A stretch of 63,786 nucleotides of DNA, counting the filler, from Gemmatimonadota bacterium (GTDB taxonomy: Bacteria; 4572-55; J002), in assembly GCA_003697105.1 (NCBI GenBank). It is 8 parts of 8 records of this genome, joined end to end, with 100 filler letters (N's around TTAATTAATTAA, not from the genome) between each part and the next. Parts side by side here need not be neighbours in the genome. Positions count along the whole stretch, not along the records: positions 57,478 to 61,711 come from RFFQ01000003.1; 7 more parts are not named here. One strand, given 5' to 3'. Positions within the stretch are counted from its first letter, which is position 1. The number at the start of each line of letters is the position of its first letter. Of this stretch, positions 1 through 63,786 are shown one piece after another. A model generated the notes under the pieces. The model was not told where the DNA came from. It made no database searches and saw only the letters and a program-made list of their open reading frames with translations. The position numbers and the translations under genes are program-made.

Positions 1-280
1 CTTATATTAAGGGCAAAAGATCAAAATAGCGCGAAAACATTTTTTTCATACCTGCGTGAAACACTTGATATAGCACACGTTTCATAGGTATTCTTCAGGG
101 CTGATAGAAACCGGTGACAAATACGATTAACCCGGGTTCCATCTTTTCACCGAACTGTTCAGCAAAATTCGATTATCATCGAAGAAAATTATTGCCATAC
201 CCATATTTACCGCTGTATATTCGTCAATATTCCCATTTTACCGAATTTTCATCAGATTTTAATACTCCAAGGAGATCATA

Positions 281-1465
281 ATGCTTCCTATTTCTAATGT
301 AGATGATGCCACCAAAGTGATTCATGCTGGCATTCCAGAAGACGCACATGGTGCGGTAATTCCCCCAATTTACCAAACCTCTACGTTTAAATTCAAGAAT
401 GTGGACCACGGGGCGCAACTATTCGCGGGAAAAACCGAGGGATTTATCTATACCCGGATGCGCAACCCCACTATTGAGGCGATGGAAGATAGTGTCGCCG
501 CCCTCGAAGGGGGTTACAAAGCACTAGGGTGTGCTAGTGGTATGGCGGCAGTTCATACCATCTTTTTTGCCCTGCTCGGACAGGGTGATCATGTGATTTG
601 CAGTGAAGCGGTTTATGGTCCCACCACCACGTTGCTCAAAATGATGAGTGCCAAATACGGGGTAGAGGTGGATTTTGTGGACACTTCCCATGCCGAAAAT
701 GTTCGGACGGCAATCAAACCAAATACAAAGTTGGTCTTTGTGGAAACCCCCTCAAATCCGACGGTGTTAGTCTCGGATTTAGAAGAAATCGCCTTTATTG
801 CCCACCGGAATGGGGCTCAACTTGCGGTGGACAACACCTTCTCCAGCCCGATTTTACAAAAGCCGCTGGCGTGGGGCGCGGATATTGTGATGCACAGCAT
901 GACCAAGTTTCTTAACGGACATGCGGATGTCGTGGCCGGGATTATCGTTGTCAACGATGAAAAACAGTATGATCTGTTCCGCAATGTGCTTAACCAACTG
1001 GGTGGCGTGATCGATCCCTTTAACTCATTTTTGGTTCACCGCGGGATCAAAACGCTGGCACTGCGCATGGAACGCCATTGCGAGAACGCCCAACGCATCG
1101 CGGAATGGCTGGAACGGCATCCCAAAGTGGATTGGGTACACTTCCCCGGCTTGCCAAGCCATCCTCAATATGAGATTGCCCAAAAACAGATGGATGGTCC
1201 CGGAGGGGTCATCGCATTTGAATTAAAAGGAGGTCTCAATGCCGGTAAAACGGTGATGAACCGCGTTAAATTATGCCAGTTGGCAGTTTCATTGGGAGGT
1301 GTGGAAACCCTGATCCAACACCCCGCCTCAATGACCCATGCCTCGATGGGCCCAGAACTACGCCAGCAATCACGCATTACGGATGGTCTCGTCCGGATTT
1401 CGGTCGGGATTGAAAACGTTGGTGACCTTATTGCCGATCTGGATCAAGCGTTGGCGGCAGCTTAG
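281..1465 (+). CDS. Methionine gamma-lyase (Cys/Met metabolism PLP enzyme)
   Basis: PPIYQTSTF, YTRMRNPT, HSMTKFLNGHAD (PLP lysine) and AVSLGGVETLIQHPASMTH motifs; RBS AAGGAG. Confidence 0.85.
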   Translation: MLPISNVDDATKVIHAGIPEDAHGAVIPPIYQTSTFKFKNVDHGAQLFAGKTEGFIYTRMRNPTIEAMEDSVAALEGGYKALGCASGMAAVHTIFFALLGQGDHVICSEAVYGPTTTLLKMMSAKYGVEVDFVDTSHAENVRTAIKPNTKLVFVETPSNPTVLVSDLEEIAFIAHRNGAQLAVDNTFSSPILQKPLAWGADIVMHSMTKFLNGHADVVAGIIVVNDEKQYDLFRNVLNQLGGVIDPFNSFLVHRGIKTLALRMERHCENAQRIAEWLERHPKVDWVHFPGLPSHPQYEIAQKQMDGPGGVIAFELKGGLNAGKTVMNRVKLCQLAVSLGGVETLIQHPASMTHASMGPELRQQSRITDGLVRISVGIENVGDLIADLDQALAAA

Positions 1466-1521
1466 ACCATTCCCCAACCGCGAATCTTTAAAAAGCGTAT
1501 TTTAACTCCAAACTTTTTTCC

Positions 1522-1552
1522 GGTGCGACGTACTTTGAAAGTGCGTCGCACC
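1522..1552. repeat. REP-like extragenic palindrome
   Basis: GGTGCGACGTACTTTGAAAGTGCGTCGCACC, near-perfect inverted repeat without a U-tail; single copy in the window. Confidence 0.5.
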
Positions 1553-2004
1553 TGATAACCCACAAATCCCCATTAGGGGGTTTTGCATTCACGAATGGCT
1601 TCAATCCTTTGGAGCGGGACTGGAGCATTTACACTGCCATCTGTTGATAAAAGAAACGAAACTGAGTTCATGGCAATTCTCTTTGATGTTGGGTTCAAAA
1701 ATTATTATATCTCACTGGAATATAATATGTTATAGGGGAAGTGCTAACGTTTTATAAAGAATATTTATGAATAATTTAAGCTATCGATGTTACTCCAATT
1801 GTTCACATTTTTAATGCTTCTATAGTACAATACTTTCGCCAAACGTTGTACGTTATTTGGAATCGTGGATTAAATTCTGATCAATTTTTCCGTAAATTTG
1901 GCGAACATACTGTAGTCCTATAATTTATTCAATATGACGAACATATTGTCGTCAGGATCGTTTTTCCCCTTTCTTTTTACACCTTTAAACAATTGGAGGA
2001 TTTC

Positions 2005-2982
2005 ATGTCAGGTCGTTTTAACACGATTTTGGATGCCATTGGGAACACGCCGTTAGTCCGTTTGAACCACATCCCGGTCGGTATAAAGCCAACGCTATGG
2101 GCAAAGCTGGAATATATGAATCCGAGTGGCAGTACGAAAGACCGGATGGCGTTGTATATGGTGGAAGATGCCGAACGGCGCGGGTTACTCAAGCCCGGCG
2201 GTACCATTGTCGAAAATTCATCCGGTAATACGGGAGCGGCAATGGCAATGATCGCTGCCATCAAAGGGTATAAGTGCATCATCACCATGCCCGATAAAAT
2301 GAGTGATGAAAAACAAAATCTCATGCGGGCTTACGGCGCAACGGTAGTGGTGACGCCCACGGATGTTCCTGCCGATTCCCCCGAAAGTTACTATAGTACC
2401 GCCCGGCGCATTGCCAAGGAAACTCCCGGCTCGTGGTATCCAGATCAGTACAACAATCCCATGAACGTGGAGGCCCATTACCATACGACCGGACCCGAAA
2501 TCTGGGAACAGACCCAAGGGGAAATCGATTATCTGGTGGCTGGAATTGGCACGGGTGGCACATTGAGCGGCGCGGGACGGTATCTGAAAGAGCAAAACCC
2601 GAACATCAAAATCATTGCCCTAGACCCTATCGGCTCGGTATTTTATGACTACTTCAAGCACGGTAAAATTCCGGAAACATCCGTGTACAAAGTGGAAGGT
2701 ATTGGCGAAGACTATCTGGTTGAGGCGGTTGATTTTAATATCATTGATGATATGATTCAAGTCAATGACGAAAATTCGTTCCTCATGGCACGCCGTCTGG
2801 CACGCGAAGAAGGGCTTTTTGCCGGAGGCTCCAGCGGTAGTGCTGTCTGGGCGGCACTGGAACTGGCAAAGACGATAGACACGGAAAAAAATATCGTGGT
2901 CATCCTACCTGATTCCGGAACGCGCTATCTCAGCAAATTATACAATGACCAATGGATGAAAGATAACGGATTTTTAGAATGA
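2005..2982 (+). CDS. Cystathionine beta-synthase / cysteine synthase family protein
   Basis: IGNTPLV, KLEYMNPSGSTKDR, GTGGT and VEGIG motifs; RBS GGAGG before ATG 2005; adjacent to cystathionine gamma-lyase. Confidence 0.88.
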   Translation: MSGRFNTILDAIGNTPLVRLNHIPVGIKPTLWAKLEYMNPSGSTKDRMALYMVEDAERRGLLKPGGTIVENSSGNTGAAMAMIAAIKGYKCIITMPDKMSDEKQNLMRAYGATVVVTPTDVPADSPESYYSTARRIAKETPGSWYPDQYNNPMNVEAHYHTTGPEIWEQTQGEIDYLVAGIGTGGTLSGAGRYLKEQNPNIKIIALDPIGSVFYDYFKHGKIPETSVYKVEGIGEDYLVEAVDFNIIDDMIQVNDENSFLMARRLAREEGLFAGGSSGSAVWAALELAKTIDTEKNIVVILPDSGTRYLSKLYNDQWMKDNGFLE

Positions 2983-2998
2983 TAGGAAAGGAAAACAG

Positions 2999-4159
2999 AT
3001 GAAAATTGAAACTCAATTGATTCATATCGGGGAAGAACCCAATTTGAAAGAGGGAGGCTCTGGTGATGTGGTGATGCCGATCCATTTAGCCTCAACCTTT
3101 GCGCGCCAAAAAGTAGATGAACCGACTGCAGGTTATGAATATTCCCGCTCCGGTAACCCCACCCGCGACGGTCTGGAAAAACGATTGGCCACATTGGAAG
3201 GGGCAACCTATGGTTTAGCCTTCGCCTCCGGACTGGCAGCAGAAACAACCCTGTTCCTGAGTTTACTGAAAACAGGAGACCATGTTATTGCGTTTGATGA
3301 CCTGTACGGCGGCTCTCGACGTTTGTTTAGCCGCATCTTCCATGAAAACTTTGACGTCGCAATTAGTTACGTGGATGCCCGGAATCCAGAAAACGTCGAA
3401 GCCGCTATTAACGACAATACCCGGCTCATCTGGATGGAAACCCCCACCAACCCCTTGCTCAAACTATGCGATATTGCTGCTATCGCCGAAATCGCGAAAG
3501 CACACCACTTAATATTGGTGGTAGATAACACCTTTATGAGTGCGTACTTCCAAAATCCGCTGAAACTGGGTGCGGACATCGTTATGCACAGTACCACCAA
3601 GTACATGAATGGGCACAGCGACTCGGTTGGCGGTTGTCTAATGCTCTCGGATGATCACCTGCATGAAAAATTACGCTTTACCCAAAATGCCGCCGGTGCG
3701 ATTCTTTCCCCCTTTGATAGTTTTATGATTTTACGGGGGCTGAAGACCCTCGCCGTACGAATGAAACAGCACGAAGCCAATGCACTTGCCATTGCCCACC
3801 ATCTGGAAGCCCATCCGAAAGTAAAACGGGTCATTTATCCCGGTTTGGAAAGTCATCCCCAACACGATCTGGCTAAAAAACAGATGTCCGGCTTTGGCGG
3901 GATGATCTCCTTCGAGCTAAATGGTGGCTTGGCAGAAGCGAACACATTTTTGGAAAATATTCGGTATTTTGCGCTGGCAGAAAGTCTGGGCGGTGTAGAG
4001 TCCCTGATTGAATGTCCCGCTCTGATGACCCATGCCTCGGTTCCGAAAGCGGCACGAGAACAAATCGGGCTATCCGATTCATTGATTCGGATTTCTGTCG
4101 GAATTGAACATGTAGATGACCTGATCGAAGATATGGATCAGGCACTACGCCAGATTTAA
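2999..4159 (+). CDS. Cystathionine gamma-lyase/gamma-synthase
   Basis: YEYSRSGNPTR, HSTTKYMNGHSD and LAESLGGVESL motifs. Confidence 0.88.
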   Translation: MKIETQLIHIGEEPNLKEGGSGDVVMPIHLASTFARQKVDEPTAGYEYSRSGNPTRDGLEKRLATLEGATYGLAFASGLAAETTLFLSLLKTGDHVIAFDDLYGGSRRLFSRIFHENFDVAISYVDARNPENVEAAINDNTRLIWMETPTNPLLKLCDIAAIAEIAKAHHLILVVDNTFMSAYFQNPLKLGADIVMHSTTKYMNGHSDSVGGCLMLSDDHLHEKLRFTQNAAGAILSPFDSFMILRGLKTLAVRMKQHEANALAIAHHLEAHPKVKRVIYPGLESHPQHDLAKKQMSGFGGMISFELNGGLAEANTFLENIRYFALAESLGGVESLIECPALMTHASVPKAAREQIGLSDSLIRISVGIEHVDDLIEDMDQALRQI

Positions 4160-4384
4160 ATGCCCGTATGGATAACAAGTGGGTGCATTTCAAGGCGGAT
4201 CGAAAGATTCGCCTTTTTTGATCTAATCACGTTGACAAGGAGGTTTGGATGTGGTATTTTGATAAAACCTCATTCAGGTGGATTGATGTTCCGCTTCAAA
4301 ATACCCCTTCTTGGGGAAACGGATCATATAAATTTTTATTTATACTTGTTATTTTTATTATTTTAGTTTTTAGGAGGTCTTATT

Positions 4385-5716
4385 ATGGCATTTACTCCGG
4401 TTCCGTTTGATGCCAAGGTGGTGGCGTCACGTATTAGCGAATGTCCCATGCCGATTGGTATCGCCTCGATTCGAGAAGTGAACAAAGTAGTGAATCTGAT
4501 CGAGCAGGATTTGGGTGTCCGTTACATCCGCATGGAATTTGGGATTCCCGGCTTATCACTGAGTCCGATTGCCTTAGACGGTGAAAAAGAGGCGCTAGTT
4601 GAGCATCAGTTAGGGTCCGTTTATCCGTCCTTTGAGGGCGCACCGGAGCTCAAGCAGGCAACGGCTGATTTTTGTCATGCCTTTTTGAATCTGAAAATAG
4701 ACCCGAAATGTTGTATCCCCACCAATGGAGCAATGCAGGGTGGATTTGTTAGCATTGGTGTGGCGGGGAACATCACCGCCGGTAAAGACACAATCCTGTT
4801 TTTGATGCCCGGCTTTCCGGTCAACCAAATGCAAGTGCGCCTGTGGGGCTTAAAGATGGATACACTTGATTTGTACGATCATCGGGGCGAAGCATTGTTA
4901 CAAGCGTTGGAAAACCGCTTTGCCAAAGGGGATGTGGGCGGTCTTTTGTGGTCTAGCCCGAACAACCCGACGTGGGTCTGTTTGAAAGAGGAGGAACTTC
5001 AAGGAATCGGTGAACTCTGTACGAAATATGACGTCATGGCGATTGAAGATTACGCCTATTTGGGCATGGATTTCCGCCAGAACTACGGCGTCCCGTATAA
5101 ACCCCCTTATGCTCCGACGGTAGCTCATTACACCGATAATTATGTTATCTTAATTTCCGGCTCTAAGATGTTTTCCTATGCGGGTCAGCGTATTGGCGTG
5201 ATGGTCATCTCACCGGCATATTTTGAGCGAACGTCAGCGCATCTCAAACAGCGGTTTATAGTAGATAATGTGGGCTATTCGTTCATCCATCCCGGGGTTT
5301 ATGCCACCACAGCGGGTGTTTCTCAGGGGGCACAACACGGCTTAGCGGCATTGCTTCGGGCTTCTGTTGCTGGTGAGTATGATTTTCTGAAAGTGACCCG
5401 AGAATATGCGGATCGCGCCGCCGCCATGAAAAAAGCCTTTTTGGATAACGGTTTTCAGCTTGTCTATGATAATGATTTGGGTGAACCGCTAGCAGATGGT
5501 TTTTATTTTACGCTTTCGTACCCGAACATGACCGGTCCCGAATTAGTGGAAAAACTACTCTATTACGGGGTAAGCGCGATCACGCTGAAAACCGCCGGAA
5601 GTGTCCGGGAAGAAGGTATCCGGGCCTGTGTCTCTCTCACTCCAGTTGATAGAGTGGATGAGCTGGCGTACCGGATGCAACAATTTCATGCGGATCATCC
5701 GGTGGAGTCACAATGA
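4385..5716 (+). CDS. PLP-dependent aminotransferase class I/II
   Basis: SSPNNPT, IEDYAY and SGSKMFSYAGQRIG motifs; RBS AGGAGG. Confidence 0.85.
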   Translation: MAFTPVPFDAKVVASRISECPMPIGIASIREVNKVVNLIEQDLGVRYIRMEFGIPGLSLSPIALDGEKEALVEHQLGSVYPSFEGAPELKQATADFCHAFLNLKIDPKCCIPTNGAMQGGFVSIGVAGNITAGKDTILFLMPGFPVNQMQVRLWGLKMDTLDLYDHRGEALLQALENRFAKGDVGGLLWSSPNNPTWVCLKEEELQGIGELCTKYDVMAIEDYAYLGMDFRQNYGVPYKPPYAPTVAHYTDNYVILISGSKMFSYAGQRIGVMVISPAYFERTSAHLKQRFIVDNVGYSFIHPGVYATTAGVSQGAQHGLAALLRASVAGEYDFLKVTREYADRAAAMKKAFLDNGFQLVYDNDLGEPLADGFYFTLSYPNMTGPELVEKLLYYGVSAITLKTAGSVREEGIRACVSLTPVDRVDELAYRMQQFHADHPVESQ

Positions 5717-6405
5717 GTTCAAAAAAGCCCATTATTGCCATTGACGGTCCCGCCGGTTCGGGGAAAAGTTCCACGGCACGACAGGTTGCCGCCCGGTTAA
5801 ATTACATCCACATTGATACCGGTGCGATGTACCGTGCGATTACCCTCAAAGTACTACGCCACCAAATCGATGTGAACGATGCCGAAACCATCGGTGAATT
5901 GGCGCACCAAACCGATATCTATCAGGAACGAATCGACGGTGACGTTCATACCTTTTTGGATGGTGAGGATGTTTCTTCGCTGATCCGTACCCCGGAGATT
6001 TCGCAGAACGTGTCGCAAGTCGCCAGTATACCCCGTGTCCGGCAACGGCTGGTGCAATTCCAGCGGCAGATGGGGGAAAAAGGAGGAATTGTCCTCGAAG
6101 GACGTGACATCGGGACGGTCGTCTTCCCCAATGCGGAAATCAAAATCTTTATGCAGGCTTCCATTGAAGCCCGTGCTCAGCGCCGGCTCAAAGATTTGCA
6201 GGCGGATGGCATTGAGGTTGATCTCAAAGAATTGGAAGCCGAAATTGCCGCCCGCGATCACGCGGACTCCACACGCCAGACTAGCCCTCTTAAGCAAGCA
6301 CCGGATGCCATTTTGCTGGATACCACTACTCTGACAATGGAGGAACAAGTTCAATTTATCATTGATTTACATGATCAGTGGCTCAAATCCAGAGATGAAT
6401 CATGA
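5713..6405 (+). CDS. cmk: Cytidylate kinase
   Basis: IAIDGPAGSGKS, DTGAMYRA and EGRDIGTVVFP motifs. Confidence 0.95.
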   Translation: MSSKKPIIAIDGPAGSGKSSTARQVAARLNYIHIDTGAMYRAITLKVLRHQIDVNDAETIGELAHQTDIYQERIDGDVHTFLDGEDVSSLIRTPEISQNVSQVASIPRVRQRLVQFQRQMGEKGGIVLEGRDIGTVVFPNAEIKIFMQASIEARAQRRLKDLQADGIEVDLKELEAEIAARDHADSTRQTSPLKQAPDAILLDTTTLTMEEQVQFIIDLHDQWLKSRDES

Positions 6406-7346
6406 GGAGATTGGTTGTAATGGAAATTCGAGATCAAGTCAGGTTGCCTTTGACCATCAAGCCCGGTTCACCGATCTTCCGAACACGGTTGCCAATTAAC
6501 AATGTGAAAACGTGTGATTGCAAACCCAACCATATTAATTGCTTGACAGCCAAAGAATGGATTAAGTGTCAATTAGGAGTATGGCAGTTTACATATGAAA
6601 AACGTGATATTAGGGATAAAAACTTGCATCCAGCAACTTTCCCCCTTTCGCTAGCCAAAAGAGTGATTAGTTTGTTCACACATCAGGGAGAACTGGTATT
6701 AGACCCTTTTGCTGGAAGTGGAACCACTTTGTTGGCTGCCCAAGACTTAAATCGTAACGCCATTGGATTTGATTTGCAGGAGAAATATGTTGATTTATGC
6801 GCGGATCGCTTGCAAAGTAACAATCTATTTAACCAAGCGCAACAGATAGCTATTCAAGATGATGCTCTGTATATTCCAGAGTATCTGAAACCTGAAAGTG
6901 TGAGTTTGATTTGGACATCTCCACCCTACGCTAATTTACTTAATCGTAAGCGTAAAAATAAATCAAGGCGCGGTATAGAACGGAAAAATGAGCAATTTGG
7001 CAAAATTGAGCAATACTCTCAAAACCCTCGTGATTTGGGCACAATGACAATTGAACAATACACAACTGCGATGGGGGATATTTTTGAGAACCTGCTGCCA
7101 CTTTTGAAACCAAAAGGTCATTGTGTAATTAACGTGCCCGATATGTGGTGGGAAAACAAGAGAATCACCATACATATTGCTCTTGTAGAAGAACTTCGGA
7201 AACGGGGTTATGAATTGCGCAATACCATTATTTGGGATAGAACGAATATTGTAAATCGGGTCGGTATTTTTGGTTGGCCGTCTAACTACATTAATATGGG
7301 AACTACATTTGAATATTTGCTGGATTTCTGGCGTCCGGATCAGTAA
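6402..7346 (+). CDS. DNA amino-methyltransferase, probably N4-cytosine (start may be 6420)
   Basis: HPATFP, motif I VLDPFAGSGTT and motif IV WTSPPY; more AT-rich than its flanks. Confidence 0.85.
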   Translation: MRRLVVMEIRDQVRLPLTIKPGSPIFRTRLPINNVKTCDCKPNHINCLTAKEWIKCQLGVWQFTYEKRDIRDKNLHPATFPLSLAKRVISLFTHQGELVLDPFAGSGTTLLAAQDLNRNAIGFDLQEKYVDLCADRLQSNNLFNQAQQIAIQDDALYIPEYLKPESVSLIWTSPPYANLLNRKRKNKSRRGIERKNEQFGKIEQYSQNPRDLGTMTIEQYTTAMGDIFENLLPLLKPKGHCVINVPDMWWENKRITIHIALVEELRKRGYELRNTIIWDRTNIVNRVGIFGWPSNYINMGTTFEYLLDFWRPDQ

Positions 7347-7393
7347 GGATTATTCCTGCAACCGGCAGCGTTGCTTACGACACCGAGACTCAT

Positions 7394-8176
7394 ATGAAAA
7401 TCTACACGAAAGAATCTCTCATACAAGCACTATGTCAAATCCGTGACATGGGGTGGATACCCAATGCTAGAACGGACAACGATGGTGGTATAGGTAATAC
7501 ATTGGAAGATTTACTCGGTATTGAAGAAAACAATCTCCCAATTCCAAACGCATCTGAATGGGAATTAAAATGCCAAAGGCTGAATACCACGTCGTTGGTC
7601 ACTTTATTTCACATGGAACCATCTCCGCGAGCTCTCAAGTTTGTACCATCTATATTATTGCCCCAATATGGATGGCCTCACCAAGAAGCGGGGCGGAAGT
7701 ACGATACAACGGAAATGAGCTTTCGCCAAACGATTAGCGGGGTATCTCGGAGCGACCGGGGATTTATGGTCGTTGTTGATAGGAATGAGTGCAAAGTACT
7801 GGTATCTTTTGATGCTTCTGCTGTTGATTCGCGACATTCGCAGTGGCTTCAAATGGTAGAAAGGCGGGCAGGATTAGGTGAACTAGACCCTCAACCATAT
7901 TGGGGATTTGCAAATTTAGAGCACAAGGCCGGCACTAAACTTTTGAATTGTTTCTTCGTACAAGCCGAAACCAAGAGAGAGAAAGGGCAGCTTTTCTTCC
8001 GGTATTCAAAGATTTTTATTTTGGAATCCTTTAATGTGGAAGGATTATTGCGTGGGTTGGAGCAGGGATTTGTGTTTGTTGATTTTGACGCTCGTACCGG
8101 ACACAATCATGGCACCAAATTTAGGCTTCGCCGAAATAAATTTCCTGAGCTGTATGAAAAAGTTGTAGAAGTCTGA
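7394..8176 (+). CDS. MvaI/BcnI-family type II restriction endonuclease
   Basis: GGIGNTLEDLLGIEENN, WELK, TLFHMEP and HNHGTKFR motifs; directly follows the methyltransferase. Confidence 0.85.
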   Translation: MKIYTKESLIQALCQIRDMGWIPNARTDNDGGIGNTLEDLLGIEENNLPIPNASEWELKCQRLNTTSLVTLFHMEPSPRALKFVPSILLPQYGWPHQEAGRKYDTTEMSFRQTISGVSRSDRGFMVVVDRNECKVLVSFDASAVDSRHSQWLQMVERRAGLGELDPQPYWGFANLEHKAGTKLLNCFFVQAETKREKGQLFFRYSKIFILESFNVEGLLRGLEQGFVFVDFDARTGHNHGTKFRLRRNKFPELYEKVVEV

Positions 8177-8180
8177 TGCC

Positions 8181-8316
8181 ACCTAACCACAGCGGTACCT
8201 GACCCGCCTTCGGCGGTGGGTAAACGGCACGAAATTCGCCTGCTGTGGTGCTTTTCAAAGTTTCTCGGATTGCCCCGCACGGCGGACAGGTGAGCCACAC
8301 GATCACCCCGTTGGTA
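8181..8316 (+). mobile_element. Degenerate integron attC-like site
   Basis: RYYYAAC (ACCTAAC) 4 nt after the REase stop; inverted arms ACCTGACCCGCC / GGCGGACAGGT; displaced, imperfect GTT box at 8310. Confidence 0.5.
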
Positions 8317-8359
8317 TCATTCCTCGTCGGGTCCCTTTGGATCGAATTGCTTTTTAGTT

Positions 8360-8400
8360 ATGACGCTCTCAATAGTGATTCCTTGCTACAATGAAGCCCC
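8360..8400 (+). CDS. Glycosyltransferase family 2, N-terminal fragment (contig end)
   Basis: Translates MTLSIVIPCYNEA, the GT2 N-terminal signature. Confidence 0.7.
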
Positions 8401-8500
8401 NNNNNNNNNNNNNNNNNNNNNNNNNNNNNNNNNNNNNNNNNNNNTTAATTAATTAANNNNNNNNNNNNNNNNNNNNNNNNNNNNNNNNNNNNNNNNNNNN
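8401..8500. other. Artificial contig linker
   Basis: N44-TTAATTAATTAA-N44, stops in all six frames. Confidence 0.99.
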
Positions 8501-8575
8501 CCCCCACCCCCCCCCAGTACATCCCTGACGGACCTACCCCCAACCCGCACCGCGGATCAGACCAAAATAGAGCGT

Positions 8576-9383
8576 GTGATCGTATGCAAACAGTATGTTG
8601 TCGAGACTCGACGGATTCAGCATCAAACCAATGTCTTCTCGCCGACGGATGAGACGGTCTGGGTCTGCGTGATTTTTGCCAGTGTCGCAAAACCATTCCG
8701 GTTACGAGCAAAATTTTTCAAACCCGATTCCTATAAGTATTATGAGCAAGTCACCGCTTGGAATTACGCGGTGTATTCCTCCCAATTGGTGATTGAAGCA
8801 CCATTCATGCGAATCCTCGGGTCTCCGGCAGAAACGATCTTTGGGGACTGGACTGTTACACTGGAAATTCAGGAAGAAAACGCGGATTTTCGCCCCCTGA
8901 TTGTGCCGGAAACTCAACTGAACCGCGTTTACTTCTCAATCCGCAACTAAAATCCACCGGAACAGCGATACCACCCATCAAAACGGAGGCGGGAGTGTCG
9001 TGTTGACATTGGAAAACACCGGTAATGTGGACTTTGCCGGGGTTAAGCTGTGGCTCTCCCCGTTTGTGTCTCCAGAGGGTGATGCCCTTCCCCCACCGGT
9101 TGCTACGATTCTCCCCCCGTACATCTCCCAGATTCGGGTGGGTTCTTCCGCCGAGGCAACAATTTACATCAATCTTGCCAACACGGATGTCCGCGCCACA
9201 GGCTATGTGGCAACATTGCTCGTCGATACCGGCGCAGAAGAACGGCTATCGTTACCAATGACGGTCACCGTACCCACCAGACGGGTGTATCGCTACGATC
9301 TAACGCAAGATGGGCAAGTGAACATCTGGGATGTCCAAGCCCTGATTGATTACTGGCACACGGAAATTCGGCGCTCAAGATAA
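8576..9383 (+). CDS. C-terminal part of an Ig-like/dockerin-containing protein, probably one gene split by a frameshift near 8920 (ORFs 8576-8950 and 9000-9383)
   Basis: The frame of the 9000 ORF is open from 8922; it ends in dockerin/EF-hand-like YDLTQDGQVNIWDVQALIDYW. Confidence 0.55.
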
Positions 9384-9495
9384 AGGGGACTCCACCTAGG
9401 GGTAAGTTCTTGACACAAATTTTTATTCGTGCTATTTTATCTTTTCCAATTCCATCTCTATTTTCCGTTGCGGCTTTTTAGGGTGAATATGGAAC

Positions 9496-12400
9496 ATGCC
9501 TGAGGAAAAACGCAAAAAAAGTTCCCTCAAAGACCGGCTTAAAACGTCTAAACGTGTTCCGGTAAGGGATAAGGACACCCCGGCATCCGCGGATTCCTCG
9601 CCGGGGAGTTTCATTAATCCGGATGATATTGAAAAAATAGACCCTACCGCGTCGGGTACATTGTTTGAATCCGTTCTGCAAGAATACGATACCTTATCCA
9701 TCGATGATGGCAGTTCTAAACCCGCCTCCCCGCCTCCCTCCCCTGCCCAGCGTGCATCAAAGGATATTACCACGGACCCGGACGCCATCGATGTTGATTT
9801 AGACCCGCAAGTATTTGACTCTGTACTAAAAGAGTACGATGAAAAATCCATCGACCCTGAAAAAAAACCACCCGCGCCCAATCCCGCCGGTGAAATCGAT
9901 CTAGGTATTCAGAAATTAGACGACATCTCACCGGAATCGGAAGAACACCACACGGATTTTGAACATTTTACCCCAACCGAACATCCGAAAACCCCAGCCG
10001 TAGCACCTGCCGATTTGGGAATCGAACAATATACCCGCCATTCTGTGACCCCAGAACCGTCTTCGCTCTCGGATTTAGAGCATTTCCAGCCCCCCCCGCC
10101 CGCCGCCGAAAACACGGATAAGACACCCACCCGCCGCTTACCGGATTTAGAAGTGTTTCATGCCCCAGAAACCCCCCCTACATCGGAAAAAGAGAGCACC
10201 GAAGCGATCGATGACATTGATGCCGTTTTCGGGAAATTGACCCAACCGGAGTCCGAATCACCGCTACCCTCCGCCAGCCTTGAGGAAGGAACAGAAACCA
10301 CCTCTACGCCACCATCCGAATCCGCGCCCCCAGACGCGCTCGACCTACGGCAACAGGATACCAGCCACTCCCCGGATGAAATGACGATTGATAATATGTT
10401 TATTGGCAGTGGTAATCCCAATATCATTTTAGAATCCGAGATCGGTACACGGGCAGACATCATTGATCGGGAGTCGCTTCTGGCGGATCAACTACGGGCA
10501 TTCTTCACTGCCGAACGCGAGGCGATTGAACTTCAATTAACGGAGCATACCCCGCAAATAGAAACCCGCCGACGAGATTCACTGACCGAAGAATATTATC
10601 TCAAAATTCTGCTGGATGCGGAGGATGAAGATTGCCCCTCCCGTGTGAGCCTGTTTGTCAATCTACAAATGTTCCACATTATGGCAATCCGAAATGAGGT
10701 GGAACAAGCTATCGCCCATCATAGCGAAAACCTTGAAAAAACGCTCAAAATCACGGATAAGATCACTAAAATCTGGAACGCACTGCCCCGCCAAAAACGT
10801 GATCTATTTATCAACAAAATGCTGGCAACCCTCTCTACCAAAGCCATTGAACGTGGTATAGGTTATCTAAACCTGATCTTGGCAGAGATCAACCTGCTGG
10901 ATAAACACCACATATACGACTATCTGCGCTTAGCAATCGTCTCACAGCTATTACGTGAGCGCAATTCCGGCTTAACCCTCAGCAAGGAATTTGAGTTGGT
11001 GCGGCAATTTAGCAATCTACTAAAAACCTTTTATGAAGGTAACGATCCTCCCGCCAAAGTGGAAGAAGCGATTGAAACCCTGTTTACGGGGCGTAGCGGG
11101 GTCAATATTGACGTGATTACCCAGATCGACGGGAGTCCGATGCACCGGATGCTCTCCGCGCTAGGCGATCTGGATGCGAATATGGCAAAACATCATATTG
11201 ATTGGATTATTCTTCAGTTACAGCCCTTGAGTCTTCAGGAAAAAACAGAATACGTACGGGATATTGCAAACGGCTTGGTCTCTTTGCGTAATGCGGTCTG
11301 GAACGGGTTGAGCCGGGTGGAGATTGTCCCCGTCGAACGGATGCGCTGGTTTTTGAATGAACTGATTTTGCATTTTCAGAAGGTACCCGCTCCCGTGTGG
11401 CAGGTGTTTGCCAGCAAAAAGATGGAACCCGCCGTGACCAATATTCTGGGGATTGCCAACCATCGCTCCCCGTGGTATTTCCGGCAACTCCTGCCGCACC
11501 TGACCACCATCAAAACAGTCTCGGGTACTATCATTTGGCACATTTTTAGTACGGTCTTCGATCTGCTCACCGATCCCGATTTTTTCCAAAATTTATTTGT
11601 GGAGCATTTCAACGAGTGGCTCGCCAAACAGGAGGTACCACCGGTCACGGAAGATGAGTTGATCGATGGAACATTTGCCGTCTGTTTGAAAAAGACAAAA
11701 CCGGAAGATTACATCGATATTCGCCGTGCCATTTTGGAGCGGCAAGAAATCGCATTTTTTGAACAACTTATACGGTTATTAAATGTCGATAAACTCCGCC
11801 CAACGGAATTTGCCCAGAACTTTTTATCCCCAGTGATAGCGTATCTCAATCTGCTGACATTCCCGCTCACCGAATTTTCCGCGATTGTTCAAGATCTGAC
11901 CGGAAAGAAGAAAGTCGCCCCCCAACGCCTGCGCATTGCTTTGGAGGTCGGAACTTATTTAGAAAAACATTACGATTATTTCCGAAACCTTTCGGAAGCA
12001 CAAGATAAATTGGCGTTCAAAGTGTCGATCATTCGCCATTTTACCGAGATTGGCGAACTGCTCGGTATCACGGAATGCGAACGCTTCCTACATGCAGAGG
12101 CAGATAAACCGAGTATTATGATCCGCTATTTGGGTCAGATGAGCTACAATCGCGCTCCAATAGCGAACATCGGGATGCTGGTTTCCCAGTTACAGCCCCG
12201 TAATGTTCCCCAACGGGTACTCATTGTGCACTTGGGTGCCCTCATTGAAGAACGTCTTGGCGCAAAACTGCGGGAAGTGGATAGTGGCGACCTATACGAT
12301 CTGCGCGAAAAAACAATGATTCTGTGTGAGCGGATCGACCGCAAATCCCAGTTCAAATTTATCGAAGAGGGGTTAGGTTCTCTGCTGGATCGTATCTTTT

Positions 12401-14586
12401 CGCAGGATCAGATGATCACCTTGCTAACCCGCTTGATAAATGCCCTTGATACAATGCAACGCCCCGAATTGATCCCACGCTTTCTGAACCGGGTAGCACC
12501 ATCTATTGTGGAAAATTTTGGCTCAGACCCCGACTTGATGTACGATAACCTGTGCTGGGCCATCAACATCTATGATAAAAATGCCAGTGAATCTTTGATA
12601 TTCAGCGGGCTGGAAGACAAAATGAAGTCGCAGATGCGCCACGTCGGCGAAAAACTGCTTGCCCTGCCGGGCATTATCCGGCGTACTGCCAAAGAAATGG
12701 GCGCTAGTGAAGACGATGTCCGGCAGTTGATGAGCAGTCTGCGCCAAATATCAATCCAGTTTGCCGAACTGGAAATGATGACCCCAGAACAGCAAATCGG
12801 TACCTCGCATGTGATCAACATCCAAAAAAAGAGCAAAACCACCGTCAAAGAAGTCACCAACCGTTTTCTGGATACCGGTGTCGGTACTATTGTGGCGGTG
12901 CTGCTACGCTACCCCAAAGCCATCCAACTCTTCCAAAATCGCAAAGAAAACATCCCTGAGATGCTGAACATCGTTATGCCGGTCGATACAATTAGTTCCG
13001 AAGATGTGAGCATTGCCCTCGGCAGTGCCAGTAAGCCGGTACTATACGAGGAACGCGGGTTGATTTTCATCCAAGCGGTGGTTCCGGCGGCAATTGAAGC
13101 GGCAAATGGGTTACCCGAAATCGCTCAAGACCTCCTCTGGCAGATCGTCCGTAGCCTCCAACGGGAGATTCGGAATATCGATTTAGGCGTCTCTTTTTTG
13201 CAGAACTGCGCCGAAACGTTGCAAAACTATGCTATCCAGCGAATTCTCTTCCAAACCGTCTTACAGGTGGAATCCTTACGGGGGCGGATCCAACACTTTG
13301 ATACTCTCCAACGTCTGGCGAAAAAGGCAATGCCTTACCATGAAAAAGAGGATGCCCACCCCGATCCGGAAACCTTGCGGGCATTAGTTCAAGCCGCGGT
13401 GAAATCGGATCAGGCAAAAACAGACCTGCATAAACAAATCATCAAAGAGATTGACCAACTGCTAAACGGAATTAGTTTTGAGCCACAAATACTAGATCGA
13501 TTGCGCTATCATGCCAGTCAAGTCCTGCTAACAATGGGAGATGCCGGTCAGGTAAAATCGCTTGTGGAAGAAAGCCAGGTCAATGACCCCGATCTCGCCG
13601 GTTGGCGTGGGCAAATTGCAGACCAAAAAGCATTTGTCTTCTGGCTAAAACGGATGGAAGAGGGTCTCATCTCCAAAGAAATTGAGTGGATGCGCGACAG
13701 CGAGTGGTATGCCTTAATGGCACGGCAATATCTGGAACAGATGGGTAGCCGCTTGCCGGCAATAATCCGGTCAGCAAAGGATTTTGAAAAGATTGCCAAC
13801 AAGCAGGAGATCATTCGCTACTATTTTGAGGAGTGGGAGCACGAAAAATTGGGTCTGCTGGGTTTGCTTGTCTTCCGGGCGTTGGCTTTCCATGACGGCC
13901 CAATTGAACCGCTTCGTGTCCTGCAAACGGAAATGGAGCAAGTGCATCTAGAGCAGGTCCATCAAAAAGGGACGCGTCATCTCTTTTTGGAGCAAGCCCT
14001 CAAACAGATGCGGGAGATGCGCAATGGGCAAGAAATTTCCTACCCGCGAGGGGCGGTAGTTTCCAATTCCCTTCAAGTGAAACTCCATGGACAGTTGACC
14101 GAACCCCTCAATCAAGAGGTGATCCAGCACCGGATGGAGCAGTGTCTGCAACCCATCCCGGATGATATTCAGACCATTGTGAGCGATATGGTCAAGTGGC
14201 GTATAGGGCGAGTGGAACAATATTTACCCGAAGGGGAATCGCTCACATCACACCGCTTACGCTTTGCGGTGGATTATGCTCTGCCGTTCGTTTTTGCCGA
14301 GGTCGCCCTCGTCTCCGTGGGTAATGCCCAAGTAGAGACCGCGTTGCGCGAGCAATTGAAGCAAGTCAGTTGGACCTACGGCGGTAGTGCCAAACGCCGC
14401 TCGCGTGTCCATGAGTATCAGATTATTTTTGAACAATTCATCAACAACATCAAAGAACTCTTCTCCAAAGAAGGTGTACTGGATATCCGCGAGGTAAACC
14501 GCATTGAGCGGGAAATGCCGCAACAATATAATCAGAGCCTTGATGCCTTGACCGTATTGATGAATTGGACGATGGACTCCGAAAAA
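9496..14586 (+). CDS. Very large hypothetical protein (>1690 aa, 3' truncated) with an acidic/Pro-rich disordered N-terminus and a helical body
   Basis: Uninterrupted 5-kb ORF; no catalytic motif, signal peptide or TM segment recognised. Confidence 0.85.
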
Positions 14587-14686
14587 NNNNNNNNNNNNNN
14601 NNNNNNNNNNNNNNNNNNNNNNNNNNNNNNTTAATTAATTAANNNNNNNNNNNNNNNNNNNNNNNNNNNNNNNNNNNNNNNNNNNN
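14587..14686. other. Artificial contig linker
   Basis: N44-TTAATTAATTAA-N44. Confidence 0.99.
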
Positions 14687-14811
14687 CGGGTACAGGGCTT
14701 GGGTTAGCCGTTGTAAAAGAGTGTGTGGAGTTACATCATGGCACCATTTCCGTTACCAGCACTCCCGGTAAAGGAAGTACCTTCATATTATGGTTGCCAA
14801 ATAACCAATAG
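14687..14811 (+). CDS. Histidine kinase HATPase_c C-terminal fragment
   Basis: [37 protein letters not shown] (G2 box). Confidence 0.9.
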
Positions 14812-14866
14812 GCAAAGCACGTTTAAATAGCCTTAGAGCTGTTATCACGGAAAACAGGGTACCATC

Positions 14867-16387
14867 ATGCTTAACCGGATAGGGATTATCACCATCCTGC
14901 TGGGGCTAAGTTCCGTTGAGGTCTTTCCAGCAGAACCCTTTGATTCAGACTCACTAGCATTACACGGGGTTCATCTGATCTATAACCTGCAAATTGAAGC
15001 GGGAATGGCATGTTTCGATCAATTAATGGAATCGGAACCGGATAACCCGCGGGGGGAATTCCTCAAAGCCGCAAGTTACTACTGGTTAGTCCTCACCGCG
15101 ATGTCCGATCCGGTAACAGGAAAACAATTTCAATCCGCCTGTGAAAGTGCGATTGACCGCCTCAATCAGTACGTCAAGCACGAGCCGGAGAACCTTGATT
15201 ATCAGTTTTATCAAGGGTCGTTATACATGGCGTTAGGTGGGTATTACGGGCTCCAAAAAAGTTGGTGGAACGCCTACTGGAAAGGTAAAAAAGGGAAGAA
15301 TATCCTCCAACGGGTCGTAGCGCAAGATTCCACCTATTATGATGCCTACGTAAGTTTGGGCATGTACTACTATTATAGTGAAATGATGCCAAAATTACTG
15401 AAATTTTTCGCACCGCTGTTGGGTATTGACGGGGATCGTCAAAAAGGGTTGTCTTACCTGAAACAAGCCGCAGAACATGGCACATACGCAGTGGCACAAG
15501 CCAAATTTTGTTTAGCGGATATTTATCTCCGGTGGGAAAAACACGTTTACACCGCTCGTCACCTGTTCCGCGAATTACATGAGGCATACCCACATAATTG
15601 GGTTTTTCAGTTGGGGTTAGCAGATTGTTACCGGCGGGTGGGCCAACCCCGGCGAGCCATTGCCGCGTTACAACCTCTCATCGTACCGGAGCATTCTACC
15701 ACACATCCGGAATTGGTGCGTGTTGCCTATTATCTGTTAGGGCGTGCCTATTATGCCCTCAATGAGTTTGAGGTGGCAAAAACCTATTTCAGCCGTTCCG
15801 TAGCGGACTCCGCCCTAAACGGACGGCACCATTATGCCTATTTTTCGGCATGTTATCATCTGGGCGTAACGCAGGAACTCCTCGGAGATCGGCACGCGGC
15901 ACTGGAAGCCTACCAACGGGTCACAGGTGAGGATGACGTCTCTGAGCAGTTACAAACTCACGTCCAAAACCGAATCGCTCAGCCGCTTTTGCCAATTGAT
16001 CAAGAGCTCATCCAAGGTGAAAATTGGTATTATTCGCGCCATTATGCCAAAGCAATGGACATCTACCACCGTCTGTTGGCACAAATCGCCCGGCAAGAGG
16101 AAGGCTACCCATCTTCTAAACGCAGCGAAGTCCACTACCAGATGGGACGGGTGCATTACAGTACCGGTCACTATCATGATGCGATCCACCAATTTGATTT
16201 GGCACTGCACCATTTGCCAGCGGCAGAACGGGGTCTCAAATCCCAAATTCATTTTCGCTTAGGAACCTGCTATCGTCTGTTGGGCGAGGCAGAAAAAGCA
16301 TTGTCAGAATACGATCGTGCCTATAAATTAGGAGATTCATATCTACGAACAGAGGTGGATCGTGTCCGGCACGGGATCCAACACTAA
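14867..16387 (+). CDS. Secreted tetratricopeptide-repeat protein
   Basis: N-terminal signal peptide; repeated TPR patterns (AYYLLGRAY, VHYQMGRVHY, IHFRLGTCY). Confidence 0.85.
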   Translation: MLNRIGIITILLGLSSVEVFPAEPFDSDSLALHGVHLIYNLQIEAGMACFDQLMESEPDNPRGEFLKAASYYWLVLTAMSDPVTGKQFQSACESAIDRLNQYVKHEPENLDYQFYQGSLYMALGGYYGLQKSWWNAYWKGKKGKNILQRVVAQDSTYYDAYVSLGMYYYYSEMMPKLLKFFAPLLGIDGDRQKGLSYLKQAAEHGTYAVAQAKFCLADIYLRWEKHVYTARHLFRELHEAYPHNWVFQLGLADCYRRVGQPRRAIAALQPLIVPEHSTTHPELVRVAYYLLGRAYYALNEFEVAKTYFSRSVADSALNGRHHYAYFSACYHLGVTQELLGDRHAALEAYQRVTGEDDVSEQLQTHVQNRIAQPLLPIDQELIQGENWYYSRHYAKAMDIYHRLLAQIARQEEGYPSSKRSEVHYQMGRVHYSTGHYHDAIHQFDLALHHLPAAERGLKSQIHFRLGTCYRLLGEAEKALSEYDRAYKLGDSYLRTEVDRVRHGIQH

Positions 16388-16399
16388 AGGGAAAATCAG

Positions 16400-16828
16400 A
16401 TGAGTCTCACACCATTGGATAATTTACCGCTATCACAGGTGCGTTTTGCCCGCCCCACAAACCAGCTAGAGCGAGTGGTCGAATTCTACTCGCACGGAAT
16501 TGGGTTACCCGAGATCGGTCGTTTCGAGGGTCACGATGGGTATGATGGAGTCATGCTGGGGTTACCGGGTCATTCGTACCATCTGGAATTTACCCAACAT
16601 CGGGATGGCTGCCCCGCCCCCGCCCCCAACCCCGATCATCTGCTTGTCCTCTATATTCCCGATGAGAAAGCGATTGATCAGATTGTCCAGCGGTTGGGAG
16701 CCATGGGTTACCCACCGGTACCGCCGGAAAACCCCTATTGGAAAGCGTTGGGAGTCACGATTGAAGACCCCGACGGGTGGCGGGTCGTGCTGATGAATTC
16801 ACCGGGATTTTCGACAACCCGCACCTAA
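16400..16828 (+). CDS. VOC/glyoxalase family protein (YycE-like)
   Basis: VRFARPT, FEGHDGYDGVMLG, HLEFT, NPYW and EDPDGWRVVL motifs. Confidence 0.85.
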   Translation: MSLTPLDNLPLSQVRFARPTNQLERVVEFYSHGIGLPEIGRFEGHDGYDGVMLGLPGHSYHLEFTQHRDGCPAPAPNPDHLLVLYIPDEKAIDQIVQRLGAMGYPPVPPENPYWKALGVTIEDPDGWRVVLMNSPGFSTTRT

Positions 16829-16924
16829 ATCTGCGGAAGCCATAAAGAAACTGCTTGAACTCCATCACGTAATGCACTATTTTACGTTTTTAGAATAAAT
16901 TACCTTTTTTGATAGAAAGTAACA

Positions 16925-17380
16925 ATGTCCACCTTAGACCGAGCCATTCTCATTGCCGCTCAGGCACATTTGGGGCAGAAAGACCGTGCCGGCAAACCCT
17001 ACATTTTGCATCCCCTGCGTCAAATGATGCGCTTTTCAACCGAGCCGGAACAGATTGTCGCCGTGTTACACGATGTGGTGGAAGATAGCGATCTCACACT
17101 CGCTGACCTGCGCGACGCCGGTTTTTCAGAAGAGATTATCACCGCCGTCGATCATCTGACACGTCGCGAACAGGAAAGCTACGAGGCGTTTGTGGAACGA
17201 ACCCTGCAGCATCCCCTCGCCCGCCGCATCAAATTGACCGATTTGGAAGATAATATGAACCTCACTCGCTTACCGTCATTCACCCACGCCGATGCGGAAC
17301 GAATGGCACGCTATCACACCGCCTGGCTGAAACTCAACCATCACATCACCCTCGAAAACCAAGAGAAAGGGAAACCATGA
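16925..17380 (+). CDS. Stand-alone RelA/SpoT-type HD domain protein (small alarmone hydrolase-like)
   Basis: AHLGQKDRAGKPYILHP, AVLHDVVED and KLTDLEDN motifs. Confidence 0.8.
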   Translation: MSTLDRAILIAAQAHLGQKDRAGKPYILHPLRQMMRFSTEPEQIVAVLHDVVEDSDLTLADLRDAGFSEEIITAVDHLTRREQESYEAFVERTLQHPLARRIKLTDLEDNMNLTRLPSFTHADAERMARYHTAWLKLNHHITLENQEKGKP

Positions 17381-19164
17381 CTGCATCCGACCATATGAAA
17401 GAATTACCCGACCGCTCTGAAGTCAACATCAATGATACTTGGGACTTAACCGCGATTTACCCCACCAAAGCCGATTGGGAAGCCGCCTGTAAAACCGTAG
17501 AAGCCCGGCTCCCGAAAATTGAAACCTATAAAGGGCAGCTCAACACCGTAGAAACCATCAAAGCCTGCAATGATTTGCTGACAGAGCTGTACCGGGAACT
17601 GGCAAAAATCCAGATTTACGCCCACCTGACATTGACACAGGACATCAGCAACTCCGAAGCACAACAAATGATCACCCAAGCAATGAACCTGATTACAGCA
17701 TACAACCAAAAAGGCTCGTTTGTCTCCTCAGAACTGGTCGAACAGGATGAGGCATTTTTACGAGAATGTGCGGAACACCCCTCGATGACGGAACACCGGT
17801 TGGATTTACTGCACCTGATCCGCCGCAAACCGCACATCCTCAGTGACAAAGAGGAAAAACTGCTCGCACGTGCCATTACCCTCTGGCAGGATATGGGGGA
17901 TGCCTATTCCAAACTGGAAAATGTGGATATGAAGTTTGAACATGCAGAAGACTCAAACGGAAATCCGCACCGGGTAACGCATGGCACGTATGGCAAACTG
18001 ATGGAAGCCAAAGACCGTAAATTACGGCAATCAGCCTATACCTCCATGCTCTCGGAGTTCAAGGATCATGTGCATACTTGTGCCGCAACACTGAACGGTA
18101 AAGTCAAGCAAAATCTGTTTTTAGCAGATGTGCGCCACTATAAAAATACGCTCCACGCGGCACTTCACCCCAATGCCATTGATGAAAGCGTCTATCACAG
18201 TTTGATCGAGAATACTTCGGATCATCTGGATGTCCTCCATGAATACGTGGATGTCCGCCGGCGCAAACTTGGCTATACCGATATCCACATGTGGGATTTA
18301 CACGTCCCGTTGGTCCCCAATTGCGAAATTCATTTTACGTATGATGAAGCGGTGGAGGTCATCATTGAAGCCTTAAAACCCCTCGGTGACGAATATGTGG
18401 ATATTCTGCACAAAGGGCTAACGGAGCAACGATGGGTCGATAAATACGAAAATAAAGGCAAACGAAGTGGGGCGTTTAGCTCCGGGTGCCACGACACCTA
18501 TCCCTACATCATGATGAATTTTAACGGCACGTTGGATAATGTCTATACCCTGGCGCATGAGAGCGGACACTCCATGCATAGCTATCTTTCCCGTAAGCAC
18601 CAACCCGCTACCATGAGTTCATATCCCATTTTCACGGCAGAAATTGCCAGTACACTCAATGAATGCCTCCTCAATGAGTATTTTCTACACCACTATAGCG
18701 GGGATAACCGCAAGTGTATTCTTTCACAGGAAATTAACACCATCCGCGGTACCTTTTTCCGCCAAACCAAATTTGCGGAGTTTGAGTTATTGACTCACCA
18801 GCATGTGGAAAACGGCAATGCGCTCACCGCCGATTGGCTCTGTGAAAAATACGGGGGCTTGAATCAAAAATATTACGGCAACGCTATGACTTATGATGAG
18901 TTGATCCAATATGAATGGGCTCGGATTCCCCATTTTTACAGCAATTATTACGTGTACCAATATGCCACCGGTATTGCGTGTGCCTACCAATTTGGCTCAC
19001 GTATTTTGAGTGGCGAAGTTGAACCCTTCTTGAATTTATTGCGCTCTGGAGGAAATGATTTTCCACTGAACCAGCTCAAACGTGCCGGAGTGGATATGAC
19101 TCACGAAAAGACCTACGAACCCATTATGAACCGGTTTGCCGAACTCGTTCGTGAATTTGAATAG
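17377..19164 (+). CDS. pepF: Oligoendopeptidase F (M3B)
   Basis: TWDLTAIY, KGKRSGAFS, TLAHESGHSMHS (HExxH) and EWARIPHFY motifs. Confidence 0.93.
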   Translation: MTASDHMKELPDRSEVNINDTWDLTAIYPTKADWEAACKTVEARLPKIETYKGQLNTVETIKACNDLLTELYRELAKIQIYAHLTLTQDISNSEAQQMITQAMNLITAYNQKGSFVSSELVEQDEAFLRECAEHPSMTEHRLDLLHLIRRKPHILSDKEEKLLARAITLWQDMGDAYSKLENVDMKFEHAEDSNGNPHRVTHGTYGKLMEAKDRKLRQSAYTSMLSEFKDHVHTCAATLNGKVKQNLFLADVRHYKNTLHAALHPNAIDESVYHSLIENTSDHLDVLHEYVDVRRRKLGYTDIHMWDLHVPLVPNCEIHFTYDEAVEVIIEALKPLGDEYVDILHKGLTEQRWVDKYENKGKRSGAFSSGCHDTYPYIMMNFNGTLDNVYTLAHESGHSMHSYLSRKHQPATMSSYPIFTAEIASTLNECLLNEYFLHHYSGDNRKCILSQEINTIRGTFFRQTKFAEFELLTHQHVENGNALTADWLCEKYGGLNQKYYGNAMTYDELIQYEWARIPHFYSNYYVYQYATGIACAYQFGSRILSGEVEPFLNLLRSGGNDFPLNQLKRAGVDMTHEKTYEPIMNRFAELVREFE

Positions 19165-19195
19165 ACCATCGATAAAAAGAATTAGGAGGTTTTCC

Positions 19196-20095
19196 ATGTA
19201 CGAAAAAGGTGTCTCCAAAGAAAAAGCGTTTAATCCCGATGAGTCACCCATGTTTGTGGGAGGTGATAACCGCGCCACCGTCGAACTCGACCCCGATCAC
19301 CCCGGTTTTCGGGATAAAGCGTATCGGGAACGACGAAATGCCATCGCTCAAATTGCCGTCGATTATAAACCGGGGCAACCGATCCCCAATGTGGACTATT
19401 TGCCGGAAGAACACGACGTCTGGCGAATTGTGCGCGAAAAACTTCGCCCCGAACACGAAAAACACGCCTGTACAGAATACCTGAAATACGCTGATAAATT
19501 AGAATTACCTGAGGACCGCATCCCCCAGTTAAACGAGGTTTCCGAAAAAATCTATCCCCTCACCGGCTTCCGGCTCGAACCGGTTGCCGGGTTGGTCTCA
19601 CCCCGCGGATTTTTGGAAGTGCTCAAAGACCGCGTCTTTCTGGCAACGCAATATATCCGGCATTATTCCGTGCCCCTCTATACCCCCGAACCGGATATCG
19701 TACATGAAGTTATCGGTCATTCGTGCCAACTTGCCAGCCCCATCTTTGCCGACATCAACCGTGTGATCGGCAAAGCGGTCGCCCGCACTAAAACCCAACA
19801 AGGCATGGATGCCCTCAGCCGTATCTTCTGGTTTACCATTGAATTCGGTGTGGTGATGGAAGATGGCGAACCCAAAGCCTATGGTGCCGGATTGCTCTCC
19901 TCTGCCGGTGAGCTGGATTATTTTGCCACACAAGCGGAACTGGTGCCAATCGATTTTCATCGGATGGCAACTCAAGAATACGATGTCACCCAATACCAAC
20001 CGATCTTGTTCTATGCCGACTCCTTCGATCATCTGCAACGAACCATGTACGACTTTTTCAATAATTGGCATGATGATTATTGGGCGCAAAATTAA
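19196..20095 (+). CDS. phhA: Phenylalanine 4-monooxygenase
   Basis: DHPGF, TQYIRH, YTPEPDIVHEVIGH, WFTIEFG and AYGAGLLSS motifs; RBS AGGAGG. Confidence 0.92.
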   Translation: MYEKGVSKEKAFNPDESPMFVGGDNRATVELDPDHPGFRDKAYRERRNAIAQIAVDYKPGQPIPNVDYLPEEHDVWRIVREKLRPEHEKHACTEYLKYADKLELPEDRIPQLNEVSEKIYPLTGFRLEPVAGLVSPRGFLEVLKDRVFLATQYIRHYSVPLYTPEPDIVHEVIGHSCQLASPIFADINRVIGKAVARTKTQQGMDALSRIFWFTIEFGVVMEDGEPKAYGAGLLSSAGELDYFATQAELVPIDFHRMATQEYDVTQYQPILFYADSFDHLQRTMYDFFNNWHDDYWAQN

Positions 20096-20171
20096 GCGGG
20101 AAGCACATACCAGCCTCCCCTAACCCCTACAGACCGTCTCCATTACGTGTTGAGGAGACCGTCCGATCCCT

Positions 20172-20207
20172 AAAAAACCCGCAAATATAGAGGATTTGCG
20201 GGTTTTT
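20172..20207. terminator. Bidirectional intrinsic terminator
   Basis: AAAAAACCCGCAAAT...ATTTGCGGGTTTTT between convergent genes. Confidence 0.75.
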
Positions 20208-20237
20208 GAATACTACGGACATCTGCTATGGAATCGC

Positions 20238-21260
20238 TTACGAACTTCCCCCAATTATCAGCACTATAAACAACATCAACAGCCCAATCACCCCTAAAAT
20301 CGGGGCATAGGTGATGTAAAAGGGCAGTTGGGGGAGTAATGTCGCTAGCAACACCACCCACGCCACCCCAGAAGCCGCCATGACACTCCCGAAAACCAAC
20401 CACTTGCGCTGGGCATAACGCTCCGTATCTAGGGCGGCGGTTGTCATCACTTGAGGGAGTTCATTCTGTTGTAATCGATGCAAATCGCGCTTGAGGTCTG
20501 TAGCAGACGCATACCGGCTGCGCCAATCGGGCTTGATCAGGTGAAGGAGCACCTGTTCCAATGCGGGAGAAACCCGCACATGCGGCTGAAAATAAAGCTG
20601 TAACCGTCGTTTTTCCATTTTAGATGGTTCTTTATGAGAGAGGAGATAAATCAAGAGGGTTCCTAATGCATATAAATCGGAAGCCGGTACGGCAAGCCCG
20701 TCCAGTTGTTCCGGCGGCATATAACCAAAGGTGCCCACCATTGTGGAGCCGCCGGCAATCGTCAATGTATCGCGCACCGCACCAAAATCAATCAAAAAAA
20801 CTTCGCCCGCCGCATTGAGAATGATGTTGGTTGGTTTTAAATCCCGGTGGATAATCGGGGGCGAAAAACCGTGTAAATATTCCAGCGTCTCTGTGATACG
20901 CCAGGCGATCTCGATTACCTCTGCCTCCGTAAAATGGCGCCCCGATTCCACCCACTCTGCCAGGGTCTTCCCTTCGACATACGCCTCTACCAGATAAAAA
21001 TTGTAATCGCGCTCGGTTTCAATCGTAAAATGATCAAAATAAGCGGGAATGCGAGAGTGATTCAGATTTTTCAGAATTTTCGCCTCCCGCTCAAACAGCT
21101 CAACGGATTTCCAATCCCGTACTTTACGGATCGATAACTCCTTGACAACACAGGTCTGTTGTGTGTCCAAATCCGTTGCCAGATACGTGGTAGCAAAGCC
21201 ACCCCATCCCAGTTCCCGCTCAATCCGGTAACGATTATGAAGGAGGTCAGTCGTCATCAA
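20238..21260 (-). CDS. Ser/Thr protein kinase with two C-terminal TM helices
   Basis: LGWGGFATTY, HRDLKPTN, LIDFG and GTFGYMPPEQ motifs. Confidence 0.92.
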   Translation of the reverse strand: MMTTDLLHNRYRIERELGWGGFATTYLATDLDTQQTCVVKELSIRKVRDWKSVELFEREAKILKNLNHSRIPAYFDHFTIETERDYNFYLVEAYVEGKTLAEWVESGRHFTEAEVIEIAWRITETLEYLHGFSPPIIHRDLKPTNIILNAAGEVFLIDFGAVRDTLTIAGGSTMVGTFGYMPPEQLDGLAVPASDLYALGTLLIYLLSHKEPSKMEKRRLQLYFQPHVRVSPALEQVLLHLIKPDWRSRYASATDLKRDLHRLQQNELPQVMTTAALDTERYAQRKWLVFGSVMAASGVAWVVLLATLLPQLPFYITYAPILGVIGLLMLFIVLIIGGSS

Positions 21261-21312
21261 TTGGGTCTCTCCCGAGCCAAAGGTATCTGTAAGCAGGTCG
21301 AATCAACCACTT

Positions 21313-22800
21313 TCATTTCAGCACCGTCATCATTCGGGAAATCTGGGTTTGCCCACAGACGAATCGATAGAGATACGTGCCGGATGGCAGGTCAGATGCC
21401 TCCACCGAAAGTTGGTATTGACCCGCACCGAACGATTGGTGATCCAGTAGCGTTTTTTGCAAACGCCCTTGCACATCATACAACCTTAATTGCACCGGTT
21501 GACCGGCATCCGCCTCACTAATCTGGAAGTGAATCGTGGTGCGCGGGTTAAAGGGGTTGGGATAATTCCCCAGCAGTTGGGTAACCTGCGGCGTGGTGGT
21601 CACTTGAACCGGTTCAACCCCAACACCCCCATCAAAAATGGGGTCAAAATCGACAGTGCCCTTGCTGGCATCATCGTTATGATCGAAGATCGTCAAAGCG
21701 ATTTCCTCAAAATCTTCGCTATCCCAGCGGTTATTTTCTGCCATAATATCGGCGACGGAATCGTTGTACACACTCCACACATCGCCATCTGGATCAACGT
21801 TACCAAAAATATGATTTTCACCATCATCGCCGGGATAATCATTGACCAGATCACCCAGATTAGCACTGGCGCCATTCACAAAATAAAAGCCGGTAAAATT
21901 ACCGGTGATCACGTTTCGGACAAAAAGGGGTTCCGACGTGTTACCGCCGACCATCACCCCTGCACCGGAGTTGGGATTGCCCGCTTGAAAATTATGCTGA
22001 ATCTGGTTCTCCCGAAACTCTCCAGAGGCATAAAGGAGATAAACACCGGTGTAATTATACTCGATCCGGTTGCCTTCCACCAGCGGCGCGATGTTTCCTT
22101 GACCGGTAACATCAAACGCCGTGATGCCCTGCCAAACATTGTGATGAATATGACTGCCGCGAATGGTAGGGTTACAACTCCCATTTGGCGATTGGTTGCT
22201 TATCTGAATCGCGCCACGCGGGGCTTGATCCAACGCACATTGGGTAATTTCACAACTATCAATAAGGGTATTGGAGTTTTCCACGATAAAAATACCATTC
22301 TGCTGACAGTTTTCAATATGGCAATGACGGATCGTGACCGGCGGCGGCGTGGCATTACCCACCCCAAAAACATGGATCGCTTTGGTGTTATCCCAGAACT
22401 CACAATTTTCGATCCGTACCGGCGAATTGACCGAATTGATAGCGATAGCGGCGTCTTCAATCCGACAGTAGTGAAATTGGCTCAGTTGCATGGTATTTTC
22501 CAGCCGGACACCCGCCCAATTACCACTGAGTGCTCGGAATTGCACCGGATTGACCGCGGAGCCATTTGCCTGAATGGTTCCCAGCGCGGTCAAGCGGTAA
22601 TCGCCTTGAAAAATCACGTCCACACCGGGTAAAAGGGTCAATTGTTGACCCGCCGGCACAGTGATGTCTCCGAGTATCCGGTAGGGCGAACCCAGAGGAG
22701 TCCACTGCCCAAAAACATCTCCAGCGGGGACATCGGTTGCTCCCGCCAACGGAGCAAAACTACACCAACCGATAATACTTATAATCAGAACGGTACGCAT
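21313..22800 (-). CDS. Secreted right-handed beta-helix protein with T9SS/Ig-like C-terminal domain
   Basis: Signal peptide; parallel beta-helix repeats; NYPNPFNP...LPSGTYLYR tail. Confidence 0.85.
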   Translation of the reverse strand: MRTVLIISIIGWCSFAPLAGATDVPAGDVFGQWTPLGSPYRILGDITVPAGQQLTLLPGVDVIFQGDYRLTALGTIQANGSAVNPVQFRALSGNWAGVRLENTMQLSQFHYCRIEDAAIAINSVNSPVRIENCEFWDNTKAIHVFGVGNATPPPVTIRHCHIENCQQNGIFIVENSNTLIDSCEITQCALDQAPRGAIQISNQSPNGSCNPTIRGSHIHHNVWQGITAFDVTGQGNIAPLVEGNRIEYNYTGVYLLYASGEFRENQIQHNFQAGNPNSGAGVMVGGNTSEPLFVRNVITGNFTGFYFVNGASANLGDLVNDYPGDDGENHIFGNVDPDGDVWSVYNDSVADIMAENNRWDSEDFEEIALTIFDHNDDASKGTVDFDPIFDGGVGVEPVQVTTTPQVTQLLGNYPNPFNPRTTIHFQISEADAGQPVQLRLYDVQGRLQKTLLDHQSFGAGQYQLSVEASDLPSGTYLYRFVCGQTQISRMMTVLK

Positions 22801-22904
22801 ACGAACCTCATTACGATGAAAAATCAAGTTTTGGATACAAGATGTTCTGCACACCCCTAAACGAATATTGATTTGACATACGTGCGGTATCGGGTGCAAA
22901 CTGC

Positions 22905-23756
22905 CTAAACCCAATCCTCAAATTGGTGTTGGATCACCTGAATAGACGCGTCATCAAAGCGGCCGCCACCATGGGTGACACCCGGAGCAATTTCCAGTGA
23001 TCCTGCCGGCATTCGGTCAACTAGTTGTTGGGCTAACTCTTTGGAAATAAAAGGGTCATCCTCCCCGAGCATGAGGTGGTAACGGCGGGGGAACTGTACC
23101 TCATGTGCCCGGTACAGCGGATTCCGCGCACCCAAATGAAAAATATTACCATGCCCAATCAGCCCCACCAACCGGTGACCCAACAGCTGATTGATAAAGG
23201 CATAACTGGCGAGCATGACGCCAAAGCTAATGCCGATCAAACCGATTTGGGTGGGGTCGATCTGCCCGTAACGCGGCAAAACCCGCTCGATTAAATTATG
23301 TAAATCTTGAACAACCAAATCAAAATAGATGCCGTAATCAAATGAACGAACGCCGGCGAGTTTTAAGCGCTGCTGAATGTGCGCCAACGCCACCGGTTTA
23401 CCACCGGTAATACTCCGGCTACCCCCAAAAGGGGCATCCAGCCCCACCCATGCGATACCCATATCCAACACCGGCTTAATCTGAAAAAAGCTGTACTGGA
23501 TAGGCGCACCAATCCCCTGTAAACTCAATACAACCGGTATATTACCTGCCCGGGGCGGATATGCTAGATAGACATCATAATTCGCCAGAGATTGATCCAA
23601 TGCCGGATTATGGGTGACCGCCCGGGGATGAAGAATACGCAGGTGACGTAAGGTGTATCCCCACCATTCGCGGGAATCCAGTTCCTGAACCTGAAATCGG
23701 GCGGGCGACTTGATGGAAGGAATTGCCGTCATTCGGTTTTTCAGAATGCTTTCCAT
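22905..23756 (-). CDS. Alpha/beta hydrolase fold protein
   Basis: GISFG nucleophile elbow, GEDDP and GVTHG (putative Ser-Asp-His triad); start uncertain. Confidence 0.7.
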   Translation of the reverse strand: MESILKNRMTAIPSIKSPARFQVQELDSREWWGYTLRHLRILHPRAVTHNPALDQSLANYDVYLAYPPRAGNIPVVLSLQGIGAPIQYSFFQIKPVLDMGIAWVGLDAPFGGSRSITGGKPVALAHIQQRLKLAGVRSFDYGIYFDLVVQDLHNLIERVLPRYGQIDPTQIGLIGISFGVMLASYAFINQLLGHRLVGLIGHGNIFHLGARNPLYRAHEVQFPRRYHLMLGEDDPFISKELAQQLVDRMPAGSLEIAPGVTHGGGRFDDASIQVIQHQFEDWV

Positions 23757-25222
23757 GGGCTATACACATCTCCTTCTTCAGAAACATCACCGGAATGAAC
23801 CACAGACGTATCCCGGTAGAGTTCACCGATAACAGCCGTGATCAGAACTTCATCCGTCAATTCCGGGGGTTTTGCTTGCCAGTTCTCAAAATGGCGTGCG
23901 ATAAAATCGGTGGTGGTCTCCCCAGAGTGAAACGCCGGGTGGTCCACCACAGCCCGTAAAAAGGGGATATTATGCTTTACTCCAGAAATAATGTAGTGAT
24001 CCAGGGCCCATTTCAGCCGCTCAATGCAAATCTCCCGGGTCATCCCGTAAACGGTCAATTTTGCCATCATCGGATCATAATAGGGAGTAACCTCCATTCC
24101 GGCGCGAATCCCAATGTCATTGCGAATGTGAATCCCTTCCGGGGGGATAAACAGGTGCAAAACACCGGTTGAAGGCAGGAAATTATTCTCGGCATCTTCC
24201 GCGTAAATCCGCACTTCGATGGCATGTCCCCGCTGGATAACCTGCTCCTGCTGAAAGGGTAACGGTTGTCCATCCGCCACTAAAATTTGCAAATAGACCA
24301 GATCAATACGGGTGGTTTGCTCGGTCACGCAGTGCTCCACTTGTAAGCGTGTATTCATTTCCAAAAAGTAATAACTGCCATCTTCGCCATAAACAAACTC
24401 AACCGTACCGGCGTTATAGTAGTTTACGGCATTTGCCGCTTGGATTGCAATTTGCCCCATTTCTGCCCGTTTTTCTGGGGTAAGGGCGGTGGAAGGAGTT
24501 TCTTCCAGTACTTTTTGGTGGCGTCGTTGGATGGAGCACTCGCGCTCAAATAGGTGAAAGGTGTTACCATGCTGATCGGCGATGATCTGAAATTCGATAT
24601 GGCGCGGATTAACGATGTATTTTTCAAGGAAGATCGCATCATCTCCAAATGCGTTAAGAGCTTCTCGTTTAGCGCCATCAACCGCATCGGCTAACTCCGC
24701 GGGGTCATGCACAATGCGCATTCCTTTCCCACCACCGCCTGCGGCGGCTTTGACCATCACGGGATAACCGATTTTGTCTGCTTCCGCCACGAATTTTTCG
24801 ATGGATTGGTCGGTGCCATAATATCCCGGCACAACCGGCACACCGGCACGTTCCATTGTGGATTTTGCGGCGATTTTATTCCCCATCAGCCGGATCGATT
24901 CTGGTGAGGGTCCAATGAACGTGATACCGGCATCCGCACAGGCTTGTGCGAAATCCGCATTTTCTGAGAGGAAACCGTAGCCGGGATGAATGGCTTCCGC
25001 ACCCGACTGGCGGGCTGCCGCTAGGATACGATCCATATTCAGGTAGCTTTCGGTGGCAGGTGCCGCACCAATAAAAACCGCCTCATCTGCCCGAATCACA
25101 TGCAATGCTTGCCGGTCTGCCTCCGAAAAAACTGCTACCGTTTTGATGCCCATCTCTTGGCACGCTTGAATCACCCGTACCGCAATTTCACCTCGATTTG
25201 CAATCAAAATTTTAGAAAACAT
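23741..25222 (-). CDS. Acyl-CoA carboxylase biotin carboxylase subunit
   Basis: KILIANRGEIA, HPGYGFLSEN, GGGGKGMR and EMNTRLQVEH motifs; no biotinyl (AMKM) domain. Confidence 0.93.
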   Translation of the reverse strand: MFSKILIANRGEIAVRVIQACQEMGIKTVAVFSEADRQALHVIRADEAVFIGAAPATESYLNMDRILAAARQSGAEAIHPGYGFLSENADFAQACADAGITFIGPSPESIRLMGNKIAAKSTMERAGVPVVPGYYGTDQSIEKFVAEADKIGYPVMVKAAAGGGGKGMRIVHDPAELADAVDGAKREALNAFGDDAIFLEKYIVNPRHIEFQIIADQHGNTFHLFERECSIQRRHQKVLEETPSTALTPEKRAEMGQIAIQAANAVNYYNAGTVEFVYGEDGSYYFLEMNTRLQVEHCVTEQTTRIDLVYLQILVADGQPLPFQQEQVIQRGHAIEVRIYAEDAENNFLPSTGVLHLFIPPEGIHIRNDIGIRAGMEVTPYYDPMMAKLTVYGMTREICIERLKWALDHYIISGVKHNIPFLRAVVDHPAFHSGETTTDFIARHFENWQAKPPELTDEVLITAVIGELYRDTSVVHSGDVSEEGDVYSPWKAF

Positions 25223-25294
25223 AGTTACCTCGATCTGTATAAAGTCCAGTTAAAGCAAACGTTGACGTTTCGAAAACTCAAAAGCCTCTTGCTT

Positions 25295-28200
25295 TTATTT
25301 GAGGAGCAACATGCGCCGACTCTGGGAAAAATCCGGTGCTTGCAAGCGATAAACATAAATTCCGGAAGGCAGGCTCTCATCCGGCGTCCAACTGACCTCA
25401 TGATAACCTGCTTCGCGCCAGCCATCCACAAGGGTTTCCACCAATCGTCCTTGTACATCAAAAACATCCAATTTGATGGCGGATGTGGTAGGTAATCCAA
25501 AGCGGAGGATTGTAGTTGGATTAAAAGGGTTCGGGTAGTTTTGGCTCAGGGAATAGGTACGTGGCACCTGAACTTCCGCTGGCGTCGTGGGTACATCTGT
25601 AATGGTATTGATACCCAAAAGGAGTACATTGTCCAGTTGGTGAGCATTGGTGGTATTGCTTGTAGTTGCCGTGAAGCCAAAATAGCCATCAAAGGGGACA
25701 TAATCCGTCAGACGATAGTCAAAACGTTGTTCGCCATCCCAAAACACGCGAACGTATCCGTCAAAGAAATCAATAACAACATGGTGCCATTGATCGTCTT
25801 CCAGTGCGCCATCTGGGGCTTGCCATGCCGCTAAATGGTTATCCGTGCGATTAAAAATGAAGGCGATGTGTTCCTCTGAAGGGTCATGCAACCCAGCGGT
25901 TAGCTCTGTATCAAATTCGATGGCGTACCCTTGGGTGTTGTAAAAATCCAGGGTGGGACCCCCTAACGCCGGGTAATTAAAGTAGGGTACAAATCCGAAG
26001 GTCATCCCTTCTCCCCCAGAACCACCGCCGAGCCGCAAGTCAAAACGAGCTTGGAAACGGTCTATCAAAAACCGCTGTTCGGAGAGGTAAATACGCCCCC
26101 GTTGCGCCCGATCCGGCGGCGTTAGCCAAAGGATATTCTGGGTGTCATCCCAAAACACATCATCAGAAAGATAAAACATTTCCGGGTCAAACCGGGAAAA
26201 ATCACTCTGCCATAAAATAGTGGTACCGGAATCTACAACAGTTAATTGGACGGGCACTGTAATCACCGTCTCATCGGAATCGTTACTGGTGATGGCCAAC
26301 GTCGTGGTATAGACATCCGGGGTAAGCGATTCAGCGGAAAGGAGTAAGGGTACATTTAGGGTTTCAAAGGGATTGATGCTATCTGCCGGAGCCATAGGTG
26401 TGAGCCAATCCACCTCACTGATGACCTCAAATTCAAGCAGTTGTGTACCTGAATTTGAAAGCCGGATCATTTCGGTAGCGGTCTGGTACTGCGGTAATGC
26501 CAGCTGAATTTCGGACCGGTCTATCTCGATGTCGGCATAGCCGGTCGTGGGCAATTCCGCCTGATACACACCGCGTCCGTGAGTTGCCGCCCGAATATAT
26601 TTGACGTCATCGGACTCAAAATAGTCAAAATCCAGAACGGGTACCATCGGGATGCCCGTCTCGCGCGTCCACGTTTGCCCCCCATCATGGGAATAGTACA
26701 CCCCGATGTCCGTTCCTAAAAGCCAGAAGTTGGGGTCTGCCCGGTCAATATAAAATGTGTTGCAGGGAATGTTGGGCATATCGCCACTGACGTTGTGCCA
26801 GCTTTCGCCTAAGTTGGTGGAACGGTAAAGCTTATCGCCCTCATAAAACCCAGAAAAGGTGATAAACAACGTATTTTCATCCCATGGATGGAACACGGCG
26901 CGGGTGATATTGCGCCCCGGTAAACCAGACCCACGAGCAGACCACGTTTGTCCGCCATCACTGGTAATTTGTGGACGCTGGCTACCTTGAGCCACCAACA
27001 GATGATTCGGATTCACCGGACTTTGCGCCATTTGAGAAATGGCATTTTCAAACTCCAAATCGCCCATGGCTTGCCAACTATTTCCGCGATTGGTGGAACG
27101 ATAGGGTTTACTCGTGGCGCTGTAAATGATGTTGTTATCCCACGGATGCATAAAATAGGGTGCAATCCAAGCTTTTGGTTCGTTACCGGGGATCCGGATG
27201 GCGGAAAAACTGCCCGGCAAACCCCGGTTGTTACTGCGCACCAGCCCACCATTTTGGCTGGACATGTACACATAATTTGGGTTGGTATGATCCACAAAAT
27301 TATCCATCCCGTCACCCCCGTAGGAATTGGGCCACTCCGTTTCCCCCTGATCAAAGGTATGAAAACTACCGTTATCCTGAGCACCACCGTACATCACATC
27401 CGCATCGGACGGACTCGACGACATTCGATAAAATTGTAAGGTACGGATACCGTTGTTGCGGTGTTCCCAATTCAGACCCCCATCCAAACTCTGGTAAACT
27501 CCGCCATCACAACCCACGTAGATAATGTCGGGATCGGATAGGGAATAAGCAATTTGGTGATAATCGACGTGCATTGGGCTACCCCAATACGGGTCATCGG
27601 AGCCGGGGATCGTTACCGGAGTGAAATTGATGCCATCGGTGGTTTCCCGCAAGATATTGGTCAACAAAAAGGCATGATTGGCATCATTTGGGCTGACACC
27701 AATATCGAGGTCATACCATCCCTGCTCGCCACTATCCACATAGAAAATCTGCTCCCAACTGAGACCATCATTGATGGTTTTGTACACTCCCACCTGGTTT
27801 TGCCAGTGTATCGCCAGATAGATCGTGGTAAGATTCCCATCATAATGGAGGGCTAAGTGCATCCGGGTCAACCAGTCGTATTCTGAAGGGGCGGGCAACC
27901 CGGTATTTTGTTCAATCCACGTTTCACCGTGATCATTGGATACCTGAAATCCATTTCGTGAAACGGCATAAACCCGACCTTCCCGTCCGGGATGTGTGAG
28001 CACATCCAGACCATTTACCGCCTCAATCACACGTTGCCAATTTTCTCCGGCATCAACACTACGCCAAATACCGGGTTGGTCACCTGTAAACAGCGAGGCA
28101 TAGACAATATCACTATCAAATGGATCGACGGCAACCCCAGAAAAGCGTGTCTGGATACCAAAATCATCTTGCCCAACAAAACGCCACGTTTCCCCCAAGT

Positions 28201-28771
28201 CCTCAGATTTATACATCCCGTGCCCATCATAAGAGTAGCCATTATAAGACGGTTCACCGGTTCCGGCATAGATCACATCGGGATTTTGCGGATCGAAAGC
28301 AATTGCGCCAAAAGTCAGGGATTCCAAATGAACACCCACATCTGCCCATGATTCACCCCCGTCAACGGTCTTCCAAATACCACCACTAGCAGACCCCACA
28401 AATGCGATGTTTGGATCCACCGGATGCACGCCCAAACCACGCACCCGCCCGCTGTTGATCCCCCAATGGGGTTGCATCGAACCTACACCAGAAGGACCCA
28501 CGTTTGTCCATTCCAATTCACGCGGATGGATCCGGCGCGATTCTTTCGCCAATTCCTGATCCCGTACCTGCCAGTAAATATCCACCGGAATAGAACCATC
28601 TTCCATCTGCCGAATCCGGTGAAATTCGTAGTAACGAATAAATGATTTCCGCTCCTTGACTTCATCTGGAAACCGGTCCCAATCAATTTGATACTGTGCG
28701 AAAACAACCGTTGTAAAAAGCACCATCAGGAACGAAATCATGCCTGTAAGCCATATATTATATCTAATCAT
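25295..28771 (-). CDS. Secreted BNR/Asp-box beta-propeller protein with Ig, L-type lectin-like and T9SS/Ig-like C-terminal domains
   Basis: Many S/T-x-D-G-G-x-S/T-W repeats; AIEFDT lectin-like motif; QNYPNPFNP tail; RBS GAGG before ATG 28771. Confidence 0.88.
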   Translation of the reverse strand: MIRYNIWLTGMISFLMVLFTTVVFAQYQIDWDRFPDEVKERKSFIRYYEFHRIRQMEDGSIPVDIYWQVRDQELAKESRRIHPRELEWTNVGPSGVGSMQPHWGINSGRVRGLGVHPVDPNIAFVGSASGGIWKTVDGGESWADVGVHLESLTFGAIAFDPQNPDVIYAGTGEPSYNGYSYDGHGMYKSEDLGETWRFVGQDDFGIQTRFSGVAVDPFDSDIVYASLFTGDQPGIWRSVDAGENWQRVIEAVNGLDVLTHPGREGRVYAVSRNGFQVSNDHGETWIEQNTGLPAPSEYDWLTRMHLALHYDGNLTTIYLAIHWQNQVGVYKTINDGLSWEQIFYVDSGEQGWYDLDIGVSPNDANHAFLLTNILRETTDGINFTPVTIPGSDDPYWGSPMHVDYHQIAYSLSDPDIIYVGCDGGVYQSLDGGLNWEHRNNGIRTLQFYRMSSSPSDADVMYGGAQDNGSFHTFDQGETEWPNSYGGDGMDNFVDHTNPNYVYMSSQNGGLVRSNNRGLPGSFSAIRIPGNEPKAWIAPYFMHPWDNNIIYSATSKPYRSTNRGNSWQAMGDLEFENAISQMAQSPVNPNHLLVAQGSQRPQITSDGGQTWSARGSGLPGRNITRAVFHPWDENTLFITFSGFYEGDKLYRSTNLGESWHNVSGDMPNIPCNTFYIDRADPNFWLLGTDIGVYYSHDGGQTWTRETGIPMVPVLDFDYFESDDVKYIRAATHGRGVYQAELPTTGYADIEIDRSEIQLALPQYQTATEMIRLSNSGTQLLEFEVISEVDWLTPMAPADSINPFETLNVPLLLSAESLTPDVYTTTLAITSNDSDETVITVPVQLTVVDSGTTILWQSDFSRFDPEMFYLSDDVFWDDTQNILWLTPPDRAQRGRIYLSEQRFLIDRFQARFDLRLGGGSGGEGMTFGFVPYFNYPALGGPTLDFYNTQGYAIEFDTELTAGLHDPSEEHIAFIFNRTDNHLAAWQAPDGALEDDQWHHVVIDFFDGYVRVFWDGEQRFDYRLTDYVPFDGYFGFTATTSNTTNAHQLDNVLLLGINTITDVPTTPAEVQVPRTYSLSQNYPNPFNPTTILRFGLPTTSAIKLDVFDVQGRLVETLVDGWREAGYHEVSWTPDESLPSGIYVYRLQAPDFSQSRRMLLLK

Positions 28772-28783
28772 AAGAACCTCTTT

Positions 28784-28927
28784 GTGAGTTTGGGAGTTTG
28801 ACAAGTTCATGAGTTCGTGAGTTTGGGAGTTTGACGAGTTCATGAGTTTGGGAGTTTGACGAGTTCATGAGTTTGGGAGTTTGACAAGTTCATGAGTTTG
28901 TGAGTTTGGGAGTTTGACGAGTTCGTG
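28784..28927. repeat. Tandem repeat of 8-9 bp GAGTT units with a 25-bp higher-order unit (5 copies)
   Basis: GAGTTTGGGAGTTTGAC(A/G)AGTTC(A/G)T repeated with occasional 8-bp inserts; no unique spacers. Confidence 0.9.
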
Positions 28928-28929
28928 CT

Positions 28930-29091
28930 CCTTCATCCTTCCGCCTTCATCCTTCATCCTTCCACCTTCATCCTTCATCCTTCCGTCTTCATCCTTCATC
29001 CTTCCGCCTTCATCCTTCATCCTTCCGCCTTCATCCTTCATCCTTCCGCCTTCATCCTTCCGCCTTCATCCTTCCGCCTTCATCCTTCATC
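28930..29091. repeat. Heptamer tandem repeat CCTTCAT/CCTTCCG (about 23 units, 21-bp higher-order period)
   Basis: Read directly from the sequence. Confidence 0.95.
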
Positions 29092-29435
29092 TTATAGTGG
29101 GCTTTCATCGTTTGAGTTTGAAAGAGAAAAGCAGAAGCAAATGTCACCAACGCCACCCCACTCAGGATCAGGATCATTCGCAACCAGGGCAATTGCCACT
29201 TCAGGCGAAATACCATCAACTGGTACGCGGTGATAACCCACTCCACACTGGCAAGAATCAGGGCAACCTGAACCACGCGGGCAACCAGCGGACGCCGAAA
29301 AAATAAACTGATTAGCAATAAAAGGCTAACCAGCACGAATCCCATCAAACCTTCCCGCATAAAATGCGCTCCGATGACGAGTAAACTCAATACAATAGGA
29401 ATAAATTGCAAAATCAATAAGAGCGTTTTTTTCAT
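29052..29435 (-). CDS. Small 4-TM membrane protein
   Basis: Four hydrophobic segments; the C-terminus and stop codon lie inside the heptamer repeat. Confidence 0.75.
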   Translation of the reverse strand: MKKTLLLILQFIPIVLSLLVIGAHFMREGLMGFVLVSLLLLISLFFRRPLVARVVQVALILASVEWVITAYQLMVFRLKWQLPWLRMILILSGVALVTFASAFLFQTQTMKAHYKMKDEGGRMKAEG

Positions 29436-29902
29436 AAAGACTCCCATGTGGTAAAAGGATGTTGAACTAAATAGGAATTAAAATAACGAGGATCACCGGT
29501 TACTTCTTGCCCGACCCATGAGGGCAACCTGAGGGGTTGGTCCAGATAATTCACCTCTACTTCAGCCAGAATAAGACCTTGATTTTGCCCTTCAAACACA
29601 TCGATTTCCCAGATCAATCCGTCCACCTCCAAGCGGTAACGGGTTTTTTCCAACGGGAGATGTTCACATAGTTGCATTAACTCCCGGGCATCGGCGATTG
29701 GAATCTCATACTCAAATTCCAGACGGGAGGCTCCCCGACTCTTCCCTTTGATTGCCAAATATGCCGTATTAGCCACGATCCGAACCCGGACAGTTCGTTC
29801 GGGCTGGGTGGAAATATAGCCCTGTTGCAAATATTGTCCAGTGGCTTCTGACCGCCACTCATTGCCAGTGACTAAAAATTTACGTTCAATTTCAGTTGCC
29901 AT
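29432..29902 (-). CDS. CYTH domain protein
   Basis: EIERKFLV, EFEYEIP, EKTRY, WEIDVF and LAEVE motifs. Confidence 0.92.
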   Translation of the reverse strand: MATEIERKFLVTGNEWRSEATGQYLQQGYISTQPERTVRVRIVANTAYLAIKGKSRGASRLEFEYEIPIADARELMQLCEHLPLEKTRYRLEVDGLIWEIDVFEGQNQGLILAEVEVNYLDQPLRLPSWVGQEVTGDPRYFNSYLVQHPFTTWESL

Positions 29903-29989
29903 TTAGCCTTCTCTTGACTATCGCCGCAAGTTTGCGGCATAATAGAATGAATGTGCGAAAAGCAAGATGTCGTGACATAACCGGACAGA

Positions 29990-31003
29990 TCAATCCTCCT
30001 CAGTGAGGATGCCATACACATCAACCCGGATCGGTGTATCGAGAGCACCGATAAAATCAATTTTGTAGGGGGTACTTTTACGCATCATCTCGAATAAAAC
30101 CGGAGTGGAAACGGTCTCGGCTTGCTCCCAGTAACGGGCGGTCTCTTCATTGCTAAATTCCAGATACTCTGAAGCATAATCGATAAACGATCGGGCATTA
30201 ATCACCTCACCGACAATTAAAAAACGACCACCGTAACGGTGCCATTCCGCCACCGGGAGCGTTGTTTCCGCAGCTAGTTGGTTAATACACGCCTCATGCC
30301 ACCGGAGCAACTCTTCCAATTTTGCCTTCTCAAACACCTGCTGAATGTGATCATCATTTTTAATACCTTGAGCGTATGCGCGTCGCCGGACTTCCGCTTT
30401 GGATATCCCACCCCGCTGATTACGCCAGGTGGCATCCTGCCGGTAAGTTGCTTCAAAAACGGTGGGGAACGCCTCATGTGACCACTCGCGCCGTTCTTCC
30501 TCTTCCAGATGGTCCTGGATACCTTGCCATAATTCAGCTACCCCGGCGCCGGACAAAAAATACGTTTGGCGGTAAGGGGGATAGTCTCGCTGCTGATCTT
30601 CCGGTGTGTTGGCCACCAGTAATTGCCTGCCACTGGCATAATTGACCTTCATCTCCAACCACGATCCCGATACCTCATGCGTATAGAGTACCGCCAGTAC
30701 GTGCTCGGTAGGATGGATAAATTCGCACAAATAAAGGTCATCCAATTCACGAACTTGATAGGCGTTTCCCCGATTAAACCCGATCTGCTCCAATTCATCG
30801 ATAAGATCGCTTATCCCATCTTCATAAAGCCAGCTCGGGTCATGATCTCGAAGAAGCCGAATGGTCGTCGGAAAGAAAATAGCAGAAGCATCCATCAGAC
30901 GCTTGAACTCTATCCATTTCCGGCGCAACCACCAGATAATGCCACCGGCAACAATCACCAGTACCAAAAAGAGAATCCCCAGAATCTTCAGAATCAGACT
31001 CAT
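29990..31003 (-). CDS. Membrane-anchored hypothetical protein
   Basis: 337-aa ORF with one N-terminal TM followed by a basic stretch. Confidence 0.75.
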   Translation of the reverse strand: MSLILKILGILFLVLVIVAGGIIWWLRRKWIEFKRLMDASAIFFPTTIRLLRDHDPSWLYEDGISDLIDELEQIGFNRGNAYQVRELDDLYLCEFIHPTEHVLAVLYTHEVSGSWLEMKVNYASGRQLLVANTPEDQQRDYPPYRQTYFLSGAGVAELWQGIQDHLEEEERREWSHEAFPTVFEATYRQDATWRNQRGGISKAEVRRRAYAQGIKNDDHIQQVFEKAKLEELLRWHEACINQLAAETTLPVAEWHRYGGRFLIVGEVINARSFIDYASEYLEFSNEETARYWEQAETVSTPVLFEMMRKSTPYKIDFIGALDTPIRVDVYGILTEED

Positions 31004-31243
31004 TGTACACCTTTCCAGTTCAAAACAAATTCCGTTAAATATTCTAGGGTGGGTATCAAACCCTATTATACATCCCGAATCGAAAATTGACCACGCAAAT
31101 TTGCCTTAGAGCGGAGTATCTGTTGAAGAGAGTACGGGAAGTGGGCTCAAAATATCAAAATTAACGTGATCCACTGTAGTGGGATTTAGGGCAAATGTCA
31201 AGATCAACTTTGCCGAAAAATCGCGGCTCGCGATTTTTTGGGG

Positions 31244-31280
31244 TTGACAACCGGCAGTCACAGGCTGTATATATTTACAG
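31244..31280 (+). promoter_or_regulatory. Promoter (-35 TTGACA) overlapped by a LexA/SOS-type box at 31265-31280
   Basis: CTGTATATATTTACAG (CTG-N10-CAG) over the -10 region; TGAC-N8-GTCA palindrome at 31245-31260. Confidence 0.7.
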
Positions 31281-31362
31281 GTTACGTGGATTTGAATCTC
31301 CAGAAATATTGAATTACTACGCTCTTTTCAGCAGCCAACCATACCCGGAGGAAGTCCAATTT

Positions 31363-32250
31363 ATGGCAAACTCAACGTTACCCAGCCTCAATTCGATGTG
31401 GGATTTTAGCGATCCGGCAGGGTCGGAAGCCCGGTTTCGGGAACAAATTCCCCACGCAATAGCCGCCGGAGATACGGCGTACCATATCAATTTATTGACT
31501 CAAATTGCCCGAACATACAGTTTGCGGTTTCAATTTAAGGCGGCGCATCAAATTTTGGATGAAGCGGAATCCATGCTAAGCGAGGAATGGGTCGAACCCC
31601 GCCTGCGCTATCTATTAGAACGGGGACGAACCTACAACACCGCCAAGGAAAGATCTAAGGCACTGGAAATGTTCCATGAGGCATTGAAGTTGGGCATGGA
31701 ACATCACCAAGAATATCTAGCCATCGATGCGGCACACATGATTGCCATTGCCGAGGAAGAACCGCAAGCACAAATCGAATGGAATTTGAAGGCGATAGCT
31801 CTGGCGGAACAAGCCACCGATCCCAAGGCACGAAGTTGGTTAGGCGCATTGCTCAATAACACCGGCTGGGCACTTTTTCGTGCCAGAAACTACGGAAAAG
31901 CGCTAGAACTATTTGAAAAAAGCGTGGATTACGAACGCAATGAGAATCACAGCCAATATGAGCGTATTCAACGTTGGTGCGTCGCTCGAACCTATCGTGC
32001 GATGGGCCGGATAGATGAGGCGTTGGCACTCCAACATCAATTGGAAGCTGAATACGATGCCGGCGGTCTGCAAGACCAAAATGGTTACGGTTTTGAAGAA
32101 CTGGGTGAGCTTTATCTGTTAAAAAATCAAACGGAAACTGCAAAAACCTACTTTAAACGGGCGTACCAATACCTTTCTCAGGACCTGTGGTTTGTAAACA
32201 ATGAGCCGGAACGGTACAACCGACTGAAAATGTGGGTGGAAGCCGAATAA
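31363..32250 (+). CDS. Tetratricopeptide-repeat protein
   Basis: TPR-like helices; WDFSDPAGSEARF, TQIARTYSL and IDAAHMIAI; GGAGG upstream of ATG 31363. Confidence 0.8.
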   Translation: MANSTLPSLNSMWDFSDPAGSEARFREQIPHAIAAGDTAYHINLLTQIARTYSLRFQFKAAHQILDEAESMLSEEWVEPRLRYLLERGRTYNTAKERSKALEMFHEALKLGMEHHQEYLAIDAAHMIAIAEEEPQAQIEWNLKAIALAEQATDPKARSWLGALLNNTGWALFRARNYGKALELFEKSVDYERNENHSQYERIQRWCVARTYRAMGRIDEALALQHQLEAEYDAGGLQDQNGYGFEELGELYLLKNQTETAKTYFKRAYQYLSQDLWFVNNEPERYNRLKMWVEAE

Positions 32251-32345
32251 AGGTCAGCGTACGGCATGCTTTCAAAAGCCCATCGCACGTGTTACAACCA
32301 AAACAAATAGGGTACCACTCTCACCTTTTCTTTTAGGAGGATTAT

Positions 32346-32825
32346 TTGATGTCCAATACAAATCCATCCCTTGGTGCGTTGCAAACAATCACACCGCACT
32401 TAATTTGCGCTGGCGCAAAAAACGCCATCGAGTTTTATCGACGCGCTTTTGGTGCCGAACTTCTTACCCAGATGGAGGGTCCGGATGGGCGGGTGCTGCA
32501 CTCTGCCTTGAAAATCGGTAATTCACAATTTTATGTGGTAGATGCTTATCCCGAATGGGGTTCAACAGACCCCCAAACCCTCGGAGGTTCTCCGGTGACG
32601 ATCCATTTGTATGTACCGGATGTGGACGCCGTCTTTCAACGGGCAGTCGATGCCGGTGCGAAGGTATTAATGGAGCTTCAAGATACGTTTTGGGGTGACC
32701 GGTACGGCAAACTGGCCGACCCCTTTGGGCATGAATGGTCGCTTGCCACACCGATTAAACAGATGAGCAAAGATGAAATTGAAGCTGCCGCCAAAAAGAT
32801 GTTTGGAGGGCAATCAAATGGCTAA
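32346..32825 (+). CDS. VOC family protein (PhnB-like)
   Basis: ITPHL, AIEFYRRAFGA and DTFWGDRYGKLADPFGHEW motifs. Confidence 0.9.
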   Translation: MMSNTNPSLGALQTITPHLICAGAKNAIEFYRRAFGAELLTQMEGPDGRVLHSALKIGNSQFYVVDAYPEWGSTDPQTLGGSPVTIHLYVPDVDAVFQRAVDAGAKVLMELQDTFWGDRYGKLADPFGHEWSLATPIKQMSKDEIEAAAKKMFGGQSNG

Positions 32826-33189
32826 ACGGGCAAAAATTGGTACTATTCTGTGGCGAGATTTAACCGTGCCGGATGCCGCGGCAATCAAAGACTTTTATTG
32901 TGATGTGGTGGGATGGAAGGCAGAAGTTCATGACGGGTGTGATGACTTCAATATCCTCACTCCGGCGGAGGGCGAATGTGTGGCGGGAATATGCTATGCC
33001 AAAGGAAACAATGCGAATCTTCCCCCACAATGGTTGATCTACATTACGGTGGAAAATGTGGCAGAAAGTGCCCAAAAATGCGTCGAACGCGGCGGTAAAC
33101 TGGTGGATGGTCCCCGGCAGATGGGCAATCACTACTTTTGTGTGATTCAAGACCCCGCCGGGGCGGTTGCGGCACTGATTGAAGGATAA
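32818..33189 (+). CDS. VOC family protein (glyoxalase/bleomycin resistance)
   Basis: WRDLTVPDA, FYCDVVGW, PQWLIYITV and IQDPAGA motifs. Confidence 0.88.
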   Translation: MAKRAKIGTILWRDLTVPDAAAIKDFYCDVVGWKAEVHDGCDDFNILTPAEGECVAGICYAKGNNANLPPQWLIYITVENVAESAQKCVERGGKLVDGPRQMGNHYFCVIQDPAGAVAALIEG

Positions 33190-33233
33190 TAGACCCGTGG
33201 TTTCCACTTCATGTTAGACAGGAGAGATGGTAC

Positions 33234-33638
33234 ATGTCCACGACACCAACCCAATCCCCCCACTTCCACATTGTTGGCGTGAATTACATCAGTATTTATG
33301 TCAAGGATTACGAGGCAGCACTTGCATTTTACAGCCATGTGCTCGGTAAACCTGCCTTTCAGGAAAAAACGACGCGCGGCTGGTCCTTGGGAAACACGTG
33401 GTTAACGCTGTTCCCTGCCAAAGCCGGTACAAATCCCACTGGTAACCCGCAAAATATGGAATTTGCCATTCAGGTGGCGACTCCAGATGAGGTGGATCGC
33501 TTACACCAAGCGTTTTTAGACGCCGGAGCCACCGATACCTGGACACCCGAGGATACTTGGATGTATGAAAACATGCGTTTTGGCGCAATTGATGACCCCT
33601 TTGGAGTGCGTATCGACATTTATTGCCCATTAAAATAG
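33234..33638 (+). CDS. VOC family protein
   Basis: VKDYEAALAFYSHVLG and DDPFGVRID motifs. Confidence 0.85.
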   Translation: MSTTPTQSPHFHIVGVNYISIYVKDYEAALAFYSHVLGKPAFQEKTTRGWSLGNTWLTLFPAKAGTNPTGNPQNMEFAIQVATPDEVDRLHQAFLDAGATDTWTPEDTWMYENMRFGAIDDPFGVRIDIYCPLK

Positions 33639-33684
33639 AAACCACATCGGTCCCCATTGAACATTATCACAGGAGCATTCAAAA

Positions 33685-34215
33685 ATGATGAAAGACCATA
33701 TTTTAGCCGCAATTGAACACGAGATTCGGGTGTGCAAACATTTGTACACTAAATTTTCGGCGGAGCATTGGGATTACCGACCCATGGAGGGTATGCGTAG
33801 CACGCTGGAATTACTACGCTACCTTGCCGGATGTTCGATTTCCATGGTCCACGCGCTCACCCAAGGGTACAAAGATGAAACCGGAGAGTATGTTTTCCGT
33901 CATTATACCTATTTGGAAGAGATGCCCGCCGATCAGTTTATAGCAGAAATGGACAAACAATGGGCAGGAATCCAGCAGTTTTTTGCCACGCTTACCGATT
34001 CGGATTTGACCACTAAGCAGGTCAAAATCCCGTGGGAAAAAGAGCCTGTACCGTTGGGGCAGGGGTTGATCGATTGCGGGGTGAAGTTTTTAACGGCTTA
34101 CCGGATGCAATTATTTTTGTATGCCAAACTGGCGGTGGACCCGGAACTCAATACCGCCAATTGCTGGGCAGGGATTGATTGGAAACGAGATGCTGAAAAA
34201 ACGGAAACGTCGTAA
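33685..34215 (+). CDS. DinB/YfiT-like four-helix bundle protein
   Basis: WDYRPMEGMRSTLELLRYL and YRMQLFLY patterns; canonical metal-binding His positions appear replaced by Tyr. Confidence 0.7.
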   Translation: MMKDHILAAIEHEIRVCKHLYTKFSAEHWDYRPMEGMRSTLELLRYLAGCSISMVHALTQGYKDETGEYVFRHYTYLEEMPADQFIAEMDKQWAGIQQFFATLTDSDLTTKQVKIPWEKEPVPLGQGLIDCGVKFLTAYRMQLFLYAKLAVDPELNTANCWAGIDWKRDAEKTETS

Positions 34216-34342
34216 AAAGAGATCACCGGTACATAGAGCGAAGTCTGCCCTTCCGGTAGGCTTCGTTATGGACGGGTGCGGCGATAACCCTCATCCCCAA
34301 ACATGATGTTCTCAGCGGCACATCTTCTTCGATCCCGCTGAG

Positions 34343-35725
34343 TCACACCTGAAGTTTATTTTTCCACCGTCCCCGAGCAAACCAGATTGCCGACGTTATA
34401 CCTCGAAATACTGCCGACAGTGAAATTACCCACCACACAGCATCAACCCCGAACTCTAGCACAATGCTGAGTACATACGCAAACGGGGCACGGCTAATCG
34501 CAAACGTACTGGAAATAATCATCGGTGGCACGGTATCTCCAGCACCCGAAAAGGCGCCATCGATAACAATACCTAAGCCCATAAACATCTGGGCAAAACT
34601 GGCGATACGGATGTACCGGCTTGCAATTTCAATTACTTGTGGATCAGATGAAAAGATACGGGCAATCCATTCTGGGAAGATCAAATATACCAACGTGGTA
34701 AGCATCATCAGCCATACAGTGATTTTCGCCGACATCCACGCTCCCGCTTCCGCCCGCGCCAATTGATTTGCTCCCAAATTTTGCCCGACAATAGTGGACG
34801 CGGCTGTGGCAAATCCCACCGATACCAAATACGAAAGCGACTCAACGGTGATTCCAATGGTTAACGCCGCTAAGGCGTAGGTAGCATCCAGCATATTGAT
34901 GATTTTCGTGATCACGATATAGATCATCAAAAAGCAAAGTCCGGCAACGCTAGGAGGCAACCCTATTTTGACAATCCGATGCAGGGTCCTGAAGTTGAGT
35001 TGCACTTGTTTTTCAAAGGGCACTCTGAGCCGAAGGCGCGTTCCGGTGAGCAAGACAAAAAAGATAGTCACACCGGTCAACTGAGCAAAAACACTGGCTA
35101 ATGCGGCACCGGTCACGCCCAGAGCGGGGATTGGACCCCATCCAAAGATCAGTATCGGGTCCAGGACAAGGTTAATGACCGTGACCAGAAACATCACTTT
35201 CATCGGGGTTTTCGTATCCCCACTACCCCGTAAAATTCCATCTTGCACGGGTAGCAGAAACATCAAAAGGCTACTCGCCAGAAAAATCTGCATATAATCA
35301 TAGCTTAAAATTGCCACTGCCGGGGTTAAATCCATCAGTTGAAATAGGGGTACCAGACCGTTAATCCCGAACACCGTGACGATTGCCGAGCCGAAACAGC
35401 CAAAAGTTAGGGCTTGTTGGGCAACATGTACCGCGCGGGGTAGGTCACGCATGCCCACAAAGCGCGCCACTAAGGAAACGGTTCCCACCTGCAAAATGCC
35501 ACTCAAGGCATAGAGAATCCAAAGCAAAAACATGGCGGCACCCAGTGCCGCCATGGCATCCGCGCCGAGGCGGCCGATCCAGAGGCGATCCACAATAGTT
35601 AAGGTCGTTGCCAGCAATTGGGAGGTAATAGCCGGTGCGGCGAGGTGAAATACCGCCCGTGCCATACTGCCTTCCAAAATATAATCGGCTTTAGTAGTTC
35701 TTTTAGCCATAGGCATCAAAATCAT
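34343..35725 (-). CDS. MATE family efflux transporter
   Basis: About 12 TM; LRGSGDTKTPM, NLVLDPILIFG and VGQNLGA motifs. Confidence 0.92.
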   Translation of the reverse strand: MILMPMAKRTTKADYILEGSMARAVFHLAAPAITSQLLATTLTIVDRLWIGRLGADAMAALGAAMFLLWILYALSGILQVGTVSLVARFVGMRDLPRAVHVAQQALTFGCFGSAIVTVFGINGLVPLFQLMDLTPAVAILSYDYMQIFLASSLLMFLLPVQDGILRGSGDTKTPMKVMFLVTVINLVLDPILIFGWGPIPALGVTGAALASVFAQLTGVTIFFVLLTGTRLRLRVPFEKQVQLNFRTLHRIVKIGLPPSVAGLCFLMIYIVITKIINMLDATYALAALTIGITVESLSYLVSVGFATAASTIVGQNLGANQLARAEAGAWMSAKITVWLMMLTTLVYLIFPEWIARIFSSDPQVIEIASRYIRIASFAQMFMGLGIVIDGAFSGAGDTVPPMIISSTFAISRAPFAYVLSIVLEFGVDAVWWVISLSAVFRGITSAIWFARGRWKNKLQV

Positions 35726-35740
35726 TCGCCATTCTAAACC

Positions 35741-35779
35741 AAAAAAGAAGGCGGCAGGCTTTTATAACCTGCCGCCTTT
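35741..35779 (-). terminator. Intrinsic terminator
   Basis: AAGGCGGCAGG...CCTGCCGCCTT hairpin with an A-run (U-tail on the minus strand). Confidence 0.8.
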
Positions 35780-35827
35780 GCGATCTATAACATGCTGAAA
35801 ACACGCATGCTTAGATGGTGATCGGGA

Positions 35828-38800
35828 TTACTTCAATAAAATCATCGATTGGGTAGCACTAAAGTCCTCACTGTGGAGTTGGTAGAAGTAAACTCCGGAA
35901 CTTACAGCTTCACCCTTCGCATTGGTGCCATCCCATTCCACCGAATAAGTTCCGGCTTCTAAGGTCTCACTAACCAACGCATTCACCAAACGACCACTGA
36001 CATCGTAAATGCGCAACTCCACATTTGCCGTTGCGGGAATATCGAAGCGGATGGTGGTCTTCGGGTTAAACGGATTGGGATAGTTGGCATATAGCTCGTA
36101 GTTTGCCGGTACCGCAATCTGCGCCTTCGCCGAACCTTTAGATTCGAAGATTTGAATATTTTCAAACGCATTCAAGTTCGTATCGAGGGCAATAACGTTG
36201 TCAACCTGAATGTTCCATTCACCGGCGGCTTTTACTTCAAATGTCAAGGTTGCCAATGTACCGCTACCCATGACACCGGTGCCATCCAGAGACGCCACAT
36301 CCACCACAACCTGACCGCTGGTGTGTTGCATCATGGCATCTGGGAAGATGGCGTTGATGCCGTTCGCGGCAAATAGGTCACCGGCAGCGACGCTCTTCAA
36401 TTCCAGAACATCAGCGGTGTATCCCACGGTAATGCTACCGGCAAACAGGTCAACTACATTTTGCGCCGTCAAGGCAACATCAAAGGTCTCACCGACATGC
36501 ACCGTTTCCGCACCCACCACTGGGGTAAAAGCGGTAACACCGCTGGTGATGGTCTGAGATGCGGCTTTTTGATCCCGGGCAGACACAAAAAGCCCTTCCA
36601 GTTGATCCAGCTCACTGGCTATCCGGGCACTGGCGCACTGACCTTGACCGTAATAAACCGCGAAACGCGCTAAGTCAGCGAAGTTCACGGCATCATCATG
36701 TCCGATCTGGTCAAAAATACCATCCAGCGCCACATCCACCGCAGGATTCCAGTGGACATCGCCGTTAGCAGAGCCATACGCATATAACAACACTAACAGG
36801 TCAAAGGCTTCGACACAGGTATCCCCGTTGAAATCGGCAATGGGCCAGATGTCATTTAAGGTGAGACCCGACAGATTACCTAGCAATGCCAGAATTTGCG
36901 GGGAAAGTGTCGGTAAGACATTGATCCGCAACGAGGTGGAGAGAGGTTGACCAATGTTGCTTCCCACAAATTGGAGGGTAGTGCTCAAGGTAATCCCTCC
37001 CGCATCTGGCAAGCGACTATCGGACAGGTCGTAAGAAACCGTTACTTCGGCACAACTGCTAGAAGCCATGTTGATCGAGACCGACGCAAAATCCGTCAGA
37101 ATCTGCTGATCATTGGGTGTGGCATAGTAGGACACATCCACGATGGCGTCTGCCGCGGCAAAACCGACCAAATCTCCACCACTGGCAGTGCAAATCTGGA
37201 AGGTGTAACTTGCGGTCGCATCATCATTTTGGTTTGTGGTTTCATACCGTGTTTCGATCTGCGGATCGGCATAGTTGACCGTCACATCAAACGTATGGCT
37301 ATCACTGCCACCGTTTCCATCCGAGACGCTCACCGTAACTTGACCCGAACCCAACGTTGTGGGGTCAAAGTGGAGTGTATTTCCACCAACAATCGTGGCA
37401 AAACCAGAGCCAAAACCGGTAATGTCATCAACCGTATAGGTTGGCGTATCATTATCGGCATCGGTCGAGGTCAGCGCGATGTCGTACGGTGTAGAGAGCG
37501 TCAACGTCAACTGGGCATCCAAGGCGCCAAGTACCGGAGCATCATTCACATTTTCAACCGTTACTTGCATGTCATCGCTCACAGAAAGCCCGCCTTCGTC
37601 GGTTGCGGTAATCGTGACATTGGCAACCCCATTCCAATCGGCAGCGGGTGTAAATGACAAGACACCATCCGTTGTGATATTCACCGTCAATTCACCCACG
37701 CGTAGGGTCTGTTGTGCTTTGACATCGGTCAGAGCTTTGGTTACAGACGATACCGACCGCGAACCATCTTCCCGTAAGGTTACAACGGTGTAACTGGAAG
37801 ACCACGTTAAGTTGGCATCTGCGGTTTCAATGTCGCTCACATACGATTTCAAATCGATTACTGGGGATGGCGTCGGCGAGCCATCTTCGCTAAATGTCAC
37901 ATCCGGTAGTGCCGTATCGAAGACTGGTTGGTCGTTCACCGGATTCACCGTGACGGTCACAGTGGTTGTATCCGCCCCGCCTAACTGGTCAATCGCAATA
38001 AACTTGACCTGTTTATTACCATACCAATTTGCGGCGGCGTTAAAGGTAGCCACCCCGGAGGCAATCGATACGGTCAGGTCTGTACCGCCACCAATCACTT
38101 CCGAAAGATAAATCAATTGGTTAGCGGGTGTCAGATCGTCGGTCACTTGTTGGGTTAAGTCAACCGTAGGCGCCGGTGTCTCATCTTCATTGAAATTGAC
38201 CGCTGTAAATGTCGCACTCCATTGGGGAGGGTTGTTGCTCGGGTCTGGAATAATTACGGTGATGGTCAAATCATCCGTCAGCGGCTCTGGGTCCTCAACC
38301 TGTAATGTCACCGGATATGTCCCGTAGCTTACGCCGATATGGGAAAATCGAAATGTTGTCCCATTATCCGTCACATTGATACTATCATTGGGCACCAAAA
38401 CAGTCCAGGAAAGCTCCGCATCGGTATTATCCACATCTTCAGCTAAATCTGCCAAGGTGACATCTGCGAAACCCTGATAGGGTACAATCAGGACATAGCT
38501 ATCCAAAGCGACTGGAGCATCGTTGACCGGATTGACTGTTACCGTAAACGCATCATTTTCAGAGCCATTATCGGCATCCGTGACCGTAACCGTCACGGTT
38601 GCCGTGCCATACCAATCTTGCTCGGTCGTAAACGTTAACGAACCGGTGGCACTGACCGAAGGCACCAATTCCGTCATATTGGAACTCACTTGCCACGTCA
38701 GTTGATCATCAGCGGTTTCCACATCGGAGACATATTGACGCAAATCAATTGCGGCAGGAGTGGTATCTTCATCAAAGCTCTGATCCGGAACCGGCGTATC

Positions 38801-40450
38801 AAAGACCGGAATATCATTCACAGACTCCACCGTAACTTGAATTTGGTCAGATGCCGAAGAATGACGTGTATCGGTTGCCGTAAAAATAACTTGCTTGGTA
38901 CCAAACCAATTGGAAGCTACAGAAAACGAAGCCATCCCGGTACCATCCACCGAAACGGTTAAATCGGTACCGCCACCAACAACTTCCGCGTCCCAACTCA
39001 CAATCGCATCACCTTCACTACTGTTTGGGTCGCTGGCATACGTTGCCAAGTTGATAGTTGGCGCAGGTGTTGGCGAGCCATCTTCACTAAAGGTTTGATC
39101 GGGCACTGGTGTCCACACCGGCGGGTCGTTCCGAAAATCATCCGCACCGATACTTGGCGGGTCAGGACGCTCCGTACCTTCTTGGTCTGTCGTAATTCCT
39201 GAAATCGCGACTCCTGCACTCACCGCCGGAGAGGAAACAGAGGTCAATTTAAGGTTAGTGGTACTGGTAAATCCGGGGTCACCACTGATACTATTGGCAT
39301 CGGCACCGGTTATACCCCGGCTGGCTAAGGCTGCTTGCCAATCGCTTAGCAAGGTTAAATTTTGTTCCGGTTGTCCGCTTGGCTTTCCATAACCCACATG
39401 ACCCATACCGTTGTTGTTGCTGACATAGAGGTCATTATAGTTAATGTCAGCAAACTGGGTCATGGTACCGCCATTTGCCACCTGAATGGCGTAGTGCGAT
39501 CCGCCAGCATCAGACTCCCGCATATTCACAAAAATATTGTTTTTTACAATCAAAGAGGGCGTGCCATTCGCCGAGGAAGTAAAAAACGCAGTTGTCGATT
39601 GGCTATTACTTTGGGTGCCCGTCAAATAAACACTGTTAAAATAGAAACTGGAGTTGGTGCCATTATTTTCCAAGAAAATTCCGCGAACATTGCCCGTACC
39701 GGTCACATTGAGGTCGGAAATCATATTGTTCACGTAGGAGTTATTTTGGCTATTTGCCAGCCATAAGCCGTACACATTGCTGTTGGTTGTAGCGGAAAGG
39801 GTGTAAATACGGTTTGCCGAAACTTCGGCATTCTGCACTCCCGCCGTGAACCGAATACCGCTGGTCGTAAAGTTACCATTGCTGGCATTACGGATGGTAT
39901 TCCCTCTAAGAACCAGCGACTGCTCATAAGCGGCACGAATACCGGCAGCACCAAAGTTTTCAATGGTATTTCCTTCAACCGTGTTGCTCATATTCGGGTT
40001 TGAGGAATCCCCTTCCAGATAGACACCGCGGGAATTGGAAGCGGCTCCAGTGGACAAGGTACAATTCTTAACCGCATTGTATGTTGCGGCGTTAGAAGCA
40101 CTTCCCAAAATATGCACGGCGTGTTGTCCGGTGACCGCAATGGTCAAACCGTCAAGGGTCACATAATCCGAACCATTGAGCTGAAAACCATAATCACCGG
40201 TAATATTGAACGTCGGATTAATATTGGTTGCCGCCCGAATCGTTACCGTATTAAGGGCACTCGTCCCATTCACAACCCCGATCATCATCGGGCTGGTATC
40301 GGATGGATAGGAATTATCGGTGAGTTCCATAGTTACGGCACCACTGACACCCCGATCATTCAGAGCTGCAACTGCCGCCGACATCGTGGAGAAGTCACCG
40401 CCATTCCCGACCGTATAATTACCGGACAACGGTCCGGGTGCGGTAGAAAA
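35828..40450 (-). CDS. Large surface protein (5' truncated): beta-helix, tandem cadherin-like/tandem-95 repeats, dockerin-like, cohesin-like and FlgD-Ig/T9SS C-terminal domains
   Basis: Repeated TVTVNPVNDAP units; ADFNGDTCVEAFDL; GETFDVALTAQNVVDLFAGSITVGY; NYPNPFNP...WDGTNAKGEAVSSGVYFY. Confidence 0.88.
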   Translation of the reverse strand, partial: FSTAPGPLSGNYTVGNGGDFSTMSAAVAALNDRGVSGAVTMELTDNSYPSDTSPMMIGVVNGTSALNTVTIRAATNINPTFNITGDYGFQLNGSDYVTLDGLTIAVTGQHAVHILGSASNAATYNAVKNCTLSTGAASNSRGVYLEGDSSNPNMSNTVEGNTIENFGAAGIRAAYEQSLVLRGNTIRNASNGNFTTSGIRFTAGVQNAEVSANRIYTLSATTNSNVYGLWLANSQNNSYVNNMISDLNVTGTGNVRGIFLENNGTNSSFYFNSVYLTGTQSNSQSTTAFFTSSANGTPSLIVKNNIFVNMRESDAGGSHYAIQVANGGTMTQFADINYNDLYVSNNNGMGHVGYGKPSGQPEQNLTLLSDWQAALASRGITGADANSISGDPGFTSTTNLKLTSVSSPAVSAGVAISGITTDQEGTERPDPPSIGADDFRNDPPVWTPVPDQTFSEDGSPTPAPTINLATYASDPNSSEGDAIVSWDAEVVGGGTDLTVSVDGTGMASFSVASNWFGTKQVIFTATDTRHSSASDQIQVTVESVNDIPVFDTPVPDQSFDEDTTPAAIDLRQYVSDVETADDQLTWQVSSNMTELVPSVSATGSLTFTTEQDWYGTATVTVTVTDADNGSENDAFTVTVNPVNDAPVALDSYVLIVPYQGFADVTLADLAEDVDNTDAELSWTVLVPNDSINVTDNGTTFRFSHIGVSYGTYPVTLQVEDPEPLTDDLTITVIIPDPSNNPPQWSATFTAVNFNEDETPAPTVDLTQQVTDDLTPANQLIYLSEVIGGGTDLTVSIASGVATFNAAANWYGNKQVKFIAIDQLGGADTTTVTVTVNPVNDQPVFDTALPDVTFSEDGSPTPSPVIDLKSYVSDIETADANLTWSSSYTVVTLREDGSRSVSSVTKALTDVKAQQTLRVGELTVNITTDGVLSFTPAADWNGVANVTITATDEGGLSVSDDMQVTVENVNDAPVLGALDAQLTLTLSTPYDIALTSTDADNDTPTYTVDDITGFGSGFATIVGGNTLHFDPTTLGSGQVTVSVSDGNGGSDSHTFDVTVNYADPQIETRYETTNQNDDATASYTFQICTASGGDLVGFAAADAIVDVSYYATPNDQQILTDFASVSINMASSSCAEVTVSYDLSDSRLPDAGGITLSTTLQFVGSNIGQPLSTSLRINVLPTLSPQILALLGNLSGLTLNDIWPIADFNGDTCVEAFDLLVLLYAYGSANGDVHWNPAVDVALDGIFDQIGHDDAVNFADLARFAVYYGQGQCASARIASELDQLEGLFVSARDQKAASQTITSGVTAFTPVVGAETVHVGETFDVALTAQNVVDLFAGSITVGYTADVLELKSVAAGDLFAANGINAIFPDAMMQHTSGQVVVDVASLDGTGVMGSGTLATLTFEVKAAGEWNIQVDNVIALDTNLNAFENIQIFESKGSAKAQIAVPANYELYANYPNPFNPKTTIRFDIPATANVELRIYDVSGRLVNALVSETLEAGTYSVEWDGTNAKGEAVSSGVYFYQLHSEDFSATQSMILLK

Positions 40451-40550
40451 NNNNNNNNNNNNNNNNNNNNNNNNNNNNNNNNNNNNNNNNNNNNTTAATT
40501 AATTAANNNNNNNNNNNNNNNNNNNNNNNNNNNNNNNNNNNNNNNNNNNN
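40451..40550. other. Artificial contig linker
   Basis: N44-TTAATTAATTAA-N44. Confidence 0.99.
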
Positions 40551-41125
40551 CCAGTGGTCACAATTTCGATCTCCAGAGCGGTTTGAATTTTGACATCCCG
40601 GGTCACCGGATTGACCTGAACGGGGTAGATCAGCACCGGCACAAAGCGCACATCCCGCAAAATTTGCGGGTCGCCCACTTGAACTGTTTCCGCCGGAAAA
40701 AACGTATTTTGTTGATAATATTGTTCGTTTTCCGGGTAAATACCGGGTGTGGGGGAGTGCGGCAACACCTGAACATCTGGTAACACGATTTCCCCCTCCG
40801 AACGGACGTGTACCCGGGCATCACTTGTGGGAGGGATGGCTATCCAAACGGAGATTAAGGGCACTTCGGGAGCACCTTCGATTGTAGAAAATGTAGCCTC
40901 CGGCAACCGGAATCGGGTGTATTCGGTGCCATTTGCCGCTACGGTTTCCTGCTCAATGCCAGTCAATTCAACGGTGAATGTCGTGCCCTCCGGATCGGCA
41001 TGCTGTACCTCAATATGGGCAGGCGTGGGATCCGGGGTCGTCATCTCTAACCACGCGGAAAAACCGGATGTCCAACATCCTAGGGTAATCCCAAGAATCA
41101 CCAAAAGTGTCGATACATTCGACAT
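40551..41125 (-). CDS. Secreted protein with peptidase C25 (gingipain) propeptide-like domain, 3' truncated
   Basis: Signal peptide; GAPEVPLISVWIAIP and PQILRDVRFVPVLIYPVQVNP; RBS AGGAGG. Confidence 0.75.
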
Positions 41126-41353
41126 AGAAAGTCCTCCTAAGGAATTAAAAAATAGATATAGAAATAGTGTGGGAATTAAAATTGGAAGTTCCGACGAGGG
41201 GGATTTTGAGTTGGCTGTATATCTAAGGGTCTCGGGAAAAACTGTCAAGAAAAAATTGATATTTCCCCATCGAATTTCAGCATGAGGCGGATCAAATTTA
41301 CTTTTATTGCCAACATGTTACAGAATCCGGTGCGGGTCGCTCTCATTGAGGAA

Positions 41354-42130
41354 CTACTGGATCAAACGCCGGCGAAGCCGGTAGATCGCCAAATACCCAA
41401 AAATGAGCGTGATTAGCACACAATAAACGGCATCGAGAAGAAGAGAGGGCTCAAAGTAAGGGATACAAACCATCCGTACCAACCGGACAGAATGAGTTAA
41501 AGGGAAAATCTCGGCGACAGGCTGAAGAATGCCCGGCAAATCCTGAATTGGGAAGACCACCCCAGAGAAGAAAAACATAGGGGATAAAAATCCCGTCATA
41601 AAGAAATTAAAATGATTGATATTTTTGACATAAGATGTCACAAACAATGAGATCGCGGCAAACATTAATCCCGTAATTAAGCCGATCAGGGGGGTCAGTA
41701 GGCTCAGAGAAATCGGAATAATCCCGAAACTGTAAATGATAACCAACACACAAAACGAGAAGAAAAATCCCTTGCTACCCGCCCAGAGTATCTCCCCCAC
41801 CAATAGGTCGGTGGCGGTAATGGGAGCCGCCAGCATTCCATCATACACTTTATCAAATTCCAGTCGGATAAACGTGCTGTAGGTACACTCAAACGCGGCG
41901 GTGTACATGGCAGATGTCACCAGCAAGCCGGTCGCTAAAAACTGGATGTACGGCATCCCGGCCATTTCATCGATGTATTTACCCAGACCCAGCCCGATCC
42001 CGGCTAGGAAAATCAGCGGCTCCAAAAAGGGGGGCAACCCATTACTGACCAAATCCCGGGTGTAAACCAGCATGTGACGATACCAAACGCTGTAAATCCG
42101 TGCCAAATAGGGCGGTTTATTGTTGTTCAT
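41354..42130 (-). CDS. ABC-2 exporter permease (NodJ-like)
   Basis: EPLIFL, PMFFFSGVVFP and PLTHSV motifs; about 6 TM. Confidence 0.88.
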   Translation of the reverse strand: MNNNKPPYLARIYSVWYRHMLVYTRDLVSNGLPPFLEPLIFLAGIGLGLGKYIDEMAGMPYIQFLATGLLVTSAMYTAAFECTYSTFIRLEFDKVYDGMLAAPITATDLLVGEILWAGSKGFFFSFCVLVIIYSFGIIPISLSLLTPLIGLITGLMFAAISLFVTSYVKNINHFNFFMTGFLSPMFFFSGVVFPIQDLPGILQPVAEIFPLTHSVRLVRMVCIPYFEPSLLLDAVYCVLITLIFGYLAIYRLRRRLIQ

Positions 42131-43049
42131 TGAGCGTTCTCCCCGTTGCTTGAAGAAATAAATCTTCCAAATTGGATTGGCGTAGATAAAATTCACCATT
42201 TTGGAGTGATTCTGCCAAATGGCGCAAGGTATCCAGATCGTTGCAATAAAACAGGGGGGGTTGTGAAGAATCATCGATCCGCACGGCGGAATTGTGAATT
42301 TGGCGGCGCAAAACCTCCCCAGCAGATTTTTTTTGGACTTCCAACACGTAGCGTTCAATGTGGTCGTCCAACAGTTGCTGTGGTTTTCCTTCCATGATTT
42401 TTTCGCCCTTATCCATGATGATGATCTGGTCACAAATCTGAAAGGCTTCTTCCATATAGTGGGTCGTCAATAAAATCGTGATGCCTTCCTCTTTAAGATG
42501 TTGTAATTTTTCCCAGATGAGACGGCGCACCTGCGGGTCTAGCCCGGTGGTAGGTTCGTCCAAAATCAGCAATTTCGGTTTATGAATCAGCGCCCGGGCA
42601 ATCACCAGCCGGCGTTGCATTCCACCGGAAAGCTCCCGGATGCGAGCGTGCTTTTTCTCTTTCAATTCGACAAACTCAAGTAATTCATCAATGCGTTTCA
42701 ATGCCATCGTTCGGGGCATATTATAAAACTTGGAGTACACAATCAGGTTTTGAATTACGGATAATTCCGTATCGAGGTTATTATCCTGAGGTACCACCCC
42801 TGATTGGTACTTAATTTCCAGTTCCTGTGTCGCTGGGTCATATCCCATCACATTCACCACACTTGGGGGTACGTTATCGCGCACATTTTTGCCGTAGAGT
42901 ATTTTCATCATGCTGGTTTTGCCGGCGCCGTTGGGTCCCAAAAAACCAAAACAGACTGCCGGAGGAACATCAAAACTTAAATGATTGACTGCCTTAAATG
43001 TACCATATGATTTATGACAGTTCTCAACGTGAATCAACGCAGTACTCAT
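42117..43049 (-). CDS. ABC exporter ATP-binding protein (NodI-like)
   Basis: GPNGAGKT, LSGGMQRR, ILDEPTTGLDP and TTHYMEEA motifs. Confidence 0.92.
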   Translation of the reverse strand: MSTALIHVENCHKSYGTFKAVNHLSFDVPPAVCFGFLGPNGAGKTSMMKILYGKNVRDNVPPSVVNVMGYDPATQELEIKYQSGVVPQDNNLDTELSVIQNLIVYSKFYNMPRTMALKRIDELLEFVELKEKKHARIRELSGGMQRRLVIARALIHKPKLLILDEPTTGLDPQVRRLIWEKLQHLKEEGITILLTTHYMEEAFQICDQIIIMDKGEKIMEGKPQQLLDDHIERYVLEVQKKSAGEVLRRQIHNSAVRIDDSSQPPLFYCNDLDTLRHLAESLQNGEFYLRQSNLEDLFLQATGRTLNEQQ

Positions 43050-43209
43050 CTCTAGTCCTCATCGGGTGAAAATGCGCGGAGATATGGGCAATACCCGTAA
43101 GATCGGGTGTTCGACGGCAATTTATGATAATCTATTCGTTTTTTCAAGAGTACAATTTTTCAAAAATTATGGTTTCATCCACAGGTTCAGTACTGGGGTG
43201 TTCAAAATA

Positions 43210-43239
43210 AAAAGACCCGGAATGTCTCTTCCGGGTCTG
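43210..43239 (-). terminator. Intrinsic terminator of htpG
   Basis: AGACCCGGAA...TTCCGGGTCT hairpin with an A-run. Confidence 0.75.
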
Positions 43240-43263
43240 CTATTGGGGGGTATGATGGTTTGG

Positions 43264-45111
43264 TTACTTGGTCGCTTCCACCAGTAATTCCGTCATTCGG
43301 CTTACAAATTCTGCCGGTGAATTGAGATTATCGTCAATTAGCAACGCCCCTTCAAACAGTTGCAAAATGGTGTTGCGCAAGCGGGGGTCTTTGCTATCTG
43401 CCATGTTCAAACGGGAGAGGTTTTTGATCAACGGGTGGCGCATGTTCACTTCCAGCACCTTTTTAGGGGCGATGAAACTTTGGTCCATCATTTTCATCAT
43501 GCGTTCCATTTGCGGGTCAAGGGCATCTTTGCCGGAGACCAGCGTCACCGCGGAATCTACCAGCCGCTTGGAGGGGATCACATCGGCAACTTTGTCACCC
43601 AAAGTCTCCTTGAACACTTCGATCAGAGATTTGGACAGATTTTCGTTTAACGTTTCTTCAGCGGCGTCATCATCCGGTTTCAAATCCAAATCCGCTTTTT
43701 CAATGGATTGAATCGGCTTTTTGTCATACTCATTGATTCCGGGCACGATGAACACATCACCGGGGTCGGTCAGGAGCAACACTTCAATATCATTTTTCTT
43801 GAAGTATTCTAGGTTGGGATTCCGTTCAATGACCTCGCGATGTTCGCCGGAAAGATAGTAAATTTCCTTCTGATCCGGTTTCATGCGGCTGACATAATCT
43901 TTAAGCGAGGTGTAGTGTCCTTTTTCGGTTTTGGTCGTCTCAAACCGGAGCAGATCAATGATCTTATCACGGTTCGCAAAATCGGTATTGACCCCAAGTT
44001 TGAACATGGGACCAAAATTTTGGTAAAATTTCTCATATTTCGCGTTATCTTCTTTTGCCCACTCTTCTAGCATTCCCAAAATTTTGGTTGTCAGGGTCTT
44101 TTTGATCTTCGCCATGACGGGGCTATTTTGTACGGTCTCCCGGGAGACATTCAGCGGCAAATCTTCGGTATCCACGACTCCGCGTACAAAACGTAGATAC
44201 TCCGGTAGTAAATCCACACAATGCTCCTGAATCATCACTTTATTGGAGTACAGGTGTAGTGACTTCTCCAAATCTTCCTTAAATAGCGTCATTGGCGCAT
44301 GAGACGGAACAAAAATCAGAGCCTTAAAATTAACAACCCCTTCCAAATCCAACTGCAGATGTCCCAAGGGGTCTTCGTAGTCATTGCTGACAAACTTATA
44401 AAATTCGTTCAGTTCCTCTTCTTTGATCTCATCTTTGGATTTATGCCAGAGTGCCTGGACCCGGTTTACATTCTCGCCATTGACAGAAATGGGAAAATCC
44501 ACAAAATTGGAGTACTTTTTGATGATATTCTTCACCCGCCAGTCTTCCGCAAATTCTTGATGATCATCTTTTAAGGTGAACATAATCTTAGTCCCTCGGG
44601 TTGGCTTATCGATCTCCTCAATGGTAAACGTACCTTCACCTTTGGAGGTCCAGCGCAATCCTTTGGAATCGGTGTCGGCATGGCGGGTTTCCACGATAAT
44701 TTCATCCGTAACCATAAACACGGAATAAAACCCAACCCCAAATTGTCCAATCAGATTCCCATCCACCGTTTGGTTTTGTTTTTTCACCTGCTTCAAAAAT
44801 TCGAGCGTACCGGAGCTTGCCACCGTACCCAAACGGTAGATCAAATCCTCTTCGGTCATCCCGATACCCGAATCCTCAATGCTGAACTGTTTTTTTTCTT
44901 TATCCACCTCGATCTTGATTTCGAGGGGCGCATCTGGATCAAGCACATCGGTGTCAGTAAGTTGGCGAAATCGAATTTTATTGAGGGCATCGGACGCATT
45001 GGAAATTAACTCTCGTAAGAAAATTTCGGGGTGAGTATATAGCGAATGTACAATTAAATGAAGTAGTTGCTTCATCTCCGCCTGAAATTCATACTCTTTG
45101 GGATGTGACAT
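43264..45111 (-). CDS. htpG: Chaperone HtpG (Hsp90)
   Basis: [31 protein letters not shown] and DLPLNVSRE motifs. Confidence 0.97.
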
Positions 45112-45427
45112 AACCAACCTCCTGTGTTAAGGTGTCATTAAAAGGGTGTCAATTCGACAGAATATAACTTATGTCAGGAACTTTTATAAAAATTTGTGCC
45201 AATTTTAACAGTACGGGGGATTTTGATGACCTTGGCTGCCAGCAAGTATCACAGCGGCTAAAAGCGAATCCGAACAAATGGAAATTTTGTTTTGTTTTTT
45301 GGAGGTAAAGCCCGTATATTACCCCCGATTCGGATTCCATAAACCCTTTCAGGAGAAGCACCTTGTCACGTAACTCCTTCCAGAATCAATTAAACCAGAC
45401 TATTCGCACCATTGAGCCAGATCAACC

Positions 45428-46330
45428 ATGTTATCTGCCCTGATTGCCTACATTTTGTGGGGGTTATTACCGGTTTACTGGAAATGGCTGTCTCACATAC
45501 CGGCGTATGAGATTTTTCTCCACCGTACCGTGTGGTCGTTAGGGTTTGTTGTTGTCTTGCTGGCGTGGCAACGGCACTGGCACGGGTTGAAGCAGGCTCT
45601 GCACAGGCCGGGTGTGTTGTTCTCTGTGTTAGCAAGTTCTCTTTTGCTGGCAACCAACTGGCTAACCTACATTTGGGGGGTCACCTCCGGCAACATTGTA
45701 GAAACGAGCCTCGGCTATTTCATCAACCCGCTGGTCAATGTGCTATTCGGAATGCTTTTTTTACGGGAACAGTTGCGGTGGATGCAGGGTGTGGCCGTCC
45801 TGATCGCCGCTGCGGGAGTATTCTACCTCACCTTTAATTACGGACGGTTCCCTTGGATTGCCCTAACCTTGGCATTCAGTTTTGCGCTCTATAGCTTGCT
45901 CCGCAAAACCATGCCGCTTTCTTCATTGGAAGGCTTATCGATAGAAACGGCGATCCTTTTTTTACCGGCATTGGGCACCCTAATCGCTTTTGAATTCAAG
46001 GGGTTAGGGGCGTTTGGTCACACCGATATTCGAACAACGCTATTGCTAATCTTTACGGGTGTCGCCACCGCATCTCCGTTACTCTTTTTCGCCAGAGGCG
46101 CGAAGTCCATCACCTTAACAACCCTTGGTTTACTTCAATATCTTGCTCCAACGATCCAGTTTGGGTTAGGTGTCTTCGTCTATCATGAAGCGTTCAATAC
46201 CACCCGGTTAATCGGTTTTAGTCTGATTTGGTTCGCATTAGTGATCTACTCCGGCGAAAGTATTTGGAGCTACCACCGCCAGCGTAACGGAAATCGTCCG
46301 GGTAGCACATCACGGTTGCCGGTTTCTTAA
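45428..46330 (+). CDS. rarD: EamA-family transporter RarD
   Basis: AYILWGLLPVYW, SLGYFINPL and GLLQYLAP motifs. Confidence 0.9.
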   Translation: MLSALIAYILWGLLPVYWKWLSHIPAYEIFLHRTVWSLGFVVVLLAWQRHWHGLKQALHRPGVLFSVLASSLLLATNWLTYIWGVTSGNIVETSLGYFINPLVNVLFGMLFLREQLRWMQGVAVLIAAAGVFYLTFNYGRFPWIALTLAFSFALYSLLRKTMPLSSLEGLSIETAILFLPALGTLIAFEFKGLGAFGHTDIRTTLLLIFTGVATASPLLFFARGAKSITLTTLGLLQYLAPTIQFGLGVFVYHEAFNTTRLIGFSLIWFALVIYSGESIWSYHRQRNGNRPGSTSRLPVS

Positions 46331-48340
46331 TCGTATTTCCTCCCGGATGTCCTCCAAAGCGCGCACATACTCTTTTTGTTTGGGGTTCATACGTACCGCT
46401 TCTGCCAAATGATATTCCGCCAGTTCAAACCGATTTTCCACACGGTGTACCGCCGCTAAGGTATAATGGGTCCGGGCATGGGGCATAATCTCCAACGAGG
46501 TTTCTAATGCCTTACGGGCATCGTCCCACATTTTTTGCCCGATTAAATATTCGGCAAGTTGTTGGTAAATAACGGCATACCGTTCTTTATTATCCTCCCG
46601 TACCGGCTTGATAATGAATTGTACAAAAATTAAATCCATAAAATCGCAGTATGCCGGTTTGTAAGTCTTTTTGCTGGCAATGCCAAGGGGTAAGGAGTTA
46701 AAAAACGGTTGGTACTTGGGATATTGGGGGGTAAAGGTCACAAACGTGAAACGGTCTTCTCCTTGTTCTTTGAGGTCTAACATCAATTTGACAAGGGTGG
46801 CATCGTTCAAGCCATCCCCTTTGCGAGGATAAAAAAGCCATTTTTCCAGATAGATGGGACCCAATTCCAGCGGATACCACCAGACATCGGTCATGATCGT
46901 TTTACCCGGTTGTTGTTGGGAGACTTCAATGAACCGTTCGCTGGCTTTCTTTTTATGATACAATAGATAAACTCCGCGTAACTGATTGGTAACACTAAAT
47001 GCCAGTGCCACCAGCAAAACGCCAATCCAAACCGGCTTGAGGGATAGATGCGCCACCCGGATATGTTGCCATACGTACAGCGCAAGGATTGCACAAAGCG
47101 GGTAAAACATCAGCAAAAATCGAGAACCCCATTGCATGGCACCACTGAGCGGACTCACCAAGGAAAATTGAATCACAAACAACCCGAACGTCAAAAGAAT
47201 AAAATTAATCCAAGGACGGTCGTCCTCCGGCTCAATTAAATTTTTGACTAAGAATCCAACGATAACAAGGGGTGTGCCCACCATAAAATTGCAGGAATAC
47301 AAGCTCCCATAAACGGGATTATCATCCATGAATTTGGCAATTAACCCGATCAAACTGATGATCAACGCCGAAATAAACGTGCCCAGCAGGATTTTATCTT
47401 TTTTACGAAACGCCGGAAGAAATGCAACAAGCAAAAACGCGGCATAAGGGATCATCAAAATGGCACTGAGGGTGCGATCTTTCACGGTTTGAAAAAGCAA
47501 GCCATGAAATATCCGCCATTTTTCCGCTAAAATCGCCACCATCCCCGATTCCGGTTTAGCAACTTCACTCAATTCCCAGTTTTTTGTAATGTGAAACCCT
47601 AGCACAGACCCCGATACCTGCAAATTATACCACACCAGCGGAATCACCCCGATAGCAAAGGCAACCAAAAAAAAGATGATCCCTTTCCGGTGGCGATTGA
47701 ACAACAGATAGGAAATCACCATCGCTGTAACAAGGGCATAAAGTTCCTGCCGCATCCACGTAGCAACCGCCAGAGAGAACCCGGCAATTATCATCTGGGA
47801 TATTGGGGGTGTTTCCCATGAGCGAATGAGGATAAAAAAGGAGAGAACTACCAGCATCGCCGCCGGGGCATGCTCCCAAAATGTCAGGGCATAAAAAAAG
47901 ACCGGCGTCGCCAGACCGACTAGCGGGATGACCCATTCGGCACGATCTATTTGAAGATGTTTCGCCAGTAAAAAGGTGAGCCAGAGCAATAGCACGGCAG
48001 AGAGGCAGGGTATAATATATAACCCCCCATAACCCAGCCCTTGTAACATAAACGAGGAGATCAACGGGAAAAAGAGGGGATAGACCGAATATAATTTGCC
48101 GTCGTTTAGTGCCGAAAAGCGCACCGAAAGAGGCACATTGTAAAATTCGGGGTCAAGTGCCTGACCCGGATAGACCAGATTCACATGTTGGTAATCATTC
48201 GCAATAAGACTGCGGGCATAAATCAGTTTGGCACCATTATCCACTACCCAAAAGCCCTTTTGTGGATAAACAACAATAAGTACCATATAAATCAATGCAA
48301 TGAATATCATAAAAATAAAGGCATTCCGGGTGTTTACCAT
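46310..48340 (-). CDS. Multi-pass GT-C-type membrane glycosyltransferase-like protein with C-terminal TPR
   Basis: About 12 TM; DNGAK loop, FYALTFWEH, WGSRFL; TPR helices at the C-terminus. Confidence 0.7.
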   Translation of the reverse strand: MVNTRNAFIFMIFIALIYMVLIVVYPQKGFWVVDNGAKLIYARSLIANDYQHVNLVYPGQALDPEFYNVPLSVRFSALNDGKLYSVYPLFFPLISSFMLQGLGYGGLYIIPCLSAVLLLWLTFLLAKHLQIDRAEWVIPLVGLATPVFFYALTFWEHAPAAMLVVLSFFILIRSWETPPISQMIIAGFSLAVATWMRQELYALVTAMVISYLLFNRHRKGIIFFLVAFAIGVIPLVWYNLQVSGSVLGFHITKNWELSEVAKPESGMVAILAEKWRIFHGLLFQTVKDRTLSAILMIPYAAFLLVAFLPAFRKKDKILLGTFISALIISLIGLIAKFMDDNPVYGSLYSCNFMVGTPLVIVGFLVKNLIEPEDDRPWINFILLTFGLFVIQFSLVSPLSGAMQWGSRFLLMFYPLCAILALYVWQHIRVAHLSLKPVWIGVLLVALAFSVTNQLRGVYLLYHKKKASERFIEVSQQQPGKTIMTDVWWYPLELGPIYLEKWLFYPRKGDGLNDATLVKLMLDLKEQGEDRFTFVTFTPQYPKYQPFFNSLPLGIASKKTYKPAYCDFMDLIFVQFIIKPVREDNKERYAVIYQQLAEYLIGQKMWDDARKALETSLEIMPHARTHYTLAAVHRVENRFELAEYHLAEAVRMNPKQKEYVRALEDIREEIRLRNRQP

Positions 48341-48366
48341 GACTAGACCTCTTTGGTGTGAATATG

Positions 48367-48400
48367 AAAACGCCCCGTCAGATAAAACTGACAGGGCGAT
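48367..48400 (-). terminator. Terminator after tRNA-Trp
   Basis: CGCCCTGTCAG...CTGACGGGGCG followed by TTTT on the minus strand. Confidence 0.8.
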
Positions 48401-48404
48401 TACA

Positions 48405-48480
48405 TGGCAGGAGTGGCAGGAATCGAACCCGCAGCCCTCGGTTTTGGAGACCGATGCTCTGCCAATTGAGCTACACTCCT
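48405..48480 (-). tRNA. tRNA-Trp (CCA)
   Basis: AGGAGTGTAGCTCAATTGGCAGAGCATCGGTCTCCAAAACCGAGGGCTGCGGGTTCGATTCCTGCCACTCCTGCCA; full cloverleaf. Confidence 0.97.
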
Positions 48481-48493
48481 ATATTTGGACGGT

Positions 48494-48522
48494 ATATTAG
48501 TGCGATTGATCCCGATTGTCAA
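48494..48522 (-). promoter_or_regulatory. Sigma70-type promoter of tRNA-Trp
   Basis: TTGACA-17 bp-TAATAT just upstream of the tRNA. Confidence 0.75.
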
Positions 48523-48544
48523 GCGTTTTTTGCAAAGGATAACA

Positions 48545-48581
48545 AACAAAAAGCACGTCCTGCCTGTGCAAAACGTGCTTT
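48545..48581 (-). terminator. Terminator after the tRNA-like RNA
   Basis: AAAGCACGT...ACGTGCTTT followed by TTGTTTGTT on the minus strand. Confidence 0.7.
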
Positions 48582-48587
48582 GAATAC

Positions 48588-48699
48588 TGGTGAGCAGGGT
48601 GGAATCGAACCACAATCAGCCGCAACTGACCCGGTACTCGCAACTGGCTTTCTAACCCGGTAACAGCATGTTACTGCTTGCTGACCACAGCTCCTGCCC
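48588..48699 (-). ncRNA. 112-nt tRNA-like RNA with an atypical anticodon region
   Basis: Acceptor GGGCAGG/CCTGCTC-A-CCA, D-arm GCTG-TGGT-CAGC, T-arm GTGG-TTCGATT-CCAC, extra arm TCAGT-TGCG-GCTGA. Confidence 0.7.
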
Positions 48700-48898
48700 A
48701 GTGTGATGTCAATTTTTAGAATGATCGATAAATCAGTACAGATATATAATTGGTATAATCCGTGTTGTCAAGGTTTTTGTTAGGTGTTTTTGGTCGTTTT
48801 CAGAATAAAACGCGATTTTTCTTGCGATAAGGGGTGTATTTATGTATTTAAAAGAAAATACGGATGCCATTATGTTGATTTTTTATCTGGGAGAAACC

Positions 48899-50812
48899 AT
48901 GAGCTATCGGTTGACTGACTGGTTACCCATCACCAAAAAAGAAGTTGAGATGCGGGGTTGGGACGAACTCGATGTCATCCTCATTTCCGGTGATGCCTAT
49001 GTCGATCATCCGGCATTTGGGCATGCCGTCATCGGACGCATCATCGAATCTGAAGGATTTCGGGTAGCGATTGTACCCCAACCCAACTGGCGGGATGACT
49101 GGCGCGACTTCAAGAAGATGGGCAAACCGCGTTACTTTTTTGGAGTTACCGCCGGTTGTATGGACCCGATGGTCAATCACTATACCGCCAACAAACGCCG
49201 GCGCTCCAACGATGCCTACACCCCCGGCGGAAAAGCTGGCTTCCGCCCCGATTATGCCACCACGGTTTACACCCAAATTCTAAAAAAACTCTACCCCGAT
49301 GTGCCCGTGATTATTGGTGGGATTGAGGCGTCTCTACGACGCGTGACTCATTACGATTATTGGTCAGACCGGCTCATGCCCTCTATTCTGGTAGATTCAG
49401 GGGCAGACCTGCTGGTTTATGGCATGGGAGAACAACCCCTCCGCCAAATTTTAGCCCTGATGCGCAAAGGCGTTCCCTTTTCGTCACTCAAAACGATCCC
49501 CCAAACCGCGTTTTTACAGGATGCTAACCAACCCCTACCCAAAAATAAAAAATGGGAGACGCTCGAACTGGCCTCCCATGAGGAATGTTTGAATGACAAA
49601 CGGACTTTCGCCCGTAATTTCAAGCACATTGAACAGGAATCCAACAAGCAATTTGCCAACCGATTGACCCAGCGCACCGGGGATCATCTGCTAGTTATCA
49701 ACCCCCCATTCCAGACGATGACGGAACACGAGATCGATGCCTCATTTGATCTGCCCTATACGCGTATGCCACATCCCAAGTACAAAAAACGGGGAGCTAT
49801 CCCCGCCTATGAGATGATCCGCCACTCCGTGAACATGCACCGGGGTTGCTTTGGCGGCTGTAGTTTCTGTACGATTTCTGCCCATCAAGGTAAAATGATC
49901 GCCAGTCGCTCTAAAGCATCCATCCTGAAAGAAGTGGAACAAATAACTCAAATGCCTGATTTTAAAGGGTATATCAGCGATCTAGGTGGTCCCTCTGCGA
50001 ATATGTATAAAATGAAAGGCAAAGACCCATCCATTTGCGATCGCTGCGTCAGTCCCTCGTGTATTCACCCGACCGTGTGCCACAATCTGGATACCAGCCA
50101 TAAGGCATTAACCGATATTTACCAATCGGTTCAGGCACATCCAAAGGTGAAAAAGGCGTTTGTCTCCAGTGGTGTGCGCTACGACCTGTGTCTCAGCCAA
50201 TCCGAAGAAGCGGCAAAAACAGATGGAAAAGCAGAGTACATCGAGCAATTGGTCACCCACCATGTCTCCGGGCGGCTTAAAGTTGCTCCAGAACATACCT
50301 CCGAGGAAGTACTACGCCTGATGCGAAAACCCAAATTTACCTATTTCCATGAATTCAAAAAACGCTTTGACGCCATCTGTAAAAAAGCCGGTCTCAACCA
50401 ACAACTGATCCCCTATTTTATTTCCAGTCACCCCGGCAGCGACATCGAAGATATGGCAAATCTAGCAGTGGAAACCAAAGCGCTCGGCTTTCAGTTAGAG
50501 CAAGTGCAAGATTTTACCCCCACCCCCATGACGGTGGCGACCGTGATTTACTACTCCGGGTACCATCCCTATACGCTCAAACCGGTGAAAACGGTCAAAA
50601 CACAAAACGAAAAACAACAACAGCATAAATTTTTCTTTTGGTACAAACCGGAATACCGCCGCTGGATTCGTACCACGTTGGATAAAATCGGGCGTTCCGA
50701 TTTAGCCGATAAACTGCTTCAACCGGATAAATCCCACCCGAAAAAGCGTACCTTGCTTAATCAACGAAACATCACCAAATATAAACCACGAAAAACATCC
50801 GGTAAAAAATAA
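48899..50812 (+). CDS. YgiQ-family radical SAM protein
   Basis: SGDAYVDHP, RGCFGGCSFC, DLGGPSANMY and EQVQDFTPTPMT motifs. Confidence 0.93.
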   Translation: MSYRLTDWLPITKKEVEMRGWDELDVILISGDAYVDHPAFGHAVIGRIIESEGFRVAIVPQPNWRDDWRDFKKMGKPRYFFGVTAGCMDPMVNHYTANKRRRSNDAYTPGGKAGFRPDYATTVYTQILKKLYPDVPVIIGGIEASLRRVTHYDYWSDRLMPSILVDSGADLLVYGMGEQPLRQILALMRKGVPFSSLKTIPQTAFLQDANQPLPKNKKWETLELASHEECLNDKRTFARNFKHIEQESNKQFANRLTQRTGDHLLVINPPFQTMTEHEIDASFDLPYTRMPHPKYKKRGAIPAYEMIRHSVNMHRGCFGGCSFCTISAHQGKMIASRSKASILKEVEQITQMPDFKGYISDLGGPSANMYKMKGKDPSICDRCVSPSCIHPTVCHNLDTSHKALTDIYQSVQAHPKVKKAFVSSGVRYDLCLSQSEEAAKTDGKAEYIEQLVTHHVSGRLKVAPEHTSEEVLRLMRKPKFTYFHEFKKRFDAICKKAGLNQQLIPYFISSHPGSDIEDMANLAVETKALGFQLEQVQDFTPTPMTVATVIYYSGYHPYTLKPVKTVKTQNEKQQQHKFFFWYKPEYRRWIRTTLDKIGRSDLADKLLQPDKSHPKKRTLLNQRNITKYKPRKTSGKK

Positions 50813-50843
50813 ACCGTGCGGAAATAGTCATTCCGCACGGTTT
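50811..50843. terminator. Bidirectional terminator
   Basis: AAACCGTGCGGAA...TTCCGCACGGTTT between convergent genes. Confidence 0.75.
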
Positions 50844-50873
50844 CTCATTGATTCTATCCGATGCCACCCGCCG

Positions 50874-50985
50874 TTACTTCATCAACACGACCGAATGGGT
50901 TGCCCTAAAAGCATCTACGGTCAATTGGTAGAGATAAATACCACTGGCAACCTCGTTACCATGCGAATCCCTACCGTTCCACTCC
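50874..50985 (-). CDS. C-terminal fragment of a secreted protein (FlgD-Ig/T9SS-like tail)
   Basis: Translates EWNGRDSHGNEVASGIYLYQLTVDAFRATHSVVLMK*. Confidence 0.8.
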
Positions 50986-51085
50986 NNNNNNNNNNNNNNN
51001 NNNNNNNNNNNNNNNNNNNNNNNNNNNNNTTAATTAATTAANNNNNNNNNNNNNNNNNNNNNNNNNNNNNNNNNNNNNNNNNNNN
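50986..51085. other. Artificial contig linker
   Basis: N44-TTAATTAATTAA-N44. Confidence 0.99.
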
Positions 51086-52189
51086 CTGAATATTCGCCGG
51101 GGAGCTTTACTAGACCCATATTGTGGATCCGGGTCATCGTTTGCTTCAGGTCTGGAATGCCATTTATCCGAAATGTACGGGTTTGACATCAACCCGTTGG
51201 CGGTACTCATATCTCGTGTAAAATTCACAAAGGTATCGATTCCCGCTATTATGGAAACAAAAACAAAATTGCGCCATCGTGTTTTTGATTTTATTAAAGA
51301 GGAACAAAACCGTTGTAAACTGCCATTACCCAAAATCACGAATATGGAATACTGGTTTTCAAAAGAAGTCGCCCAGAATCTCAATATACTTCGGCATTTT
51401 ATCTTTCAAATTGAAAATAGGAACCTCCGGCGATTTTTTCTGGTGCCTTTTTCTGAAACAATCCGGGAATGTTCGTACACCCGAAATAACGAATTCAAGT
51501 TATACCGGATGAAACCCGAAGATATGCTATATTTTAACCCGGATGTGTTTGGCTTATACTTCAAAAAACTAAATGATACGATCTTCAGTTATACTCATTT
51601 TTACCTTCCCAAATTAGACGACAATGTAAAAGTCGAGGTCCATTATTCTGAATTTAAACCGAAGCAAAACTTTTATGATGTGATTTTGACTAGTCCACCT
51701 TATGGTGATAGCCGGACAACGGTCGCCTACGGCCAATTTTCCACGCTTTCAAATGAATGGTTGGGAATAGACTATGCCCGGAAAGTAGATAAAATGCTGA
51801 TGGGGGGTGTCACCGCAAAAACCCCTTACCGCAACGGTCTCATCGCTGACTACATTCAGGAAATCAAAAAGATTGATGAAAAGCGAGCCTTACAGGTTTC
51901 CGCATTTTATGATGACCTCGAAAAATCGATCCGCGAAGTGGCAAAAAGTGTCAAACAAAACGGAAAAGCAATTTACATTGTGGGCAACCGAACCGTCAAA
52001 AATATTCAATTACCTACCGACCAATTCATTGCCGAAAAATTTGAGGAAAACGGATTTCGACATCTCGTGACGTATGAACGAGCCTTAAGCAATAAAGTAA
52101 TGCCCTCCAAAAACTCCCCTACAAACAAAAGAGGGAAAACCGTTCATACCATGCTTTCGGAATATATCGTAATTTGTGACAAAAAATAG
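51086..52189 (+). CDS. DNA amino-methyltransferase, probably N4-cytosine, 5' truncated
   Basis: Frame open from the contig start; motif I LLDPYCGSGSS and motif IV ILTSPPY; AT-rich. Confidence 0.85.
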   Translation: MNIRRGALLDPYCGSGSSFASGLECHLSEMYGFDINPLAVLISRVKFTKVSIPAIMETKTKLRHRVFDFIKEEQNRCKLPLPKITNMEYWFSKEVAQNLNILRHFIFQIENRNLRRFFLVPFSETIRECSYTRNNEFKLYRMKPEDMLYFNPDVFGLYFKKLNDTIFSYTHFYLPKLDDNVKVEVHYSEFKPKQNFYDVILTSPPYGDSRTTVAYGQFSTLSNEWLGIDYARKVDKMLMGGVTAKTPYRNGLIADYIQEIKKIDEKRALQVSAFYDDLEKSIREVAKSVKQNGKAIYIVGNRTVKNIQLPTDQFIAEKFEENGFRHLVTYERALSNKVMPSKNSPTNKRGKTVHTMLSEYIVICDKK

Positions 52190-52296
52190 CACATCCCCCA
52201 CCGGTGGGGACGGTTTGGTCTAGGTATCTGGGAACAATTTGGCTTGAATGTCCACCCCATTGAAATCAAAATAACAAGATAACATAAAGGAACTCC

Positions 52297-53643
52297 ATGA
52301 AAAACACAGTAGCTTTTCACACCTTAGGTTGTAAACTGAATCAATACGAAACCGACGGTATCCGCGAACTTTTTGAAAACGAGGGCTTTGATACCACCAA
52401 CTTCAACAAAAAAGCAGATGTTTATGTTGTCAATACCTGCACGGTCACCTCTGCCAGCGATGCGGAGGCACGGCGAATTATCCGGCGAGCCATACGCACG
52501 AACCCGGACTCGTTTGTGATTGTAACCGGCTGTTACGCCCAACTTAAACCACAGGATATTGCCAACATACCGGGGGTGAGCTTAATCGCGGGAACAAATG
52601 ACAAAAGTAAAATTGTGGATTATGTCCGGCAGATTAAAACCCGCACCACCGGTACGACCCGAACCCTGCACCGGTTGGATCAGCCCGAAATTTTTGTGAC
52701 AGATTTAGGCACATGCGATACCTTCGATGAATTGAATGTGAACCGGTTTCGGGGATTGACTCGCGCCTTTGTTAAAATTCAGGATGGGTGTGACCTGCGA
52801 TGTTCTTACTGCGCCGTGACCGTCGCTCGGGGTAAAAACCGCAGCCGGCCGTTATCGAACATCCTCGATCAAGCCCACCAATTGGTCGAAAATGGTTATC
52901 AAGAGATTGTCCTCACCGGGGTTCATCTGGGCAGTTACGGGCGAGATACCTTCACCGATAAAATTTTTCTAGCCGATGTCGTGGAACGCCTCTGCCAAAT
53001 CGAAGGACTACGCCGCTTACGTATTAGTTCCCTAGAACCCTCGGAAATCACGGATCGGTTGATTGAGTTAGTGGGCGAATATGATAAAATATGCCCCCAT
53101 TTTCATATTCCATTGCAAAGTGGAAATGATGAGATTCTCAAAAAAATGCGCCGCCCTTACCGGGTGAAACATTTTCGGGATAAAATTCAGCGTTTGGCAG
53201 AAAAACGCCCAGAAGTCGGCATTGGTGTGGATGTGATCGTCGGATTTCCGGGGGAAACAGATGCCCATTTTCAGGATACGGTGAACCTGTTGGTTGAATT
53301 ACCCATCTGCTATTTTCACGTGTTCAGCTATTCCGTGCGGGAGGGTACGGACGCCGCTAAAATGCCAAACCCGGTTTCGCCGGATGACCGCAAACACCGA
53401 AGCCAAGTGCTTCACCAGCTAAAATCCCGAAAAATGCGAGAATTTCACGAGCGATTCATCGGGCATACGGTGGACGTACTGTTTGAACATCGCCGCGATA
53501 AACACACCGGCTGGCTGACCGGACTTTCCGGCAATTACATTCGCGTGATGGCGGAAGGCGATGACGCACTAATGAACACCATCCAACCGGTTAAAATTGA
53601 ACGGCTTGCACAAGATAATCTAGCAATTGGCCAGATTCTTTAA
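52297..53643 (+). CDS. mtaB: tRNA t6A37 methylthiotransferase MtaB
   Basis: HTLGCKLNQYET, NTCTVT, KIQDGCDLRCSYC, RISSLEP and FSYSVREGT motifs. Confidence 0.92.
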   Translation: MKNTVAFHTLGCKLNQYETDGIRELFENEGFDTTNFNKKADVYVVNTCTVTSASDAEARRIIRRAIRTNPDSFVIVTGCYAQLKPQDIANIPGVSLIAGTNDKSKIVDYVRQIKTRTTGTTRTLHRLDQPEIFVTDLGTCDTFDELNVNRFRGLTRAFVKIQDGCDLRCSYCAVTVARGKNRSRPLSNILDQAHQLVENGYQEIVLTGVHLGSYGRDTFTDKIFLADVVERLCQIEGLRRLRISSLEPSEITDRLIELVGEYDKICPHFHIPLQSGNDEILKKMRRPYRVKHFRDKIQRLAEKRPEVGIGVDVIVGFPGETDAHFQDTVNLLVELPICYFHVFSYSVREGTDAAKMPNPVSPDDRKHRSQVLHQLKSRKMREFHERFIGHTVDVLFEHRRDKHTGWLTGLSGNYIRVMAEGDDALMNTIQPVKIERLAQDNLAIGQIL

Positions 53644-53669
53644 TTCAAAACATTCTATCAGGATAAGAC

Positions 53670-53698
53670 GCCGGTATCACATCGAACCGGCTTTTTTA
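53670..53698 (+). terminator. Terminator after mtaB
   Basis: GCCGGT...ACCGGC followed by a T-run. Confidence 0.65.
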
Positions 53699-53798
53699 GT
53701 TTGAGCCAATATTTTACTTTACAATTCTACAACAGATATGATATTATCAGGCGTAATTTTCGCCCATTTTCTTGATATCTTACGGAGGTTTCCCAGCA

Positions 53799-54155
53799 AT
53801 GTTGTTTCTTCGATTTTCCATCGTAACTATGATATGCCTTGTACTTTTTCCGGTGATGAGTGTGGCGCAAACACCCATCGCTGATATTCAGGCAAACCCT
53901 TCACTCTACGAAGGTCAGGAAGTGACCATAGAGGGCGTCGTGACTGTCGGTGCCGGTGTGACCAACGATCAACGCCTGAATGCGTTTGTGCAGGATGCCT
54001 CCGGGCGGGGAATTATGCTGTATAATAGCAGTATTATTTATGAAACCGAATTGGTACGCGGCAACGCCGTTCGTGTGGTGGGCACAGTGACCGAATATAG
54101 CGGCGGCTGCCCGACCACAGAAATTACCGATTTTACAGTCGAAGTGCTCTCTAGC
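53799..54155 (+). CDS. Secreted OB-fold domain protein, 3' truncated
   Basis: Signal peptide; TPIADIQ, GQEVTIEGVVT, FVQDASG and GTVTEY. Confidence 0.75.
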
Positions 54156-54255
54156 NNNNNNNNNNNNNNNNNNNNNNNNNNNNNNNNNNNNNNNNNNNNT
54201 TAATTAATTAANNNNNNNNNNNNNNNNNNNNNNNNNNNNNNNNNNNNNNNNNNNN
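54156..54255. other. Artificial contig linker
   Basis: N44-TTAATTAATTAA-N44. Confidence 0.99.
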
Positions 54256-54405
54256 CACAACATCCTCCTTGTAAATTAAAATGAAAATTGTCCACAAGGA
54301 AAATGTGGTGAAACCCGAATTTTAGCAACTCAATGAACTTTTAAAACAGGTTCTAAGGGATTAAATTAGTCCCATAAATTTTTTTTTCAAATTTTATCAA
54401 AAATC

Positions 54406-54438
54406 TGCTTGACATGCAAGCATAATTTATGATAGTAT
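54406..54438 (+). promoter_or_regulatory. Promoter of the WYL gene with an inverted repeat over the -35
   Basis: TTGACA-18 bp-TAGTAT; TGCTTG-N5-CAAGCA at 54406-54422. Confidence 0.5.
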
Positions 54439-54470
54439 GCCTTTAATCGAATACTTCAAGGTTTAAAGTT

Positions 54471-55469
54471 ATGCGCGACGAAGCCTATCTCCGAAAACAA
54501 CGAATCATTCACCTCTTATTGACAAACCACTATGGGGTCACCTACGAAGAAGTACGTCACCACTTACATCAAGATGGTTTTGAAGTGAGTACCCGCACCC
54601 TTTACCGCGATTTTAAAGCCCTGCAAACCCACCTGCCCTTGCTCCAAGATACTGATAAAGCAACGCGGCAAACACGCTGGCGAATTGATCCCGAAATGAA
54701 GCGAGTTCCCGGGGTCTTCACCGATCTGGAATGGCTCGCGCTGTGGTGTAACGGTCGATTTTTTCTGCAACAGGCGGTCTTTCCCACGACGACCCGTCAG
54801 GCACTCGCCAAAATTGAAGAGCGACTCTCTCCCGAAACCATCCAACGGATCAACCGCTTGAGTGAGCAGTTATTAACCCATCCGCGCGTGACGCACACGT
54901 CACTTGAACATCCCTCACCGTTTTTACCGGAATTGATTGACGCCATGACTCAGAATCGATGCGTCCAAATCCGATATTTTAATACCCGTCAAAATGAGAC
55001 CAAGATTCACAAAGTAGCTCCCGTCCGGCTCTGCACCTTTAATGATTCCCTCTATCTGTGGGCGTATTCGTACCGTCGGGAAGCTCCACGCACATTTTCG
55101 CTGGCAAATATAGACCAGTTTCAACCGTTGGATGAAAAATCGGACGCCGAAATCCGGGCGCAGGTGAATCAGTTTTATGCCTATGCCTTCGGGATGCTCG
55201 GCAGTGCGGATCCGGTACGCCTCAGCATTAAATTTGATGCGACAGTGGCGACTCATATCCGCTGTCGAAATTGGAGTCGGCTCGATCCGGAATTTCAGGA
55301 CCATAACGACGGCAGTATGACCTTAACGGTCACGGTTGCCGTCCCGGAGGAACTGTGTAACTGGTTGCGCAAATATGATGGTTATGCCGAAGTGTTGGAG
55401 CCGTTGTCTGTGCGAGAGGCGTTTATCGCTCGCATTCGACAGTCAGCAGAACGATATCAACTTTTATAA
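54471..55469 (+). CDS. wHTH-WYL-WCX transcriptional regulator
   Basis: VSTRTLYRDF (HTH), VAPVRL...LYLWAY...RTFSLANI (WYL), AEVLEPLSVR (WCX). Confidence 0.92.
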   Translation: MRDEAYLRKQRIIHLLLTNHYGVTYEEVRHHLHQDGFEVSTRTLYRDFKALQTHLPLLQDTDKATRQTRWRIDPEMKRVPGVFTDLEWLALWCNGRFFLQQAVFPTTTRQALAKIEERLSPETIQRINRLSEQLLTHPRVTHTSLEHPSPFLPELIDAMTQNRCVQIRYFNTRQNETKIHKVAPVRLCTFNDSLYLWAYSYRREAPRTFSLANIDQFQPLDEKSDAEIRAQVNQFYAYAFGMLGSADPVRLSIKFDATVATHIRCRNWSRLDPEFQDHNDGSMTLTVTVAVPEELCNWLRKYDGYAEVLEPLSVREAFIARIRQSAERYQLL

Positions 55470-55473
55470 AAAT

Positions 55474-55535
55474 AAGTGACCGGATTTGTCACTTGAGCAC
55501 GTTAAGCTCAGCGCAATGTGACAGATTCCATCACA
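55474..55535. promoter_or_regulatory. Two related inverted repeats, putative WYL operators
   Basis: AAGTGAC-N7-GTCACTT (55474-55494) and TGTGAC-N7-ATCACA (55517-55535). Confidence 0.6.
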
Positions 55536-55565
55536 CTCAACACCTGAAAACAACATGAGAACAAC

Positions 55566-56834
55566 ATGGCGAAACGAATTTTAATCATGACGTTGGGCAC
55601 CGGTCGCGGCGTTGAAAATGGCATTGCCAAGTGCATCCAGACCTTCAACCCGGATGTGGTACGCTTTATCACCACCCATCAGGGTAAGGAAACCATCCCC
55701 AAAGTGGCAGAAGCATTACAAACCTTGTATCAGTTGGAGATGCCGCAGGTGGTCGAACCGGTGATGCTGGAGCGGGAATCTGACGTAAATTTAACCTACC
55801 GCCAGAGTATTGCCGCCATTGATGAGGCGTTGCACGAGGACTATTCTCCCCATGAAATCTATATTGATTTCACCAGCGGCACGAAAGCGATGTCCGTGGG
55901 GATCAGCCTCGCGGCGTTTATGCGCGAATGCCCGCAGATGGTCTATATCGGCGGGTTTGATCGGGATGAAAACGGGCGTGTGATTACCGGCTCGGAAACG
56001 ATCATGAGTTTTACCCCCACCATTGTTTTTGCCGGCTATAAGGAAAAACTACTCAAGCAGATGTTCAATCACTACCAATTTGAAGCCGCTACCCAACTGG
56101 TGGATAATGTGTTGCAGACGGTACCCAATCCGGCGGTTCGCCAACCGTTTGAAACTCTCAAGTGGATCATCGCCGGCTATGCCCACTGGGATAAATTCGA
56201 TCATCAAGAGGCAAAACAGAACTTTGATAAGGTCTCTCGCGAGGTCTTGGAAACGTGGGGATTGACCCAGAATGTCGGTTTTCTCAAACGAATCGTCGGG
56301 AAACAAGAAACAATAAAACAGTCCCCAGCGGAATCTTTGCCGGCGACCCAGCGCTCTATCCCGGAACTCATCCCGGATTTGCTGGAAAACGCCTACCGAC
56401 GCGCTCAGGAAGGAAAATATGACGATGCTGTTGCTCGTTTATACCGCTTGATGGAACTGATCGGGCAAATGAAACTAGCGGAATATGGATTTGACACCGG
56501 CGACATCGATGTGAACCGATTTGAGGATGAGACCTTGAAAGCCAAATATGAAGCGATGCGCTCGCCTCGCACAAAAAAAGTGCAAATCGGACTGGCGAAA
56601 AATTATGAATTATTGCGGGATTTGGGGGAAGAAGAACTCGCCGCCATCTATCTGGATGACCCGAAAATGCAAGGTTTGCTCAATCAACGAAATAATTCCA
56701 TTTTGGCGCATGGTTTAACACCCATATCCAAAGACGATTTTGAAAAATTTTATGAAAAAGTTTGCACCTTAGCGGAAACGCTGTTACCCAATTTGAATGA
56801 AATGAGAAAACAAGCTGAATTTGTAACACTTTAA
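55566..56834 (+). CDS. CRISPR-associated CARF-HEPN effector (TIGR02710/Csm6-like)
   Basis: ILIMTLGTG and IDFTSGTKAMS (CARF), YDDAVARLYRLME, RNNSILAHG (HEPN R-x-H). Confidence 0.9.
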   Translation: MAKRILIMTLGTGRGVENGIAKCIQTFNPDVVRFITTHQGKETIPKVAEALQTLYQLEMPQVVEPVMLERESDVNLTYRQSIAAIDEALHEDYSPHEIYIDFTSGTKAMSVGISLAAFMRECPQMVYIGGFDRDENGRVITGSETIMSFTPTIVFAGYKEKLLKQMFNHYQFEAATQLVDNVLQTVPNPAVRQPFETLKWIIAGYAHWDKFDHQEAKQNFDKVSREVLETWGLTQNVGFLKRIVGKQETIKQSPAESLPATQRSIPELIPDLLENAYRRAQEGKYDDAVARLYRLMELIGQMKLAEYGFDTGDIDVNRFEDETLKAKYEAMRSPRTKKVQIGLAKNYELLRDLGEEELAAIYLDDPKMQGLLNQRNNSILAHGLTPISKDDFEKFYEKVCTLAETLLPNLNEMRKQAEFVTL

Positions 56835-56844
56835 CGGAGAACAA

Positions 56845-57377
56845 GTGATGCATAGCATAACCTTTGAATGTGAAACCATTACCCCCATGTTTATGGGCAG
56901 TGCCGACCCCAAAGATGTGGAACTACGCGCTCCCAGCATTAAAGGCGCTATGCGCTTCTGGTGGCGTGCCATGAATGCCCATCTGAGTTTGGACGAACTG
57001 AGAAAACAAGAAACGGAGATTTTTGGAGGTGGAGGTAACAATGGAAGAAAGAGTAATGTTATAATTCGAGTTCAATATAACAATCCTCCAAATATCAGGA
57101 GCGACTTTAAAAATTACTATAAATTAAATTGGTGCTTTAAAGGGAAATTAAAAGGTGATCATGCAGGCATTGGATATTTGCTTTATTCTATGGATTTAAA
57201 CAAAAACGAGTTTATTGATGTAGGATATCAATTTAAGATTGTAATAAAATCGGCTAGTTCAGATGCTTTGATTCAAGCTCTGTCAGCTTTTTGGTGTGCT
57301 ATATACTTTGGGGGTTTCGGTGGACGTTCAAGGCGAGGGGGAGGAAACCTAGAAATTCTTAGAGTAAATACAAAACA
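56845..57377 (+). CDS. cmr1: Type III-B CRISPR RAMP protein Cmr1, 3' truncated
   Basis: ETITPMFMG, ELRAPSIKGAMRFWWRA, EIFGG and the G-rich loop GGFGGRSRRGGG. Confidence 0.9.
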
Positions 57378-57477
57378 NNNNNNNNNNNNNNNNNNNNNNN
57401 NNNNNNNNNNNNNNNNNNNNNTTAATTAATTAANNNNNNNNNNNNNNNNNNNNNNNNNNNNNNNNNNNNNNNNNNNN
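57378..57477. other. Artificial contig linker
   Basis: N44-TTAATTAATTAA-N44. Confidence 0.99.
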
Positions 57478-57885
57478 GATGAGGTGCCCATCAAAAAACG
57501 GGGTATTCCGTTTGTATCGGTGGATCATGAAAACGTGCGCTATGTGGCGGATGAGCAGGGTTGCCCGGATGTACCGAAAGCAGGCAGTGCCGCGTATCCA
57601 GCACAACCAATCCAAATCCGGCAAGATGGCTCACACCAGTGGACACCAACCGGCAACACGGATCACCTTTCAGACCAGTTAATTGGCGATACCTTATTTG
57701 ATAATTGCCAGTTATCATTTGCGCGGGGCTATGAAGGAGCATACTATTTACGCAAATTGATGCTTGCCCAACCTGATACACCGGATCAAATTCAATTTTT
57801 CTATTCTGGAAAAGGGGTCTTTCATAAGAACGTTCCCCGCCACCAGAAGCGCAAAATTGTGATGGTGGTAACATACAAAGAGTAG
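57478..57885 (+). CDS. C-terminal part of a hypothetical protein (5' truncated)
   Basis: Frame open from the contig start to TAG 57885 and followed by a strong terminator. Confidence 0.6.
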   Translation, partial: DEVPIKKRGIPFVSVDHENVRYVADEQGCPDVPKAGSAAYPAQPIQIRQDGSHQWTPTGNTDHLSDQLIGDTLFDNCQLSFARGYEGAYYLRKLMLAQPDTPDQIQFFYSGKGVFHKNVPRHQKRKIVMVVTYKE

Positions 57886-57907
57886 CGTCACCGTTTTGGA
57901 GAGCGTA

Positions 57908-57946
57908 AACCCCTGAATTCGGGCTGAATTCAGGGGTTCTTTTTTT
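57908..57946 (+). terminator. Intrinsic terminator
   Basis: AACCCCTGAATTC-GGGCT-GAATTCAGGGGTT followed by CTTTTTTT. Confidence 0.85.
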
Positions 57947-57988
57947 GGGGATTACGGTAAAACACATCCTAAATACGTATTCGTCCAT

Positions 57989-59146
57989 TTAGCATTGCAG
58001 AGTAATCAGCGGGACGTACATCTCCTGACTGCTGATCCCGCCATGATTTCCGGTCAGAAAATACTCATCTTCTCCCAGCAGATAATCCCGCATCACATAA
58101 TTATCCTTCATGGTCAAAACGTAATCACCCACCCGTTCCCACAACTTCGGATGGGGATCGCCTAAGCCGTACCAATTTTGCCTGATAACATCTTCCCCAT
58201 AGTGCAAATCGCACACGTCCGCAAAGTGATAGCGGACATATTGCTCAAATTGATCCACTTTAGACGGACGGACATAACAATAGGCGGTACGCGGTTCACC
58301 ACAAAGTGGTAGCGCCAAGGTCTCCTGAAATTCAGGATGTTGGCGAATGTCAATAGTATGCGCTTTATCCGTATCAATCATGCCATGATCGGCAGTGATA
58401 ATCACATGGGTATTTGTTCCTTTAAGAGAATCCAAAAAGGCGGTGAGCTTCTCATTCAGATCATTAAAATGGTAGGTCACCTCGGCGCTGGTGGTACCAT
58501 GCTTATGGCATAGTCCATCATAGACGGGCCAATAAGCAAATATAAACTTTGGCTGGTCATTGGCGGTAAGTGCCTTTTTGACCTGCCGCAGATAGCCGAC
58601 CAAGGTATTATATCCCAAGCGGTATGCCCCCTTACTGCTAGCAGCGGTTGTATCCGAATTTTTGATCCGGAGCGGGGTCACTAGCCACGATTCCCGTTGA
58701 ATGCGTTCAAAAACGGTCTGTTGCACGGATATTTGAGGCGGGAAGACCTCTTTATGACTAAACGGGATACCCCCAAACCGGGGTATCCAGCGCAATACGG
58801 TGGATACCATCCCCAGTTCTTTCAAATGCACGAACCAGCCGGTAATCCCATGTTGTTGGGGCGGCACTCCGGTAAAGTATGCCGTCATAGCGGCAGCAGT
58901 GGTGGAAGGAAAAACCGAGGTCATTTTGCCCCGTAAATGGCGATACAATACGCTGTTTTTGCCGTGAGTTGTTAAATAATCATAGCCCACCCCGTCCAAC
59001 AGAAGTATCAAAACGGTTTTGGACTCGCGAAGCGGTGTGAGGTCAAAATCCACTAGAGGTTGGTAGTCCGAGGTACCCCCAAGGGCATGAACCACACTAC
59101 TCATCAGATTGACAATACTACCGTTGGTGTAATTAGGTAAATGCAT
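57989..59146 (-). CDS. Alkaline phosphatase superfamily / nucleotide pyrophosphatase-phosphodiesterase
   Basis: LLDGVG, SVFPSTT, DGLCHKHG, TADHG and GNHGG motifs. Confidence 0.9.
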   Translation of the reverse strand: MHLPNYTNGSIVNLMSSVVHALGGTSDYQPLVDFDLTPLRESKTVLILLLDGVGYDYLTTHGKNSVLYRHLRGKMTSVFPSTTAAAMTAYFTGVPPQQHGITGWFVHLKELGMVSTVLRWIPRFGGIPFSHKEVFPPQISVQQTVFERIQRESWLVTPLRIKNSDTTAASSKGAYRLGYNTLVGYLRQVKKALTANDQPKFIFAYWPVYDGLCHKHGTTSAEVTYHFNDLNEKLTAFLDSLKGTNTHVIITADHGMIDTDKAHTIDIRQHPEFQETLALPLCGEPRTAYCYVRPSKVDQFEQYVRYHFADVCDLHYGEDVIRQNWYGLGDPHPKLWERVGDYVLTMKDNYVMRDYLLGEDEYFLTGNHGGISSQEMYVPLITLQC

Positions 59147-59298
59147 GTTGGTATCCTGATAAAATATCGGGTCATATAAGGGGAAATGCCGTCAAGATAG
59201 ACCGAAAACTCCGTGCCAACCTCAGAAAAACGAAAACGACCGTCCGGGCATCCTTCCGGAGATCGTTTTACGAGGCATTTCATATTAGTTTTGCATAT

Positions 59299-59733
59299 TT
59301 ACTCTGGGTGATCTTTTTTCCACTCGCTGACTTCAACAAACGTGGCTAAGTTCACATTCTCTAAATAGTTTCGGATGCGCTCCCGGAGTTCGGTGTAATT
59401 TTTATGAAGACTACAGGGCTCTTCATCGCTGCACACCGTCCAACCGATGGCACATGCATTAAACCGCGTTTCCAAATCTTCATAAACATTTATCACCTGA
59501 TAAAGTGTAATGGTTTCTGGGTCGCGGGCAAAGGAAAATCCGCCGTTGGGACCCTTAGTCGAATTTAGAATTTTCGCCTGCACCAATTGTTGCAGTAATT
59601 TGGATAAAAAGTGTTTCGGTATTTCTTCCTCTCGTGCGATTAACTCGCCTCGACACGGAGTCTGATCTTGGTTCCGGACTAAAAATGACAGTGCCCGCAA
59701 CGCATATTGGGTGGGTTTGGAAAACAGTAGCAT
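59299..59733 (-). CDS. Rrf2 family regulator
   Basis: YALRAL, IPKHFLSKLLQQL, STKGPNGGF and C-x5-C-x5-C-x2-H. Confidence 0.92.
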   Translation of the reverse strand: MLLFSKPTQYALRALSFLVRNQDQTPCRGELIAREEEIPKHFLSKLLQQLVQAKILNSTKGPNGGFSFARDPETITLYQVINVYEDLETRFNACAIGWTVCSDEEPCSLHKNYTELRERIRNYLENVNLATFVEVSEWKKDHPE

Positions 59734-59838
59734 AGAATCTCCTATGTACTAAGTGATTGATTTTTCTTAGAATAATAGTAGATTATAGAATAAAGTACAT
59801 AACTATTCCCCTAGACCCATGTCAAGAATTTTTTAAAC

Positions 59839-59915
59839 AAAAAAACGGATACAGAGCCGCCAGACGCTATTTTGCGGGGTAGAGTGCGTCATGCGAGCTA
59901 CTGAATCCGTTTTTT
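59839..59915 (-). terminator. Long imperfect hairpin with U-tail ending the SOS-box operon
   Basis: AAAAAACGGAT...ATCCGTTTTTT arms enclosing further stems (CAG/CTG, GACGC/GCGTC). Confidence 0.6.
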
Positions 59916-59996
59916 CAGGAAGGAGGTCTCCGTCAAGCAGAGAGACGAGCTTGATGCACGTCAAGCCCATCTACCTGCCTCCGTGAACCTCCCGGT

Positions 59997-60317
59997 TTAG
60001 CGAGCGTAGTCAAAATTTCGGTGAGGGTAATTTGCCGGGCGGGCTTTTGCACCCGGATAAGCACGAGATTGCCGTCGCTTTTTCGGTTGGCGTTGTGCCA
60101 AATAGGGATGATTCAGCGTGTCGGGTTGGTGATCGCGGTCATACGCAGTCGCCGCGAAAAAAATCCCTAGCATTCCGGCACCGCAAATTCCGGCATAGAG
60201 CATCATTTGTGGATGCCCATTAAAAACAAGCAACGTTACCACCAGCATAACACCGCCAAAAATGAAGGCAAGTACTAGATTACCCAAAACCGGATTTCGT
60301 TCAAATGTGCGAATCAT
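59997..60317 (-). CDS. Small 2-TM membrane protein with a basic C-terminal tail
   Basis: Two hydrophobic helices; RBS AAGGAG; ATGA overlap with the upstream gene. Confidence 0.75.
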   Translation of the reverse strand: MIRTFERNPVLGNLVLAFIFGGVMLVVTLLVFNGHPQMMLYAGICGAGMLGIFFAATAYDRDHQPDTLNHPYLAQRQPKKRRQSRAYPGAKARPANYPHRNFDYAR

Positions 60318-61501
60318 ACAGGACTCCTTTCTGCTTCTGCTTGAATCAAATCAAGCATTTGAGATTTAGGGACATTCGCATACGTGGCATTGCCCCGTAC
60401 ATCAATTAAGTTTAAGTGTTTCAGATAATTATGACACCGATCCGCCTGTCCTTTACTGATACCAACCTTATCAGCAACAGACCGCCGTCCTTGTAGCCGC
60501 CCACCTTTACCCATTTTACTAAACAGCCCCTCCACATAACGGGGTAAAATGGGAATCAAATCTTCAACATCATCCGTGAACGTTTCCGGCGTAGGTTCTT
60601 CAAAATAGAGGCGATTTTTTTTAGGGGTCTCACGGTCTGTATCAAACCGGAAAGCTCTTTCCATACGGGGTTCGGGTTCGTGTAGGTCATCTTCTTGATT
60701 ATATTCTAAATAGTCCTCCGGCGCATGTTCGTATAAACGACCGCTACCATTTCCATTCAACTGGTGCGCTGCCGGAGGTTCAAATTGATCGTAATTGGGA
60801 TCACCTTTGCGGGCATTCCGTTTGGCATGCGCCGGCCGGAATCTCGCCCCATTCGAGCGAAAAACATAGACCCCGGAGATGACCGCCACCAATTCGAGTA
60901 GAATACCATAGGTAGCGTTGATCCAGAGTTCGACCAGTTCGGGGTCCAGTCCACCAAAAAACTTGCCGAGTACCACATACAACGCACTGCTGGCTTGTCC
61001 GGTGGAAGGGGTGTAACTTGCCAACTGTTGGGTGAGCTGGTTTTTTTGTGCCAGCAGGGCATTTGCCTCTTCCATCAATTGCTGTTTGCGGGTATGGAAA
61101 TTGGCGGGCATGTTGTTGGCGGTATGCTGAAGGTTGGCAATCTGGGTTTCCAGCCCTTCAATCTGGGACTGTAAACTGCGGAAGCCGGCGCTCTGTTGGG
61201 TCGCTATCGCTATTTTCTCCGCGTGTTGCACTTGAAGCCAGCCCAGCGTCCCGACAATGGACATCAAGGTGAGAATGATTCCGACGATAAGCGCAAACAG
61301 GTCCCGGTTGACCACCCCGACCGCATGAAATACAATTTTGGCAGGCTCCAGAACCGTGGCCAGCCCCACCGCAATGATCGTCGCAAACCCGGTAGTTGCC
61401 ATCGAGGCAAGTAAATTGCAAGTGAAAATCCACGAAATTAAAAACGAACCGATAGAGACAAAAAATAAAATGGGCTGAAATAACCAATGACGCGTATCCA
61501 C
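60314..61501 (-). CDS. Membrane protein: 3 TM, coiled coil, 1 TM, acidic linker, C-terminal HTH-like domain
   Basis: GGAGG 6 nt before GTG 61501; heptad region LQSQIEGLETQIANLQ; GRRSVADKVGISKGQADRCHNYLKHLNLI. Confidence 0.8.
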   Translation of the reverse strand: MDTRHWLFQPILFFVSIGSFLISWIFTCNLLASMATTGFATIIAVGLATVLEPAKIVFHAVGVVNRDLFALIVGIILTLMSIVGTLGWLQVQHAEKIAIATQQSAGFRSLQSQIEGLETQIANLQHTANNMPANFHTRKQQLMEEANALLAQKNQLTQQLASYTPSTGQASSALYVVLGKFFGGLDPELVELWINATYGILLELVAVISGVYVFRSNGARFRPAHAKRNARKGDPNYDQFEPPAAHQLNGNGSGRLYEHAPEDYLEYNQEDDLHEPEPRMERAFRFDTDRETPKKNRLYFEEPTPETFTDDVEDLIPILPRYVEGLFSKMGKGGRLQGRRSVADKVGISKGQADRCHNYLKHLNLIDVRGNATYANVPKSQMLDLIQAEAERSPV

Positions 61502-61529
61502 GACCCCACCTCCATTCAATAAGAAACCA

Positions 61530-61558
61530 TTGACAAGGAGACCAAGCCCATATAGATT
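61530..61558 (+). promoter_or_regulatory. Antisense sigma70 promoter
   Basis: TTGACA-17 bp-TAGATT. Confidence 0.7.
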
Positions 61559-61564
61559 ACCACC

Positions 61565-61637
61565 GAATCCAGCAGGCTTGCCTGTTGATTTTGCAAAACC
61601 GTGTGGATGAGGTCGCCAACCGTTTCACACGGTTTTT
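61565..61637 (+). ncRNA. Putative cis-antisense sRNA (about 75 nt)
   Basis: Lies downstream of the promoter; hairpin CAGCAGG-CTTG-CCTGTTG, then terminator AAAACCGTGTGGA...TTCACACGGTTTTT. Confidence 0.6.
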
Positions 61638-61647
61638 CTATGCCGTA

Positions 61648-61699
61648 ACCTGTAATTATTTACAGGTGTAAATATAACTGTATATATGTACAGTGTCAA
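61648..61699 (-). promoter_or_regulatory. Sigma70 promoter with two LexA/SOS-type boxes
   Basis: TTGACA(61699-61694)-17 bp-TATATT(61676-61671); CTGTATATATGTACAG (61678-61693) and CTGTAATTATTTACAG (61650-61665). Confidence 0.8.
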
Positions 61700-61711
61700 G
61701 CTTTTTTTTGA

Positions 61712-61811
61712 NNNNNNNNNNNNNNNNNNNNNNNNNNNNNNNNNNNNNNNNNNNNTTAATTAATTAANNNNNNNNNNNNNNNNNNNNNNNNNNNNNNNNN
61801 NNNNNNNNNNN
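61712..61811. other. Artificial contig linker
   Basis: N44-TTAATTAATTAA-N44. Confidence 0.99.
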
Positions 61812-61907
61812 GGACACACCCGTACCCATTTCGAACACGGTCGTTAAGCCCTTCTGCGCCGATGGTACTGCACTGGAGACGGTGTGGGAGAGTAGGGCAT
61901 CGCCGGG
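61812..61907 (+). rRNA. rrf: 5S rRNA, 5' truncated
   Basis: CACCCGTACCCATTTCGAACACGG...GTTAAG...CGCCGATGGTACTG...GTGGGAGAGTAGG. Confidence 0.95.
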
Positions 61908-61919
61908 AATACCTTTATT

Positions 61920-62012
61920 AAAGCCTTTTCCACTGATCTGGAAAAGGCTTTCGTTGTTTAAATAGCGCAGTTCAAATAAAAAGCCTCTGTGAACAAATTT
62001 CACAGAGGCTTT
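61920..62012. terminator. Two tandem terminator hairpins between rrf and ahcY
   Basis: AAAGCCTTTTCCA...TGGAAAAGGCTTT and AAAGCCTCTGTGAA...TTCACAGAGGCTTT. Confidence 0.85.
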
Positions 62013-62038
62013 TGTTATACATTCAAGGCTTCAATTTC

Positions 62039-63376
<1,338 letters not shown>

Positions 63377-63625
63377 TTAAATGAATTGAACATAAGAGTG
63401 AATTAATTTTTGGTGCACTACCTTTTAAAACAACTTAAATACCGGTTTCTTTCGGTGATACCTCACTTTTTTTGGGAAAGGATTAACCTAAGTCGTTATC
63501 CATAAATTGCTTGACTTTGGCTCAAAAATCATCTATGCTTAAACTCAATTTAAAAGAGCATTTTGGACATTGGCTCCATTTCTATCAACTTTTTTTATTT
63601 ATACTATAAATTCTTAGGAGGTCTT

Positions 63626-63786
63626 ATGAACCGTACTCGTGTCATTATTATGGGCGCTGCTGGGCGCGATTTCCATAATTTTAATATGGTTTTTCGAGAT
63701 AATAATCAATATGAGGTTGTTTGTTTTACAGCAACCCAAATTCCCGATATTGCGGGACGAAAATATCCGGCAGAACTTGCCGGGCA
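63626..63786 (+). CDS. Cyclic 2,3-diphosphoglycerate synthase-like / predicted GTPase, N-terminal fragment
   Basis: MNRTRVIIMGAAGRDFHNFNMVFR...FTATQIPDIAGRKYP; RBS AGGAGG. Confidence 0.8.
   Translation, partial: MNRTRVIIMGAAGRDFHNFNMVFRDNNQYEVVCFTATQIPDIAGRKYPAELAG

What the first reader, a model, noticed from the sequence alone, without database searches (positions are those of the whole stretch)
48588..48699. Stand-alone 112-nt tRNA-like RNA lacking a canonical anticodon arm
Seen on the minus strand: a 7-bp acceptor stem (G2-U71 wobble, discriminator A, encoded CCA), a one-base linker, a 4-bp D-stem with a UGGU loop, a canonical UUCGAUU T-loop on a 4-bp stem and a 5-bp extra arm. The fold is 7/4, or 8/4 if U-1 pairs with A73. 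About 50 nt replace the anticodon arm. They can form GTAACA/TGTTAC and GGTT/AGCC hairpins, and TACCGGGT and CAGTTGCG each occur twice in this part of the RNA. It has its own terminator and an upstream TTGACA (48766-48771; no clear -10), while tRNA-Trp has a separate promoter. Inference: intact elbow and acceptor elements argue against simple decay. It could be a tRNA mimic or non-ribosomal aminoacyl donor comparable to allo-tRNAs, Y RNAs or the tmRNA tRNA-like domain, none of which it clearly matches. A duplicated pseudo-tRNA remains possible.
Basis: partly seen in the sequence, partly recalled or inferred. Interest (0 to 1): 0.8.

Follow-up and report, generated by a model that had tools for sequence, protein, structure and literature searches.

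The report
Conserved oversized tRNA-like gene without anticodon
Next to a normal tryptophan tRNA gene lies a separate 112-base gene for an RNA that keeps the ends and elbow of a tRNA but has a rearranged, partly duplicated middle with no usable anticodon loop, and an almost identical copy turns up in one unrelated sediment sample.

Summary
On the minus strand, 48699-48588 encodes a 112-nt RNA. It has a perfect 7-bp acceptor stem (G2·U71), A73 and an encoded CCA. It also has a GCUG/UGGU/CAGC hairpin, a 4-bp T stem with a consensus UUCGAUU loop, a 5-bp extra arm and its own terminator.

Default ARAGORN and Rfam gathering thresholds miss it. The best Rfam hit is tRNA-Sec at 24.8 bits against a cut-off of 47.

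The 49-nt centre holds two collinear direct repeats. It offers three competing anticodon-like hairpins, and none of them has U33.

The key new evidence comes from one sediment run of another study. It holds a 158-nt contig that matches only 48587-48700, with 2 differences and no gaps, and its flanks are unlike the window. This argues for selection on the whole RNA, but it is a single low-depth contig.

No homologue was found in 167 Calditrichota genomes, 401 sampled Bacteroidota genomes, phage, plasmid or viral collections. The host is a poorly sampled deep FCB-group lineage from hot springs.

Best reading (0.45): a maintained, non-decoding tRNA-like small RNA descended from a long-variable-arm (Ser/Sec/allo-type) tRNA. 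A pseudo-tRNA remains a serious rival (0.28). Expression and charging are untested.

The parts
48588..48699 (-). The 112-nt tRNA-like RNA gene (G1 at 48699, CCA end at 48588). U-1 lies at 48700.
   Evidence: Sequence. The MFE fold has the acceptor, D, T and extra-arm helices. A contig from run X3 matches exactly 48587-48700.
48693..48699 (-). Acceptor stem, 5' strand GGGCAGG (nt 1-7).
   Evidence: Pairs with nt 102-108 at probability 0.99-1.0.
48588..48598 (-). Acceptor stem 3' strand CCUGCUC (nt 102-108), discriminator A109 and the encoded CCA (nt 110-112).
   Evidence: The neighbouring tRNA-Trp gene also encodes its CCA.
48680..48691 (-). D-like hairpin GCUG-UGGU-CAGC (nt 9-20). Its tetraloop carries GG, as in Sec/allo-type D arms.
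   Evidence: Pair probability 0.71. ARAGORN's alternative 3-bp D stem has probability 0.0.
48662..48678 (-). Hairpin nt 22-38 (AGCAG-UAACAUG-CUGUU; it can close to 7 bp with an ACA triloop). It sits where an anticodon arm should, one base after the D hairpin. Loop position 33 is A, not U.
   Evidence: Pair probability 0.5-0.62. The X3 copy differs at nt 30 (C>U) inside this loop (48670 G>A).
48652..48662 (-). Direct repeat copy 1, UACCGGGUUAG (nt 38-48).
   Evidence: Family D1.
48626..48636 (-). Direct repeat copy 2, UACCGGGUCAG (nt 64-74).
   Evidence: Family D1, spacing 26.
48639..48646 (-). Direct repeat CAGUUGCG, copy 1 (nt 54-61).
   Evidence: Family D2.
48621..48628 (-). Direct repeat CAGUUGCG, copy 2 (nt 72-79).
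   Evidence: Family D2, spacing 18.
48631..48647 (-). Second anticodon-arm candidate, nt 53-69 (CCAGU-UGCGAGU-ACCGG, with an A·C mismatch). It lies directly 5' of the extra arm. The triplet CGA sits at the anticodon position, but position 33 is G.
   Evidence: Both the CM alignment and MAFFT align it to the anticodon arm of a Calditrichota tRNA-Ser(CGA). Its thermodynamic probability is about 0.
48615..48630 (-). Extra (variable) arm hairpin, nt 70-85.
   Evidence: probability 0.36-0.48. It competes with a 54-62/75-83 helix.
48599..48613 (-). T arm: 4-bp stem GUGG/CCAC and loop UUCGAUU (nt 87-101).
   Evidence: (0.87-0.88).
48550..48581 (-). Intrinsic terminator-like hairpin plus T-run, starting 7 nt after the CCA.
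48743..48771 (-). Promoter-like site: TTGACA (48771-48766), a 17-nt spacer, then TATATA (48748-48743). It implies a leader of about 35 nt.
   Evidence: Read. The scan did not list it because the last base of the -10 element is A.

Best explanation
This is a stand-alone tRNA-type gene. It descends from a tRNA with a long variable arm (the Ser / Sec / allo-tRNA shape), and short tandem duplications have remodelled its centre.

The RNA keeps everything that tRNA maturation and 3'-end chemistry need:
- U at -1 and G at +1 for RNase P
- a perfect 7-bp acceptor helix
- A73 and an encoded CCA
- a consensus T loop that can dock on the GG of the D tetraloop

None of its three possible 'anticodon' loops has the invariant U33. 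It therefore most likely does not decode codons.

I propose that it is made as its own transcript, trimmed like a tRNA, and kept by selection as a stable tRNA-like small RNA that acts away from the decoding site. It could be a substrate, decoy or regulator for proteins that recognise the acceptor/T-arm half of tRNA, and it might be charged.

Shown: the anatomy, the transcription signals, the lack of a family match, and one near-identical copy elsewhere. Inferred: processing, stability, non-decoding and any charging.
For: Anatomy:
- The acceptor, T and D helices dominate the folding ensemble (probabilities 0.99-1.0, 0.88 and 0.71).
- CCA is encoded, as it is in the adjacent tRNA-Trp gene, and U precedes the 5' end of both genes.

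Own transcription unit:
- A terminator lies at 48581-48550.
- TTGACA-17-TATATA lies upstream.
- tRNA-Trp has separate signals.

Conservation:
- Run X3 (sediment, another study) holds a 158-nt contig that matches only 48587-48700, with 2 other letters and 0 gaps.
- 16 nt on one side and 28 nt on the other are unlike the window.
- Nothing else of the 501-nt stretch is covered in that run apart from tRNA-Trp look-alikes.
- So the duplicated centre is retained unchanged in length in an organism whose flanks differ.

Sequence is real: two separate assemblies (X1 contig of 3622 nt, X2 contig of 5613 nt) give it with 0 differences. Both may be the window's own source.

Non-decoding: the loops UAACAUG (nt 27-33) and UGCGAGU (nt 58-64) lack U33. 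ARAGORN's intron model needs a helix with probability 0.0.

Ancestry:
- ARAGORN -i calls it a class II tRNA-Ser.
- The only hit at E <= 0.01 of the model built on it, among 151 Calditrichota genomes, is a tRNA-Ser(CGA) at 30.1 bits.
- The best Rfam family is tRNA-Sec.
Against: - The conservation rests on one low-depth contig (3.8) in one run. I could not see its letters, and only one of its two differences was listed.
- Recent transfer, or a close relative with rearranged flanks, would give the same picture without selection.
- No expression data exist. X3 carries a transcriptome label but is flagged 'probably DNA'.
- The overall fold is no more stable than shuffles (z = -1.19).
- The centre has several competing folds and no single supported structure.
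- Direct repeats are what replication slippage leaves in a dying gene.
- The acceptor plus T stack is 11 bp. It reaches 12 bp only if U-1 pairs with A73, which removes the discriminator.
- No homologue was found in 167 Calditrichota genomes, 401 sampled Bacteroidota genomes, 10 further genomes, 80 syntenic-gene loci, viral contigs, or phages and plasmids. None of these is a close relative of the host, so this says little either way.
Confidence: 0.45

Rival explanations
1. It is a pseudo-tRNA: a former class II tRNA (Ser-type, or selC/allo-type) gene disabled by slippage duplications in its centre. It persists without function. The good acceptor and T arm are simply what has not yet decayed.
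For: - Two collinear direct repeats (11 nt with 1 mismatch, and 8 nt exact) lie in the centre. A further imperfect copy of nt 1-13 at nt 14-27 is my reading.
- No canonical anticodon loop exists.
- Default ARAGORN and Rfam reject it.
- The folding z-score is -1.19 and the centre has competing folds.
- Mukai et al. 2017 (PMC5389517, section 16 read) describe allo-tRNA pseudogenes and inactive allo-tRNAs with five-stem junctions.
Against: - The acceptor (7 of 7 pairs), T stem (4 of 4), T loop, D tetraloop, A73-CCA, terminator and promoter-like site are all intact.
- The X3 copy has only 2 differences and no gap over 114 nt while its flanks are unlike the window. A neutral sequence carrying slippage-prone repeats should differ more and in length.
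Confidence: 0.28
2. It is a working decoder. One form would be a tRNA-Ser with an 18-nt insertion in the anticodon loop that is removed or tolerated (ARAGORN's tRNA-Ser(GCU) model). The other would be an allo-tRNA-like missense or nonsense suppressor that reads with the nt 22-38 hairpin (ACA here, AUA in the X3 copy).
For: - ARAGORN with introns allowed returns tRNA-Ser(GCU): 94 nt plus an 18-nt intron at position 37/38.
- The nt 22-38 hairpin sits at the correct place after the D arm and can open to a 5-bp stem with a 7-nt loop.
- Allo-tRNAs with odd shapes and very diverse anticodons are active in E. coli (PMC5389517, section 15 read).
- Hairpin aptamers placed at the tip of the long variable arm can be compatible with translation (PMC7590224, passages seen).
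Against: - The helix that ARAGORN's model needs (26-30/56-60) and its 3-bp D stem both have probability 0.0 in the ensemble.
- ARAGORN's register also shifts the acceptor, so the encoded CCA no longer follows a discriminator.
- Bacteria have no known machinery for an 18-nt tRNA intron (established knowledge).
- Every candidate loop lacks U33.
- The presumed anticodon differs between two otherwise 98% identical copies.
Confidence: 0.1
3. It is a decayed or aberrant selenocysteine tRNA (selC) read in a nested register. That register has a 9-bp acceptor from nt 15, a 6-bp D stem GUAACA/UGUUAC and a 4-bp T stem, with nt 1-14 as leader.
For: - tRNA-Sec is the best Rfam family (24.8 bits, E 0.0029-0.012) and its alignment uses exactly this register.
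- The 6-bp D stem has no mismatch.
Against: - The score is far below the cut-off of 47.
- Two of the nine acceptor pairs are mismatches, and no discriminator-CCA remains.
- No UCA sits in a 7-nt loop with U33.
- The 26-31/35-40 helix has probability 0.04, against 0.99-1.0 for the outer acceptor.
- No Sec genes were seen among the window's ORFs scanned. The rest of the genome is not available.
Confidence: 0.05

Closest known systems
Allo-tRNAs and the 'irregular tRNAs' of Mukai et al. 2017 (NAR 45:2776, PMC5389517; abstract and sections 13, 15, 16 read) and Krahn et al. 2020 (PMC7609411, section 7 read)
   Same: - It surfaces as a sub-threshold tRNA-Sec covariance-model hit.
- The T stem is shortened to 4 bp, with a possible 8/4 split.
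- The D arm has a tetraloop.
- The variable region is long.
- The anticodon is non-standard and not conserved.
- Some described members have five-stem junctions, extra loops or no translational activity.
   Different: - The host is a deep FCB-group bacterium, not Clostridia, Proteobacteria or Acidobacteria.
- The D stem is 4 bp, not long.
- The discriminator is A73, not G/U73.
- The 12-bp acceptor branch exists only if U-1 pairs with A73.
- The centre is about 49 nt, with two anticodon-like hairpins and internal repeats.
- At 112 nt it is longer than the canonical tRNA-Sec that PMC7590224 calls the largest tRNA structure.
- No toxin-antitoxin or transposon neighbour was seen in the scanned ORFs.
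Bacterial class II tRNA-Ser
   Same: - It has a long extra arm directly before the T arm.
- ARAGORN -i calls it tRNA-Ser.
- The only hit at E <= 0.01 of the model built on it is a tRNA-Ser(CGA).
- nt 53-69 align to that tRNA's anticodon arm, with the CGA triplets aligned.
   Different: - It has about 27 extra nt between the D arm and that hairpin.
- Position 33 is G.
- The stem has an A·C mismatch.
- The discriminator is A73 rather than the usual G73 (recalled).
- The linker is one base.
- The T stem is 4 bp.
- It is not detected at default thresholds.
tRNA-Sec (Rfam RF01852)
   Same: It is the best-scoring Rfam family. It shares the D tetraloop containing GG, the long extra arm and the 4-bp T stem of the 9/4 type.
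   Different: It scores 24.8 bits against a cut-off of 47. It has no UCA anticodon. The matching register has 2 acceptor mismatches and no free NCCA end.
tmRNA tRNA-like domain, and tRNA-like small RNAs such as B. cereus tRNA-Other (cited in PMC5389517, section 16)
   Same: Both have an acceptor/T-arm module with a CCA end and no decoding anticodon. They are examples of charged RNAs that do not act as ordinary adaptors.
   Different: ARAGORN tmRNA mode finds nothing and Rfam lists no tmRNA match. There is no tag reading frame. The wobble pair is G2·U71, not G3·U70.

Membership tests
Canonical bacterial tRNA (Rfam RF00005 / ARAGORN) | Detected at standard thresholds | tested here: not met
   Default ARAGORN finds only tRNA-Trp. 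The Rfam gathering search finds only tRNA-Trp and a 5S rRNA.
Canonical bacterial tRNA (Rfam RF00005 / ARAGORN) | 7-bp acceptor stem, discriminator, CCA end | tested here: met
   G1-G7 pair with C102-C108 with no mismatch, followed by A109 and an encoded CCA.
Canonical bacterial tRNA (Rfam RF00005 / ARAGORN) | 5-bp T stem with a T-loop consensus, and GG in the D loop for the elbow | tested here: inconclusive
   The loop UUCGAUU and the G53-C61 equivalent are present, and GG sits in the UGGU tetraloop. The T stem is only 4 bp, because the fifth position would be U86·C102 and C102 already pairs with G7.
Canonical bacterial tRNA (Rfam RF00005 / ARAGORN) | Anticodon arm: 5-bp stem and a 7-nt loop with U33 and a purine at 37 | tested here: not met
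   The nt 27-33 loop UAACAUG has A at position 33 and U at 37. The nt 58-64 loop UGCGAGU has G at 33. ARAGORN's AUGCUG/A loop needs an 18-nt intron and a helix of probability 0.0.
tRNA-Sec (RF01852) | Score at or above the gathering cut-off | tested here: not met
   24.8 bits against 47.
tRNA-Sec (RF01852) | UCA anticodon in a canonical loop | tested here: not met
   UCA occurs at nt 16-18 (in the D hairpin) and at nt 71-73 (preceded by G, in the extra-arm stem).
tRNA-Sec (RF01852) | 13-bp acceptor branch (8/5 in bacteria) and a 6-bp D stem with a tetraloop | tested here: not met
   The outer fold is 7/4 or 8/4 with a 4-bp D stem. The nested 9/4 register has 2 acceptor mismatches and a 3-nt D loop.
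Allo-tRNA (Mukai et al. 2017) | 12-bp acceptor branch split 8/4 or 9/3 | tested here: inconclusive
   The split is 8/4 only if U-1 (48700) pairs with A109, which leaves CCA without a discriminator. Otherwise it is 7/4, or 11 bp.
Allo-tRNA (Mukai et al. 2017) | Long D stem with a tetraloop, and a long anticodon stem | tested here: inconclusive
   A tetraloop is present but the D stem is 4 bp. The nt 22-38 hairpin can form 7 bp, but then its loop is only 3 nt.
Allo-tRNA (Mukai et al. 2017) | Long V arm plus G73/U73 (Ser identity) | tested here: not met
   A long extra arm is present, but the discriminator is A. The paper's feature list comes from PMC5389517, section 13.
Allo-tRNA (Mukai et al. 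2017) | Sequence or covariance-model similarity to published allo-tRNAs | not testable with these tools
tmRNA | tRNA-like domain with G3·U70 plus a tag reading frame and pseudoknots | tested here: not met
   ARAGORN -m finds nothing. Rfam lists no tmRNA match at E <= 10. The wobble pair is at 2·71.
Bacterial Y RNA / YrlA | Match to the Rfam families; ends form a Ro-binding stem rather than an acceptor with CCA | tested here: not met
   No such family appears at E <= 10. The ends form an acceptor stem with ACCA. No Ro-like gene was seen among the scanned ORFs, though not all ORFs were scanned.

The most novel reading that the evidence does not exclude
This would be a new family of selected, non-decoding tRNA-like small RNAs in a deep-branching FCB-group lineage. 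The RNA is matured like a tRNA and ends in CCA. It carries two anticodon-like hairpins built by internal duplication. It would be aminoacylated (A73, G·U near the top of the acceptor) and would serve off the ribosome, as an aminoacyl donor or as a decoy or sensor for tRNA-binding proteins.
Probability: 0.25. Interest if true: 0.75.

Novelty: new variant of a known kind. Interest (0 to 1): 0.5.

Why it matters
Irregular tRNAs (Sec, Pyl, allo-tRNAs) have shown how the translation system tolerates and exploits new RNA shapes, and they have become tools for recoding.

This RNA is a 112-nt tRNA-shaped gene that keeps a flawless acceptor/T-arm half, has no anticodon, and is retained almost unchanged in a second environment. 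If it is functional, it would extend the range of tRNA-derived RNAs to an unsampled phylum-level lineage. It would also be a natural example of a large insertion next to the variable arm.

If it is only a pseudogene, it is a neat record of how slippage duplications dismantle a tRNA gene. It would also serve as a caution for tRNA annotation in metagenome bins.

Tried and rejected
Homologue searches that found nothing useful:
- Whole genome of the window: not held.
- 80 loci around the neighbouring YgiQ-type radical SAM gene, taken from species genomes. No RNA homologue or synteny was found.
- DNA search in 10 genomes: chance hits only.
- All 167 Calditrichota genomes: 0 hits at E <= 0.01.
- 401 evenly drawn Bacteroidota genomes: 1 hit, which lies in a coding sequence.
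- Covariance model R1 in 151 Calditrichota genomes: 1 hit, an ordinary tRNA-Ser(CGA).
- Three exact patterns in viral contigs: 0 hits each.
- Phages and plasmids: no match.
- E. coli genomes: only tRNA-Trp.
- Paralogues in the window: none longer than 11 nt.
- Metagenome pattern scan: 1 contig, L083, which is a different irregular tRNA-like RNA (R1 12.7 bits, E 0.28).

Host relatives:
- The downstream TPR/glycosyltransferase protein has no relative above 41% identity. It had 1 weak hit in 167 Calditrichota genomes and 0 hits in 401 Bacteroidota genomes.
- HtpG is at best 75% identical to any relative.
- Close relatives were therefore out of reach, and 'absent in relatives' could not be tested.

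X20 covers only the tRNA-Trp part.

Ideas rejected:
- Archaeal-type intron: the forced fold shows no bulge-helix-bulge shape, and bacteria lack the enzyme.
- tmRNA.
- Derivation from the neighbouring tRNA-Trp: only the T loop is shared.
- att-site remnant: no repeat of the 3' end and no integrase among the scanned ORFs.

Tools and files not available:
- Supplements of PMC5389517 (Figures S5 and S6, with five-stem and irregular tRNA structures) could not be seen and may hold closer look-alikes.

Literature: two full-text searches found no description of such an RNA.

Full report
**What is there**

Read on the minus strand, window 48699-48588 gives a 112-nt RNA (RNA nt i = 48700-i). Its elements are:
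- G1-G7 pair without mismatch with C102-C108, including G2·U71. A109 follows as discriminator, and CCA is encoded.
- A8 is the only linker base. GCUG-UGGU-CAGC (nt 9-20) forms a hairpin whose tetraloop carries GG.
- The T arm is GUGG-UUCGAUU-CCAC (nt 87-101), with only 4 pairs.
- nt 70-85 form a 5-6 bp extra arm.

ViennaRNA's ensemble supports these helices. Pair probabilities are 0.99-1.0 for the acceptor, 0.87-0.88 for the T stem, 0.71 for the D stem and 0.36-0.48 for the extra arm. The total energy is no better than shuffles (z = -1.19).

An intrinsic terminator-like hairpin starts 7 nt after the CCA (48581-48550). Upstream, TTGACA (48771-48766) is followed after 17 nt by TATATA (48748-48743). 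I read this; the scan's rule does not accept it.

The tRNA-Trp gene downstream (48405-48480) has its own promoter-like site and terminator.

**The centre**

Between the D hairpin and the extra arm lie 49 nt (nt 21-69). They contain two collinear direct repeats:
- UACCGGGU(U/C)AG at nt 38-48 and 64-74
- CAGUUGCG at nt 54-61 and 72-79

This is the footprint of short tandem duplications. The centre offers three 'anticodon arms' that exclude each other.

(a) nt 22-38 (AGCAG-UAACAUG-CUGUU) sits one base after the D hairpin, which is the canonical place. It is the thermodynamically preferred helix (0.5-0.62). Its loop has A where U33 should be, and it can zip up to a 3-nt loop.

(b) nt 53-69 (CCAGU-UGCGAGU-ACCGG, with one A·C mismatch) sits directly before the extra arm, which is the other canonical boundary. 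The covariance model built here and MAFFT both align it with the anticodon arm of a Calditrichota tRNA-Ser(CGA), with the CGA triplets aligned. Position 33 is G, however, and the helix has a probability of about 0.

The helix this model needs (26-30/56-60) and its 3-bp D stem both have probability 0.0. Its register also moves the acceptor by one base, so the encoded CCA is lost.

Further competing helices exist, for example 40-43/66-69 and 54-62/75-83. No loop in this RNA looks able to decode.

**Known families**

Default ARAGORN and Rfam at gathering thresholds do not see the gene. In E-value mode the only tRNA-clan match kept is tRNA-Sec: 24.8 bits against a cut-off of 47, E 0.003-0.012. It uses a nested register with 2 mismatches in a 9-bp acceptor. 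ARAGORN's tmRNA mode finds nothing.

The closest described things are the allo-tRNAs and 'irregular tRNAs' of Mukai et al. 2017 (PMC5389517; abstract and sections 13, 15 and 16 read; review PMC7609411, section 7 read). Those also came up as sub-threshold tRNA-Sec hits. They have 8/4 or 9/3 acceptor branches, D tetraloops, long variable arms and very diverse anticodons. They include inactive members with five-stem junctions or extra loops.

The present RNA shares the general style but fails or leaves open several defining features:
- The 8/4 split exists only if U-1 pairs with A73.
- The D stem is short.
- The discriminator is A.
- The centre is about twice as long as expected.
- The host belongs to a different phylum-level group.

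**Host and relatives**

No whole genome is held. Only two hot-spring runs of one study hold the full stretch, and they may be its source.
- HtpG is at most 75% identical to any relative, with named hits from Calditrichaeota, KSB1 and Chloroherpeton at 69-72%.
- The TPR/glycosyltransferase downstream of tRNA-Trp has no relative above 41%.
- The window carries T9SS-type sorting domains.

The host is therefore a poorly sampled deep branch of the FCB group. Searches for the RNA found nothing beyond chance hits or ordinary tRNAs in any collection tried (details under Tried and rejected). None of those genomes is a close relative.

**The one informative relative**

I laid Logan contigs of four runs on 48350-48850.
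- X1 and X2 each cover the whole stretch in one contig (3622 nt and 5613 nt) with 0 differences and no indel. The sequence, repeats included, is therefore not an assembly slip. These runs are probably the source and are not independent.
- X3 is a sediment run of another study. It holds a 158-nt contig (depth 3.8) whose positions 17-130 match exactly 48587-48700, with 2 other letters and no gap.
- The 16 nt and 28 nt on either side of that match do not fit the window. Apart from tRNA-Trp look-alikes from many organisms, nothing else of the stretch is covered in X3.
- The one listed difference is 48670 G>A, which is C30>U in the RNA. It lies in the loop of hairpin (a), or gives a U·G pair in the other two readings, so it does not discriminate between folds.

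A second organism thus carries the same RNA, about 98% identical and with the duplicated centre at full length. The similarity begins at U-1 and ends one base after the CCA. That pattern is what a selected RNA gene looks like. It is not what a neutral remnant with slippage-prone repeats should look like.

Several caveats apply:
- This is one low-depth contig, and I could not see its letters.
- Recent transfer cannot be excluded.
- The library carries a transcriptome label, but the tool flags it as probably DNA, so expression is not shown.

**Reading**

I put 0.45 on a maintained, non-decoding tRNA-like small RNA that descends from a long-variable-arm tRNA. Its proposed life history is:
- It is made from its own promoter.
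- RNase P cuts it between U-1 and G1. The preference of RNase P for U-1, G+1 and RCCA is established knowledge that I recall and did not test here.
- It ends in CCA.
- It folds an intact elbow.
- It acts through its acceptor/T-arm half, charged or not.

Which protein it serves is open. No aminoacyl-transferase, synthetase paralogue or toxin-antitoxin pair was seen among the ORFs scanned.

The rivals are a plain pseudo-tRNA at 0.28, a working decoder (tRNA-Ser with an insertion, or an allo-type suppressor) at 0.10, and a decayed selC at 0.05. The remainder goes to things I have not thought of.

**Novelty and interest**

This is a new variant of a known kind (irregular, Sec/allo-like tRNA genes) in an unsampled lineage. 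It is worth a follow-up because the decisive tests are cheap: a tRNA inventory of the full bin, a covariance-model search of related bins and of the sediment data set, and small-RNA sequencing. With two sequences and no expression data it stays at moderate interest.

Noticed in passing
L083:443-516 (+) and L083:363-434 (+): This metagenome contig came from the pattern scan. It carries what looks like the two ends of a tmRNA tRNA-like domain (G3·U70...UCCACC) with only 28 nt between them instead of about 330 (Rfam tmRNA 33.6 bits, below the cut-off of 47). Just upstream lies a very stable tRNA-shaped fold (z = -4.5) that ARAGORN calls tRNA-???. These are two tandem irregular tRNA-like genes, and they are not homologous to the window RNA.
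   Followed up: partly
window 61805-61898 (+): A lone 5S rRNA match (47.7 bits, model positions 14-110 of 120) with no 16S or 23S match anywhere in the window.
   Followed up: no
window 6402-8176, 51173-52189 and 54471-57429: Defence-type genes are scattered through the window. They are an N6_N4 methylase plus an MvaI/BcnI endonuclease, an Eco57I-like methylase 360 bp after the YgiQ-type gene, and a WYL/WCX regulator, a CARF protein (TIGR02710) and a RAMP protein of a type III CRISPR kind. No CRISPR array was looked for.
   Followed up: no
window 48673-48699 (-), RNA nt 1-27: nt 1-13 (GGGCAGGAGCUGU) and nt 14-27 (GGUCAGCAAGCAGU) look like a further imperfect tandem copy. This explains why the Rfam tRNA-Sec model finds a nested second acceptor register starting at nt 15. 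It also means the 'D hairpin' pairs a piece of one copy with a piece of the other (own reading). Its significance was not tested.
   Followed up: partly
window 46310-48340 (-): The 676-aa TPR protein with a PMT_2-like glycosyltransferase part, downstream of tRNA-Trp, has almost no relatives. The best is 41% identical, and only 13 proteins reach E <= 1e-10, including the window's own.
   Followed up: no

Follow-up and report, generated by a model that had tools for sequence, protein, structure and literature searches.

A two-gene operon from a Gemmatimonadota bacterium (assembly GCA_003697105.1) looks like a tightly silenced accessory module that would be induced by DNA damage. The reading we favour, with a probability of about 0.5, is that of a self-contained accessory operon, probably derived from a phage or an integrative element, which is silenced in its host by LexA together with an antisense RNA and whose product tethers DNA to the membrane. 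The window, i.e. the whole stretch of DNA that was analysed (63,786 nucleotides, filler included), consists of contigs joined end to end, and the locus is confined to the 4.2-kb contig at 57478–61711 (RFFQ01000003.1). Its features are listed here by position.

59840..59915, minus strand: hairpin and T-run closing the operon, from a hairpin scan; precedes a separate Rrf2 gene
59997..60317, minus strand: gene 2, 106 aa, open reading frame with AAGGAG upstream and an ATGA overlap with the gene 1 stop
60314..61501, minus strand: gene 1, 395 aa, GTG start, from open reading frame and predicted structure
61502..61664, minus strand: predicted 5′ leader of the operon mRNA, ~163 nt, from the predicted start to the GTG at 61501
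61530..61558, plus strand: antisense promoter TTGACA-17-TAGATT, 10/12 consensus match
61565..61640, plus strand: predicted cis-antisense small RNA, ~76 nt, a 5′ hairpin followed by a terminator hairpin
61595..61641, plus strand: terminator hairpin with arms AAAACCGTGTG/CACACGGTTTT and a 20-nt loop, then TTTTTCT, from an inverted-repeat scan
61650..61665, no strand assigned: SOS box 2, CTGTAAATAATTACAG in minus-strand reading, CTGT-N8-ACAG over the predicted start at ~61664
61671..61676, minus strand: −10 hexamer TATATT of the operon promoter, from a consensus scan
61678..61693, no strand assigned: SOS box 1, CTGTACATATATACAG in minus-strand reading, CTGT-N8-ACAG, taking 16 of the 17 spacer bases
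61694..61699, minus strand: −35 hexamer TTGACA of the operon promoter, from a consensus scan
61712..61811, no strand: assembly linker N44-TTAATTAATTAA-N44, directly beyond the promoter end of the contig

All of the sequence features that an earlier, sequence-only reading had listed at 59997..61699 were found to be present, among them the coupled gene pair, in which the stop of gene 1 overlaps the start of gene 2 (ATGA). The limits of the operon are set by this coupling, by the SD motifs and by the downstream terminator; the Rrf2 gene lies past the hairpin and T-run and is a separate unit. At the promoter end, the visible sequence stops with the contig, 12 nt upstream of the −35 hexamer. The linkers that mark the contig joins had been missed in the earlier reading, and 5S rRNA and ahcY, which lie past the linker, were rejected as neighbours because they belong to a different contig. 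Among the marker-like genes, HtpG is 65–69% identical to proteins from mixed phyla, a MiaB-like protein 43–47% and the phosphodiesterase at most 49%, values too mixed and too low for a taxonomic placement.

The operon promoter, TTGACA-17-TATATT, scores 11/12 and is the sole site of at least 11/12 on both strands of the window, i.e. in 127,572 nt, where 25 promoter-like sites reach at least 10/12; the 2-kb region around the operon has four promoter-like sites, against 2.4 in shuffles. The two boxes first read as CTGTA-N6-TACAG, one in the spacer and one over the start, both prove to be perfect CTGT-N8-ACAG palindromes, and box 2 with its flanks makes up a perfect 20-nt palindrome. Their position, with box 1 in the spacer and box 2 spanning the predicted +1, fits exclusion of RNA polymerase. 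Both agree with the β/γ-proteobacterial LexA box pattern, CTGT-N8-ACAG with an AT-rich centre. The E. coli LexA box consensus is given as TACTG(TA)5CAGTA (PMC9578287), and against it the 20-mers score 17/20 for box 1 and 13/20 for box 2, bearing in mind that the LexA type of this host may differ from that of E. coli. Perfect CTGT-N8-ACAG palindromes occur three times in the window, where 0.29 are expected, and none of 100 shuffles reached three. The third (31265–31280) is intergenic, on another contig, 15 nt after a TTGACA and followed by unrelated genes, and it has the flank GGTTACG in common with box 2, as would be expected of a regulon-wide operator. Because a palindrome with an identical core stands before unrelated genes, a global regulator such as LexA is favoured as the binding protein; a search for a lexA gene within the window found none. 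It is very unlikely that two perfect 16-mers should by chance coincide with the best promoter in the window. A LexA-type double operator on a near-consensus promoter is supported by these sequence features, and repression of the operon by LexA is likely.

Between the predicted start (61664) and the GTG codon (61501) the leader measures ~163 nt, close to the ~160 nt estimated before, and its SD sequence, GGAGG (61509–61513), precedes the start codon by 7 nt. In the leader MFE fold this SD is paired within a local hairpin, in a fold that is not significant (z −1.53, with 13 of 200 shuffles equal). The opposing promoter and terminator reported inside the leader are both there, on the plus strand. 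Sites as good as this promoter are expected at 0.032 per 165 nt of one strand, and a simple screen of the 25 promoter-like sites of the window for a terminator within 30–150 nt returned two units, the other being a bona fide tRNA gene. The arms of the terminator (61595–61605 and 61626–61636) form an 11-bp perfect inverted repeat. The predicted RNA is complementary to approximately +25 to +100 of the leader, with the ribosome-binding site outside, and its fold (MFE −30.4 kcal/mol, z −3.95) was matched in stability by none of 200 shuffles; its reverse complement folds more weakly (−23.6). The terminator hairpin also forms in the sense leader, again more weakly, and this sense-strand copy could serve as a leader attenuator. 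A search of Rfam gave no match for the predicted RNA. The leader features support a well-formed candidate antisense small-RNA unit, and an antisense RNA at 61565..61640 is plausible.

The layout that had been proposed for gene 1, i.e. three TM helices, a coiled coil, a further TM helix, an acidic linker and an HTH, is borne out, with the coiled coil appearing as a helical hairpin and the HTH as a winged helix. A hydropathy scan places TM segments at residues 10–28, 33–51, 68–86 and 190–208, while the AF2 model (pLDDT 83.1) has helices at 8–33, 38–65 and 68–103, a helical hairpin at 105–161, a helix at 187–231 bearing the fourth TM segment, an acidic disordered linker at 244–303 and a winged helix-turn-helix at 319–392. 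Within the latter, three helices (319–326, 339–346 and 350–362) and two strands (366–369 and 372–375) are modelled at pLDDT >90. Foldseek matches this C-terminal domain to the DNA-binding domain of CggR as the best hit (E 0.021), and to CggR, BusR, GntR and CRP in general with probability 1.00 and E 0.02–0.1; VIA aligns residues 313–389 with CooA (Z 9.1, 73 aligned residues, rmsd 2.2) and CAP (Z 9.0, 75 aligned residues, rmsd 2.5), and a profile of gene 1 matches CodY in the PDB (E 0.0028). No Pfam wHTH family reaches its cut-off for gene 1 or for 60 family members. As modelled, the domain has the three-helix bundle and β-hairpin wing of the winged helix-turn-helix DNA-binding superfamily, although it may bind protein instead of DNA. 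The net charge is +4 after the fourth TM segment, −12 over the linker and +6 for the winged helix, which places this last domain in the cytoplasm.

The N-terminal membrane domain is the most conserved part of the protein in the family alignment, a hint of some particular function in the membrane for which a tether would not account. Foldseek against the PDB returned nothing for it at E ≤ 1e-3, and a wide VIA search only generic helical hairpins (Z ≤ 9.5), under the level that is meaningful for helical proteins; modelled alone from 10 sequences, it reaches a pLDDT of 64.9, and a new fold is not claimed. Nothing in Pfam, NCBIfam, PHROGs or PADLOC scores above cut-off for either gene, and the sub-threshold matches are coiled-coil noise, including weak ones to Rz-like spanins in PHROGs (E 0.018) that are at coiled-coil level and confined to the helical hairpin. 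The likeness to DUF4407 suggested earlier is not supported, since Pfam searches returned no match to it with gene 1 at E ≤ 1 and none with 60 members of the family at E ≤ 0.01; that to Spd-like proteins likewise gave no match, in libraries without a dedicated Spd profile and thus as a weak test. The name ‘Preprotein translocase subunit SecY’, which the ESM Atlas automatically assigns to the nearest clusters, corresponds to no Pfam family and was set aside as an annotation artefact or, at most, a lead.

Gene 1 belongs to a rare family without a Pfam entry, of which 109 representatives were found at E ≤ 1e-3; the membrane and winged-helix domains are both present in 84 of 115 retrieved proteins, and the linker varies in length among relatives. 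Its distribution is patchy: within one class, 9 of 400 genomes have a member, and close relatives number 10 proteins in 5.8 billion clusters. A copy at least 90% identical lies on an 89.9-kb contig, which also bears an identical gene 2. A word-indexed search with a 60-sequence profile added one further distant protein, and a metagenome scan for homologous loci recovered only two, L001 and L002. No homologous locus was found when the protein and its alignments were compared with genome contigs and viral contigs, nor did tblastn give a match for three family members in phages or for the gene 1 protein in plasmids. One family member of 60 has a weak Pfam match to FtsK_gamma (E 9.2e-05).

Several family loci lie in mobile contexts: the island around L053 has an excisionase-like gene, DUF932 and part of an integrase, L058 lies beside an ICE-type DUF2857 gene, and L002 occurs with a Gp3-like RDF and an MT-A70 methylase. 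In BFVD, six phage proteins of similar length give full-length Foldseek matches at E ≤ 1e-3 (best 2.6e-07), at low TM-scores of 0.23–0.37. In the 299-aa orf6 of Tetrasphaera phage TJE1, a phage described as virulent (PMC9892861), a hydropathy scan places TM segments at 10–28, 72–90 and 190–208, the second and third being separated by a long polar region, and the HMM of the C-domain picks up a winged helix at the C-terminus (E 8.3e-05); the N-domain HMM gives no match to this protein. The orf6 gene directly follows that of the phage lysozyme. These contexts and matches agree with the origin first proposed, and descent of the gene 1 family from a phage or mobile element is likely.

Gene 2 has the expected form of a small basic-tailed partner: a hydropathy scan places TM segments at 14–32 and 38–56, the second helix is glycine-rich and the C-terminal tail is basic. 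Conservation of this partner is not supported, since a homology search found no relative and the gene is absent from the other gene 1 family loci; we propose that it is a lineage-specific, translationally coupled add-on. Complex prediction for the gene 1 membrane domain with the gene 2 protein returned a score of 0.00, the method’s ‘no answer’ value.

Considering whether boxes, antisense unit and gene pair are conserved together, as would be expected of an established system, the family loci point the other way. The nine other loci that were checked are at most 56% identical to gene 1 and come from other hosts, and none carries CTGT-N8-ACAG with up to one mismatch in as much as 600 nt upstream (81 nt in the case of L001), nor was any other conserved operator seen there. 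A perfect box was found nowhere in 11 family loci. In L001, which at 56% identity is the only close homologue with upstream DNA, the gene starts 22 nt after the end of an open frame and has no comparable leader. One syntenic chromosomal pair apart, family loci have no neighbour genes in common. Because none of the nine homologous loci carries boxes, the regulation is best regarded as local and not as a conserved system.

According to the reading we favour, host LexA bound to box 1 in the promoter spacer and box 2 at the start would keep the operon off, and transcription would occur only when LexA is cleaved, with stimulation by RecA, upon DNA damage. A constitutive plus-strand RNA of ~76 nt would pair with the leader at about +25 to +100 and damp leaky transcripts, by duplex-dependent decay, by interference or by aiding termination at the leader hairpin. 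The gene 1 product would be held in the inner membrane by its four TM helices, with both termini on the cytoplasmic side and its hairpin in the periplasm, and the winged helix would reach into the cytoplasm on an acidic disordered tether of ~60–90 residues. The least secure step is the last: that gene 1 is a membrane DNA tether is something we infer, with the induced protein most probably holding element or chromosomal DNA at the membrane, by analogy with p16.7 of phage phi29.

Type I toxins are usually hydrophobic peptides of <60 aa, or are of the SymE type. The products here, at 395 and 106 aa, fall outside that size and match no toxin family in Pfam, NCBIfam or PADLOC. The E. coli pairs tisB/istR-1, symE/symR and dinQ/agrB are described as being under double repression by LexA and antisense RNA (PMC4147584), and the operon resembles them in several respects: an SOS box overlies the promoter, the gene behind it has a membrane or toxic product, the 5′ leader is long, and a small RNA of ~75 nt is predicted from an opposing, constitutive-looking promoter. 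It differs in having two operators instead of one, and an antisense RNA that covers the middle of the leader and not the ribosome-binding site. Literature searches found no described system with the same combination, as the earlier reading had supposed, and no published description of the gene 1 family, supplementary files being outside their scope.

Colicin operons carry paired LexA boxes, and paired boxes would imply tight, late induction. Host LexA is described as repressing element-borne promoters through SOS boxes (PMC4551915, PMC9578287), with promoter P1 of phage GIL01 under its direct control (PMC4551915). LexA boxes at the promoter are common to these systems and ours, while the cargo differs, comprising a membrane/winged-helix gene and a gene without relatives in place of a lytic switch or bacteriocin; membership of an element is not visible for this operon, on a 4.2-kb contig that ends at the promoter.

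The p16.7 protein of phi29, at ~130 aa, crosses the membrane once and has a coiled coil on the cytoplasmic side. Gene 1 is predicted to share with it a membrane anchor, a helical or coiled-coil segment and a C-terminal DNA-binding domain, and departs from it in its 3+1 TM helices, its periplasmic hairpin and the long acidic tether that bears its winged helix. FtsK and SpoIIIE begin with four TM helices and end in a winged helix (the γ domain), with a long variable linker and a RecA-like ATPase motor in between. Gene 1 resembles them in architecture only, having no such motor: residues 244–303 are disordered, and neither the model nor Pfam shows a P-loop domain. The BFVD phage proteins and TJE1 orf6 share the layout of gene 1, and LexA boxes are not known for them. 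In phi29, p16.7 is described as a phage membrane protein that brings replicating phage DNA to the membrane (PMC4974454); it is absent among the listed matches of the PDB profile, Foldseek and VIA searches with gene 1, which is compatible with a distant relation, and we treat the likeness as a functional analogy only.

A membrane module that acts like a toxin or a lysis protein and is silenced as type I toxin–antitoxin loci are is an unlikely explanation. One or both proteins would damage or permeabilise the inner membrane, leading to persistence, abortive infection or release of an element, with the holin-like gene 2 (two TM segments, a glycine-rich second helix and a charged, basic tail) as the most likely culprit, and LexA and the antisense RNA would serve to prevent this unless damage is severe. 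Two operators plus an antisense RNA are the logic of the E. coli loci (PMC4147584), the SD is sequestered in the leader MFE fold (albeit one that is not significant), the TJE1 relative stands directly after a lysozyme gene and there are the weak spanin matches, yet these last are confined to the helical hairpin, the products far exceed the usual size of type I toxins and the ribosome-binding site escapes the antisense RNA. No family of toxins, holins or defence proteins matched in PADLOC, Pfam or NCBIfam, it is not obvious what a pore former would do with a winged helix in the cytoplasm, and gene 2 has no relatives and is missing from other family loci. Less likely still is a bolder version, in which an SOS-gated, antisense-silenced, phage-derived membrane effector of ~400 aa would seize DNA with its winged helix while its four TM helices and hairpin act on the envelope, as a type-I-like toxin or an abortive or exclusion switch. 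An SOS cell-division checkpoint, in which a membrane protein induced on LexA cleavage would block the divisome in the way of SidA, YneA and SosA, from bacteria that lack SulA, would account for two membrane proteins behind SOS boxes, and LexA-controlled small membrane proteins are described as the usual division inhibitors outside the enterics (PMC9578287, PMC6851548, PMC13396833). Those inhibitors, however, are short and single-pass and lack a DNA-binding domain, no sequence link to them was detected, and a family so rare and patchy (9 of 400 genomes; 10 proteins in 5.8 billion clusters), often in mobile contexts and without boxes elsewhere, is unlike a core checkpoint gene, which makes this a very improbable account.

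There is a similarly slim chance that gene 1 is a membrane-sequestered transcription factor, whose winged helix acts on promoters, perhaps on its own palindromes, either in place or after cleavage of the linker on an envelope or periplasmic signal. The fold is of the CRP, GntR, CodY or IscR type, the long linker of variable length would be accessible to proteases and a periplasmic domain could sense a signal; on the other hand, a site-2-protease or anti-sigma-like partner is missing from the vicinity, the upstream regions of nine homologues show no conserved operator, and the third palindrome, before unrelated genes on another contig, speaks for a LexA-like global binder. The regulation may also have been over-interpreted, the palindromes binding another factor or none, the plus-strand promoter being silent and the hairpin merely attenuating an ordinary accessory gene. 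Homologues lack the boxes, the consensus applied is that of E. coli whereas the host LexA type may differ, and the promoter and terminator scans are consensus matches (four sites versus 2.4 in shuffles of the 2-kb region). We nevertheless give this little credence, considering that two perfect 16-mers fall together on the strongest promoter, that a promoter-plus-terminator screen returns just the antisense unit and a true tRNA gene, and that the fold energy differs between the strands (−30.4 versus −23.6).

The reading of a LexA- and antisense-silenced operon for a membrane DNA tether is drawn from a single locus, truncated by a contig end, with in-silico support. If it is true, the LexA-plus-antisense silencing known from tiny type I toxins would extend to a membrane protein that is large and carries a DNA-binding domain, and a first handle, in the form of an inducing signal, would be available for a Pfam-less family found repeatedly in phages and integrated elements. 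Tethering of DNA to the membrane upon damage would then bear on how mobile elements use the membrane to organise replication, exclusion or the shut-down of their host.

The operon lies on the minus strand of a contig that covers only 57478-61711 and ends 12 nt upstream of the -35 element, and all conclusions on it are drawn, from the sequence, from this one locus truncated at a contig end. Its features, in order of transcription, are as follows.

61699-61694, minus: -35 element TTGACA of the operon promoter, followed by a 17-nt spacer
61678-61693: SOS box 1, a perfect CTGT-N8-ACAG palindrome taking up 16 of the 17 spacer bases
61676-61671, minus: -10 element TATATT of the operon promoter
61650-61665: SOS box 2, a perfect CTGT-N8-ACAG palindrome across the predicted start near 61664
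163 nt up to the GTG at 61501, minus: leader
61530-61558, plus: predicted antisense promoter TTGACA-17-TAGATT (10/12), within the leader
61595-61605/61626-61636: perfect inverted repeat of 11 bp, then TTTTTCT, seventy nt downstream of the antisense promoter
60314-61501, minus: gene 1 (395 aa)
59997-60317, minus: gene 2 (106 aa)
59840-59915: closing hairpin and T-run, which ends the operon ahead of a separately promoted Rrf2 gene

The sequence-only reading had described a minus-strand promoter with one box in its spacer and another at the start, an opposing promoter and terminator inside the leader and two ATGA-coupled genes, and each of these is present. The gene 1 GTG is preceded by GGAGG with 7-nt spacing and is backed as the start by homologue alignments; the gene 1 stop and gene 2 start overlap in ATGA, and gene 2 has its own AAGGAG. 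The G+C of the operon shows no difference from the remainder of the contig.

By strand reading and consensus scan, the operon promoter is the sole site scoring at least 11/12 on both strands of the 63.8-kb window, where 25 sites reach at least 10/12 in 127,572 nt. Over-reading of consensus motifs is a rival explanation to be weighed here; the window holds three CTGT-N8-ACAG palindromes where 0.29 are expected, a number reached in none of 100 shuffles. Compared with the E. coli SOS consensus, given as TACTG(TA)5CAGTA in PMC9578287, the 20-mers of boxes 1 and 2 match at 17/20 and 13/20, respectively. The third palindrome (31265-31280, 15/20) is intergenic, begins 15 nt past a TTGACA (window 31244-31280) and has the flank GGTTACG in common with box 2, features that would be expected of the common operator of one global repressor, and it may mark another member of the same regulon. 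It lies upstream of a TPR protein gene and three glyoxalase/bleomycin-resistance-family genes (32346-33635). Two LexA-type operators over the window's strongest promoter predict tight repression and a damage-dependent, probably late, induction, and this regulatory reading is the best-supported statement on the locus.

The predicted opposing small-RNA gene would probably add a second brake on the operon. Promoter sites of at least 10/12 are expected about 0.03 times by chance in the leader, and for the 81-nt RNA predicted on the plus strand a two-hairpin fold of -30.4 kcal/mol was obtained (z -3.95), with none of 200 shuffles as stable; its reverse complement folds at only -23.6 kcal/mol, so that G-U pairs favour the plus strand. 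When the whole window was screened for a promoter of at least 10/12 with a stem of at least 8 bp and a T-run 30-150 nt after it, two of the 25 promoter-like sites passed, namely the antisense unit and a tRNA gene (48408-48480, minus; within 48371-48522) with a 10/12 promoter and a terminator, which served as an unplanned positive control. The leader has no Rfam family match on either strand, and the whole sense leader is not unusually stable (fold z -1.53), with the SD paired in its MFE fold. Formed in the sense leader, where UUUUG comes after it, the same hairpin might serve as a weak attenuator. Overall, an antisense RNA from the opposing strand is plausible, and we put the odds that it is real at about even.

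At the loci compared, the regulation was not found in relatives of the gene. No perfect SOS box occurs anywhere in 11 loci (L043-L051, L001 and L002), and none of nine family genes has, up to 600 nt upstream, a box with at most one mismatch and an AT-rich centre, one of the outcomes that the sequence-only reading had given as refuting it, and here one that goes against a reading of the boxes as part of a conserved system. At L001 only 81 nt upstream are in view; a frame open from the contig end closes there, 22 nt ahead of the start codon, and this stretch contains nothing like the leader. None of these homologues exceeds 56% identity and all reside in other hosts, so their lack of boxes is no argument against LexA control here.

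Neither gene product has a family above cut-off in Pfam, NCBIfam, PHROGs or PADLOC. An AlphaFold2 model of the gene 1 protein, built from 60 relatives (mean pLDDT 83.1), has the following parts.

Residues 8-33, 38-65 and 68-103: helices
Residues 105-129 and 136-161: helical hairpin
Residues 187-231: helix
Residues 244-303: disordered
Residues 319-392: compact winged helix-turn-helix

Hydropathy gives 3+1 TM segments in this protein and in distant homologues, and the net charge goes from +4 right behind TM4 to -12 along the linker and +6 over the C-terminal domain. By the positive-inside rule, this would put the hairpin on the periplasmic side and the winged helix on the cytoplasmic side. The membrane, helical, acidic-linker and HTH layout first read from the sequence is thereby borne out, as is the small partner, hydropathy giving the gene 2 protein two TM segments and then a basic tail; among 5.8 billion clusters, this protein has no relative but itself. 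In the model, the C-terminal domain of the gene 1 protein is similar to winged helices that bind DNA, with the CggR DNA-binding domain best in Foldseek (E 0.021, probability 1.00), CooA (Z 9.1) and a CAP (Z 9.0) matching residues 313-389 in VIA, and CodY found by the profile among PDB sequences (E 0.0028). For the membrane domain, Foldseek and VIA returned no solved relative, and its domain-only model (pLDDT 64.9) was too poor for a fold search.

A word-indexed search with the gene 1 protein found 10 proteins including itself, and an exhaustive search 109 representatives at E<=1e-3 (35 at <=1e-10, 7 at <=1e-30). Among 115 retrieved proteins, HMMs of the two domains matched together in 84, the membrane domain only in 26, the winged helix only in four (short fragments) and neither in one; on these sequence matches, the two-domain layout is the defining mark of the family. 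Matches at E<=1e-5 occur in nine of 400 sampled genomes of one bacterial class, with one further genome unscored. Contexts are mixed, and no neighbour is shared between the loci compared, apart from one syntenic chromosomal pair. At one locus (L053), the gene sits in an island together with an excisionase-like gene (phrog_2620), DUF932 and an integrase fragment; there, at ~9700-9790, a stretch of about 50 nt adjoining the family and excisionase-like genes reads as a tRNA 3' half, without an ARAGORN call, and could be what is left of an integrated element's attachment site. L002, which adjoins the 56%-identical homologue, encodes an MT-A70 methylase and a Gp3-like recombination directionality factor. 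The L058 gene adjoins DUF2857, a domain for which most of the papers listed in a search concern genetic islands and ICEs. In two loci (L055 and L056), hemE and a class A PBP gene flank a shorter form at a chromosomal site that is conserved, and three (L052, L054 and L057) are 55-60% identical to one another with unrelated neighbours. In BFVD, E<=1e-3 is reached by six phage proteins comparable in length (best 2.6e-07), although with low TM-scores. One, a distant member, is orf6 (299 aa) of Tetrasphaera phage TJE1 (L220, within 2552-4008), which has the same layout, matches the C-domain HMM (E 8.3e-05) and not the N-domain HMM, and lies directly downstream of an annotated lysozyme/lytic transglycosylase gene, a position often taken by holins.

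Eight pieces of contigs make up the window, a pseudomolecule joined by seven N44-TTAATTAATTAA-N44 linkers (8401-8500, 14587-14686, 40451-40550, 50986-51085, 54156-54255, 57378-57477 and 61712-61811), and gene neighbourhood across them is therefore artificial; the 5S rRNA fragment and ahcY past the last linker are not neighbours of the operon. That fragment (61805-61898, model positions 14-110) is cut at a contig end, the assembly having evidently broken inside an rRNA operon. Elsewhere, genes for an N6/N4 DNA methylase and, after it, an MvaI/BcnI-family restriction endonuclease (6402-8173) are likely a type II restriction-modification pair, and a WYL/WCX-domain regulator gene followed by a gene for a Csm6-type HEPN ribonuclease, a type III CRISPR accessory, stands alone on a 3.1-kb contig (54471-56831). 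Conserved genes on several contigs have only distant best matches, spread over many taxa: HtpG shares 65-69% identity with Marinimicrobia, Calditrichia, KSB1 and Poribacteria, a MiaB-like protein 43-47% with many phyla and a phosphodiesterase 49% with DPANN archaea. Either the genome collection has no close relative of this lineage or the assembly is mixed.

To judge from its anatomy alone, the modelled gene 1 protein suggests a cytoplasmic DNA-binding module which, on a long flexible tether from a conserved 4-TM anchor, would hold DNA at the membrane. Its nearest functional analogue is phi29 p16.7 (PMC4974454), with no homology found. A simple tether does not account for how very strongly the TM helices are conserved among close homologues, and this keeps alive a toxin or envelope effector, such as a toxin- or lysis-like module following, by analogy, the type I logic treated in a review (PMC4147584). 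By analogy also, the product might inhibit division in the SOS response, as SidA, YneA and SosA do, and a membrane-held transcription factor is a further rival to DNA tethering. The observations of the sequence-only reading of an SOS-box-controlled, antisense-gated operon have held, and its interpretation is supported in part.

The cargo family has no description in Pfam, NCBIfam, PHROGs or PADLOC, nor in the literature searched. Precedents exist both for direct control of mobile-element genes by LexA and for silencing by LexA together with an antisense RNA.
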